Below, piece by piece: positions 1 through 64,000 of a DNA stretch of 64,000 nucleotides (its first letter is position 1; each line of letters starts with the position of its first letter). The notes below the pieces were generated by a model. That model had not been told where the DNA came from. It saw only the letters and a program-made list of their open reading frames with translations, and searched no databases. Location of the stretch: contig CM059431.1 in NCBI GenBank assembly GCA_030390025.1, positions 156,924,001 through 156,988,000 of the forward strand, written 5' to 3'. The translations under genes were made by a program, and so were the position numbers. The DNA comes from Squalus acanthias. Lineage: Eukaryota.

Positions 1-1285
1 AATATTACAATCAAGCAAAGTCAACATGACTTTATGAAAGGGAAATCATGTTTGCCAAATTTATTAGAGTTCTTTGAGGAAATAACGAACAGGGTGGATA
101 AAGATAAATCAATAGATGCAGTATATTTGGTTTTCCGGAAGGCATTCGATAAGGTGCAATCAATAAAAGGTCACTGCACAAGATAAGAGCTCAAGGGGTT
201 GGGGGTAATATATTAGCATGGACAGAGGATTGGGTAACTAACATAAATCAAACAGTCGCGATGAATCTGGCAAAGTGTAACAAGTGGGGTGCCACAGGGA
301 TCAATACTGAGGCCTCATCTATGTACAATCTATTTCAATGACTTGGATGAAGGGACCGAGTGTATTGCAGCCAAATTTGCTGTTGATACAAAGATAGGTG
401 GGAAAGCATGTTATGAGGAGTACGCAAAGAGTCTGCAAAGGGATATAGATATATTAGGTGAGTGAGCAAAAAATTGGCAGATTGAGTATAATGTGGGAAA
501 ATGTGAGGTATTCAAATTTGGTTGTAAGAATAAAAACGCAAATTATTATTTAAATGGAGTGAGACTCAAAATATTCCAATACAAAGGGATCTGCGGTTTC
601 TCGTACATGAAAGCCAAAATGTTAGCATGCAAGTACAGCAAGTAATTAGGAAGGCACATGGAATGTTGGCATTTATTGCAAGGGGGATGGAGTATACAAG
701 TAGGGAAGTCTGCTACATTTTTACAAGGTGCTGGTGTGACTACACCTGCAATACTGCGTGCAGTGTTAGTCTCCTATTTAAGAAGGGATATACTTGCATA
801 GGAGAAAGTTCAGAGAAGGTTACAAAGATTGATTAAGAGATGAAAGGGTTGTCTTATGAAGAAGGTGTGAGCAGGTTGGGCCTGTACTCATTGGAGTTCA
901 GACCAATGAGAGGGAATCATATTGAAACATAAAATATTCTGATGGATTTTGACAGGGCAGATGCAGGGAGGATGTTACCCCTCGTGGGGCTATATAGAAC
1001 TAGGGTGCATAGTTTCAGAATAAGGGTTTCGCCCATTTAAAACGGAGATGAAGAGGATTTTATTTTCCCTGAAGGTCGTGAATCTTTGGAATTCTATACC
1101 CCATAGAGTTGTTGAGGCAGATTCATTTAATATATTCAAGGTAGAGATAGGCATATATTTGAACTACAAGGAAGTCAAGAGTTAGGGGGCGCGGGCGGGA
1201 AAGTAGACTTCAGGCCTTGGTCAGATGAGCCATGATCTTATTGAATGGACTAGTCCTGCTCCTATTTCTTACGTTCATATGTTCT
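1..1285 (+). mobile_element. CR1-type LINE, 3' part of ORF2 (RT) and 3' UTR, decayed
   Basis: GKSC..NLLEFFE, KAFDKV and GVPQGS-like motifs; ORF 627-836 (MQVQQVIRKA..MLAFIARG); ends in ttcttacgttcatatgttct tail. Confidence 0.9.
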
Positions 1286-1809
1286 GATGTCTCATTCCCC
1301 TTCCTGCGTCTCTGTGTTGCGGCTCCAGCTGCTCTGTGTCTGAAATCCCTGCCTTTTACCTGTCTACTGCCCCCACCGGTGCTGTGCCTGGTCTTTAATG
1401 TTTGTGTCCCTCCCACACAGGTTCAATTTCTGTATTTCCCCTGTTTCCATTCCTATGAGTTATATGTCTTATCCTGTCGTAACCTTCCTTCCTCAAAACA
1501 CTTTGCATCGCAACTGCTCCACACCTGAATGTCCCCCCACATCTTTAACTGCCTCCTGCTCAACAATTTTCCTCCACCCCTAAATATCTCCCACTAACCT
1601 TTATTCCTCCCCACCTGCTGCAATCCTAATTTTACCATTGCCTTTTCATTCCTCCAGCTCCGTGCCCGATTATTCCAACATCCGTCTGCCTTCCTGCTCT
1701 ATATTTGATTCTCCCTCTCCTTTCATTTCCACCTGCCCCATGTCTGATTACCTTCCCTGCTTCCTTCCCCATCCTGCTGCATGGATAATTTTCCATTCAC
1801 CACAAAAAT

Positions 1810-1985
1810 TTTGTAACAGCTGGAAATGCTGTAAACACTCAGCAGGTCAGGCTGCATCTTTCGAAAGAGAAAGATTTAACGATTCAGGTCGATGATCTTT
1901 CGTCAGACCTGCCTGACTTGGTGAGCATGTCCAGCATTCTCTGTTTATATTTCAGATTTCCAGCATCCGCCGTATTTTACTTTAA
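1810..1985. mobile_element. Penelope-like terminal repeat fragment, inverted (fold-back) arrangement
   Basis: gctggaaatgct..ctcagcaggtcagg is mirrored by cctgacttggtgagcatgtccagc; same motif as the end of the Penelope element at 26400-26510. Confidence 0.65.
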
Positions 1986-2149
1986 TATTTAAAATCTATT
2001 TCAAGTTCTGCCTAATCCAAAACACATCGCATATTCTCCATTAATCAGCTGGATAATCTTCCTCGTCAATATATTTTTTTGTTTGAACACATCTCCATTT
2101 AAAAAATGCCTCTTGTGGTTCTTTGTTTATTTTGTCGTTAGACTATATT

Positions 2150-2522
2150 AGTGCCTCATTCTAAAGTTCAATCATTTTCCCTCGTTCGTAATTCCCCGAT
2201 CATCGGAAATAGTATCTCTCTAACTACCCTACCGAAACTTAACATGCTATACTCAAGCTGATACAAGCCAGGCTTTTGCAACCTCTCAATCAGAGTGCAT
2301 AACATTAGTCCCCACTCTTTCTCCTGAATCCATACCAATTTCTAAGCAAAGTTAAAAGCTTGCCTCCATTTCCATGCACTCTCATTTTGCCAATTGTCTT
2401 TTGTGTGGAATCTTATCGAAAGCCTTCTGCAAGTCCACATCGATAACATCGATAGGCACGCATATGTCTACCTTGTAAGTGATCTCCTCAAAATATGGAA
2501 CTAGATTATTCAGACATGACTG
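2150..2522 (-). mobile_element. Old CR1 RT fragment (continues at ~4790-5580)
   Basis: Minus strand reads SCLNNLVPYFEEITYKVD..DVDLQKAFDK; paralogous copy at ~34590-35365. Confidence 0.75.
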
Positions 2523-4785
2523 ACATAAGAATAAAGAACATAAGAAATATGAGCAGGAGTATGCCTTTCGGCTCTTTGAGCCTGCTCAGCCATTCAATGA
2601 GATAATGGCTGATCGTCTGCCTCAACTCCATTCACCGGTCTATCGCCATATCCCTTGATGCCTTTACTACTCAGAAAACTAGCGACTTCTGTTTTGAATG
2701 TACCCAATAACTGAGCCTCCACCGCCCTCTGGGGTAGAGAATTCCAAAGATTCACCACCCTCCGTGTGAAGAAATGTCTTGTCATCTCAGTAGTGAATGA
2801 CCTAACCTTTATCTTGAGGCTGTGGCCCCTGATCCTAGACTCCCCAGCCGAGGGAAACATTCGCCCAGCATCCACCCTATCAAGCCCTATAATAATGTTT
2901 ATGCTTCAATGAGATCACTCTCATTCTTCTGAACTGAAGAGAATACAGGCCTAGTTTACTCAATCATTTCTCATACGAAAGTCCTGCCATCCCAGGAATC
3001 AATCTAGTGAACCTATGTTGCACTCCATCTATGGCAAGTATATCCTTACTTAGGTAAGGAGAACAAAAATGTACACAGTACTCCAGGTGTGGTCTCATCA
3101 ATACCCTATCTAACTGGAGTAAGACTTCTTTACTCCTTTACTCAAATCCTCTTGTAATGTACCATTTCCCTTCCTAATGGCTTGCTGCACCTGCACATTC
3201 ATTACAGTGATTCGTGTACAAGGACACCCAGATCCCTTTGAGCATCTGCATTCCCCAATCTTTCACCATTTAGGAAATACACTGCCTTTCTGTTTTTTCC
3301 ACCAAAGTGGGTAACTTCACATTTATACACATTATATTCCATCTGCCATGTTCTCGCCCAATCACTGAGCCTGTCGAGATCCCCTTGAAGCCTCTTCACA
3401 TCATCTTCACAACTACCACTGCCACCTAGCTTTGTATCATCAGCAAATTTGGAAATGTTAAACTTCGTTCACTCATCCAAATCATTGATATAGATTGTGA
3501 ATAGCTGGGGCCCCAGCACCGATCCTTGTGGTACCGCACTAGTCGCAGCCTGCCATCCTGAAAAAGACCGGTATTCCCCTACTCTTTGTTTTCTGTCTTT
3601 TAACCAAATCTCAATCCATGCAAGTATATTAAACCCAATTCCATGTGCCCTAACTTTGTTCATCAAGCTCTTGTGTGGGAACTTACCTAGATCTTCTGAA
3701 AATCCAAATGCACCACATCTACCGGTTCTCCTTTGCGTACTCCACGAGTTACATCCTCAAATAACTCCAATAGATTTGTTAAACTGGATGTCCCTTTCAT
3801 AAATCTATGTCGACTCAGCCCAATCTTACTATTAGTTCCTAAGTGCCCAGTTATTGCATCCTTTAGAATAGATTCCAGCATTTAACCAACTACTGATGTA
3901 AGGCTAACAGGTCTGTAGTTCCCCGTTTTCTCTCTCCCTGCCTTCTTAAATAGCGGGATTAAATTTCCTGCCCTCTAATCTATAGTATTTTGGAAGATGA
4001 CAAGCAATGCGTCCACTCTCCCAATGGCTACCCCTTTCAAACCCGAGGATGTAGATCATCCAGCCCTTGGGATTTATCGACTTTTAGTCCCATTAATTTT
4101 GATTGTACTGTTTTTCTACCAATATTTTTTTTATTTAAGTTCCTTAATCTCGTCCCACCCGTAGTTTTCACATATTTCTTGAAGGTTTTTTGTGTCTTCC
4201 TCCAGGAAGACAGAAACAAATTATTTATTTAATTTCTCATCCATTCACTCATTTCCCGTTATAAATTCTCCCGTCTCTGACTGTAAAGGATCTACATTTA
4301 CCTTCGCCAGTCTTTTCCTTTTCTCATACCTATAGAAGCTTTTACAATTTGTTGTTATATATTTCGCTAGTTTGTGCATATGTTACATTTTCCCTTTCTT
4401 TAACAATTTCTTGGTTCCCCATTTACTGATTGCTAAAAAAATCCCAATCCACAGGCTGAACACTTTTTCTGGCAATTATATAAGCTTCCTCCTTTGACTT
4501 AATACAAGCTTTATTTTTTTTTGTTAGCGGTCGTTGGATCACTTTTCCTTTTGGGTTTTTATGCCCTAGAGGTGTATATGTTTTTTTCTGCAAATAATGC
4601 ATTATTTACTTGAAATTTAGCCATTGTATGTCCACCTTCACAACTTTTAGTGTAGTCTTCCAATCTACCATGGCCTACCTGTCCCTCATACCCTTGTAGT
4701 TTCCTCTGTTTAGATTGAAGACCTTAGTTTCATATTGGACTACATCACTCTCAAACTTAATGTAATATTCAATCATATTATGCTT
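2523..4785 (-). mobile_element. CR1 LINE, 5'-truncated, nested in an older CR1
   Basis: (aacataag)n tail at 2523; ORFs 2594-2875, 3202-3399, 3469-3666, 3687-3881 with CR1 RT motifs (VPQGSVLGPQLFTIYINDLD). Confidence 0.92.
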
Positions 4786-4789
4786 ACCT

Positions 4790-5580
4790 TTAATAAAGCC
4801 ATGCTGGTTATCTGATCAGCACATTTTGCTCAAATGCCCACTCACTCGAAACCTTAATGGCCGATTCGAGTAGCTTCCCCTCAATCGACGTTAAACTGAC
4901 ATGCATGTAGTTCCCTATTTTTTTCTATCTCACCCATCTTAAATAGTGGAGTGAAGATAGCATTTTCCAGTCTAACGGCACAATTCCCGAATCAAGAAAA
5001 CGTTCGACGATTCTAACTAACGCTTTATCAATTTCCACCATATTTGTTTTAATAACCTTGGGTGTAAATCATCAGGTCCTCGAGATTTATATATCCTAAG
5101 TCGCATTATATTCTTCAGCAACATTTCCACTATTATGAATACAGTAGGTTCCTCCACTTGATTTAATTTTAATTTCCCTTCTATCACTGATATTTTGTTC
5201 TTTCCATTTACTGTGAAAACTGATGCAAGTTTTCATTATATAAATCTGCTGTTACACTGTTAGCTATTACCATATCATATGTGTCTATCTTTAATGGGCC
5301 ACATCTCCCTCAGCCACTCTTTTAAACATAATATATTTATATACATTATTACTATTAACCTTTATATTACTTGCAATTTTTCCCACTCCATTTTTGCTGC
5401 TCTTACTATTTTACTTGTGTCCATTTGTTGTTTTCTATGTTTCCCACAGTACTCAGGATTGTCGCTTTCCTTGATATTTGTGTGAGTCACTTCCTTTAGC
5501 TTTATACTGCGTCTTACTGCACATGCAGACCATGGTTGTTTGACTGTTCAAGTGAAATTTTACCTCCTTAGAGATATGAT
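4790..5580 (-). mobile_element. Old CR1 ORF2 fragment (upstream continuation of 2150-2522)
   Basis: Degenerate YRPVSL and PDDLHPR-type motifs on the minus strand. Confidence 0.7.
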
Positions 5581-5869
5581 TTGGATCACCAACAATGTCT
5601 TATCCGCAAAATTAAGGACAGACAGAATCAGGCCAATTACCGCCCTACCAGCCACCCCACACTGATCAGCAAATGACGGGTGGAATCATCAACAGCGTGA
5701 CCGTAACTCTCTTCTGCAGCAAGGCAGCATTTGCCTCGGTTTGGGCCCAATGAGTTCCACGCATGCTAAGGTCAATGTGGGTCAAAGTGTAAACCTTGCG
5801 TGGGTGGAAATATAGGATTTCGGTGACGATTCAGGGTTGTGTTTTATCTTGAAAATCTAGACCACTAAC

Positions 5870-6560
5870 CTTTTCTTCATAGCGTGTCATAAGCGGGAAA
5901 TATGTTTCAATAATATCTACAAAAGCAGAAGATTATATTTGGAAGTTTTATTTTGTTAACTGACTCCGTGGCAAGTCGTAACTTCCTAAAATAAAACTAT
6001 AATTTCTTACCTGATCCATTAGTCATACCTCAATTTTACAATATAATTGAACTAGTACACTCGTAAACGGCAATGGGTCAGTTCGATTGCAGTAAAATAC
6101 TATAATTTTGCTCAGTATATTCCGGGTCCTTACCTTGTGCTGCGGATCCTGAGTCTGGTTCCAGAGAGTCCGGTTAAGTTAGCGTTGTGTGTTCTTCAGG
6201 TTAATGAACACACCCTGGGTAAAGATCAGTTATACATCACAGTCATAAACACCACTTCAGCCTGACCATTACAATCCCTCCCCGCCCTGTTCTCTGGTGC
6301 ACAGCTGAATTTGAATAGCTCTGATGAATTACTGAATCTTTTACCAAAAGTAATTAATTACTTTTTTGTAAACAATGATAAATTCCACCCCCCACCCCGC
6401 CCATCTCTTCCATCTGCAGTTCAGAAGACCCCGTAGGGAAACCGTGTTCTCTATCGCGATTCATATCAGTGTTCTCAATTCGATTATGTTGCTCACCATA
6501 AAACGTGTTTATTATAAGACTATAAAAGGGCATAGCTAGCAACGGAACTCGGTCGCTATT
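5870..6560 (-). other. Non-repeat block, copy 1 of a local duplication; candidate promoter plus non-coding first exon ending at a splice donor (~6134)
   Basis: Aligns by eye with 24460-25140; conserved minus-strand GTATAA and CACAAG|GTAAGG donor; no shared ORF. Confidence 0.45.
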
Positions 6561-6885
6561 AGTTTATTGGGATCAAACTGTTGAGAGTAGGACACAATGT
6601 GTCAACAGCATGCGTTTTTGGAATTATCCTACCTTTCGATCTTTATCTCTTTCTTTGTCCCGATTATATCTCTCTGGGAATGAACTACATTCGGATCGCA
6701 GCACTATTAATCCAGGTGTTAGACCTTTTAAAATGTTAATCTGACCTAGATTACCCTTGATTTCTAAAAATTCGTGTGACACCAAATTGAGGGGGGGTGG
6801 GGGGAGTCTATACTGAGGAGGACTGCAGCAAATTGCATGAGGACATTAATCAACTTGCAGAATGCGTATATTATTGGCAAATGAA

Positions 6886-9800
6886 CATAAGAAGATAAGA
6901 ACATAAGACATAGGAGCTGGAGTAGGCCGATCGTCCCCTGGAGCCTGCTCCGCCATTCAATAAGATCATGGCTGATCTGATCCTAACCTCAATTCTAAAG
7001 AACACAAGAAGTAGGAGCAGGACCCGGCCACTCAGCCCCTGGGCCCGCTCCGCCACCCACAGGGCCTTGACCGATCTAGTTTCCTCATGTCTAGTTTCCT
7101 GCCCGCTCCCCTTAACCCATAATTCCCTTTACTTCTAGGAAACTGTCTATTTCTGTTACAAATTTATTTAATGATGTAGCTTCCACAGCTTCTGGGGCAG
7201 CAAATTCCACAGACCTACTACACTATGAGTGAATAAGTTTCTCCTCATCTCAGTTTTGAAGGAGTAGTCCCTTATTCTAAGAGTATGCCCCCTAGTTCTA
7301 GTTTCACCCATCCTTGGGAACCTCCTTACTGTACCCACCCGATCAAGCCCCTTCACAATCCTATATGTTTCAATAAGATCGCCTCTCATTCTTCTGAACT
7401 CCAATGAGTGGAGTCCCAATCTACTCAACCTCTCCTCATATGTCCCCCCCCCTCATCCCGGGGATTAACCTAGTTAACCTTCTTTGTACTGTCTCGAGAG
7501 CAAGTATGTTTTTTCTTAAGTATGGACTCCAAACTGTATGCAGTAATCCAGGTGCGGTCTCACCAATACCTTATATAACTGCAGCAATACCTCCCTGTTT
7601 TTATAATCTATCCCCCTAGCAATAAAAAGCCAACATTCCGTTGGCCTTCTTGATCACCTGCGGCACCTGCATACTGACTTTTTGATTTTGTTGCACTAGG
7701 ACCCCCAGATCACATTGTACTGCAGTACTTTCCAGTCTCTCGCCATTAAGATAATAACTTGCTCTCTGATTTGTCCTGCCAAAGTGAATAACCTCACATT
7801 TTCCAATATTGTATTACATCTGCCAAATCTCTGCCAACTCACCCAGCCTGTCTATATCCCCTTGTAGGTTTTTTATGTCCTCCTCACTTTCTACTTTTCC
7901 TCCCATCTTTGTATCATCTGCAAACTTTGATATGTTACACTCGGTCCCCTCTTCCAAATAGTTAATATTGATTGTAAAGAGTTGGGGAACCAGCACCGAC
8001 CCCTGTGGAACACCACTGGCTACTGGTTGCCAGTCCGAGAATGAACCATTTATCCCAACTCTCTGCTTCCTGTTAGATAACCAATCCTCCACCCATGCCA
8101 GAATATTATCCCCAATTCAACGATTTTTTATCTTGAGCAATAATCGTTTATGTGGCACCTTGTCGAATGCCTTCTGGAAGTCTAAATGCACTACGTCCAC
8201 TGGTTCCCCTTTATCCACCCTGTACATTATGTCCTCAAAGAACTGAAGCAAATTTGTCAGACATGACTTCCCTTTCATAAATCCATGCTGACTTTGTCCT
8301 ATTAAATTATGTTTATCTAAATGTTCCGTTACTGTCTCCTTAATAATAGACTCCAAAATTTTACCCACCACCGATGTTAGGCTAACTGGTCTATAATTTT
8401 CAGCCTTCTGCCTACTACCCTTTTTAAATAAGGGTGTTACATTAGCAGTTTTCCAATCTGCCTTTACTGAGTCCAGGGAATTTTGGACAATTATTACCAA
8501 AGCATCCACAATCCGTACTGCCACTTCCCTCAAGACCCTAGGATGTAAGCCATCAGTTTCAGAGGATTTATCCGTCTTAAGTCCCATTGTTTTACTGAGT
8601 ACCAATTCCTTAGTGATTTTAATCGTATTTAGCTCCTCCCCCCCAGGGCCCCCTGTCTGTCCAGTGTTGGGGTTTTCTTAGTGTCTTCTACCGTAAAGAC
8701 TGAAACAAAATATTTGTTCAGCATTTTTGCCATCTCCATGTTTCCCACCGTTAATTTCCCGATCCCAACCTCTAAGGGACCTACGTTTGCCTTAACCACC
8801 CTTTTACTTTTTATATAACTATAGAAACTCTTGCTATCTGTTTTTATATTTTTTGCTAATTTAATTTCATAATCTATCTTCCCTTTCTTAATCAATCCTT
8901 CAGTTAGTTATTGGTGTCTTTTGAAGACTTCCCAATCTTCTATCCTCCCATTAATTTTGGCTACCTTATACGTCCTTGTTTTTAGTCGGATACTATCCTT
9001 AATTTCTTTACTTAGACACGGATGGCTGTCATTTAATTTACATCCTTTTTTGCTCATTGGAATAAAAAAAAATTTGAAAGTTGTAAAATAGCTCGTTAAA
9101 AGTACGCGACTGCTCATGTACCGTCTTACCCTTGTATCTATTTTCCCAGTCCACTTTAAACAATTCCGCTCTCAAACCATCAAAGTCTCCTTTATTCAAG
9201 CTCAGTACGCTTGTTTGAGAACCAACCATCTCAGCCTCTAATTGGATATGGAATTCAACCATGTTATGGTCACTCATTCCAAGGGGATCTTTAACTAGGA
9301 CATTATTAATTAATCCTGTCTCATTACACAAGACCAGGTCCAAGGTTGCTTGCTCCCTTGTAGGATCAGTTTCATCCTGCTCAAGAAATCCATCCCTAAT
9401 ACACTCAATAAACTCTTCCTCAAGGCTGCCCTGCCCAATTTGATTTGTCCAGTTAATATGATATTTAAAATCCCCAATAATTATAGCTGTTTCCTTATTA
9501 CAAGCCCCAACTATTTCCTGTTAAAATACTTCTTCCAGCAGAGTTGCAACCATTAGGAGGCCTATATACTACTCCCACAAGTGCTTTTCCCCATATTATT
9601 CCTTATCTCCACCCAAACGGTATCATTATCCTGATCCTTTGACGCAATATAATTTATCTGTATTACAGTGATTCCTTCCTTTGTTAACAAAGACACCCCA
9701 CCTCCCCCTCCTTCCTGCCTGTCATTCCTGATTGTTAAATACCCTGGCATATTTAATTCCCAGTCGTTGTCACTCTGCCGCCACGTTTCTGTAATGGCCA

Positions 9801-11500
9801 CAAGATCATACCCATACGTAGTTATTTGTGCCGTTAACTCATCCCTTTTGTTACGAATCCTACTTGCATTGAGATAAAGAACTTTCAAATATGTTTTGTG
9901 ACACTTAGTTCCTGCTTTTTCCTTTTTTAACACTTTACGTTTTACTCCATACCTTCTGTCCCTTCCTGATACGCTTTCCTCTGTCTCCCTGCTCAGGTGC
10001 CCAACCCCCTGCACTTTAATTTAATCCCTCCCCAACAGCACCAGGAAACACTCCCCCTAGGACAGCGGTCCCGGCCCTGCCCAGGTGCAGACCGTCCGGT
10101 TTATACTGATCCCACCTCCCCCAGAACCTGTTCCAATGTCCCAGGAATTTGAATCCCTCCCCCTTGCAACTATCCTCTAGCCTCGTATTCAATTGAAATA
10201 TCCTCCTATTTCTACTCTGACGATCATGTGGCACTGGTAGCAATCCTGAGATTACTTCCTTTGAGGTCCTATTTTTTAATTTATCTCCTAACTCCCTTTA
10301 TTCTGCTTTTAGGACCTCATCCCCTTTTTTTACCTTTCTCGTTGGTGCTAATGTGCACCACGACAGCTGGCTGTTCGCCTTCCCCCTACAAAATGTTCTG
10401 TAGCCGCTCCGAGTCGTCCTTGACCATTGCACCAGGGAGGAAACGCACCATCCTGGAGTCTCGGTTGTGGCCGCAGAAACGCCTATCTGTTCCCCTTACA
10501 ATTGAGTCCCCTATCACTATATCTCTACCACTTTTTTTATCCCAGCCTGTGCAGCAGAGCCAACCATGGTGCCAGGAAGTTGGCTGCTGCTTCCTTCCCC
10601 TGATAAGTCATCGCCCCAACAGTATTCAAAGTGGTATATCTGTTTGAGAGGGGGATGTCCACAGGGGAGCAATGCATTACGTGCCTGCACCTCTTACTCT
10701 GCCTGGTGGTCACCTATATACTTTCTGCCTGTGTACCCTTTGCCTGTGGTGTGACCAACTCTCTAAACGTGCTATCAACGAGGTTCTCAGCATCGCGAAT
10801 GCTCCAATACGCCTCCATCCGCAGCTCCAGCACCTCAATGCGGTCTGTCAGTAGCTCCATCTGGATACATTTCCCGCACACATGGTTGTCAGGGACTCCG
10901 GAAGGGTCCCTGATTTCCCACATCGAGCACGAGGAGCATAACACGGGGCTGGGCTGTCCTGTCATGACTTAACCTTTAATTAATTTAACTTAAATTAAAT
11001 CAAATCAACACCACCAATTTCAGTCAACTAAAATATATACTCAACGGCCCTTGGTTACTAGCAATAGAAACTATATCCACAAAATTAAGACCTTATAAAC
11101 TTTATAAACTATGAACCTTAACTGTCAAAGTATGGAGTAGTATAAATACTTACCGAGCCGTACTCACCCAATCAGCTGCTCCCTCCTGCCCGCGTCACTT
11201 TTTGAATCGTGACGTGGCTCTGGAACGCCACCGCCGGTCTGAGATCGGTGTGCCTGTGAATGAAAAGCCCGCGAAAGTGAGTTCAAATACACACTGGACC
11301 TCCGGTCTCGCCGCTCCCGACACCAGCCTGTAAATGAAAAGCCCGCGAAAGTGAGTTCAAATACTCACTGGACCTCCGGTCTCGCCGCCCCCGACACCAG
11401 CCTGTAAATGAAAAGCCCGCGAAAGTGAGTTCAAATACTCACTGGACCTCCGGTCTCGCCGCTCCCGACACCAGCCTGTAAATGAAAAGCCCGCGAAAGT
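6886..11500 (-). mobile_element. Near full-length CR1 LINE (5' monomers, ORF1, ORF2, 3' tail), mutated
   Basis: ORF1 zinc-finger N-terminus CSSCSMWEIRD..HVCGKC (10714-10965) and SGNH esterase end (DGLHL, 10016-10243); endonuclease (LYLNA..VAITETW) and RT ORFs 7168-10014; aacataag tail at 6886-6910. Confidence 0.95.
11252..11500 (-). repeat. 74-bp tandem monomers (~3.4 copies) at CR1 5' end
   Basis: gcctgt starts at 11252, 11326, 11400 and 11474; units nearly identical. Confidence 0.95.
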
Positions 11501-12310
11501 TCTACACAGATAAATGTGAGGAATTACATTTTGGTAGGCAGAATAGGGAGGTCACTTATTACTTGGAGGGTGTAAGTCTGGATGGGGTAGAAGAACAAAG
11601 GGATCTCGGAGTACAAACACACAAATCATTAAAAATTGCGACACAGGTTAGCAAGGCCATACATAAAGCAAACCAAGCACTGGGGTTTATTTCTAGAGGG
11701 ATAGAATTGAAAAGTATGGAAGTTATGCTAACCTTTTATCGAACCTTGTTAGACCACACTTAGAGTACTGCGTACAGTTATGGTCGCCATATTATAAAAA
11801 AAACATAGAGGCACTGGAGAGGGTGCAGAGATGATTTACACGGATGATACCAGAAATGCGAGAGTATACATACTAGAAAACGATGAACAGACTGGGTCTC
11901 ATCTCTTGAAAAAAGAAGGCAACGGGTTGACTTCATAGAGGTCATTAAAATTATGATACATTTTGATAGAGTGGATACAGAGAGAATGTTTCCACTTGTG
12001 GAGAAGAGCATAACTAGAGGCCATCAATAGAAGACAGTCACCAATAAATGCACAGGGAAATTCCGAACGAACTTCTTTGCCCCGTGAGAATGTGGAACTC
12101 GCGACCACAGGGAGTGGTTGAAGCGAAAAGTATCGATGCAGTTGAGGGGAGGCTGGACAAGCATATGAGGGAGAAGGGAAGAGAGGGTTATGTTGATAGA
12201 TTTAGACGACGAAAGACGGGAGGAGGCTCGATTGGAGCATAAATGCTGGCATCGAAAGGTTGAGCCGAATGGCCTGCATCTGTGCTGTATATCCTATGCA
12301 CTCCTATGTA
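11500..12310 (+). mobile_element. Older CR1 3' part (its 5' piece lies at ~6780-6885), host of the full-length CR1
   Basis: WQM|KFYTDKCE reading is split across the insertion; ORF 11482-11763. Confidence 0.85.
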
Positions 12311-13204
12311 ATTCCCGTCACATGCTGGTTACTGGTTATTTTCCAATGTTGGTCATTTACCAACCATAGAACAATTATTATTAAATCGGGGAGATAGTCT
12401 CCAGTAACAGTCTTGGCCTTGTTCACTCATGAGTATCAGGCTCCGGGTTTCTGTATCTGGAACTAAATCAGTAAATGTGTGCTGTAAACAAGTGAAAGTT
12501 CAGCATCGTTGGCTGGTTACCTTTCAACACAGTGGTGAAATGTTTCCTTTTCATTTTTTCTTTCTGTTAAATATTTGATGCAGAATTGAATTCATTGTGA
12601 GGTCTGGGAAATTAAATTAATTGTTTCCGCGGAGCGAGATAAGCACGACAACAGTACATTCCCTGCGTTTAACTATACTGTCACATTCGTGCAAAATTTT
12701 TAACACATCTATCATATCGCTCTAAAATATATGTTGTTCTAATTGAAAAAAGGCGACATTCCAAGTATTTGATTGTATTTTCTTTCACCTACCAGGCAGC
12801 ATTCTAGAGATACTGTTTTGTATACGGTCTAGAGGCTTAATAAACTTGCTAAAGCGAGGAGCGCCAACTGCACACGATACTCTAATGTAGGTCTTCGTAA
12901 GGTTTCAGTTAGTTTCATTTTCACGTCTTATTTTCTTTATTCTATACTCCTTATGTTGTACAGAGACTTTCATTAGCTTTTCTACAGTCGTATCATCCTG
13001 AGTTGCTGTCTTTAATGTCCCGTGGGCATCGCTCTGCTGCACAACAGCACCGTATCTAATTCCATTCAATCTATAATTACAGCTAATTTTTTTTCCAATA
13101 TGTTTCACCTGACATCGACATTGATTCCATCAATGCTTTATGAGCACATCACACCAAGCCTTTCAATTTCCATTTGCAGTTCCCTCAGATCTTCCAAATA
13201 TCTA

Positions 13205-15450
13205 AAGTTTGAGAGTGATGTGTTCGAATCTGAAACTAAGGTCTTCAATTTAAAAAGAGGAAACTACAAGGGTATGAGGGACAAGTTGGCCATGGTATGT
13301 TGGGAGACTACACTAAACGGTACGAAGGTGGAAATACTATGGCTAACATTCAAGGAAAGAATTCATAATTGAAAATAAACACATATTCCTCTAGGGCATA
13401 GAAACCTAAAAGGAAAAGTGATCGAACTATGACTAACAAAAGAAATTAAAGCTAGTATTAAGTCAAAGGAGGAAGCATATCAAGTTGCCAGAACAAGTGG
13501 GATGTTTTTTAGAAATCAGCAAAGGAGGACCAAGAAATTGATTATGAAAGGGAAAATGGAATATGAGCAGAAAATAGCGAAAAATATAAAAACGGATTGT
13601 AAAAGCTTCTATCGGCATGTGAAAATGAAAAGACTGGCGATGGTAAATGTAAGTCCTTTACAGTCAGGGACGGGATAATTTATAATGGGGAATGTAGAAA
13701 TGACAGAGGAATTAATTAAATAATTTGTTTCTGTCTCTTCACGGAGGAATACACAAAAAACCTCCCAGATATACGAGAAAACCAAGGATGTGGCGAGAAT
13801 GAGGAACTTACAAAATTATTATCAGTAAAAAAGCAGTACAGGCAAAATTAACGGGACTAAATGTCGATAAATCCCATGGACCGGTTAAACTACATCCTAG
13901 AGTTTTGAAAGAGGTGGCAATTGTGATAGTGGGTGCATTGGTTGTCATCTTCAAAAATTCTATAGATTCTGGAAATGTTCCTGCAGCTTGGAGGATAGCA
14001 AATGTAACACCGCTATTTAAGAAAGTAAGGAAAAAGAAAACGGGGAACTACAGATCTGTTAGCCTCCCATCAGTAGTTGGGAAAATGCTGGAATCTATTA
14101 TAAAGGATGCAATAACTTCGCAATTAGAAACTATAGTAAGATTTTGCAGAGTCAACAAGGATTTATGAAAGTGAAATCCTGTTTGACAAACCGATTGGGG
14201 CTCTTTGAGGATGTAACTAATGAAGTAGATAAAGGGGAACTGGTAGATGTGGTGTTTTTGGATTTTCAGAAGACCTTGGATAAGATCCCACACGAGAGGT
14301 TGGTAAACAAAATTGGATAACATGGAATTCGGGGTAATATACTCGCATGTATTGGGAATTCTTTAACAGACAGAATACTACGAGTAGGGATATATGGGAC
14401 TTTTCAGGATCCAAGGCTGTGACTGGTTGGCTACCGCAAGGATCGGTGCTTGGAACCCAGCTATTCACAATCTATATCAATGATTTGAATGAGGGAACTA
14501 AATGTAACATCTACAAATTTGCTGATAATACAAATCTAGGTGACAGTGTCAATTGTGATGAGGATGTGAAGAGTCTTCATGCGGATATCGACAGGCCCAA
14601 TGAGTGGGCGACAACATGGCAGATGGAATGTAATGTGGATAAATGTGAAGTTAATCACTTTGGTACAAAAACAAAGGCAGAGTATTACCTAAATGTTGAA
14701 CGATTGGGGGATGCAGACGCTCAAAGGGACCTGGGTGTCCTTGTACATTTGTCACTGAAAATGATTGTGCAGGTGCAGCAAGCCATTCGCAAGGCAAATG
14801 GTATACTGACCTGCATTACAAGAGGATTGAGTACAGGTGTAAAGAAGTGTTGCTCCATTTATATAGGGCCTTGGTTAGAGCACGCCTGTAATACTGTGTA
14901 CTATTTGGATCTCCTTGACTAAGGAGGATATACTTGCCATAAAAGGCGTGCAACGAAGGTTCACAAGATTGATTCCTGCGATGGTGGGACTGTCGCATGA
15001 GAAGAGATTGAGTAAACTAGGCCTGTATTCTCTTGAATTCAGAATAATGAGAGGGATCTCATTGAAGTATACAAAATTATTACATGGCTTGATAGGGTGG
15101 CTGCTGGAAGAATGTTTCCCTTGGCTGGCGAGTCCAGAACTGGGGAACACAGCCTCAGGATAAGGTGTAGACCATTCAGGACATAGATGAGAAGAAATTT
15201 CTTCACACAGAGAGTGGTGAATCTTTGGAATTCTCTAACCCAGATGGTTGTGGAGGCTCAGTCATTGGGTATATTAAAAACAGAAGTCTATAAATTTCTC
15301 ACTAGTAAAGACATCAAGGGATTTGCCGATAGGGCCGGTGAATGGAGATGAGGCAGAAGATCAGCCATGGTCTCATTGAATGTCGAAGTAGCATCGAAGG
15401 GTCGAATGGCCTACTCCTGCTCCTATTTGTTATTATTTTATGTTCTTAAA
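13205..15450 (+). mobile_element. CR1 LINE, 5'-truncated
   Basis: ORFs 13905-14168, 14347-14922, 14915-15163 with RT motifs; 3' tail near 15445. Confidence 0.92.
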
Positions 15451-16017
15451 TATAACCCTCATTTTTGGACCATCTGCAAATCTCGACCAAGATCTATATA
15501 GAAAGTAATAATCCGTGGCCCGAGAGCCGAATCCTGTGAGATACCACCACACTCTTCCAACCACTTGTTTGCCTCAGAAAAAAAGCACACGTTTATGGGA
15601 AACACAATTCAACTTTCAAGTACTTGCAAGAGTTCTGCCAGAGTTTGTCCAATATGTGATAGATAATGCACCAATTTATCCCTTTGGAATATATATTCAA
15701 AATCGGTGGCAGGCACAATATGGTGTTCTTCATTTGATAGTGAAAAAAGGAGGTTTCCAGGTTACGGGGGTCACAAATCACAATATAATGTTTCAACGTG
15801 TTCCTCCTTATCAGTGATACTCTTTTTGCTGAAGAATTGTGGGGAGTGTGGCAAACTCACTCAAATATTTCCAGGAGGATTGGATATCCAGCACTGTGAC
15901 ATTTATTTAATATTGGTGTTAATTGAATAAGGCCCTCGAACGAATATGTGGGCATGGTAGGAAGAGATAATTAGAGTGGAAGGAGGCTCCTATGGAGTGT
16001 AAACACAGCACAGACCA

Positions 16018-16514
16018 CTTTGGCCGAATGGCCTATTTCTCTGCTGCAGTTTAGATGTAATTCTGATCTGGCCCGATCAAAGTCACAAACTATAAACTTG
16101 GTTACAGTGGCCTAAGTGTGCAACCCTTCCTTATCCATCAGTCACCTTTCCACAGCATTCTGTATTATCTCATCTGGCAGCCTTTTCCATGCCCTGGCCT
16201 CCAATGTCCACCGCACCCACCGCCCCCCCCCCCACCCCCCGACCCCATAACACTGCTTCTAGTGTACTTTCTGACCGAGCTCCCCTACCGCAGAGAGCAG
16301 ATCTACAGCAATGTGATGAGTCTCGGCCATCTCTGCCTGTCGTTGGCCATTTCCGAAGCTTTGAGAGCTGCTTCTGCTGCATAATAACCTATTACTTTAG
16401 CACCAGAAGCAGTTTTGATAGGCTAATGTCCGCTATATTGTAGTTTGTGACTTTGAACGGGGCAGATCAGAATTACATCGAACTGCAGCAGAGAAATAGG
16501 CCATTCAGCCAAAG
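16018..16514. repeat. ~75-bp inverted repeat pair (16018-16092 / 16441-16514)
   Basis: ctttggccgaatggcctatttctctgctgcagt..agtcacaaacta and its reverse complement, with few mismatches. Confidence 0.9.
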
Positions 16515-16589
16515 CTGGCGGTGGGTTCAGTGATCTGTGCTGAAACCGCCTCATCATCCACCTACTCTGACTAGACGAGGCTGCATGAT

Positions 16590-19060
16590 AGAATCATAGT
16601 AAGTCACAGTACATAAGGCATTTATTCTGACAATCGTGCCTGTGCCGGTTCTTTGGAAGAGCTATTCAATTATTACCACTGTCCCGCTCATTCCCATAAC
16701 CCTGTAAATGTTTTCCCTTCAAATATTTATTAAATTCTCTTTTTAATTTACAACTGAATCTGCTTCCACCACCCTTTCAGAAGTTGCATTCCAGATCACA
16801 ACAACGCGCTGTGTAAAAAGCTGATTTCTCGTGACAACTCTGCTTCTTTTGCCACACACTTTAAATCTCTGACTTCTGCTTAAGGACCCTTCGGTCACTG
16901 GAAAGAGTTTATCCTTATTTACTCATCAAAATCATTCATGATCTTCATCGGCTCTTAACCTTCTGTGCTCTGAGTAGAACAACTCCAGCTCCTCCAGTCT
17001 CTCCACCTAAATTAAGTCTCTAATCCCGGGTAGAATTCCAGCAAATCACCTCTGCAGCGTTTCCAAGGGTTTGACATCCTTTGTAACGTGTGCTGCCCAG
17101 AATTGAATAAAATATCTCGGCTGAGCCTAAACAGTCTTATATTACGGTTTACCATAACTTCCTTGCTTTTGTAATCTATTCCTCTAGTAATAAAGAAAAG
17201 AATCCCATATTATTTTAATAGCCTTCTCAACTTGTCCTGCCAAATTCAAAGATTTTTGTACATACACCCACAGGTCTCTCTGTTCCTGTGCTTTACCATT
17301 TTTTTATATTGCCTCTCCTCATTCTTCGTACCAAAATGTAGTACTTCAAGCTTCTCCGCGTTAAATTTCATCTGCCTTGTGTCTGCCCATTTCACCAGTC
17401 TGTCTTTGTCATCCTGATGTCTGTTGCTAACCTCTTTATCCTTACTAGATCTCAGATTTTCGTACAATTGCAAACGTAGAAACAATGCCCTGTATTCACA
17501 ATTACTTCTTCTTCTTCTTAGGCAGTCTCTCGGAAACGAGGATGACTTGCTTCCACGCTAAAAATGAGTTCTCAGGTGACTGATGTGTCCAATGCGGGAC
17601 TTACAGTCTCTGTCACTGTTGGGACAGTCGGTGTTTGAAGGCTGGGTGGGAGGGATGCTTGGGTTGACGTGCACTCCTTCCGTTGTTTGCGCTTGGCTTC
17701 CACTCGCTCCCGGCGAAAAGACTCCAGGTACTCGGCGCCTTCCTGGATCCTTCTCCTCCACTTTTTACGGTCTTGGGCCAGGGATTCCCAGGTTTCAAAG
17801 AGGATGTTTCACTTTTTCAAGCAGGCTTTGAGGGTGTTCTTGAAGCGTTTCCTCTGCCCACCTGGGGCTTTCATGCCGTGTCGGAGCACCGAGTAGAGCG
17901 CTTGTTTTGGCAGTCTCGTATCGGGCATGAGGACAATGTGACCCATGCATCGGAGCTGATCGAGCGTGGCCAAAGCTTCGATGATGTGGATGTTAATTTC
18001 CGCTTCCTCCCGGCGGAGAGACTGGAGGTATTCGGCGCCTTCCCAGATGTTTCTCCTCAACTTTCTGCGGTCCAGGGCCAAGGATTCCCAGGTCTCAGTG
18101 GGGATGTTGCACTTTTCAGAGACTCCCCTAGTGGTATAAACGAGCGCCACCTCATGACTCCTCGGCTCACCCTAGCCCGGAATCAGTGCGCTGCAGTCAT
18201 CAGTGCGTACGCCCCAACACTGGAAGCCACAGACGAGAGCAAAGAGGAATTATAATTTAGTCTCGAACAAACCCTGTCCAACGTCCCACCGGGCGACAAG
18301 CTAATCCTCTTTGGCGAATTGAATGCAAGAGTTGGAAAGTACACAGACCTCTGGGGAGGAGTGATCGGCAGTGAGGGCGTAGGGAAAACCAACTGCAATG
18401 GTACCCTCCTCCTGACGAAATGCTCAGAACATGGCCTTATCTTAACCAACATTTTGTTCAGTCAAACAGACAATTACAAGGCTTCTAAGCAGTACCCTCG
18501 CTCTAACTCTGGCATCTGCTGGATTAAGTCATCGTCCGAGCGAAAGTTCACAAGGACGTCTGCATCACGCAAGTACAGGTCATTCATATATATCAAAAGG
18601 AGCAGTGATCGTCATACCGATCTAAGGTGAGAACAACAGAATGCATCCTTCCAGTCTGAAAACAACAACCGTTCACTTATAATCTCTGCTTTCTGACCCT
18701 CGGCCATTTTTCTTTCCATCCTGCCACTGTCAATTTAAACCCATGGGATTTGATTTTGCTGCCATGTCTATTAAGTGGTACTTTGCCAAACGTATTTGGA
18801 AAGACTATACACGCAACACCAACCAGACTGCCCTCAACAACCCTTGCCGTTGCTTCATCAAAGAACTCGATAAAGTTAATCAACAATATTTGCTTTGAAC
18901 AATTCCATGCTGACTTTCATTTATTAGCCCATACTATTCCAAATTCCCAATAATTTTGTTCAGGATTGTTGTCCATAAAAGTTTCCCCACCACAGACGTT
19001 AGGCTGACTGGCCTGTATTTGCCGGATTTAAACCTAACCACTTTTTTAAGCAGGGACGTA
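16590..19060 (-). mobile_element. CR1 LINE fragment interrupted by an RTE insertion (17506-18569)
   Basis: ORFs 17246-17485 (WADTRQMKFNAEK) and 18677-18886 (LINFIEFFDE). Confidence 0.85.
17506..18569 (-). mobile_element. RTE/BovB-like LINE, rearranged: minus-strand 3' end plus an inverted endonuclease piece (~18125-18569, +)
   Basis: RLPKQALY..GGQRKRFK and C-terminal CP..DRDCKSRIGHISHLRTH; (aag)n tail; + strand ISAYAPT..LGELNARVG; flanks caattac/caagtac. Confidence 0.9.
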
Positions 19061-20414
19061 ACATAAGTACATAAGAACATAAGAAATCGGAGCAGGAGTA
19101 GGCCATTCGGTCACTCTAGCCTGCTCTGCCATTCAATGAGATCATTGCTGATTTGATCCTGGCCTCAACTCCGCGATGCTGTATTTTCCCCATATCCTTT
19201 GACTCCCCTATAGCTCTAATAACTGTCTATCTCCCCCTTCATTAAATTCACTGATTCAGCCTCCGCAGCTCTCTGGTGTAGAGAATTCCAAAGATTCACG
19301 GCCCTCTGAGAGCAGAATTTCCTCCTCATTTCCGTCTTAAATGGGCGACCCCTTATCCTGAAACTATGCCGCCTAGTTTTACATTCTCCCACGAGGGGAA
19401 ACATCCTCCCTGTGTCTATCCTGGCAAGACCCATCAGAATCGTATAGGCTTCAATAATATCATCTCTGATTCTTCTAAACTCCAAAGAGTAAAGTCCCAA
19501 ACAGCTCAACTTTTCCTCATAAGACAACACTTTCATCTAAGGAATCAACCTAGTGAACCTTCTCTGAACTGCCTCCAATGCAAGTATATCTCTCCTCAAA
19601 TAACGAGGCCAAAACTGTACGCAGTACTCCAGGCAGGTGTGGCCTCTAAGCGCCCTGTACAGTTGCAGCAAAACTAATTTTATACTCCACCTCCCTTGCA
19701 ATAAAGGCCAACATTCCAATTGCCTTCCAAATTACTTGCTGTACTTGCATGTAAACTATCTGTGTTTCATTTTCCCACATTATACTCCAGCAGCCAAATG
19801 TTTGTCCACTCACTTAGCCTATCTATATACCTTTGCAGACACTTTGGGTCCTCCTCATAACTTGCTTCACCTCCTATGTTTGTAACGTTAGCAAATCTGG
19901 CTACAGCACACTCGTTCCCTTTATCCAAGGCATTAATATAGATTGTAAATAGTTGAGGAGCCAGCACTGATCCCTGTGGCACCCCACTAGTTATAGTTTG
20001 CCAATCTGAAAATGACCCATTTATCCTGACTCTCTGTTTTCTGTTAGTTAGCCAATCCTTATCCTTGCAAATATATTACCCCCAAAACCATGACCTCTTA
20101 TCTTGTGCAGTAACCTTTGATGTGGCACATTATCGAATGCCTTTTGGAAATCCAAATACACTACATCTACTGGTTCCCCTTTATCCACCCTGCTCGATAA
20201 ATCCTCAAAGAACTCTAATAAATACGCCACACACGATTTGCCTTTTATAGAATCATGACTCTGCTTAATTGTATTACGATTTTCTAAATATCCTTCTACT
20301 ACTCCCATAATAATGGATTCCAGCATTTTCCGAATGACAGATGATAGGCTAATTGGCCTACAGTTTACTGCTTTCTGTCTCCCTCCTTTCTCTACTACGG
20401 GCATTACATTTCCG

Positions 20415-20615
20415 ATGTGAGAAGTCGCACAATACCAGTTTATAGTCCAACAGTTTTATTAGAAATCACAAGCTTTCGGAGCGCTGCTCCTTCGTCAGGA
20501 GGAACAGCGCTCCGAAAGCATGTGATTTCAAATAAAACTGTTGGACTATAACCTGGTGTTGTGCGACTTCTCACATTTGTCCACCCCAGTCCTACACCGG
20601 CATCTCCACATCATG
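20415..20615. mobile_element. Penelope-type terminal-repeat fold-back insertion with 12-bp TSD
   Basis: ~80-bp arms form a hairpin over 20415-20576; flanked by attacatttccg at 20403-20414 and 20616-20627. Confidence 0.8.
20470..20498 (-). ncRNA. Minimal hammerhead ribozyme-like core
   Basis: CUGACGA-A-GGAGC(AGC)GCUCC-GAAA-GCUU: both core boxes, stem II and a palindromic AAGCUU at stem III. Confidence 0.55.
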
Positions 20616-21302
20616 ATTACATTTCCGGTTTTCCAATCCGCTGGGACCTTCCCAGAAAATAGGGAATTTTGGAAGATTACAACCAACGCATCCAGTTTCT
20701 CTGCAGTCACTTCTTTTCAGACCCAAGGTGCAGGCCATCAGATCCAGGGGACGTGTCAGCCTTCAGTCCCATTAGTTTGCCTAGTACATTTTCTGTAATA
20801 ATAGATATTGTTTTAAGTTGCCCACTCCCTTTTCCTCTTGTTTATCTGCTATTGTTGTTATGCTTTTAGCGTCTTCTAAAGTGAAGACAGATACAACAAT
20901 TTTGTTGAAAGTCTCTGCCATTTTCTTGTTTCCCGTTATTAATTCCAAAGTCTGTTCCATAAGGGACCAACGTTTAATTTAATTATGCTCTTTCTTTTTA
21001 AGTACTTGCAGATGCTCTTAATATCTGTTTTTATATTTCTTGCAAGTCTCCTCTCATCATCCATTTTCTCCATCTTTCTTATTTTTTTAGTCATCCTTTG
21101 CTGGTTTCTAATATTTTCCCAAACTTCTGGCCTACCACTAACCTTCGCAACATTATATGCATTATCTTTCAATTTGATAACATCGTTAACTTCCTTAGTT
21201 AGCCACGGATGATTCATCCTTTTCGTAGATTCTTTCTTTCTCACTGGAATATAACTTTGTTGAGAGTTTTGAAATATCTCCTGATATGTCTGCCACTGCT
21301 TA

Positions 21303-21675
21303 AAACATAGAAACATAAAAGATAGGAGCGGGCATTCGGCACTCGAGCCTGCTCCACCATTCAATGCGATCATGGCAGATCATGCAAATTCAGTACCCTG
21401 TCCCTGATTTCTCCCCATATCCCTTGATCCCCTTAGCCTTAAGGAATATATCTAACTCCTTCTTGAATCTTTTTAATTAATTGGACTCAACTGTCTTCTG
21501 TGGTAGAGAATTCCACAGATTCACCACTCTCTGGGTGAAGAAATTCCTCCTCATCTCAGTCCTAAATGGCTTACCCCTTATCTTTAGACTGTGACCCCTG
21601 TTTCTGGACACTCCCACCATCGGGAACATCCTTCCTGCATCTAGTCTGTCTAGTCCTATTAGAATTTTATAAGTT
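21303..21675 (-). mobile_element. CR1 3' end
   Basis: aacatagaaacata tail and 3' ORF2 (GRMFP..FFTQRVVNLWNSL). Confidence 0.85.
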
Positions 21676-21677
21676 TT

Positions 21678-22260
21678 ACAAATTGGTGGAGTGTTAAATA
21701 GCGAGGAGGGAAGCCTCAGGCTACAGGACTATATAGACGGGTTGGATAGAAAGGCAGAAAAGAGGCATATGGAATTTAACACTGAGAAGGTTAAGGTGAT
21801 GCATTAAGGGAGGACTAATAAGGCAAGGGAATACACAATAAATAGTAGGACCCTAGGAGGGACAGAGCATCAGAGGGACCTTGGTGTTCATGTACATAGA
21901 TCCCTGAAGGCAGCAGGACAGGTAGATAAGTTGATTAAAAAAGGCATTTGGGATACCTGCCTTCATTAGCCGAGGCTTAGATTATAAATGCAGTGAGGTT
22001 ATGCTTGAGCTGTACAATACGCAAGTTAGGCCACAGCTGGAATACTACGTGCAGTTCTGGTCGCCACACTATAGGAGGGATGTGATTGCATTGGAGAGGG
22101 TGCAGAGGAGAACAACCAGGATGTTACCTGGGCTGGAGCGCTTCATCTATGAAGAGAGACTGGACAGACTGAGGTTGTTTTCCTTATAGCAGAGAAGGCT
22201 GAGGTTGGTCCTGATTGAGGTGTACAAAATTATGAGGGGCATAGATAGGGTAGACAGATA
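21678..22260 (+). mobile_element. CR1 RT C-terminal fragment
   Basis: ORF 22001-22189 (VRPQLEYYVQFWSPHY). Confidence 0.85.
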
Positions 22261-22261
22261 T

Positions 22262-23960
22262 ATTGATATTTTTAGCGTTTTCTACCGTGAAGGCAGATGC
22301 AACAATTTTGTTCAAAGTCTCTGCCAATTTCTTGTTTCCCATTATTAATTGCAAAGTCTCATCCTCGAAGGGATCAACGTTTACTTTAACTATACTCTTT
22401 ATTTTTATATACTTGCAGAAGCACTTACTATCTGTTTTTATATTTCTTGCTAGTTTCTTCTCATGATCCTTTTTTTTATCCCTCTTTCTTTTTTTAATCA
22501 TCCTTTGCTGGTTTCTGCAATTTCACAATCTTCTGGCCTACCACTAATCTTCGCAACATTGTGTGCATTATCTTTCAATTTGATAACATCCTTAACTTCC
22601 CTAGTTAGCCACGGATGGTTAATCCTTCTCGTAGATTCTTTCTTTTTCACTGGAATATATCTTTTTGGAGAGATTTGAAAAATCTCCTTAAATATCTGCC
22701 ACTGCTTATCTACTATCTTACCTTTTAATCAATTTTCCCAGTTAACTTTAGCCAACTCTGTATTCATACCTTTGTAATTGCCTTTATCTATGTTTCAGAC
22801 ATTAGTTTCAGACTCAAGTTTCTCATCATCAAACCATACGGGAAATTCCTACATGTTATGGTTACTCTTCTCTGGAGGATCCTTTACTATGAGATCATTA
22901 ATTAATCCTGTCTCATTTCACATTACCAGATCTAAAATAGCCTGTTCCCTGTTTGGTTCCTCAACGTATTTTTCTGAGAAACCTTCCCGAATACACTCTA
23001 TGAACCCGTCCTTAATGCTGTCTTTGCCAATTTGATTTTTCCAATCTAGATGAAGAATAAAAATGCCCATCATTATCGCAGTACCTGTCTTACAAGCCCC
23101 AATTATTAATTTATTTTTTCTCTGTCCTACAGATTACCTACTGTTAGGGGACCTATAGACTCCGTCCACCAGTGACTTTTTTCCCTTATTATTTCTTATG
23201 TGATTATACATCTTGATTTCGGAGCCAAGATCATTTTCCACTAATGTTCTGATTTCATCCTTTATTAAGAGAGCTACCGCACTTCATTTTACTTTCTGTC
23301 TATCCTTCCAAAATGTCAACTACTCCTGAATATTTAGTTCCCAGCCTTAGTCACCATGCAGCCACGTCTCTGTAATGGTTATAAGATCATATCTATTTAT
23401 TTCTATTGGTGCCGTCAATTCATCTACCTTGTTGCGAATGATCCTTGCATTCAGATAAAGAGCTTTTAATTCTGACTTTTTAACATTTTTCCCTACTCTG
23501 ATCCTATTTGATGGTGCACTCCTATGTTTGTGCGATCTGTCCCTTACTGTCACACTCTGGTTCTTATTCCCCCTATCGCTACTCTGCAGTATTGTTTTGT
23601 TCTTTCTCTTTAACATACTACATTTCCCCTCACCTGAACCCTGCCCCCCACAGAATAGTGTGGAGCCTTATCTACAGCCCTAGTTATTCGATTCCCCAGG
23701 ACACTGGTGAAGATTGTTTCAATTGAATTCCATCCCAACGGAAAAGCTCCTTCTTTCCCCAGTACTCGTGCCAGTGCCCCATAAATCGAAAACCATTTCT
23801 CCCACACCAATCTTTGATCGACGGTTTAAAATCTCTGATCGTATTGACCCTATGCCTATTTGCTCGTGGCTCATATAGTCATCGAAAGATTATTAGCTTT
23901 GTGGTTCTTCTTTTTAATTTAGCTCTTAGCAGCTTATACTCCCTCAGCAGAACCTCTGCA
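22262..23960 (-). mobile_element. CR1 ORF1 end plus endonuclease region
   Basis: ORF 23347-23616 (LKALYLNARIIRNK..ITETWLHGD); esterase remnants at 23610-23960. Confidence 0.85.
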
Positions 23961-24445
23961 GCCCTCCAACCATTTGCAATCCTACAGCACTCTGGTACCA
24001 GCCCCATTTCCAAGGAGGATTGGAGGATTTTAGCAAGAGCCTCTGCAATTTTCACCATTACTTCCCTCAGGAACCGAGGCTGCATCCCATCTGGACCGCG
24101 TGAATTCACTACTTTGAGGACTGCCAAACATTTAAGTATCTCCTCTTTACCTGTTTTCTTATTATCCAATATCAGTACAGAGAAGATACAGATTTAAGTT
24201 AATTGGGAAAAGAACCAGCTTAGAATTTTTTTTAGGCATCGAGTTATTATCAGAAATACAATGCCTGAAAGGATGGTGCAAGCACATACTTCAAAGGGAA
24301 TTGGATAAATATTCAAGGGGAGAAAATTATGGGGCTCTGGGGACAGTGCACGCGAGTGGGAATGATTGCATTGCTCTTTCAAAGTGACGGTACAGATACG
24401 ACGGACCGAATGGCTTCCTTCTGAGCGATATGATTCTATTATATC
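23960..24445. mobile_element. CR1 RT fragment (-) followed by a CR1 3' end (+)
   Basis: NSRGPDGMQPRFLRE on the minus strand; ggaccgaatggcttcc 3' UTR motif on the plus strand. Confidence 0.7.
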
Positions 24446-24459
24446 GACCTCCAACTCTG

Positions 24460-25285
24460 TGTTCATTAGCGTGTTATAAACGAGAAATATACTTGAATAC
24501 TATTTAAAGTACTAGAATTTTAGCGTGCGAAATTGCATTTGGAAGTTGTATTCTGTTAAATGTCGCAACTCCCAGTAAAATAATTTCTGAAAGAAAACAT
24601 CATTTGCAACCTAGTTCATATCGTTCAAACACTATACAAATAATAGACGATTTCGCTACATTAAAAAACTGCAGTTGTGCTCAGTATATTCCGTGTCCTT
24701 ACCTTGTGCTGCGGCTCCTGATTATGGTTCCACAGAGTCCGGGTAATTTAGCGTTGTTATTCCTGCTGGTTAATGAACACACCCCGGGTAAAGATCAGTT
24801 ATACAGCACAGACATAAGCCCGACCTTCAGCATGATCAGTACAATCCCACGCCACCCTGCTCTCTTGTGCTGGGATCGATCGTAATCACACATGGTCTCA
24901 TTCAAATTGAAAAGTTCTGATAAACTGCTGACTTTGAACTGAAGTAATTAATCCTCTGTCTGGTAACAATGACATTTCCCAACAACTCTTCCATCTGAGG
25001 TTCAGAAGACCCCGCAGTGAATTTTTGATCTGCAGCGGGCATCAGTTTTGTATCCTCACTTATATTTCATTATTCAACATAAACATTCTTTATTATCGGA
25101 CCAGAGAAGGGCTGAGATGGCAAGGGACAAAGATCGCTGATTATAATCTCCGGAAAATAGCCTCTAGTTAATGATTAACAGTCTGGGCCTTGATGAGCAA
25201 TTTCACAGCCGTGAGTATCAGGCTCTGGATTTCAGTAACAGGAACTGAATCAGCCAATGTGGGCGGTAAACAAGTGAAAATCAGC
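24460..25285 (-). other. Non-repeat block, copy 2; candidate promoter plus non-coding first exon (donor ~24703)
   Basis: Homologous to 5870-6560 and 12375-12505; conserved AG|GTAAGG donor. Confidence 0.45.
25167..25179. promoter_or_regulatory. Perfect HNF1 consensus GTTAATGATTAAC
   Basis: Exact match to GTTAATNATTAAC; a FOX-type GTAAACAA lies nearby at ~25266. Confidence 0.4.
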
Positions 25286-26510
25286 CTACTGACTCCCACA
25301 GCTACCTTGACTACACTCCTTCCCACCCCGCTTCCTATAAGGACTCTTTTACATTCTACCAGTTTCTCCGTCTCCGCCGCATCTCCTTTGAGTATGCCAC
25401 GTACCATACTAGTGCTTCCGACATGTCTAGCTTTTTCCTCAAGCAAGGATTGCCCTCTACATTGTGCTGACACGGCCCTTGGCCGTGTCCGTTCTAATTC
25501 CCGGAAATACTGCTCTGACCCCTGCCCCTCCGTCCCGGATCCATGATAGGGTCCCCTTGTCGTCACTTTTCACCCCACCAGCCTCCACATTCAACGGATC
25601 ATCCTCCGCCATTTCCGCCACATCCAACGTGAACCCACTATCAAAGACATCTAGCCCTCACCGCCCCTTTCAGCATTCCGAAGGGACGGCACCCAACGCG
25701 ACACCCTGGTCCACTCCTCTATTGCCCTCAACACCCCTTCTCCATCGCCCAGCACTTTCCAGTGCAAGCAGAGGAGATGCAACATATGCCCTTTTACCTC
25801 TTCCCTTCCCACTGCCCAGGGCCTCAAACACTCCTTCCAGGTGAAACAGCGATTTACATGTAATTCTTGCATTTTATTGTACTGTATTCGCTGCTCACGA
25901 ATAAGACTCCTTTACATTCTGGAGACGGATCACAGATTGCGGAACAGCTCCGTTCAGTACATAAGGGTGACCCCGAACTTCCGGTCGCCTGTCACTTTAA
26001 TTCTCCACTGAGACTGCGCCGTCCTCGGCTTATTACGGAAGCTCGAGGACAAGCACCTCATTTTTCAATGAGACACTTTTACAGCCTTCTGGACTCAACA
26101 TCGAGTTCAACAATTTCAGAATATAAGTTCTGCCCCAATCGTTTTTTTTTACATTTGTTTTTCTCTCTCCCAGATGGCAGCTTTCTTTCATTCTGCCATC
26201 GCCATTTACACTTCATTTTGAGACAACTTTTGTTTCTTAACTTGCCCCATTACCATCTCCTTTTGCCTTGCACCATCTTCTCCTTTGTCTCTTAATCTCC
26301 CCTGCCTTCCATCCTATCACAGATCTTCCCTTTTGTTCTTTCTACCCTCCCCCATATTCCTGCCCCTACACTTGCTAAAAAACCTGTCCCATCTCCAGCT
26401 TTTTTCCAGTTGAGACGGACGGTCATCGAGCTGAAACGTTAACTCGGTTTCTCTCCCCACAGATGCTGCCTGACCCGCTGAGTATTTCCAGCATTTTCTG
26501 TTTGTATTTC
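25286..26510 (+). mobile_element. Penelope-like element, 3' part (RT C-terminus, GIY-YIG region, terminal repeat)
   Basis: SYLDYTPSHPASYKDS..QFLRLRRI; IK(Q)RFTCNS-like and PVACHFNS motifs; TSD aaaatcagc (25277-25285) / aaaatctgc (26511-26519). Confidence 0.85.
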
Positions 26511-26865
26511 AAAATCTGCTTCATCGGCCTGTTAACTTTTAGAGCTTGTGATGCAATATAACATTTTCAGCTAATCTTTCTTTTACAGTCTGGCGGTGGA
26601 TTATATTTATTATGAGACTCGGAAAATATGAACATTAAATTCATTTGCTAATCAGTATTCGAATTTAATATCAATATTAAAAGTTCAGGCTACCTCTTGC
26701 AACTGCTCCGTTTCTGAACCCACTTCCTTATTCTCTGTGCTACTGCTCCCAGTCTGTTTACAGCTCCCGCTGCTCCGTGTCTGAAATCCCTGCCTTTTAA
26801 ATGTCTACTGCCACCAACGGTGCTGTGCCTCGTCTTTAATGTTTGCTTCCCTTTCCCACCGGTTC

Positions 26866-28058
26866 CATAGAAACATAGAAACATAGAAGATAGGAGCAGG
26901 AGTAGGCCATTGGGCCCCTCGAAGCTGCTCCACCATTTAATGAGATCATGGCTGATCATCCAAATTCAGTACCCTGTCCCTGCTTTCTTCCCATATCCCT
27001 TGATCCCATTAGCCTTAAGAAATATATCTAACTCCTTCTTGAAAATATTTAATGAATTGGCCTCAACTGCCTTCTGTGGTAGAGAATTCCACAGTTTATC
27101 ACTCTCTGGGTGAAGAAATTCCTCCCCATCTCAGTCCTAAATGGCTTACCCCTTATCCTTAGACTGTGACCCCTGTTTCTGGACTCCCCGGCCATCGGGA
27201 ACATCCTACCTGCATCAAATCTGTCTAGTCCTGTTATAATTTTATACGTTTCAATAAGATCCCCATCATTCTTAAAAACTGTAGCGAATACAAGCCCAAT
27301 CGTCCCAATATCTCTTCATACGTCATTCCTGCCATCCCAGGTATCAGTCTGGTGAATCTTCGCTGCAATCCATCCATGGCAAGAACATCCTTCCTCAGAT
27401 AAGGCGACCAAAACTGCACACAATACTCAAGGTGTGGTCTCACCAAGGCCTTGTACAACTGCAGCAAGACATCCTTGCTCCTGTACTCTAATCCTCTCTC
27501 TATGGAGGCCAACATACCATTTGCCTTTTTAACCGCCTGCTGTACCTGCATGATTACCTTCAACGACTGGTGCACAAGGACTCCCAGGTCTCGTTGCACT
27601 TTCCCTTTTCCCAATCTATTGCCGTTCAAATAATAATCTGCCTTCCTGTTTTTGCCACCAAAGTGGATAACCACGCATTCATCCACAATATACTGCATCT
27701 GCCATGCATCTGCCCAATCACCCAACTTGTCCAAATCATACTGGATTTTCTCTGCATCCTGCTCACAACACATACGCCCACCCAGCTTTGTGTCGTCTGC
27801 AAACCTGGAGATATTACCTCGAGTTCCCTCGTCTAGATCATTAATATATATTGTGAATAACTGGGGTCCTAGCACCGATCCTTGCGGTACCCCACTAGGC
27901 AATGCCTGCCACTCGGAAAAAGACCCGTTTATTCCAACTATTTGCTTCCTGTCTGCCAACCAGTTGTCTATCCAAGTCAGTACCTTACCCCCAATCCCAT
28001 GTGCTTTAAGTTTGCATGTTAATCTCTTTGCGGGAACTTATCGAAAGCCTTCTGAAAG
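26866..28058 (-). mobile_element. Young CR1, 5'-truncated
   Basis: 241-aa RT ORF 27234-27959; (catagaaa)n tail; interrupts a sequence that is contiguous in the paralog at ~1420. Confidence 0.95.
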
Positions 28059-28397
28059 TCCTTTTCTGTATTTTCCCTGTTTCCATTTCCATCAGCTCTA
28101 TGTCTGATTCTGTCCTAACTTCCCATCCCCGATACACTTTCCACACCACAGTGCTCCATGGCTGCATGTCTTCCTGCATCTTTAATCGGCTACAGCTCTA
28201 AAACCTTCGTCTAGCTCTAACTCTCTCACCTAACACTTTATTCCTTCCCCACACGCTGCAATCTTATTGTATCAATTGCCTTTTCTTTCCTTTTGATCCG
28301 TGCCCGATATTCTCACATCGGTTCGACCTCCAGCTCTATATTTGACTCTCACCCTCCTTTCCTTCCCACCTGGCCCATGTCTGATTAGCCGTCCTGC

Positions 28398-30558
28398 ATA
28401 ACATAAGCACATAGGAAATAGTAGCAGGAGTAGGACATTTGGCCCCTTGAGCATGCTGCGCCATTCAATAAGATCTGATCTTGGACTCAACTCTAATTCC
28501 CTGCCCGCTCCCCATAACCCATGACTCCCTTATCGTTCAAAAATCTGTCTATCTCCACCTAAATTATATTTAATGACTCAGCATCCACAGCTCTCTGGGG
28601 CAGAGAATTCCGCAGATTCACCACCATCTGAGAGAAGAAATTCCTCCTCATCTCCGTTTTAATGGGGCAACCCGTTATTCTAAAAATATGCCCGATAGTT
28701 CTAGATTCCCCACGAGGGGAAACATACTCTCTGCATCTACATTGTCAAGCCTCCTTAGCATCTTATTTGTTTCAATAAGATCACCTCTCATTCTTCTGAA
28801 CTCCAAAGAGTATAGGCCCGGCCTGCTCAAACTTTCTTCATAAGACGACCCCTTCATCTCAGGAGTTAACCTAGTGAACGTTCTCTGAACTGCTTCCAAA
28901 GCAATTTATCCCTCCTTAAATAAGGAGACCAAAACTGTACGCAGCACTCCAGGTGTGGTCTCACCAATACCCTATACAATTGTAGCAGGGCTTCCCTACT
29001 TTTATTGTCCATCCCATTTGCAATAAAGTCCAACATTCCATTTGCTTCCTAACTGATTGCATGGTAACTTTTTGTGTTACATGTACAAAGGCTCTCATAT
29101 CGCACAGTACTGCAGAATTTTGTAATCTTTCCATTTACATAATATTAAACTTTTTTATTTTTCTCACCAAAGTGGATAACCTCACATTTTCCCACATTAT
29201 ACTCTATCAGTCAAAATGTTGCCCACTCACTTAGCCTATCTAAATCCGTTTGCAGATTCTTTATGTCGTTTTCGCAACTTGCTTTAGCACGTATATTTGT
29301 ATCATCAGTAAATTTGGCTACATTACACTCAGTCCCTTGATCCAAGTTATTAATGTCGATTGTAAATAGTAGAAACCCCAGCACTCCATGTGGCACTCCA
29401 CTTGCTACAGATTGCCAACCGGAAAATTACCCAATGATCTCGACTCTTTGTTTACTGTTATTTAGCCAATCTTCTATCCTTGCTAATATATTACCCCTAA
29501 CATCGTGAGCTCATATCTTGTGCAGTAATCTTTTATGTGTCACCTTATCGAATGCCTTCTGGAAATCCAAATACAGTACATCTACTGGTTCCCCTTTATT
29601 CACCATGCTCATTACATACTCAAAGAAATCAAGCACATTTCTCAAACATGATTTCCCTTTCGTAAAACCATGTTGACTCTGCTTGACTGTATTATGCTTT
29701 TCTAAATGTCCTGCTACTACTTCCTTAATAATGGACTTCAGCATTTTAGCAATGACAGATGTTAGGCTAACTGGTCTGCAGTTTATTGCTTTCTGTCTCC
29801 CTCCTTTCCTAAATAGGGGCACTGTATTTGGGGTTTTCCAATCCGCTGGGACCGTTCCAGAATCCAGGGAATTTTGGTAGATTGCAAGCAATACATCCAC
29901 TATCTGTGCAGCCACTTCTTTTTTGACCCTAGGATGCAGGCCATCATGTCCAGGTGACTTGTTCATAATTAGTCCCATTATTTTACCGAGTAATTTTTCT
30001 CTAATAGTAGTCTTGTTTTAAGTTCCTCCTCCCTATAGCCCCTTGATTATCTATTATTGGAAAGCTTTTAGTGTCTTCTACCGTGAAGACCGATGCAAAA
30101 TAATTGTTCAATGTCACTTCCATTTCCCTGTTTCCCAAGTCTCATCCTCTAAGGGACCAACGTTTACTTTAGCAAATCTCTTCCTTCTTATACACATTTA
30201 GAAGCTCTTACTAACTGTTGTTATATTTCCTTCCAGTTTACTTTCACAATCTATCTTCTCTCGCTGTTATTTTTTAGTCATCCTTTGCTGGTTTCTAAAA
30301 ATTTCCCAATCGTCTGGCCTACCACTAATCTTCACAACTTTGATGCCTTTGTTTTCAATTGAATCATTTACTTGCTTAGTTAGACACGGATGTTTCAACT
30401 TTCACTTAGAGTGTTTATTCTCACTGGAATATATCTTTGCTGAGTGTTATGAAATATCTCCTTCAATATCTGACACTGCTTATCTACCCTTTAATATATT
30501 TTCCCAGTCAACTTTAGCCCACTCTGCCTTCATAACTTTGTAATTGCCTTTATTTAAG
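28398..30558 (-). mobile_element. CR1 LINE, 5'-truncated
   Basis: ORFs 28675-28899, 29211-29396, 29511-29978. Confidence 0.92.
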
Positions 30559-30721
30559 GGGTAAGTTAGAAGAATTTCTTCGCACAGTGTGTTACTGGGA
30601 CATGAAATGCTTAATTAAAACTGGCTATTGAGACAGAGACAAAGGTCAGATTTCCCACTTTGCAGTGGCACCGTGTGAGCTCAGCTTTCGGCTACCCTCC
30701 GACTCCATCATAACCCTGCAT

Positions 30722-31560
30722 TAGTATGCAGGTGCAGCAAGTGATTAAGAAGGCAAATGGAATGTTGGCTTTCATTGCTAGGGGGATAGAATATAAAAAT
30801 AGGGAGGTATTGCTTCAGTTGTACAAGGTATTGGTGAGACCGCACCTGGAATACTGCATACAGTTTTGGTGTCCTTACTTAAGGAAATACATCCTTGCTC
30901 TCGAGGCAGTGCAAAAAATGTTCACTCGGTTAATCCCGGGGATGAGGGGGTGGTCATATGAGGAGAGGTTGGGTAGATTGGGACTCTACTCATTGGAGTT
31001 CAGAAGAATGAGAGGCGATCTTATTGAAACATATAAGATTGTGAAGGGGTTGGATCGGGTGGATGCGGGGAGGATGTTCCCGATGACGGGTGAGACTAGA
31101 ACTAGGGGACAGAGTCTTAGAATAAGGGGCTGCTCTTTCAAAACTGAGATGAGGAGGAACTACTTCACTCAGAGGGTGGGAGGTCCATGGAATATGCTGC
31201 CACAAAAAGCTGTAGAAGCTACATCATTAAATAAATTTAAAACAGAAATAGACAGTTTCCTAGAAGTAAAGGGCATTAAGGGTTACGGGGAGCGGGCAGG
31301 AATTTGGACATGAGTCTAGGTTCGGATCCGGTCATGGCCCTGTGGGTAGTGGAGCGGGCCCAGGGACCGTGTAGCCTGATTCTGCTCCTATTTCGTGTGT
31401 GCAATTCTGTTAGATGCAGGAGATGGTTCTGTGATAGATAGTAGATTGGCGGTTAGGATCAGATCAGCCATGATCTTATTGAATGGCGGAGCAGGCTCGA
31501 GGGGCCGATTGGCCTACTCCTGCTCCTATTTCTTATGTGCTTATGTTCTTATGTTCTTAC
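30722..31560 (+). mobile_element. CR1 3' part, same subfamily as 6886-11500 (doubled 3' UTR hairpin motif)
   Basis: 195-aa ORF 30726-31313; ttcttatgttcttatg tail. Confidence 0.92.
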
Positions 31561-32169
31561 GCTTTTTTCCTGGGTCATGCATCATTATCAATGCAGGGTA
31601 GGCTGCCGGAGGAACTCCTGCCAGCAAGAGGGAGCCCACTGCTTCAACAGTGGGAAATTGCTTAATTCCCCATCCAGCTTCATTTCTGAATCTCCGTCCA
31701 CCATAAACAATATATCAAGCTTTTCGATATTCTCCGGCGTCACACTCAGTCTAAGGACAATCCAAAAACCTATCCCATGTTATCTTCACGGAATGCTGTT
31801 ACCAGTTCGAGAAATGGAGCCTAAAATAATTAAGTATCATTATTGGCTGGCTAATGTTATCGTCAGTATTAATTTCTGTTTGGTAACACATCACATTGTT
31901 AAAAATCACCTTGTGGACATTTGTCTATTTTGTACTTTCACTAGGTTAGGGCCTCATTCTAAAGTTCAGTATGTCCCTCTTCTCTTGACTCCCCCAGTAG
32001 AAGAAATGGTTTCTCTCTAGCTTCCCTATCGAATCTTGTTAACATTTCAAACATCTAGGTAAATCGCCCTGAACATTCAATATTCAAGCGAATAAAAATC
32101 AACTTTATCAACCTCTCAGAGTACATGTCATTGATCTCCTCCCTCCCTCACAATTTCTAGCCCAATTCA

Positions 32170-34580
32170 TAGGTCAAACAGTTCGGATGGGATAGCTTTT
32201 GCACAGTGTGTGCAGGAGGGTTTCCTGACACAATATGTGGATAAGCCGACAAGAGGTGGGGCTACATTGGATTTGGTACTGGGTAATGAACCGGGCAAAG
32301 TGTTTGATTTGTATGTGGGAGAGCACTTTCGAGATAGTGACCACAATTCGGTGACTTTCACTATTGCAATGGAGAGGGATAGGGCCATACGACAGGGCAG
32401 GGTTTATAATTGGGGGAGGGGTAATTATGATGCGATTAGGCAAGAATTAGGGAGCATAAGATGGGAACAGAAACTATCAGGGAAAGGCACAAACGAAAAG
32501 TGGAGCTTTTTGATGGAGCAATTACTGCGTGTCCTTGATAGGTATGTCCCTGTCAGGCAGGGAGGAAATGGCCGACTGAGAGAAACTTGGTTCACAAAAG
32601 AGGTTGAATATCTAGTCAAGAGGAAAAAGGAAGCGTATGTAAGGATGAGAAAACAAGATTCAGACGGGTCGATTGAGGGGTACAAGGTAGCAAGGAATTA
32701 GCTAAAAAAAGAGCTTAGGAGAGCTGGGAGGGGGCATGAGAAGTCCTTGGCGGGTCGGATCAAGGAAAACCCCAAGGCTTTTTACTCTTATGTGAGAAAT
32801 AAAAGAATGACCAGGGTGAGGGTAGGGCCGGTCAAGGACAGTAGTGGGAATTTGTGCATGGAGTCAGAAGAGATAGGAGAGGTGATGAATGAATACTTTT
32901 TGTCAGTGTTTACCGAGGAGAGGGGCCATGTTTTGAGGATGAGAGTGTGATAAAGGTGGATAGGCTGGAGGAGGTAGATGTTCTGAGGGAAGATGTTTTA
33001 GCAATTTTGAAGAACCTGAGGGTCGATAAGTCCCCTGGGCCAGATGGGATATATCCTAGGATTCCTTGGGAGGCAAGGGAGGAGATTGCAGAGCCTTTGG
33101 CTCTGATCTTTGGGTCTTCACTGTCCACGGGGATGGTGGCAGAGGACTGGAGAGTGGCGAATGTTGTTCCTCTCTTCAAGAAAGGAAATAGGAATGACCC
33201 TGGTAATTATAGGCCGGTTAGTCTTACTTCGGTGGTTGGTAAGATAATGGAAAAGGTCCTGAGGGATGGGATTTATAACCATTTGGAAAGATGATACTTA
33301 ATCCGGGATAGTCAACACGGATTCGTGAAGGGTAAGTCTTGCCTAACAAATTTGATTGAATTCTTTGAGGAGGTAACTAAGTGTGTAGATGAAGGTAGAG
33401 CAGTTGATGTCGTATACATGGATTTTAGTAAGGCGTTTGATAAGATTCCCATGGTCGGCTCATGAAGAAAGTAAGGAGTTGTGGGGTAAAGGGAAATTAG
33501 GCCGATTGGATAAGTGACTGGCTATCTCATAGAAGGCAGAGGGTGGTGGTGAATGGCAAATTTTCGGACTGGAGACCAGTTACCAGCGGTGTGCCACAGG
33601 GATCGGTGCTGGGTCCTCTGCTGTTTGTGATTTTTATCAATAACTTGGAGGAGGGGACTGAAGGGTGGATCCGTAAGTTTGCTGATGACACCAAGATTGG
33701 TGGAGTAGTGGATGAGGTGGAGGGCTGTTGTAGGCTGCAAAGAGACATTGATAGGATGCAGAGCTGGGCCGAAAATTGTCAGATTGAATTTAACCCTGAT
33801 AAGTGCGAGGTGATTCATGTTGGTAGGGCAAATTTGAATAAGGATCACAGGGTCAACGGCAGGGTTCTGAGGAACGTGGAGGAACAGAGGGGTCTGGGGG
33901 TTCATATCCACAGATCTCTGAAGGTTGCCACTCAAGTGGATAGAGCAGTAAAGAAGGCCTTTAGTGTGCTAGCGTTTATTAACAAGGGGTTTGAGTTTAA
34001 GAACCGTGAGGTTATGCTGCAACTGTACAGGACCTTGGTGAGACCACATTTGTAATATTGAGTGCAGTTCTGGTCACCTCACTATAGGAAGGACGTGGAA
34101 GCATTGGAAAGAGTGCAAAGGAGATTTACCAGGATGCTGCCTGGTTTGGGGGGGAGGTCTTATGAGGAAAGATTGAGGGAGTTGGGGCTTTTCTCTTTAG
34201 AGCGGAGGAGGATGAGAGGCGACTTAATAGAGGTTTATAAGATGATGAGGGGGATAGATAGAGTGGATGTTCAGATATTATTTCCTCGGGTGGATGTAGC
34301 TGTTACAAGGGGGCATAACTATAAGGTGCATGGGGGGAGATATAGAAGGGATGTTCGAGGTAGATTCTTTACTCAGAGAGTGGTTGGGGTGTGGAATGGA
34401 CTGCCTGCTGTGATAGTGGAGTAGGACATTTTAGGAACTTTCAAGCGGTTATTGGATAAGCACATGGAGCACACCAGAATGATAGGGAGTGGGATAGCTT
34501 GATCTTGGTTTCGGACAATGCTCGGCATAACATCGAGGTCCGAAGGGCCTGTACTGTGCTGTACTGTTCTATGTTTTATA
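32170..34580 (+). mobile_element. CR1 LINE of a different subfamily, 5'-truncated in the endonuclease
   Basis: ORFs 32210-32701 (SDHN), 32947-33294, 33543-34055 (FADD), 34062-34424. Confidence 0.95.
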
Positions 34581-34589
34581 TACTATTAA

Positions 34590-35365
34590 GTCATTTTATC
34601 AATTATATTTTTTGTGGAAGCATGGCGAACGCCTTCTGAAAGTCCACATAGATAACATCCATAGGCTCTCATTCGACTACCTTATAAGTGAACTCCTCAA
34701 AATATTAAACTAGATTAGTCAGATTATTAACATAGCCATGCTGGTTCTCTCTGATCAGCTCATATTTGCTCAAAAGCTCAGTCAGTCTATTGTTAATGGC
34801 CGATTCTAGTAGCTTCCCCTCAACCGACGGTGAACTAGCATGTAGTTACCTATTTTTTGTAGCTCGGTCATTTAAATAATGGAGTGACGATAGCAATTTC
34901 CAGTCTAATAGCACAATTCCATTAGGTTCCTCCACTTGAATTAATTTAATTTTCCCTCTTTCACTGATATGTTGTCCTTTTCCTCTACTTTGAAAACTGA
35001 TACATAGTATTAGTTATACAAGGCCGGCTGTTATATTGTTAGCAATTACCATATCATCTGCACCTGTCTTTATTTAATCGCCCAAATCTCCCTCAGCCAC
35101 TCTCTTAAACTTAGTTTATTTATACAAATGTTTACAATTAGCTTTCATATTACATGCAAGTTTTTGTTCTATTTCCATTTTGCAGCTCTTAATTTTTTCT
35201 GTGTGTCCCTTTGTTGTTTTCTATATTTTTACCAGTCCTCTGGATTACCGGTTTTCTTGCCATTATTGAGAGTCACGTCCTTTCGCTTTATACTGCTTCG
35301 CACCTCACATGCAGTCCATGTTTGTATGACGGTACACGTGGAATTCTTGATCCTTAGGGATATAT
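34590..35365 (-). mobile_element. Old CR1 fragment, paralog of 2390-2520 plus 4790-5580
   Basis: Shared diverged sequence, uninterrupted here. Confidence 0.75.
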
Positions 35366-35559
35366 TTTGGATGACAAGCTATATCCGATCCTAAAAATGA
35401 AGCATAGATTGAATCCGGACAATTCCCGCCCTACCAGCTCCCTCACAATGATCAGCAAAGTGATGGAAGGCCTCATCAAAAGCGCCATCAAGCAACATTC
35501 TCTCATCAATAACCTTTTCAGGGACACTCTTTTGGGGTGGTGCCTGAAATCCTCTGATA

Positions 35560-38500
35560 CCTAACCTCACAGAGATGCCGCTGAACATAGGGTCTAATGA
35601 GTGGGAGGAACTGAATGAAATCAGTATTTGTAGGGAAATGGTGTTAGGGAAATTGATGGTTTTGAAGGCCGATAAATCCCCAGGGCATGATAATCTACAA
35701 CTAGGGTACTTAAGGAAGTGGCCCTATAAATAGTAGATGCATTGCAGATCATCTTCCAAAATTCTATGCGCTCTGGCACAACTCCCATGGATTGGAGGGT
35801 AGCTAATGTAACGCCACTATTTAAAAAAGTTGTAGAGAGAAAACGGGGAGTTATTGACCGGAAAGCCTGACATCGGTAGTGGGGAAAATGCTAGAATCCA
35901 TTATAAAAGATGTAATAGCAGAGCTCTTGGTAAACAGCGACAGGTTCGGACAAAGTCAACATGGATTTACAAAAGGTAAATCATGCTTGACTAATCTACT
36001 GGAATTTCGTGAGGATTTAACTGGTCGAATTGATAAGGGAGAACCAGTGGATGTGGTGAATTTGGACTTTCAGAAGGCTTTCGATAAGGACCCGCATAAG
36101 AGATTAGCTTGCAAAGTTAAGGCACATGGGATTGGGGTAAGGTACTGACTTGGATAGAGAACTGGTTAGCAGATAGGAAGCAAAGAGTTGGTATAAACTG
36201 TTCTTGTTCCGAGTGGCAGGCAGTGACCAATGGGGTACCGCAGGGATCGGTGCTTGGACCATAGCTATTCACAATATATATTAATGATCTAGACGAGGGA
36301 ACTAGATGTAATATCTCCAAGTTTGCAGACGACACATAGCTGGGTGGGCGTGTGTGCTGTGAAGAGGATGCAGAGAAATTCCAGGATGGTTTGGACAGGT
36401 TTTGGTGATTGGACAGATGCATGGCAGATGCAGTATAATGTTGATAAATGCGAGGTTATCCACTTTGGTGGCAAAAAGAGGAAGACAGATTATTATTTGA
36501 ACGGCAATAGATTGGGAAAAGGGGAAGTGCAACGAGATCGGGGTGACCTTGTGCACCTTTCGTTGAAGGTAAGCATGCAGGTGCAGCAGGCGGTTAAGAA
36601 GGCAAATGGTATGTTGGCCTTCATAGCGAGAGGATTCGAGTACAGGAGCAAGGATGTCTTGCTGCTGTTGTACAGGGCCTTGGTGAGACCACACCTTGAG
36701 TATTGTGTGCAGTTTTGGTCGCTTTATCTGAGGAAGGATGTTCTTGCCATGGAGGGAGTGCAGCGAAGATTCACCAGACTGATACCTGGGATGGCAGGAA
36801 TGACGTATGAGGAGAGATTGGGTCGATTAGGCTTGTATTCGATAGAGTTTAAAAGAATGAGAGGGGAGCTCATTGAAACTTATAATTTTCTAACAGTACG
36901 AGACAGAATTGAAGCAGGAAGGATGTTCCCGATGGCGGGGGAGTCCTGAACCAGGGGTCACCGTCTAAGGTGGGTTTACATTAGCTACCCTATGTTCCCC
37001 GACATCTCTGGGAGGTTATTGGTTTCATCCTTTGTAAAATCAGAACAAAAGTATGTATTTAATTGGTCTGCCATTGATTTGTTCCCCATTATAAATTCCC
37101 CTGATTCTGACTGCAAGGGACCTACGCTTCACTTCAACAATATTTTTCTCTTCACATATCTGTAGAAGCTTTTACAAGTCAGTTTTTATGTTCCCTGAGA
37201 GCTTACTCTCATACACTATTTTCCCCCTGTTAATTAATCCCTTTGTCCTCCTTTGCTGAATCCTAAACTGCTCCCAATCCTCAGGTTTGCTGCTTTTTCT
37301 GGCCAATTTATATGTCCTCTCCTTGGATCTTATGCTATCCCTAATTTCCCTTTTTAGCCACGGTTGAGTCACCTTTTTTGTTTTATTTTTATGCCAAACA
37401 GGGATGAACATATTATGTAGTTCATCCATGCGATCTTTTAATGTTTGCCATTGCCTATCCACCATCAACCCTTTAAGTAACGTTCCCCAATCCATCCTAG
37501 CCAACTCGCGCCTCATACCATCGAAGTTTCCTTTATTAAAATTCAGTACCCTAGTCTCTGAGTCAACTACTTTACTCTCAATCTTAATGAAGAATTCTAT
37601 CATATTATGATCGTACCTCCCCACGGGGCCTCGCACATCAAGATTGCTAATTAATCCGTTCTCATTAGATAATACCCAGTGGAAGATGACCTGATCTCTA
37701 GTTGTTTCCTCGACATATTGGACCAGGAAACCATCCTGCATATACTCCAGGAATTCCTCCTCCACAGTATTGTTACTAATTTGGTTCACCCAATTTATAT
37801 GTAGATAAAAGTCACCCATGATATTTGATGTGCCCTTATTGCACGTGTATCTAATGTCCCATTTAATGACATCCCCAACCTCAGCATTACTGTTTGGGGT
37901 TCTGTATACAACTCCCACTAACGTTGTCTGCCCCTTGGTAATTCTCAGCTCTACCCATACAGATTCCATATCATCAGAGCTAATATCCGTCCTTACTATT
38001 GTGTTAATCTCCTTTTATCCAGCAATGCTACCCCACCTCATTTTCCTTTTTGCCTGTCCATCCAGAATATTGAATACCACTGGATGTTGAATTCCCGTGC
38101 CTTGATCACCCTGGAGCCATGTCTCCGTAATCCCAATTATATCATATCCATTTGCATCTATTTGCACAGCTAATTCATCCACCTTATTACGAATGCTCCT
38201 CACATTAGGGCACAAAGCCTTAAGGCTTGTTTTTTTAACACTGTTAGACCTTTTAGAATTATTGTTTACTGTGGCCATGTTTGATTTACTCCCTTGATTT
38301 CTCTGACCTCCACTTTTGCTTTTCTCCTTTCAGTCTTTTGCTTCTATCCTTGCTTACCTTTCCTCTGTCTCCCTGCACAGGTTCCCAACCCCCTGCCATT
38401 TTAGTTTAAGCCCTCCCCAACAGCATAAGCAGACACTCCCCCTCTAGGATATCGGCCCGGTCCTGCCCAGGCACAAACCGTCCAGTTCGTATTGTTCTCA

Positions 38501-40152
38501 CCTCCCCCAGAACCGGTTCCAATGTCCCAGGAATTTGAATTACTCCCCCTTGCCCCATTCCTCTAGCCACGTATTCATCTGAAATATCATTCTATTTCTA
38601 CTCTGACTAGCAGGTGGCAATGGTAGCAATCCTGAGAATACTACAGTTGAAATCCTATTTTTTAATTTACCTCCTATATTCAGATTTTAGGACCTCATCC
38701 AGATTTTTACCCATATCTTTGCTACTTATATGCACCAGGACAACTGGTTGTTCACCAAACAGAATGCCCTGCAGCTGCTCCGAGACATCCTTGACCCTTG
38801 CACCAGGGAGGCAACACACCATCCTGGAGTCTCGTTTGCGGCCGCAGAAACACCTATCTATTCCCCTTACAATAGAATCCCCTATCACTATAGCTCTCCC
38901 GCTCTTTTTCCTGCCGTCCTGTGCAGCATGGTGCCAGGAAGTTTGTTGCTGCTGCCTTCCCCCGATAAGCCATCTTCCTCAACAATATCCAAAGCGGTAT
39001 ATCTGTTTGAGAGGGGGATGGCCACAGCGGACCACTGCACCACCTGCCTGCGCCTACTACTCTGCCTGGCGGTCACCATTCCCTTCCTGCCTGTGCAGCC
39101 TTTACATGCGGTGTAACCAACTCATTAAACGTGATATGCACGACGTCCTCAGCATCGCGAATGCTCCAATATGTATCAATTCGCAGGTCCAGCGCCGCTA
39201 TGTGGTCTGCCAGTACATGCAGCTGGATACTCCTCCCGCACACATGGTCGTCAAGGACAAAGGAAGTGTCCCTGATTTCCCACATAGTGCAGGAGGTGCA
39301 TGCCACGGGGCCGAGCTGTGCTGCCATGAATTATACTTTAATTAATTTAAATAAAATTATGTCAAATCAGTACCACTAATTACACTACAATTATATGATA
39401 TACTCAATGGCCCTTGTTTACTCGCACTCCCCGCTACACAACAGAGACTTTAGAAATTATAATCGCAAAATTAAGACCCTCTAAACTTTATAAATTTTTA
39501 ACCTTAACTGTCAAACTGTAGAGTAGTATAAATACTAACCTGGCCGTACTCACCCGATCAGCTGCTTCCGCTTGGCCGCGTCACTTTTTGCATCGTGACG
39601 TTACTCTGGAACGCCGCTGACGGTCTGCGAGATTGGTAGGTCTCTGAAAAAAAGCCCACGAAAGTTGACGTTGAGTTTAAATCCTCACTGTACCGCCGCT
39701 CTCTGCCTCTCCCGACTCTGGCCTATGTAAAAAAGCCCGCGAAAGTGAATTTAAATACTCACTGTACCGCCGCTCTCTGCTCCTCCCGACACCTGCCTCT
39801 GAAAGAAAGCCCGTGTAAGTGAGTTTAAATACTCACTGTATCGCCGCTCTATGCCTCTCCCGACACCAGCCTCTCTTGGACTGAGATGAGGAGGAATGTC
39901 TTCACCTACAGAGTGTTTAACCTGTGGAATTCTCTACCACAGAAGGCAGTTGAGGCCAATTCATTAAATATTTTCAAGAAGGAGTTAGAAATATTTCTTA
40001 AGGCTAAAGGGATCAAGGGATATGGGGAGAAAGCAGTGACAGTGTACTGAATTTGGATGATCAGCCATGATCTCATTGAATGGCGGAGCAGGCTCGAGGG
40101 GCCTAATGGCCTAATCCTTTTCCTTTTTTCTATTCTTCTATCTTTCTATGTT
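35560..40152. mobile_element. Composite CR1: middle (+, 35560-36968), 5' half (-, 36970-39875), 3' end (+, 39877-40152)
   Basis: RT ORFs 35879-36949 (+); EN ORF 37172-37969 and ORF1 38667-39327 (-); 3' UTR resumes at 39877. Confidence 0.9.
39640..39875 (-). repeat. ~3 tandem ~72-80-bp monomers at CR1 5' end
   Basis: aaagccc(g/a)cgaaagtgagtttaaatactcactgtaccgccgctctctgcctctcccgac repeated; related to 11252-11500. Confidence 0.9.
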
Positions 40153-43100
40153 CACAGATGCAAGAGTTAACTACCAGAGCAGAGGTGACCGAAACTCGCC
40201 TGGACAACAAGGTAATATTTGACTCGGATTGGCTCCAAGGACCCCGAGCATCCTGTGGTCAATGTGGGTCAAAAGGTAAAGTTCCCGTGGCTGGAAACTT
40301 TGGATGTAGGTGATGATTTTGCGAGCTGTTTGATGTTGAAAAGCCTCGATCTTGAACTTCTTGTTCATACCCGTAGAATAAACGAGAAATATGTTTAAAT
40401 ACTATTTGCAGCAGTATAATTTTAGCGTGCGAGTTTACATTTTGCAGTTTCGTTCTGTTAAATTGTGTTGATTCAAGTAATTTAATTTTCTGAAAAAACA
40501 ACCTTTCTTACAAAATTTAAAGTAGATATTATAGAATTTCAATATAATTGACGAAGTCCATAAATACAGGGCGACGCGTCCATTCTGATACTTTCATTGA
40601 GGACCTCCAGTATAGACTCCATGCCGTAATTACACGCTCCTTCCAGTGGTGGTGCTGTAGAGCCTCAGTTTGACGTCTCCCAGCTCCTCCGCCTGTACCA
40701 ATGAGAAGCCCAACGCACATCTCCGCTTTCCAAATTGCAATTTACCTCGATTTCTGGCCACAAATAATAATATAAAAACAAAATATTTAAAGATGTATAT
40801 TGTTAAGATAATTAACGATTGGAGCAGAGGGAAGATCATGTGAATTGGTCTCTCGCAGTGAGTTGTGATCTGGAATACAGTGTTTTGAAAGGGTGGTGGA
40901 AGCAGCTTCAATAGTAACTTTCAAAAGGGAATTAGATAAATATTTGAAGGGGAAATGTGCAGGGCTGTAAGGAATGTGTAGGGGAGTGGAGGCTTTTTCA
41001 AAGATGTTCTTATACTCGAAACGAGTTTCTTGATGAAACAATCAAATATAATCAAAGAGCTTATTGAAAATAATGTCTGCCATTTTTTCAGTAACTGAAA
41101 TGTATAATCTTCAAAATAAGGTTCTAAATAAAAAGAAAAGCTTCATTTTCGCATGAACATCATTAAATCTGAAGATTGCATTTTTTAAATATTTATTTTA
41201 TTGTCTTTCATGAAGATTTAACTTCAAAGCCTCAGCATGTCTCTGAAACCTGGGTTTACAAGAATATCCGTTACCCTTAGAATAGTTGAATAAATCTTTC
41301 AAAGACATATGTACATTCTGAGTTGTTCGAATTTCTGGATACCAGAAAGACACGGTTCATAGTAACCCCAATTACCTAACTCCAGAGCCGTTCTGTGTTC
41401 ACAACCACAATGCTCTCTGATCCCAGGTCTGGCCCCAGTGCTCGAAAACCCTGAGATGCCCAGTCATTTTCCCAGGATCCTACAGCTAATGCTAAACCTT
41501 GAGACCTCAATTAACACAAAAATACATCGATGTTACAGCACGGAAACAATCCATTCTGCCCAAACAGTCAATGGGTTTCTTTATCCACCACACGAGCAAA
41601 TAACTCCAATCATATTGACCCGCCCTGTTCCAAATTCTTTTGGGAATTCCAAGGTAATTGGCAGATGAACCAGAGACGACAAGAGGAAAAATTTTTTGCG
41701 CAGCGAGTTGTTGCAAAAGGGAATTGGAAATGCCGCTATCTGCTGCTGAATTAATTCTGTCCCGTTACAAGTTTAAATGTTCCTGCACTTCCAATTGATA
41801 GGAGAGGGGGTTATCTCACTTTATTTCCCCTTAACCTGGGTCTACTACTATTCCAGGTGCAAATTGCAATTTTTGCGGAGCTTACGGAAGTTCACTTCCC
41901 AAGCGGAGCCTCACAGACAGATGGAGGATTATCGGAAATTTCCGGATTCATTGCCCTAATTTACCCATAAGCTGATGCCATGATAAGGGATAGTTCGATG
42001 CGGCTGCAAAGGAATTTGGAAAGCGAGGTTAGTCGTGGATCATGTAGGGAACAGTGACAAAGGCTAAAAACATGAGGAGGTCTTGCTAAGGGAATATGTG
42101 AAGTAAGGAGCTAAATTTAAAAAAATGTCTTCAAGGGTGCTCATCTCAGAATTATTACCCGGGCCATGTGCTAATTGCCATAGAGTCAAGCAGACAAGAA
42201 AGGTGAACACGTGGCTGGAAGAGTGGTGTGGGAGGCAGGGGCTCCATTTCATGGGACACTGCTACCAGTACTGGGCAAAGAGATAGCTATACCGTTGGAA
42301 CAGGTTGTACCTGATCCGGGCTGCAGAAAAGTCCGAGTGGAAAGGATAAATAGCTTGGGAAAAATGGACATTAAACTATTAAATCGGTACGGGGAAAGGG
42401 CTCAGTCATAAACAACAGTAAGAATGATAATTGAACGATAAAAAATGATAACAGTAGAGTTCAGGTCACCACAGGGATAGTCCAGGTGAAGGGCATACTA
42501 AAATATTTAAAGTAGTTACAGCAGAATTAACAAATAAGAAACCAGTTAAGTTAAACGGTGCAAGAAACACAGCATCAGGTCAAAAGGTCAGTTTATGTCT
42601 CTTTCACAAATACGAGTTTTATATACTGGCGTACGGGGTATAAGAAATAAAATTAATGAATTGGGGGCTCAAATGTGTCAAGTGGATTCGAGTCTGCTGA
42701 TACAAAGCTGGGTGAGAAAGTAAGTTGTGAAGCAGGATGCAAAGATGATGCAAAGGGATATAGACAGGTTAAGTGAGTTGAAAACAACATGGCATATGGA
42801 AAATATGTGGCGAAATGTGAAGTCTTCCACTTTTGTAGGAAAAACAGATCAGAAAATGTTGGGAATCAGAGCGAAGTGGGTATCCTTGTACACTGCAAGT
42901 TAGCATGCAGGTGAAAAAACAATTAGGAAAGCAAATGGTATGTTAGCTTTATTTTTTTTTTAAAGATTGGGGTCTAAGAGTAAATAAGTAATACAGCAAT
43001 TATATCAGTCCATGGTGAGGCCACACCTGGAGTACTGTGTAAAGTTTTGGTCTCATTACCTAAGGAAGGATATACTTCTCTTACAGTTAGTGCAACGAAG

Positions 43101-43878
43101 GTCCAACAGACTGATTGCTTGGGAAGAGGGGATTGTCCTATGAGGAAAGAATGTGCAGACTCGGCCCATATTCCCTAGAATTTAGAAAAATTAGAGAGGA
43201 TCTCGTTTCAACATATAACCAAATTACAGGGCTGGATTGGGTAGATGCTGGGAGAGGTTTCCCCTGGCTGGGGAGTCTAGAGCTAAGGAACACAGTCTCA
43301 GAATAAGGGGTCGACCATTTATGACTGAGATGATAAGGAAATTCTTCATTCAGATGTTTGGGAATCTTTGGAATTCTCTACACCAGAAGACTGTGGTTAC
43401 TCAGTTGTTGAGTATATTCAAGACAGAGATCGATAGATTTTTGAATATTAAGGGTATCAAGGGATATGGATATAGTTCAGGAAAGTGAAGTTGAGGTAGA
43501 AGATCAGCCGTGATCTTATTGAATGGTGGAGCAGGTTCGTGGGCCCGCATGGCATGCTCCTGTTCCCATTTCTTATGTTCTTAAATACAGCTTAGATGGC
43601 ACGAATCGTAGTTATTACTGGAACATGCTGTAATCTGGTCGTGTTTGAGAGTAAAAAATTCCAGGTTATAAATTCTGTAGAAAGGATAGGGAATCTGTAA
43701 CAGGAGGAGAAGTAACCTTAGTGATAAAAGGTATATTACAACATTAGTGAGAGGATACAGGTAAGGAAAAAATAATCAGCTGAGACTCTGTGGTGCGACT
43801 TGAGGAGTAAGCAAGTACTTAAAGCTTTCACGGGAGTTGTCAACAGGCAACCCGATAGCAGGAATGAACATACGGAAT

Positions 43879-44629
43879 GGCCCGTATTTTCCGATCAGAG
43901 GCTTCCTGCGTGCGAAGGCTTCCGATCTGGAAAAAAAAATCTACGCCATTACCTGAGGGCTCCTGAGGTCCGGACATTTCCACTCCTGGGCCTCTGCTCT
44001 ACGAAATGCGCAGGGCCCAGGTATTCCAGGATCGCAGGCGGTTCGCAAGCATCCCTGGGATCACGTGGGTATGGGGGACCAATGAAAGAAGGGAACTCCC
44101 CTTCGTACATCGCAGCTTAGACCCGTCAAAGGTATAAATGGGGATCACTCAAAAACACATCAAAACATTAAATTCATTTTTTTAAATCAGGTTAATAAAA
44201 TTAGTTAAAATTGCATTAAATTAAATATTTTAACCAAAAATTATTTTTTTGAAGAAAAAATTGACGTTTTTTACGAGGTTAAAAATCAACTTACCTCTTT
44301 AAAAGTATTTTTAAATTATAAATGAGTGAAAAACATATATTTTACTTTTTTAAACATTTATGCTGGTAAAAGCAAGCCTTATGCCTGCTATTACGAGGCG
44401 TAAGATTCTAAGTAATTTCAGCGGGCGGAGGTTCTGCATGAAGGGGAACTCTCCATCCAGATAAGCCCTTCTCCAGGCCAGCCGGTGGATCTGTCAAGAG
44501 AATTCTTGACAGATCGGAAGTGCCGGTTTTCAGCGCATGCGCTTCGCATGCCTGAAACCGGCACTTGTGAGGTCCCTCCGGTTGTGTGCACAGCTCGTAC
44601 CCACCCGTAGGGTTCGGAAAATACGGGCC
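43879..44629. mobile_element. MITE / non-autonomous DNA transposon, PIF-Harbinger-like
   Basis: Perfect TIR ggcccgtattttccga / tcggaaaatacgggcc flanked by AAT and ATT; AT-rich centre; subterminal similarity to 62963-63015. Confidence 0.85.
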
Positions 44630-46118
44630 ATTGAATATGTCATTTCAGAGATTAAAGAGGACTGCCGCAAAAGCAGGGTTGTTTTATTTTGAGACTTTAG
44701 CTTTCAGATAGAATGGGAAGAGCAGAGTAGCTCAAGTCGGAAAGGTAGTGAATTTATTGTGTCCATTCAAGATAGTTTTCTGGAGCAATATGTTGAAGAA
44801 CCAGCAAGAGGCCAGTCCTTCGTTGATTTAGTAATGAGGAATGAGCCAGTCTTATTATTAATCTAACTCTAAGAGAACTACTATCTAACAGTTAGCAGAA
44901 TATACTCGAATGCAATGCAAGCATCGAAAAGGAAAAACGTAGCACAATTTTAAGATCCTACACTTTGGTAAAGCTAACTTTAACGGGAAGAGACAGAGAC
45001 TGACGACAGCAAGCTGGTCTAAATTATTATCGGGTAAGACTACAGGTGAACAGTGGGAGGTGGTCAAACATAATTTATGCAATACAGGACCAGTATATAC
45101 CCTTTAAGGGCAAGAGCACTACTTAACTATTAAAACAGACAGGTCGACATAGCGATAACTTAAAACTATTGGAAATAGTGTGCAAAAGTGTCAAGAATAT
45201 GATAGATCCAGAGGATTGGAATAAACATAAATAACAAAGGAAGAAAAAATGATACTAAGAGCTGCACAAAGGAATACGGAAAAAGGAACTTGTGAGGGTT
45301 ATGAAGATTGACACTAAACTTTTTTACAATTATGTTAGAAGAAAAATACATAGTCAAGGGTAAAGAGTTTTATTTAGAAACAGATGTGGATAATATTGAA
45401 AATTCAAATAAGAAAATGGCAGACGTGTCCAATATTAATGTGTGTCAGTCTTCACGGTAGAGGAAGACAATAATGTGCTTAACATTCTAGTGAAACTAGT
45501 AATGAATCAAGAACTGGAACTCACTAAATTTAACGTAAATAATAAACCGTATCATAAAAAAATAATGACACTAAAGACTGACTGATCCTCAGGATCTGAT
45601 GGATTCCACCACAAATATTTAAAGGAAGTAGGTGAGTTAATTGCACATGCTTTAGTCATAATCTTCCAAAGCTCTAGATTCAGGAATTATCCCTTTAGTT
45701 TGGGAAGTTACAAATCTAACTCCACTATTTAAGAAAGTTGTCAGATAGAAACCAGGAAATTATAGACCCTTTCGTCTAATATCTGTTGTAGGGAAGTTAT
45801 TGGCATCTACAGTTAAAGACAGCGTGACTGAGCACCTCGACATTATTGAGCTAATTAGAGAGAGCCAACATCGTTTTGTAAATAGTAGCTTATGTATAAC
45901 GAAAATATTTGAATTTTTTTGAGGAAATAACTAAAGTATTACAGAGGGAAATGTATAAGGATGTAATTTATATGGAAGCCAAGAAAACATTCGGTAGGGT
46001 TCCACATAAGAGACTATTTACTGTAATTCAAGTTCATGGAATTGAATGCAAATTATTGACGTGGTTAGGATACTGGTTAAGCGGTAGAAGAGACAGTAGG
46101 AATAAATAGTATATACTC

Positions 46119-46502
46119 CTCAGAGCTCCGAAACTGCAAGAGAGCCCCAGGTGGGCAGAGGAAACGCTTCAAGGACACCCTCAAAGCCTCCTTGAAAAAG
46201 TGCAACATCCACACCGATACCTGGGAATCCCTGGCAGAAGACCGCACCAAGTGGAGGAGAAACATCCGGGAAGGCGCCAAGCACCTCGAGTCTCTTCGCC
46301 AGACACAAGCGGATGGCAAGCAAAAAGCGCGGAAGGAGCGCAAGTCAACCCAAGCACCCCAGCCACCCGCCCCTTCAACCACCGTCTGCCCCACCTGTGA
46401 CAGAGACTGTAGGTCCCGTATTAGACTCATCAGTCACCTGAGAACTCATTTTTAGTTTGGTAGCAAATCATTCTCAGTTCCAAGGGACTGCCTAAGAAGA
46501 AG
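46119..46502 (+). mobile_element. RTE/BovB-like LINE 3' end
   Basis: GGQRKRFKDTLKASLKKC..CPTCDRDCRSRIRLISHLRTH; aagaagaag tail; ~28-bp TSD. Confidence 0.92.
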
Positions 46503-47214
46503 AGAGAGTACGGATAATTAGTATATACTCGCATTGGAAGGAAGTGACTAGTGGTTTCCCACAAGGATCTGTGCCGGGATTAAAAACATTACTTCATTTT
46601 TTTTCGCTAAGATAACAAAATAGCGAGTCATATATCAAAGTTTGCCGATGAAACAAATGTTGGTGCTACAGTAAGTAATTGAAACGGGAGCATAACATTA
46701 CGAAGAGTCATTCATAGATTAAGTGAATGACAAAACTTTGACAGCTGGATTTCAATACAGGTAAATGTGTGCATATACATATTGGACAAAAAAAACATAA
46801 ATCTGAGTATTTTGAATAGCGGAAAGATAGGAACAGTGGAGGTGCTAACAGATTTAGGGGTCCATGTACACAGATTATTAAAATCTATTTGTCAGATACA
46901 AAATAATCAAAACGGCTCATGTAATATTAGCATTTTAACTAGAGGGCTATCAGATAAATGGTAGAATGTTTTACTTCAGCTATACAAAGTCCTGCTTAGA
47001 CCACATCTGGAATACTGTTTATTGTTCTGGGAAACGTAACTCAGATAGGATATATTGGCCTTGGAAGGATTACAGCGCAGATTCACCAGAGTGTTACCAG
47101 GGCTCCAATGGTTAGACTATAAGGAGAGATTACATGAACTAGTTCTTTCACACATTAAACTTCTATATTGGAATATAGAAGGTTAATAGGTGAAATAAAT
47201 TACGTTTTTTTTAG

Positions 47215-48190
47215 GATTTTGAAAGGACTAATCCGGGACAAAATTAACATTGATTTGGACAAGTGTGGATTAATTAAGAGAAGAACGCACGGATTTGTAA
47301 TAGGCAAATCGTGTTTAACTAACTTGATTGAATTTTTTCATGAGTTAACAGACTGGGTTAATGAGGGCAATGACGTTCATGTGGTGTACATGGACTGCCA
47401 AAAGGCGATTGATAAAGTGCCACTTAATTGGTTTCCAGCAAAGTTGAAGCCCATGGAATAATAGGTGCAGTGGCTGCATGGATACGAAATTAGCTAAGCG
47501 ACAGGAAACAGAGTAGTGGTGAACAGTTGTTTTTTCGGACTGGAATAATGTATACAATGGTGTTCCCCAGGGATCAGTAGTAGGACCAGTGCTTTTCTAG
47601 ATATATATTAATGAGTTGGACTTGGGTGTACAGGGCACAATTTCAAAATTTGCGGATGATGTAAACTTGGAACAGTGAGGAGGATAGGGATACTCCTCAG
47701 GAAGACATAGGCAGACTGGTGGAAACGTTGCAGATGAAGTTTAACGCAGAAAAATGCGAAGTGATACATTTTAGTAGGAGGAATGATGAGAGGCAGTATG
47801 AACTAAAGGGTATATCTAAAGTGGGAGCAGGAACAGAGATATATGGGGGTATATCTGCGCAAATCGTTGAATGTGTCAGGGCAGATTAAGAAAGCGGTTA
47901 ATATATGATACGCATTATAAGTAGAGTGATAGTGTACAAAAGCAATTAATATATGATGTACCTTTATAAAAACACTGGTTCGGCCACAACTGGAGAATTG
48001 TGTCCAATTCTACACTTTAGGAAGGAAGTTAAGGCTTTAGAGAGGGTGCAGAAAATATTTTTAATAATGGTTCCAGCAATAAGTGACTGCAGTTACGTGG
48101 ATAGACTGCAGAAGGTAGGGTACTTCTCCTTAGAGTAGATAATTTTAAGAGGAGATTTGGCAGAGGTGTTCAACATCATGAGGGGTCACC
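47215..48190 (+). mobile_element. CR1 RT fragment
   Basis: ORF 47168-47461 (GKSCLTNLIEFF) and ORF 47953-48138. Confidence 0.85.
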
Positions 48191-48457
48191 GTTTCTGCAA
48201 TGGGTACTAACTACAAGATGAACTGCAGCAACTCGTCAAGGCTTCTTGGACAGCACATCCCGAACCGGCAATCATGACCGCAAGGACAGCAGACGTGTAG
48301 GAACGCCCAGCTTCCAAATCAAGTCACACAACATCCTGACTGGAACATATGTCACCGTTCCCTCATTGTCACTGTGTCCAAATCCTGGAAATCCCTACCC
48401 AACAACACTGAGGGAGCACGTTTATCATATGAACTGCAGCCGTTCAAGAAGACAGCT

Positions 48458-48671
48458 ACCCTCCAATCCATGCGATCTGTTCCAGACTCTATAGAATTTT
48501 GGAAGATGACCAGCAATGCATCTACTATTTCTAGGGCCACTTCTTTAAATACACTAGGATGTATATTATCAGTCCCTGGCGATTTATTGGCCTTCAATCC
48601 CGTCAATTTCCCGAACATCATTTCCCTAAAAATACTGATTTTATTCAGTTCCTCCCTCTCATTAGACCCAA
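48458..48671 (-). mobile_element. Internal CR1 ORF2 fragment flanked by a 15-bp direct repeat, inside another LINE 3' end
   Basis: KLTGLKANKSPG..IHPSVFKEVALE; ttcaagaagacagct at 48443-48457 and 48672-48686. Confidence 0.85.
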
Positions 48672-49219
48672 TTCAAGAAGACAGCTCACAGCACCGTCTT
48701 AAGAGCAACTAGCTTTGGGCAATAAATGCTGACCTTGTCAGCAAAGCCCGTCTCCGAAGAATTAATTCAAAAATCGGTGCCAATTTTCCTATTTATACCT
48801 ATGTTATTTCACTGCAACCAAGAGGTAGAAGTTAATTGATTTATAATAGAAATCGCAAATTTGGAATTTGAGCTGATCCTTGCCTTGTCCTGATCCATGT
48901 GGAGGTCATTATTTTCCCAGAGAATAGTGGACCTCTGGAAAAGGCGTCCGTCTCCTGCGGTGGACGCCTTTCCGCGGAATTCCTTCAAGAGAGAGCTGAA
49001 CTTGTTTCTGGCCGGGGCGGAGAGCACGCGTTACAAAAGGTAAGTACTGAAACGAAGTCAGGACCAGAGTAATCATCTGGAGTAGTTTCAATCGGCTAGA
49101 TGGTTCGGGGAAGAATTTCCTAAATTATTCTTCACAAAATGTCCTGTATTTCGATTTAGTTTTTCGCCTCTCACAGGAGTACGCATGGTTTTGGTTAGGG
49201 TGGAGAGAGAATAGATTGG

Positions 49220-49830
49220 GACTGTAATTGCGGTCGGAGACTTCCCGCATGCAAAAGCCTCTGAAACACAAGTAAAATTCGCAACTACCTGTTGCCGCGG
49301 GACCAACGATCAATTGCGCATATGGTTTCCAAGTGTCCCTGGGATCATGTGGGCCAACCGAAACAATCAAAATGCGGGATCCCCATTATGCTTATGGGAA
49401 TACCATTTACATACGGAATCTCCATGAACATAAAATAAATCACCCAAAAATATATTTTCACAAAAATGAAATTTAAAAAAAATGTTTACATGTCTAAAAT
49501 AAATAAAAAATTCAAACTTTTTATACAAAATACAAATTTAAACAAAACATATTTTTTTTGAAAAAAATATTTTTAAAGTTTACAAAAATGACCTAACCTA
49601 TTTTTGAAGGATTTTTCCTGTTTAAATAAATTTTAAAATATTTGTTTTAATCCTACACAATTAACAGTAGGGCTCAGGCTTGCTTTTACCAGGTGTAAGA
49701 GTTTTATGTGCATTCGCTTGCCATTAGTTGCGCAAAAACCCACTCTCCACCAGTGAATGTCCATTTCCCGTGGATTCGTATGATCCGTCAAGCTGAAACT
49801 TGAAATCGCTGTGGAAACCCGGAATTGCGA
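49220..49830. mobile_element. Diverged MITE related to 43879-44629
   Basis: Shares tccctgggatca(c/t)gtggg, the AT-rich centre and a cttttaccagg(t/c)gtaaga-like motif; termini degenerate. Confidence 0.6.
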
Positions 49831-49834
49831 TATA

Positions 49835-51440
49835 CTTCCAACTCAGGGTGGTGTGTGACTTGGAGGGGAACTTGCAGGTGGTGGTGTTTCCATGTGCCTG
49901 CTGCCTTGTGCTTCTACGTGGAAGAGCCACAGTTTTGGGAAGTGCTGTCGAATTAACTTTGGCGAGTTGCAGCAGTGTATCTTGCAGATGGTACACACTG
50001 CAGCCAGGGTGTGGCGCTGGTGGAGGGAATTAATATGGAAGGTGGTTGATGGGGTGCCTATCAAGCGAGATGCTCTACCCTGGATGGCATAGAGCTTCTT
50101 GAGTGTTGTTGGAACTGCACTTATGCAGGCAAGTGGAGAGTATTCCATCACACTCCTGACTTGTGCATTGTAGATGGTGGAAAGGCTTTGGGGAGTCAGG
50201 AGGTGAGACACTCGCCACAGCCTCTGACCTGCTCTTGCTGCCACAGTATTTGTGTGGCTGGTCCAGCTAAGTTTCTTATCAATGGTGACCCCGAGGATGT
50301 TGATGGTGGAGGATTGAGCAGGTTATTTTTGAGTAAGTGTCGCTTGACAGCACTATCGAGGACACCTTCCATCAATTTGCTAATGTTTGAGAGTAGACTG
50401 ATGGGGCGGTAATTGGCCCGATTGGATTTTTCCTGCTTTTAGTGGACAACACAAACCTGGGCAGTTTTCCACATTGTCGGGTCCATGCCAGTGGTTTAGC
50501 TGTACTAGAACAGCTTGGCTAGAGATGCAGCTAGTTCTGAAGCACAATTCCCCAGCACGACATCTGGGATGTTGTAGGGGCCCATAGCCTTTGTTGCACT
50601 CAGCCGCTTTTTGAAATCACGTGAAGTGCATCGAATTGGCAGAAGACTGGTGTCTGTGATGATGAGGACCTCAGGAGGAGGCCGATGTGGATCATCCACT
50701 CAGCACTTCTTGCTGAATATGATCGCAAACGCTTCAGCCTTGTACTTTGCACTTGCGTAATGGGATGCACCATCATTAAGGATGGGCATATTCATGGAGG
50801 CTACTCCTTCCGTTAGTTGCTTAATTGTCCACCACCATTTACGATTCGATGTAATAGGTTTGCAGAGCTTTGATTTGAGCCGTTATTTGTGGGATCGCTT
50901 CGCTCTGTTTATAGCGTTCTGACTCCACAATTGAGCATGGATGTAGTCCTGTTGCTGCTTCCCTAGACTGGTACCTAATTTTTAGGTACGCCTGGTGCTG
51001 CTCCTGGCATGCTCTTCTGCACTCCTCATAAAACCAGGGTTGGTACCCTGGCTTGAGGTAATGGTAGAGTGGCGAATATGCCTGGCCAGTAGGTTACAGG
51101 TTGTGTTTGAATACAATTCTGCTGCTGCTGCTGATAGCCCACAGAGGCTTACGGATGCCCAGTTTTGACCTCCTAGATCTATTCTCAATCTATCCCATTT
51201 AGCACGGTGGTAGTGCCACCCAGAACGATGGAGGATTTCTTTAGTGTGAAGATGGGACTTTGTCTCCACAAGGAATGTCCGGTGATCACTTCTACCAATG
51301 CTGTCATTGAAAGATGCGTCAGCGACAGGTAGATTGGTGAGGTCGAGGTCAAGTAGGTTTACCCCTCATGTTTTTCTCTCACTAGCTTCCACTGGCCCAG
51401 TCTGGGAGCAATGTCCTTCAGGTCTCGGCCAGCGAGTCCT
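49835..51440 (-). mobile_element. CR1/L2-group LINE, EN-RT fragments
   Basis: ORFs 49843-50244 (YNAQVRSVMEYSPLA), 50505-50699 (KAMGPYNIP), 50982-51269 (WHYHRAKWD). Confidence 0.85.
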
Positions 51441-52374
51441 TTAGAGATTAAAGTGATTTATTTAACTCCGAAACTAGCTTAAATCTAAACAAACCAAACT
51501 GCGTAGGTATGAGGGGTAAGTTGGCTAAGGTAGATTGGCAAACTACTTTAAAAAGTATGACAGTAGACAAGTAATGGCTGGCATTTAAAGAATTAATACA
51601 TAATTTAAAACAAATATACATCCCTTTACGGCAAATCCAAAGGAAAAGTGGTCCAACAGTGACTAAGAAGAGAAGTTAAAGATAGTATTAGATCAAAGGA
51701 AGTGGCTTATAATTATGCCAGAAAAAGAAGTAAGCCGTAGGATTGGGAGAATTTTAGAAATAAGCAAAGGAGGACCAAGCAACGGATAGAAAAGGGAAAA
51801 TAGAATATTAGAGTGAATTAGAGAGAGACATATGGACAGGCTGTAAATGCTTCTATAGCTATGTAAAAAGGAAAAGTTTAGCGAAAGTAAATGTAGGTCC
51901 CTCTACAGGCTAAGAAGGATTACATTATAATGGGGACTAAGGAAATGGCAGCGAAATTAAACAACTACTTTGTGTCTGTCTTCACGGAAGAAGACATTAA
52001 AAACCTCCCAGAAATAATGCATGACTAAGGGCCTGGAAAGAATGAGGAACTGAAAAAAATTATTGTTAGGTAAAAAAAATAGAACTGGAGAAATAAACGG
52101 GACTGAAAGCCAATAAATCCCCTGGACCTGATGGCCTACATCCTAGGGTTTTTGAAAGTGGTGGCTATAGAAATAGTGGATGCATTGGTTGTTATTTTCC
52201 AAAATACCATAGATTCGAGAACGGTTCCCCCGGATTGGAAGGTAGCATATGTAACCCCACTATTTAAGAAAGGAGGGAAGGAGAAAACGGGGAATGACAG
52301 ACCAGTTAGCCTGACATGAGTAGTAGGGAAAATGCTAGAATCTATTATTAAGGACGTGGTAATTGGGCACTCAG

Positions 52375-52540
52375 AAAATACTCAGCGGGTCAGGCAGCAT
52401 CTGTGGCGAGAGAAACAGAGTTAAAGTTTCAGGTCGATGACCTTCTGACGACGCTCGTGGACCTGAAACGTTACGTCTGTTTCACTCTCTGCAAATGCTA
52501 CCAGACCTGCTGAGTATTTGCAGCTTTTTCTGTTTGTATT
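52375..52540. mobile_element. Penelope terminal-repeat fold-back with hammerhead-like core
   Basis: Inverted arms centred near 52443; ctgacga...gaaacgtt at 52445-52472. Confidence 0.7.
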
Positions 52541-53273
52541 TATGAAAGATAAATCGTGTTTGAAATATCTATTAGAGTTTATTGAGGTTCTAACTAGCAG
52601 AATAGATAAGGGGGAATTAATGGATGTGTTGTATTTGGATTTTCAGAAGGCATTCGATAAAGTGCCACACATGAGGATATTAAACCAAATTAGGGCTCCT
52701 GGAATTGGGGGTAACAAACTGGCATGGATTGAGGATTGGTGAGTGGACAAAAAACAGTATGTAGGAATAAACGGGTCATTTTGCGATTTGCTGAATGTAA
52801 CTAGTGGGCTACCGCAAGTTTCAATGCTTTCGCCTCAGCTATTCACAATCTACATCAATGATTTGGATGAGGGGATCAAATGTAATATATCCAAGTTTGC
52901 TGATGATACTTATCTGGGTGGGAATGTAAGTTGTGAGGAGAATGCAAGGAGTTTCAAGCGGATATAGACAGGCTAAGTGAGTGGGCAATAACATGGCAAA
53001 TTTAATATAATGTGGAGAAATGTGACGTTATCCACTTTAGTAGGAAGAATAGAAAAGCAGTGTATTTTTTAAATGGTGCAAGATTGGGAAATGTTGGTTT
53101 TCAGAAGGACATAGATGTCCTTGTACAGGAATCACTGAAAGTTAACATGCAGGTACATCAAGCAATTAGGAAAACAAATGTCATATTGGCCTTTATTAAA
53201 AGAGGATATAAGAGTAAAGACGTCTTACTGCAATTATATAGGATCCTGTTGAGACCTCACCTGGAATATTTTA

Positions 53274-54610
53274 CATAGAAACATAGAAACATAGAAAATA
53301 GGTGCAGGAGTAGACCATTCGGTCCTTCGAGCCTGCACCGCCATTCAATGCGTTCATGGCTGAACATGCTACCTCAGTACCCCATTCCTGCTTTCTCGCC
53401 ATACCCCTTCATTCCCCTAGTTGTGAATATTATATCCAATTCCCTTTTGAATATATGTAGCGAACTGGCCTCAACAACCTTCTGTGGTAGAGAGTTCCAC
53501 AGATTCACCACTCTCTGGGTGAAGAAGTTGCTCCTCATCTCAGTCTTAAATGGCTTCCTCTTTATCCTTAGACTGTGACCCCTGGTTTTAGTTTTCCCTA
53601 ACATTGGAAACATTCTGCCCGCATCTAATTTGTCTAAACCAGTCAGGATTTTAAACGTCTGTATAAGATCCCCCCTCATTCTTCTGAACTCCAGAGGATA
53701 CAAGTTCAGTTGATCCAGTCTTTCTTGATATGTCAGTCTGGCCATCCCAGGAATCAATCTAGTGAACCTTCGTTGCACTCCCTCAATAGCAAGAATGTCT
53801 TTCCTCAAGTTAGGAGACCAAAACTGCACACAATTCTCCAGGTGTGGCCTCACCAAGGCCCTGTACAACTGTAGCATCACCTCCCTACTCCTGTACTCAA
53901 ATCCCCTTGCTATGAAGGCCATCATGCCATTTGCTTTCTTGACTGCCTGCTGCACTTGCCTTCCCACCTTCAGTGACTGATGTACCATGACGCCCAGGTC
54001 TCGTTGCACCTCCCCTTTCCCTAATCTGCCACCATTCAGGTAATAGTCTGCCTCCCTATTTTTACCACCAAAGTGGATAACCTCACATTTATCCACATTG
54101 TACTTCATCTGCCATACATTTTCCCATTCACCCAACCTGTCCAAGTCACTCTGTAGCCTCCTAGCATCCTTCTCATTGTTTACACTGCCTCCCAATTTAG
54201 TCTCATCCGCAAATTTGGAGATATTACAATTAATCACTTCGTCCAAATCATTAATATATAATGTAAACAACTGGGGCACAAGCACCGAACCCTGCGGTAC
54301 CCCGCTGGTCACTGCCTGCCATTTTGAAATTTACCCATTTACTCCTACTCTTTGTTTCCTGTGTGCCAACCAGTTCTCAATCCACGTCGACACATTACCC
54401 CCAATCCCATGTGCTTTAACTTTTCACACCAATCTCTTGTGTGGGACCTTGTCGAAGGCCTTCTGAAAGTCCAAATACACCACATCTACTGGCTCCCCCC
54501 CGTCCACCCTATTGGAAACATCCTCAAAAAATTCCAGAAGATTTGTCAAGCATGATTTCCCTTTCACAAATCCATGCTGACTTGGACGTATCATGTCGCC
54601 ACTTTCCAAA
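53274..54610 (-). mobile_element. Young CR1, 5'-truncated, with a 312-aa open RT segment
   Basis: ORF 53374-54312; (acatagaa)n tail. Confidence 0.95.
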
Positions 54611-55164
54611 TGTACAGTTTTGTTCATCTTATCTAAGGAAGGATATATTTGCTATATTTGAGGGAATATAACGTAGGATCACCAGACGGGTTCATCGGAT
54701 GGGGGGGTTGTCCTATGGGGGGGAGATTGAGTAGACTAGGCATATATTCCCTAGAGTTTAGAAGAAAGAGAGGTGATCTCATTGAAACATACAACATTCT
54801 TACAGGGCTTGACAGAGTAGATACAGGGAGGATGTTGCCCTGGCTGGTGCGTCCAGAACCAGGGGTCATAGTCTCAGAATAGGGGTCGGTGATTTAGGAC
54901 TGAGAAAAGGAGAAATGATTTTACTCAGACCGTGATGAATCTTGGGAATTTTCTACCCCAGAGGGCGGTGGAGGCTCAGTCGTTGAGCATATTCAAGATA
55001 GTAGTCGAGAGATTTTTCAATGAATCAGGGGATATGGGGATATTGCGGGAAAGTGGAGCTGATTAAGAAGATCAGCCATTATTTTATTGACTAGTGGAGC
55101 AAGCTCCAACGTCCAAATGAACTACTCCTGCTCCTTATTCTTATGTTCTTATGTTCTTATATAC

Positions 55165-55649
55165 CAGTAGAGATGCTACCTAGCCTCTCTTGATGATGGG
55201 CTTTGAAGGCCCCCAGCCAGATTACATTCTATGCCCTTGCTACCCTGAGTGGTTCTTCGAAGTGGTGTTCAACATTGAGGAGCTGTGATTCCTCAGCTGA
55301 GAGAGGGCGGTAGGTGGTAATCAGCAGGAGTTTTCCTTTCTCATGCTGGGCCTGAAGCCAAGAGTATTCCTGTGATCTGCAGTCAATGTAGAAGACTGCC
55401 AGTGCCCCTCCCTCCCGAATGCATACCATTGTGCTGCCACCTGTTGTTGGTCCGTCCTGCCGGTGGGAAGGAACATACCGAGGGATGTTGATGGAGGAAT
55501 CTTGGGACATTGGCTGAAAGATATGAGTCTTTGAGTATGTCTACGTCAGGCTGTTGCTTGACTCGTCTGTGGGACAGCTCTCCCAATTTTTGCAAAAGTC
55601 CCCAGATGTTAGTGTGGAGGAATTTGCAGAGTCGACTAGTCTGGGTGTG
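55165..55649 (-). mobile_element. LINE endonuclease N-terminus (its 5' part resumes after the ERV at 62447-62650)
   Basis: LHTNIWGLLQKLGELSHRRVKQQPDV; HRQDGPTTGG; LLLITTYRP. Confidence 0.8.
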
Positions 55650-56211
55650 TGTTAGGATGAAAATTATAGGGCTTAAAGCAGCAACGTAAAGAGTTAAAGA
55701 AAGTGTTGTAAAATTTGGACTCGTAAATAAGACAGTGCGATGAGTAATGTCTACAGTCAACATGCGTACGTGCGAGACAGCTTGAAGCCCACCAAGGAGG
55801 AACAAACGAATACAATAATAGCACAATGGTTACATTTGAGAACCAATCACCGCATGACTAGACAGTCCGGCCAAGCATATGTGGCGTAACACTTTGTATG
55901 TTTATAGTTTCGGAAGGGAAGTAACAAGAAAATTTTGCTTAAATTGCAGATTATAATTAAGTCTGTGGTGGAGATATATGAATGGGTAAGGGGCTTGTTG
56001 ATAGAGGAATTTGATTGGGTGCAGACATTTGTATGTAATGAATTGTGTACCGAACCTATAATGTATAAAAAAAAAGTTCTGATACCACTGTAATGACGAG
56101 AAGTTGATCAATATACAACGGGGTCTATGGCTCTTCTCCCAGGGCTCACTATTAAATAAACTGTGATCTTCTGCTTTGAGACAGACTCGAGTGAATTAAT
56201 TTTCCCCAACA
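55650..56211 (+). repeat. 5' LTR
   Basis: TG..CA; direct repeat of 61875-62446; TATA-like gtataaaa ~56064 and AATAAA ~56155. Confidence 0.95.
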
Positions 56212-56213
56212 AT

Positions 56214-56231
56214 TAGCGTAGTCTGCAGGAT
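56214..56231 (+). promoter_or_regulatory. Primer-binding site for tRNA-Ser
   Basis: TAGCGTAGTCTGCAGGAT vs TGGCGTAGTCGGCAGGAT (complement of the vertebrate tRNA-Ser 3' end): 16/18. Confidence 0.85.
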
Positions 56232-56689
56232 GCTCCGGAAGCGAAAGTCCTCCCGCATCAGTGAACCCGGATGAGAAGTCAATTTTGACCATCCAGAAAT
56301 TAAGTCACCTGGAAAGGCAGAGTGACAGTGCCGTAGCATCACGAATCAAGTAAAGTCTGTGAGAGGTAGGAGAAAACAGTTGTGAGAGTGTGGAACGCAA
56401 GTACTAAAGGGAACATTGTTTAGCAATAGATGTCGCGAAGGAATGAGTGAGTGACGAAACGACACAGACAAGTTGGGTGCCTAGCCTCAGCCTGAATTAA
56501 GAGAAATTAGTCCCACGTGATGGTCGGGATCAAGTTGGTATAGAGGCTCCAAAGCACCCTGGGAGACTGAAATCAGCAAATATACACGTGTGTTGTGACT
56601 AATTAACCGCTTGACGGTCTTTAAGGTATCAAGATCAAACCCGAGTAGAGGAACTCAGCATTTGGTAAGACTGTAAGTTGGACTACAAA

Positions 56690-58380
56690 ATGGCGTCGGG
56701 GAAAGAAATAGAATGAGGACCAACGGGGTTCCTTACTTGGTTCCATGCAGATGACCGGAAGGGTTTAGTTGATAAGATGACGAAGGAGGGGTGGGACCCG
56801 CTCCAGAATCCGAAATCTCAAAGCAGTGGTGGGAGGGTCAAAAACAGAAAAAGATAAAAAAGGCAGGGGTTGTCTAGTAAACCAATTAGTCGCATTAACG
56901 AACAAGGTGCAGCGACTCCACACTAGACTTGCAAGTAAAAATGAAATAATTCTTGATATAGAACAAGAGTTATTATTACCGAACGAGGCCAGACAGTCCT
57001 TGATGGGTACCGGCTGGACAAAACGGAGTTATGGAATAAAAGGCGGGCACATTTGTGCGCCTCGGTAAAAGTCCAGGTCTCCGAAAATAAGGACGAGATG
57101 CCACCTCCTTATGCCCCAGAGGCATCAGCCCCTTCTATGGAAGACAATGATGACGAAAACTTAGAGAAAGGGCAAAAGAACCCAAACGTAGTCAAAGCAG
57201 CCCCTATAAAAAGAGGGGGAGCGGTACAAAATCCCACATCCAAATACCAAGATTTAGCCACTTAAAACAAACAATATTGAACGATTTGGGAACATTGAAG
57301 CCCGGTAGCAGATGTGGGATATACACGACCTCCATCCTCGGGACATCCACCAGTTAGTACGGGCTAAATGCCCGGCTAACAAATGGAGGGAGGTGGATAA
57401 CCAAAACGGCCACCAAGACGGTGGCTGGACCGGCCGTATCACCTTAATTGCGGACAAGGCGGCCTAACTCGCGGCCTACAACACCTTTAGAACAGCGGTA
57501 CAGGGGGCATTAGGAGGATCTTCACCAAATTGGGGACGTATAATGATGATAAAACAGCGGAAAGGGGAAAGCAGTAATGATTATGTCGAACGATAGTTCG
57601 TCGTATACTAGGAATCACCGGGACAAGCAAATCCCCAGATGACAGACCAGTTCTTTATTCAAATGTTTAAGGACGGGTTGTCCCAATCCCACCAAGCGAT
57701 ATTAAAAATGGGAATAGTGGCGGCGAATACATATGATGCGGCGGTCCAGTGGGCGTGTCAGATAGATGCCAAGAGGCGGAATGAACACCAGTAATAAAAC
57801 AAGAAAGAGTAGGGGCCGCGGGAATACGGGAACTGTCCCAAAGAAAAAATGTGGCTTGTTTTAACTGTGGAAAGTTGGGTCATATGGCAAAAGAATGTAG
57901 GGCCCTCAAACAAAACCGACCGGTATGTGCTAAATGCGCAAGACCGGGACATTCAACCGAGAGGTGTTGGTCAAAAATGGAAGAGCCAAACCAGACCGGG
58001 ACCATTGATATGTATCAAAAGTTCCTGCAGTATGTAAAGGAACAGGGTGGTGGCCACGGACTAGCAGCGGCCCCCATCAAGAGGGAGACGGAAGATCCCA
58101 AAGTCTATCTACCGGCACTGTTAGGGGGCCAGCAGTGCGATATGTTAGTAGACACTGGAGCTTCTGTATCCATTACCGATTTACCCCTTCCACTCGCCAA
58201 ACAAAGGATAGACATAGTGGTGTTGGGAGGGGAGCGTTTACATGCATTTAAAAGTGAGGTACAACTATTGGAATTAGCGGGACGACTATTACCTGCGCAA
58301 TTTTATGTATGCCCAAACAGTGAGGGGACTATCTTAGGAATAGATTTGTTAAAATAATTTAATTTGTTGTTAGATTCAAG
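56690..58380 (+). pseudogene. gag: gag-pro, with stops and frameshifts
   Basis: aaaATGG start; PPPY late domain (~57101); two CX2CX4HX4C knuckles and protease LVDTGA..ILGIDLL in the same ORF (57851-58357). Confidence 0.9.
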
Positions 58381-58384
58381 GGGA

Positions 58385-60043
58385 GGAAGAGGAAGGATGC
58401 ATACAAGATGAGCCCATCATCGAGCCCCAGATTACTCTGTACGTGAAAGGATCTAGAACATATGTAGAGGGATCCCCACGAACCAGATGGGCAGCAGTAA
58501 TCGATCACTTAGAGACTGAATTATCAGGAAGGCTGGACGGAAGACTATCAGCTCAAGTGGCCGAGATAGTGGCGCTGACGAAGCGGCTAGTATTAGCCAA
58601 GGGAAAAACGGCAAATATCTACACGGATAGCAAGAATGCTTTTGGGGTCGTACACGATTATATGACTGCCTCGGGAAGAAGGGTTTTTTTAACAATAGGA
58701 GGGGATCGTAAAAAACACCAGCAGCGGATAGAGGCCCTCTTGAAAGCTGCAAAGGCCCCAACACTAGCAGCAGTAAATAAAATAAAGGCACACTAGAAAA
58801 TACAAAACCAGGAACAAAGAGGGAACCATGCCGCTGATTTAACATCACAGAAAGCTCTTGAACAAGAAGTGGTTGAAATAAAACATAGCCAGCGCACAGA
58901 TGGAAGAAATAGATATTAGGAAATTACACAAAGAGACAGGAATGGTACCGCACAGGAGGTAGACCAGACAAGGAAGCTATAAGGTCGAAAATGGGTAGGT
59001 GATTGCCCCCGCATGTATCAGACAAATACTCTTAGAACTATACCATGGAGACGCCCATAGAGGAAGGGGGCCGACGATTGACCTAATAAGTAAAGAATGG
59101 TGGTGGCCTGGGTTAGGAAGAAATGTGGCAAAACATTGGCAACACTTTATCGCGTGTGTGCCCAGCAAAACCCAGGACGACCCGTTAAGGTACGGATTGC
59201 CAACCAACCACCGCCGAGGGTTCCATGGGAAAATATACAAATAGACTTCACCGTCCATTCCCCACGTCAAGGGGTAAGAAGTATTGCCTGGTAATAATAG
59301 AGCAGTTTACTAGGTGGGTCGAGGCATTCCCAACCCGGAACTGTACTGCCTCCACCGTGGCACGAATAATGGCAGAGGAAATAATTCCCAGATGGGGAAT
59401 ACCGATCCAAATTGACTCAGATCAGGGAACTCACTTTACGGGAGCAGTGTTGAAGAATGTATGCAAGTGGATGGGCATAAAGCAGAAATTCCACATTCCG
59501 TACCATCCCCAAAGTTCTGGAATGGTGGAACGAACGAACCGACCCTTGAAAACAGCCTTAGCCAATGCTTTAGGGGAAACACATCAACAGTGGGTAGATT
59601 TGTTACCAGCAGTCTTAATAAAACTAAGAGCGACCCCAAACCGAACAACGGGCTTATCAACACATGTGCTAATGACGGGGAGGGCAATGCAACTCCCCCA
59701 TGGCATAATAACTGGAGGAGAGGAAGTGGGTCCTCCAAAGGATAAGCTCCGAAGGTATGTCCCCAAATTAAGCAGTCAATTAAAGGAAATGAGGCAGCAA
59801 ACGCGGGACAGACAGGAAGAAGAGGATAAGCATTTAGAATTGACAGCGTTCCCATATATCCCTCCAGCCGGGACTAAGGCAAAAGTTGCAGGTTTAGCAG
59901 GGAAACCCGGGTTTGCCCCAAAATGGTCAGGACCATATCAGATTCTAATTAGTGGAGATACGTGTGCTTGCATTGATATGACGGGAATGGGACGACGGAA
60001 GCACTGGACACAGCTAAAAGTCTATGACCATTCGCCAGCTTAA
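58385..60043 (+). pseudogene. pol: pol remnant: RNase H and integrase
   Basis: YV(K)GS, SAQVAE, NIYTDS, IKAH; H-X3-H zinc-binding region, QIDF, DSDQGTHF, SSGMVERTN, GPY module. Confidence 0.92.
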
Positions 60044-60373
60044 AGATGACTATACCAGAACAAGTACCTTTTGTAGAAAGTGAAGAATACGCTAGACAAT
60101 AGAAAGAATGGGAGTGGGTGCTGGTACGTTGGTATGGACAATATACATTATCATAATGGGATACACCATGGGACGTATCCTGAAGCATGTATGGGTATAA
60201 TCCCATCGACTGCAACCGGTCTGGCAGGAGGAGGGAATCCAAATGATTATGATCGAGGAATTAGACTTATGACAGTATTCTATTCACCATCACAGGAAAA
60301 TTGTATCTACAAGCAACAAAGCGGTTAGTTTGGCGATATAGCTTTTTGGACATTGTTAACATAAAGTCATAAG

Positions 60374-61766
60374 ATGAACGTGTTACGCAATATCAAGTGT
60401 AGTTTGCTTGCTTGTATAATCATAATATGTAGACTCGGGAGGTCTCAGGCTAGAGTACCCCCAACAGGCCAAAAGAGGGTTACTGGTGAACACCTTTTTT
60501 TATATATGTCATAGACATATGCCAAGAGAGTTGATGTTGCCAGCTGTTGGGTCTGTGCCCATGTCCCCACGCACTCGGAGGAAGGAGTCCCCCTACAACC
60601 AATCCAACTGAGTGATGATGAGACGGGCAGTTGGATGTTTGGAGTTAGAGCAGGATGCACAAGTGTGGGCTGTTATGTAGCCAAGAGAGACGGCAGCAGT
60701 ATAGCAAAGCTGCAACGTCATGGGTACAACCCAGAATTTTGTAGTGGGTGGACACGGTCAACATATATCGATTCCTATCTACCACCGTTCCTGAGAACTA
60801 GGAGTAAGAAGGGACAAAGGAGGGGACTATGTCTCGCAAAGAGGGGACGACCGACAGATCCTATTGTGAGCTACAGTAGCTGCACATATAACATTGCCTT
60901 GCCTGGTGAAACGGGTAGTGTGAAACTCCCGTCACTAAACGAAAGCGGTGACTTTTCAGTACAATGGGACCCCCTAGAGGTAAATAAGTATACCCCCTAC
61001 AACGGGACTCATTTCGTGTGCGGTCATAGGGCCTATACCTGGTTGCCCGAGAATGGACGGGTTCTTGTTATCTGGCTTATGTCATACCCTACATATATCA
61101 CATGGGTTCGCTGAAGGACCTCCACGGGAGAGCCAGACGAGCCATCACGGAGTCTGAAAGATTATGGGCAATTGCGTCCCCCTGTTATGGAGCGGGTAAA
61201 TTGGCAAGGGAATCCATTAACCTCGCCTCCGTCTTGGAGCAGGTGTCCAACGATACAGCTGAAGCCCTAGTTAAGGTTAATGCAGAGATGGTAGCCCTCC
61301 GCACAGTAGCTCTACAAAATCGGATGCCCCTTGTCTATGTGTTGGCCGAAAAAGGGGGAACTTGCGCCCTAACAGGTACAGAATGTTGCACTAAAATACC
61401 AGATAACTCGGAAGCAATAACTAACTTGGCAGAACACATACAGGAAGAATTAAGTAAATTAAAACAAATCCGGCATCCACCCTTTGGGCCTGTGCAACTG
61501 GATGGTTGGGATCACTTTGCGCATCAGTAATACAATAATTGACTTTGCTCTTTGTTATAATATTAGTGATGTATGGTATGGCTCTATTGTTAAAAAGTTG
61601 CTGCGCTGAAATGTCACGGCCTGCTGTAAGTGTCATGGTGGTTAACCAAGTGACACCCGGAGAGAGAGATGTGTGGATATGAGTCCCTATACAAGGATGC
61701 CACAGTCGGACTAACGGACTTTGTGCCTCTTGATGTAAACATACAGAACTTCAGGCCCGAATACTA
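60374..61766 (+). pseudogene. env: env, gamma-type (SU CWVC; TM with ISD and CX6CC), disrupted
   Basis: Signal-like MNVLRNIKCSLLACIIIIC; CWVC; furin site RARR; LQNRMPLVYVLAEKGGTCALTGTECC; hydrophobic anchor ~61540-61600. Confidence 0.9.
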
Positions 61767-61874
61767 AAAGTCCTGCCAAAGGCTGTATCAAAGATCTACT
61801 TACATTACCAGAAATCCGTATGAGGCTGGTTCCCTGTCAAAAAGGAGTTTTGATCAGGGACCAACAGGAGGGAC

Positions 61875-62446
61875 TGTTAGGCTGAAAATTATAGTGCTTA
61901 AAGAAGCAACCTAAAGAGATAAAGAATGTGTTGTAAAAGGTGGACTCGTAAATAAGACAAGACAGATTGGTTTCGCTGATGTAATGTCTACTGTCAACAT
62001 GCATACGTGCGAGACAGCTTGAAGCTCACCAAGCAGGAACAAACGACTACAATAATAGCACAACAATTACATTTCAGAACCAATCACTGCATGACTAGAC
62101 AGTCCGGCCAAGCATATGTGGCGTAACACTTTGTATGTTTATAGTTTCAGAAGGGAAGTAACAAGAACATCTAGCTTAAAGAGCAGATTATAATTAAGTC
62201 AGTGGTGGAGATATATGATTAGTTGAGGGGCTTGTTGCTAGCGGAATGTGATTGGGCGGAGACATTTTTATGTCATGAATTATGTTAGCAGCCCTATGAT
62301 GTATAAAAGATGTTCCAATGCCTCTGTAACGACGAGAAGTTGATCACTAGACCACGGGGTCTATGGTCTTCTCCCAATATACGCTGTATAATAAACTGTG
62401 ATCTTTGCTTTGAGACAGACTCGAGTGAATTCATTTTTCACCAACA
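61875..62446 (+). repeat. 3' LTR, preceded by polypurine tract aacaggagggac
   Basis: Direct repeat of the 5' LTR. Confidence 0.95.
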
Positions 62447-62659
62447 GTATGCATTTATCGTGTTTGAAGCCGGTGCCGACGTTGATGCCGGGTGGCCTTG
62501 CGGTTTTATTGGTATTACTGTTCTTGTAGCGTTGTGTTGCAACTGAGTGGCTTGCTCGGCCATTTCACAGTGCAGTTAAGAGTCAACCACATTTCTATGT
62601 GTCTGAAGTCACATATAGGTCAGACCATGTGTGGTAAATACTGCAGATTACCGGCCTAG

Positions 62660-62945
62660 TCTTCTCAATCTCTCCTAATTGGAGACTTCCCATCCCAAGA
62701 ATATCTCTAGTAAACGTTATTTGCACTCCCTCTCAGGTAAGTATATCTTTCCTTAAGAAAATAACCCAATACTCTACTCAGTACTACTGGTGCAGTCTTA
62801 ACCAAAGTCCTATATATTTACAGTAATACTCCTTTACTCTTGTACTCCAATCCTTTTGTAACCAAGGCTAACATAATTTGCTTTCCTAAATGCTTCCTGT
62901 ACCTGCATGTAAATTTTCACTGATTCGTACTCAAGAACACTCTGA
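62660..62945 (-). mobile_element. CR1 RT C-terminal fragment
   Basis: MQVQEAFRK..LVKTAPVVLS-type degenerate motifs. Confidence 0.7.
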
Positions 62946-62949
62946 TAAC

Positions 62950-64000
62950 CTCGGAATAACAAGCGCTAAAACCCGGAAATTGCAATCTATCAAGTATCAA
63001 CTTGACAGATCCTCCGCCTCCCCATGAGAGGTAGAACTGCTGGCACAGATCTGCGATACTTTATCAATTGCTGGCCAGCAGCTACGGACGAAACCGCAGC
63101 GACAGTTAAAAACAGGCGAACAGCCTGCATTCTATCTGAAGAAGCAGCAGGAAGAAGATGTGGAAAGCAGGGGACTCTGAAACGGGACATATTTATCTTT
63201 GAACGTGAACAAAGTTCTTGTTAGAACGCCTGATTTAAGTTTCTAACATCATTCTTTGTTAAATATTTCATTGGTTTTGGATATTGTTCTGAGGATTTTA
63301 GGTAATTTAAAGAGGAACTCTCGCTGTGGACAAGATAAGCATTGTATTCAGTTAGATTTCATTTTTTTTTTATTTTAAAATGTTTTGATAGTCTGCGATG
63401 CGCATTTCAGGATCCTAAACGTGAATGCAGATCACTGGGGAAGTGCTCATGACTCCCTCGTCCTCTGTCACTCGGAATTATATAGCGCCCGCACCACATT
63501 GCCTCCAGGATCTGCATGGATATTGGGCGACAAGGGCTACCCGCTAAAACTATGGCAGATGACACCGTAACACAGGAAAAGTAATGAGGCACAGAAGAGA
63601 TACAACCGGGCACACGTGTCGACATGGAATGTGGTGGAGAGGACATCGGGGTTCTGAAATCACGCTTTCGGTGCCTGGACATGGCAGGGGCGTCTTTTCA
63701 GTATTCTCCTCTGAAAGTGTCAAGGATTGTGATGGCCTTTTGCGCTTTGCACAATGTTACCCTATGGGAAGGACTCACCCTTAACCCTGCTGACGAGCTC
63801 CAGGTTGAAATGGAGGACATGGAGGATGCCAATTGCCCTGTGGCCAGACCTGATGGGTTGAGCGATAGGCAGCCGAAAGCAAAGCTGCTGGGAACTGCTC
63901 GTAGCCAACACGTTCACGAGGCGTTGATAGTGTCGCCTTGTAACACCCCCTCCCCCAGCAAAGCACAGAAAAGAACAGACACAATTTAAAGTGAAACAGT
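62950..64000 (+). mobile_element. PIF/Harbinger DNA transposon remnant with HARBI1-like DDE transposase C-terminal half (~63375-63800)
   Basis: NVLIVCDA..GSAHDS..WILGDKGYPL..MTP; YNRAH..VVERT; GVLKSRFRCLD..CALHN; contains frameshifts. Confidence 0.88.

What the first reader, a model, noticed from the sequence alone, without database searches (positions are those of the whole stretch)
55650..62446. Two-LTR endogenous retrovirus with an unusual mix of traits
Seen: tRNA-Ser PBS; apparent 5-bp TSD (GTGTG/GTATG, one mismatch); Gag starting MASG (no Gly2) with PPPY and two CCHC knuckles; Gag running into protease with no stop or frameshift; integrase with a GPY module; gamma-type Env. Known: gamma/epsilon ERVs usually have one knuckle, a gag stop and 4-bp TSDs. 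Class III (HERV-S/L) elements have 5-bp TSDs and HERV-S uses tRNA-Ser, but they lack knuckles. Inference: a divergent, possibly undescribed fish retroviral lineage, or an env recombinant.
Basis: partly seen in the sequence, partly recalled or inferred. Interest (0 to 1): 0.72.

Follow-up and report, generated by a model that had tools for sequence, protein, structure and literature searches.

The report
Dead shark provirus lacking reverse transcriptase
This is a long-dead, partly deleted copy of a retrovirus embedded in what is probably a shark genome; it belongs to a little-studied group of aquatic retroviruses whose relatives have already been reported in sharks and turtles, and most of its odd features turn out to be shared with those relatives or to be damage to this one copy.

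Summary
The provirus is real: LTRs 55650-56211 and 61875-62446 (88% identical), a tRNA-Ser PBS (16/18), a probable 5-bp TSD (4/5), Gag with PPPY and two knuckles, protease, RNase H, integrase with GPY, and gamma-type Env. Protease/RNase H/integrase trees put it outside gamma-, epsilon-, spuma- and ERV-L-like clades, in the poorly resolved grade between snakehead retrovirus and class I. Env groups with shark, sturgeon and pike envelopes. The lineage is already sampled in print: whale-shark rh_ty_ERV4 (Xu 2018) has nearly the same protease start and two knuckles but an in-frame gag stop; elephant-shark CmiERV lineage I (Han 2015) has the same PBS, LTR ends and Env clade. The missing gag stop is therefore most likely a mutation of this copy (about 80%), although one ray gene model also reads through. 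The family is multicopy in three coded organisms, and one contig shows a canonical env splice. Verdict: new member of a known, unnamed kind; modest interest.

The parts
55645..55649 (.). left copy of probable 5-bp target site duplication (GTGTG)
   Evidence: 4 of 5 match with the right copy; 4- and 6-bp alternatives match 0/4 and 1/6
55650..56211 (+). 5' LTR, 562 nt, TGT...ACA; TATAAA at 56064, polyA-like hexamer at 56151
56214..56231 (+). primer binding site, tRNA-Ser (16 of 18), 2 nt after the LTR
   Evidence: tRNA-Ser 3' end as printed in PMC3299991
56365..56366 (+). probable env splice donor (AG|GTAGGA)
   Evidence: one contig of run X11 joins 56363-56365 to 60294-60296 with GT..AG ends, shorter side 20 nt; context
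56690..58060 (+). gag, broken by stops and frameshifts: MASG start, PPPY 57101-57112, capsid-like 57318-57779, two CCHC knuckles 57857-57898 and 57926-57967; the 3' end is placed by analogy with relatives' stops
   Evidence: (44% to Mobula P0196 over 57540-57776; 25% to P0007 Gag)
58061..58390 (+). protease (DTG at 58151), in frame with the knuckles, one premature stop near its end
   Evidence: Pfam RVP E 0.001; 49-64% identity to eel, bamboo shark, devil ray and unnamed proteases
58378..58401 (+). deletion junction: about 1.6 kb of RT and tether missing
   Evidence: P0021 residues 72-603 and L041 residues 100-623 have no match anywhere in the window; other copies leave the window sequence at 58378
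58401..58865 (+). RNase H, one in-frame stop
   Evidence: Pfam RNase_H E 8.5e-11
58999..60043 (+). integrase: H2C2 domain from 58999, catalytic core from 59255, WSGPY at 59924-59938; frameshifts between the zinc domain and the core
   Evidence: Pfam Integrase_H2C2 E 2e-9, rve E 3e-16; AlphaFold model and Foldseek
60295..60296 (+). probable env splice acceptor (pyrimidine-rich ...CACAG|G)
60374..61682 (+). gamma-type env, broken: signal-like N-terminus, CWVC 60545-60556, furin RARR 61129-61140, ISD-like segment from 61312, CX6CC 61363-61389, membrane anchor about 61500-61610
   Evidence: Pfam TLV_coat E 5e-7; TM 63-69% identical to shark-type Envs
61862..61874 (+). short polypurine tract
   Evidence: sequence directly 5' of the 3' LTR
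61875..62446 (+). 3' LTR, 572 nt, TGT...ACA; TATAAA at 62302, AATAAA at 62390
62447..62451 (.). right copy of probable TSD (GTATG)
55200..55644 (-). host high-copy repeat (LINE-like endonuclease region; label recalled) into which the provirus inserted; high-depth repeat continues at about 62452-62650
   Evidence: contig depth on both flanks is roughly 10- to 100-fold that inside the element; no Pfam hit

Best explanation
A dead, internally deleted provirus of a multicopy ERV family in a cartilaginous fish (host inferred). Its ancestor was a simple retrovirus of the aquatic grade between snakehead retrovirus and class I, the lineage that holds whale-shark rh_ty_ERV4. Shown: two LTRs, tRNA-Ser PBS, gene order gag-pro-(RT lost)-RH-IN-env, gamma-type Env, many disablements. 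Inferred mechanism: transcription from the 5' LTR; tRNA-Ser-primed reverse transcription; unmyristoylated Gag with a PPxY late domain and two zinc knuckles; Pol made by readthrough of an in-frame gag stop, as in its relatives; Env from a spliced mRNA (leader donor at 56365, acceptor at 60296); integration with a 5-bp duplication inside an older host repeat. This copy lost RT either before insertion (packaged and copied by a helper) or after it, and most likely lost its gag stop by ordinary mutational decay. It makes no working protein.
For: Anatomy. Placement: 43-row PR+RH+IN tree puts it outside a 97/95 clade of eel ERVs, the P0081 group, epsilon and gamma, and inside an 81/85 clade with L040/L044 and class I; with relatives' RT, 86/99. 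AU rejects joining gamma, epsilon and the P0081 group strongly, spuma and ERV-L-like marginally. Gag stop: 12 of 12 references examined have an in-frame stop 27-41 codons before the protease Asp, the nearest ones 31-32; rh_ty_ERV4 has one at 30 and CmiERV-I at 44 (read by eye); SnRV, SSSV and ZFERV have one (PMC13517186). At half the LTR divergence a given codon has a 17-18% chance of change. Shark host: Env best named hits Heterodontus 68%, Heptranchias 63%. Multicopy family, another deletion derivative and an env splice.
Against: A RefSeq model from Mobula hypostoma (P0196, two knuckles, 64% over 47 protease columns) also runs from Gag into protease without a stop. No copy of the window's own family could be read at the junction. 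The 12 references were picked by me from 115 loci, and L042 has gag and pol in different frames. RT, the standard marker, is missing; SnRV, eel, L040/L044 and P0001-group joins are all not rejected. Xu 2018 lists rh_ty_ERV4 in the block labelled clade Huo (label order only), whereas my trees lean to the base of class I. The TSD rests on one insertion with one mismatch; the splice on one contig of a run only guessed to be RNA.
Confidence: 0.78

Rival explanations
1. The open gag-pro junction is a real trait of an elasmobranch sub-lineage: Gag, protease and Pol are one reading frame, as in single-ORF LTR retrotransposons, and the Gag:Pol ratio is set some other way (for example by splicing or premature polyadenylation).
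For: The window reads open over 190 codons across the junction; Mobula P0196 does too; in P0338 protease runs in frame into RT, so there is no pro-pol shift in a near relative.
Against: rh_ty_ERV4 has the stop (by eye); 12 of 12 references examined have it. The search that found P0196 used a knuckle-plus-protease query and so favours fused frames. A zebrafish RefSeq model (P0349) also reads Gag into Pol, while the P0081 protein of the same group begins at the protease, so such models can be artefacts. The 'longer' search found no Gag-Pro-Pol protein (1 hit among 2215 candidates, a Pol starting at protease, weak evidence).
Confidence: 0.13
2. The element is a recombinant: Env, PBS and LTR ends come from a CmiERV-lineage-I-like virus, and Gag-Pol from an rh_ty_ERV4-like virus (or the reverse). 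This can hold together with the best explanation.
For: CmiERV scaffold 2 has the tRNA-Ser PBS, TGTTAG...AACA ends, a similar PPT end and a TM about 55-60% identical by hand count, but a one-knuckle coiled-coil Gag and a DSG protease (by eye). L041 and L043, near in Pol, use other primers (tRNA names recalled) and L043/L044 TM is only 29% identical. Chen 2021 reports frequent Pol/Env incongruence in fish ERVs.
Against: The TM tree is unresolved inside the non-mammalian clade, which also holds L044. CmiERV-I integrase core is also about 60% identical over 91 residues by hand count, close to L040/L044 at 60-63%, so shared descent with fast Gag change is not excluded. The Env of rh_ty_ERV4 could not be seen (long lines cut).
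Confidence: 0.35
3. A class III (HERV-S / XtERV-S / ERV-L-like) element with a captured gamma-type Env.
For: tRNA-Ser PBS, 5-bp TSD, TGT/ACA ends, no Gly2 and gamma-type Env all occur in XtERV-S and ERV-S.1-Dbi.
Against: Two knuckles and GPY are present, both absent from ERV3/ERV4; no dUTPase hit after integrase; integrase core 32% identical to the ERV-L-like L101 against 60-68% to fish ERVs; clade with L101 rejected at p 0.036 (marginal, long branch, one representative).
Confidence: 0.04
4. An ordinary gamma- or epsilonretrovirus-like ERV1 whose oddities are all decay.
For: Gamma-type Env, PPPY, GPY; ML trees put it on the class I side.
Against: AU p 3.6e-8 for gamma and 2e-4 for epsilon; all 15 crocodilian ERV1 groups have 4-bp TSDs, while 4 bp matches 0/4 here.
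Confidence: 0.05

Closest known systems
rh_ty_ERV4, whale-shark ERV consensus of Xu et al. 2018 (PMC6001957, S2 Data; neighbours in S2 Fig include turtle Ap_sp_ERV16, Pe_si_ERV8 and eel elements, in the block labelled clade Huo)
   Same: Protease start nearly the same (ALLGG.QCDMLVDTGASVS), two knuckles with the second followed by W, shark host (eye comparison of the first 400 characters of each record).
   Different: It has RT and an in-frame gag stop 30 codons before the protease Asp (and a second stop upstream); its PBS, TSD, integrase and Env could not be seen. Protease differs enough that it is a different family.
CmiERV lineage I, scaffold 2, elephant shark (Han 2015, PMC4422223; 'SnRV-like')
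   Same: tRNA-Ser PBS, LTR ends TGTTAG...AACA, similar PPT end, short-SU gamma-type Env of the same clade, GPY/F-type motif (by eye).
   Different: One knuckle, coiled-coil Gag, DSG protease, in-frame gag stop, RT present, longer LTRs; no flanks given, so no TSD.
Snakehead retrovirus (L036, named by its 10,688-nt length and layout, recalled)
   Same: Gag starts MAS without Gly2; similar spacing of the gag-pro junction; clade with the window not rejected (AU p 0.064).
   Different: One knuckle, gag stop, non-gamma Env of 1134 codons, other PBS, integrase core only 39% identical.
Epsilon-related and SnRV-related fish ERVs with gamma-type Env (ERV-EA / ERV-SA; Chen et al., bioRxiv 2021.11.23.469661)
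   Same: Same overall make-up: non-gamma Pol plus gamma-type Env without accessory genes, reported in 6 cartilaginous fish.
   Different: Membership of their Pol-LE.1, Pol-LE.2 or SnRV-related clades could not be tested; the supplements were not available.
XtERV-S / HERV-S (class III with class I Env; PMC8278194)
   Same: tRNA-Ser PBS, 5-bp TSD, no myristoylation signal, gamma-type Env.
   Different: No knuckle, PSAP late domain, gag stop, dUTPase-like segment after IN, ERV-L-type Pol.

Membership tests
rh_ty_ERV4 lineage (Xu 2018) | protease motif and two-knuckle nucleocapsid | tested here: met
   eye comparison with the supplement; no alignment program could be run on it
rh_ty_ERV4 lineage (Xu 2018) | RT clustering | not testable with these tools
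   RT is deleted in this copy; no RT-bearing copy of the family could be fetched
rh_ty_ERV4 lineage (Xu 2018) | in-frame gag stop before protease | tested here: not met
   window reads open; judged probable decay of this copy, not shown
Clade Huo / SnRV-like ERVs | Pol clusters with snakehead retrovirus | tested here: inconclusive
   ML trees do not join them; AU p 0.064 does not reject; RT absent
CmiERV lineage I | tRNA-Ser PBS, LTR termini, Env clade | tested here: met
   by eye
CmiERV lineage I | one-knuckle coiled-coil Gag and DSG protease | tested here: not met
   window has two knuckles, PPPY and DTG; CmiERV read by eye
Epsilonretrovirus | Pol clade with WDSV/WEHV | tested here: not met
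   AU p 0.0002
Epsilonretrovirus | large non-gamma Env and accessory ORFs | tested here: not met
   Env is gamma-type with no BLAST hit to WDSV Env; no accessory homologue found
Gammaretrovirus / ERV1 | Pol clade with MLV/REV | tested here: not met
   AU p 3.6e-8
Gammaretrovirus / ERV1 | gamma-type Env, GPY/F motif, PPxY | tested here: met
   the Env is of the non-mammalian clade, 100/100 apart from exogenous gammaretroviruses
Gammaretrovirus / ERV1 | 4-bp TSD and Gly2 | tested here: not met
   4 bp matches 0/4; Gag starts MASG
Class III ERV-L / HERV-S / XtERV-S | tRNA-Ser PBS (S group) and 5-bp TSD | tested here: met
   TSD from one insertion, one mismatch
Class III ERV-L / HERV-S / XtERV-S | no zinc knuckle, no GPY/F | tested here: not met
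   two knuckles and WSGPY present; criteria
Class III ERV-L / HERV-S / XtERV-S | Pol clade with ERV-L | tested here: not met
   AU p 0.036 with one ERV-L-like representative (L101, label inferred); marginal among nine tests; no HERV-S sequence was on hand
ERV4 (Chong 2014) | no knuckle, no GPY/F, 5-bp TSD | tested here: not met
   only the TSD fits
Lokiretrovirus | Env like paramyxo/pneumovirus F protein | tested here: not met
   Env is TLV_coat with CX6CC; criterion
ERV-EA / ERV-SA groups (Chen 2021) | position in their Pol-LE.1, Pol-LE.2 or SnRV-related clades and Env-C clades | not testable with these tools
   supplements of the preprint closed; journal version not held

The most novel reading that the evidence does not exclude
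An elasmobranch sub-lineage of the SnRV-to-class-I grade (this family plus the Mobula element) has truly lost the gag-pro stop and encodes Gag-Pro-Pol in one open frame, with two knuckles, tRNA-Ser priming, a 5-bp TSD and a gamma-type Env: a vertebrate retrovirus using neither readthrough nor frameshift, and spreading partly as RT-less derivatives.
Probability: 0.13. Interest if true: 0.7.

Novelty: new member of a known kind. Interest (0 to 1): 0.3.

Why it matters
As it most likely stands, it adds end-to-end anatomy (LTRs, PBS, TSD length, late domain, splice sites, Env clade) to an unnamed aquatic retrovirus lineage that the papers I read know mainly from RT trees. It shows that tRNA-Ser priming and a 5-bp TSD, often read as class III marks, also go with two knuckles and a GPY integrase near the base of class I, so these marks are poor classifiers in fish. 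If the open gag-pro frame proved to be a family trait, it would be a translation strategy not seen in the vertebrate retroviruses covered by the papers read here and would bear on how readthrough arose.

Tried and rejected
No whole genome is held, so copies could not be collected; the window has no solo LTR or second copy of the flanking repeat, so the empty site was not seen. The integrase ORF alone found no viral contig. The knuckle-protease query with 'longer' gave 1 hit among 2215 candidates. The PDB search gave only foamy and HIV integrases and Foldseek only generic retroviral integrases at 32% identity or less among the top ranks. No listed contig bridges the window's own protease-RNase H junction, but 61 joints were not shown. 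The mixture-model AU test on 43 rows did not finish and was replaced by LG+F+G4 fast searches on 26 rows. The 330-nt pol-env gap, the leader and the 3' tail gave no Pfam or BLAST hit in any frame tried. SSSV, ZFERV, HERV-S and alpha/beta/delta/lenti references were not obtained, so they are absent from my trees. Eight searches for a description of this lineage found no paper giving its PBS, TSD or junction; subscription journals and Repbase were not searched. Scan look-ups by sequence and by place found nothing. LTR dating is too rate-dependent to use (29-293 My).
Full report
OBSERVATION. The two LTRs (55650-56211, 61875-62446) share TGT...ACA ends and are 88.2% identical over 558 aligned bases, K2P 0.129. 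Two bases after the 5' LTR lies an 18-mer matching 16 of 18 bases of the human tRNA-Ser 3' end as printed in PMC3299991 (one passage seen). The flanks GTGTG and GTATG fit a 5-bp duplication and no other length from 4 to 8 (likelihood ratios against chance: 24 for 5 bp, 6e-4 for 4, 3e-4 for 6); this is one insertion, and the empty site was not seen. Gag starts MASG at 56690, has PPPY and two CX2CX4HX4C knuckles, and knuckles and protease share one stop-free frame of 190 codons. Integrase ends in WSGPY; Env has CWVC, RARR, an ISD-like stretch and CX6CC. Gag, pol and env are all broken: 15 in-frame stops in eight counted segments, plus frameshifts.

HOST AND FAMILY. No genome is held. The host is inferred to be a cartilaginous fish: the best named Env hits are Heterodontus (68%), Heptranchias (63%) and Pristiophorus (52-54%) among 14 hits, and close protease hits come from Mobula and Chiloscyllium. 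Contigs of 4 of 16 listed runs, from three coded organisms, cover all 30 bins of the region in each run, mostly at under 95% identity, so this is a multicopy family; depth is not a copy number. Both flanks are far deeper than the element, so it sits inside a host repeat. Two runs hold another deletion form that leaves the window sequence at 58378 and rejoins at 59173. One contig of a run only guessed to be RNA joins 56365 to 60296 with GT..AG ends (shorter side 20 nt), at a good donor and acceptor 78 nt before the env ATG; this is a hint of the env mRNA, not proof.

PLACEMENT. References came from IMG/VR and metagenome contigs; names such as WDSV, SnRV, Xen1 and MoMLV are my reading of length and ORF layout, and L101 is called ERV-L-like from its motifs. 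A tree of protease, RNase H and integrase (43 of 57 rows, 14 near-duplicates or short rows dropped; 528 columns; LG+C20) puts the element outside a 97/95 clade of eel ERVs, the P0081 group, epsilon and gamma, and inside an 81/85 clade with L040/L044 and class I. With the RT of relatives added (30 rows, LG+G4), the element, P0338, the Chiloscyllium fragment, L040/L044 and class I form an 86/99 group. AU tests on 26 rows reject joining gamma (p 3.6e-8), epsilon (2e-4) and the P0081 group (0.002), marginally spuma (0.025) and ERV-L-like (0.036), and do not reject SnRV (0.064), eel (0.22), the P0001 group (0.35) or L040/L044 (0.63) (fast searches, non-mixture model, nine tests). So it lies in the unresolved grade between SnRV and class I. 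The TM tree separates it and 16 other non-mammalian Envs 100/100 from exogenous gammaretroviruses and is mostly unresolved inside.

WHAT IS IN PRINT. Xu 2018 (PMC6001957; parts 1-2 of 5 of the text, S2 Fig as text, parts of S2 Data) holds whale-shark rh_ty_ERV4. Read by eye from the 400 characters shown, it has the tail of one knuckle, a second knuckle, an in-frame stop 30 codons before the protease Asp (and another 14 codons upstream), and a protease start nearly the window's. In S2 Fig its label stands beside turtle and eel elements in the block between the class II and foamy blocks that carries the label 'Clade Huo'; I saw label order, not the drawing. Han 2015 (PMC4422223; part 1 of 2 of the text, part 1 of 3 of the dataset) gives CmiERV scaffold 2, lineage I, said to cluster with SnRV: it has the tRNA-Ser PBS, the same LTR ends and an Env of the window's clade (TM about 55-60% by hand count), but one knuckle, another Gag type, a DSG protease and an in-frame gag stop. 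Chen et al. (bioRxiv 2021.11.23.469661; parts 1-3 of 6 and passages) report gamma-type Env on epsilon-related and SnRV-related Pol in fish, including 6 cartilaginous species, with frequent recombination; their supplements were closed and may contain this family. Chong 2014 (PMC4299795; passages and supplement 1) gives ERV1 1-2 knuckles and 4 bp, ERV3/ERV4 none and 5 bp, and lists five unclassified groups with 4- or 5-bp TSDs, noting that Ovex1/SnRV-related ERVs can have GPY/F and a knuckle. Jern 2005 (PMC1224870, passages) lists two knuckles for epsilon and HERV-H. XtERV-S (PMC8278194, passages) and ERV-S.1-Dbi (bioRxiv 2024.03.17.585361, passages) share PBS and TSD, but XtERV-S lacks knuckles. 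Passages of PMC13517186, PMC5210030, PMC4977317, PMC7947760, PMC12440569, PMC12690878 and PMC10435555 gave background only. Eight searches found no description of this lineage's PBS, TSD or junction; closed journals and Repbase were not searched.

THE GAG-PRO JUNCTION. For decay: 12 of 12 references examined have an in-frame stop 27-41 codons before the protease Asp, and the nearest (L040, L041, L044) at 31 with an ungapped match to the window's protease start (chosen by me from 115 loci; L042 has gag and pol in different frames); both published shark relatives have it; a codon has a 17-18% chance of change at half the LTR divergence. For a family trait: Mobula P0196 also reads through. That hit came from a query that favours fused frames, and a zebrafish RefSeq model likewise fuses Gag and Pol where the P0081 protein of its group starts at protease. 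I put decay at about 80-85%. No copy of the window's own family could be read at this site.

MECHANISM. Shown: the anatomy above. Inferred from relatives and general retrovirology: LTR-driven transcription, tRNA-Ser priming, non-myristoylated Gag with a PPxY late domain, Pol by readthrough, Env by splicing, 5-bp staggered integration. The RT loss means this copy either spread with a helper or was deleted in place; the second deletion form in other runs shows that such derivatives recur. Age is tens to hundreds of millions of years depending on the rate (29 or 293 My at the two rates in Han 2015), and uneven LTR mismatches may inflate it.

VERDICT. Observation confirmed, interpretation partly supported. 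A dead, RT-deleted member of a known but unnamed aquatic retrovirus lineage; the trait mix is real apart from the probably accidental open gag-pro frame. New member of a known kind, interest 0.3; the novel case (true single-frame Gag-Pro-Pol family) has probability about 0.13 and would deserve 0.7.

Noticed in passing
window 55650-56211 vs 61875-62446: LTR differences are transversion-rich (41 transversions, 25 transitions) and denser in alignment columns 360-540 (10-12 per 60) than elsewhere (2-7 per 60); the two LTRs may not have been identical at insertion or one may have been converted.
   Followed up: no
window 60044-60373: A 330-nt gap between pol and env holds an 83-codon open frame (60077-60328) without any Pfam or BLAST match; L043/L044 have a similar gap of about 370 nt. 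Two runs show a form lacking 60118-60200.
   Followed up: partly
window 60374-60500: The SU is short: the conserved CXXC region begins about 35 residues after the start, whereas P0174 and P0176 carry about 110-130 residues in front of it; an Env without an N-terminal receptor-binding domain is possible.
   Followed up: no
window 58378-59173: Runs X4 and X11 (two coded organisms) hold a different deletion form that lacks RNase H and most of RT, with 167 other letters between.
   Followed up: partly
proteins P0212, P0340, P0290, P0021: Related proteases occur in sea turtles (Eretmochelys, Caretta) and eel, matching the mixed shark-turtle-eel neighbourhood in Xu 2018 S2 Fig; host switching across classes is likely.
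   Followed up: partly
L041:481-500 and L043:6666-6685: Relatives near in Pol use other primers (tRNA-Tyr-like and tRNA-Gln-like; names recalled), so the PBS is not a marker of the whole grade.
   Followed up: no
window 63400-64000: Broken DDE_Tnp_4 (Harbinger/PIF-type) transposase fragment, Pfam E 3e-12.
   Followed up: no
window 1-55200: The rest of the window is dense with decayed LINE (CR1/L2-like, label recalled) fragments; 53374-54330 (-) is an open 318-codon RT C-terminal piece (Pfam RVT_1). Tandem repeats lie at about 11250-11500 and 39640-39875.
   Followed up: no
protein P0349 (Danio rerio XP_073791153.1): A 1632-residue gene model reads a one-knuckle Gag straight into Pol, while the P0081 protein of the same group starts at the protease; either a frameshift junction bridged by the gene model or a real fusion.
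   Followed up: no
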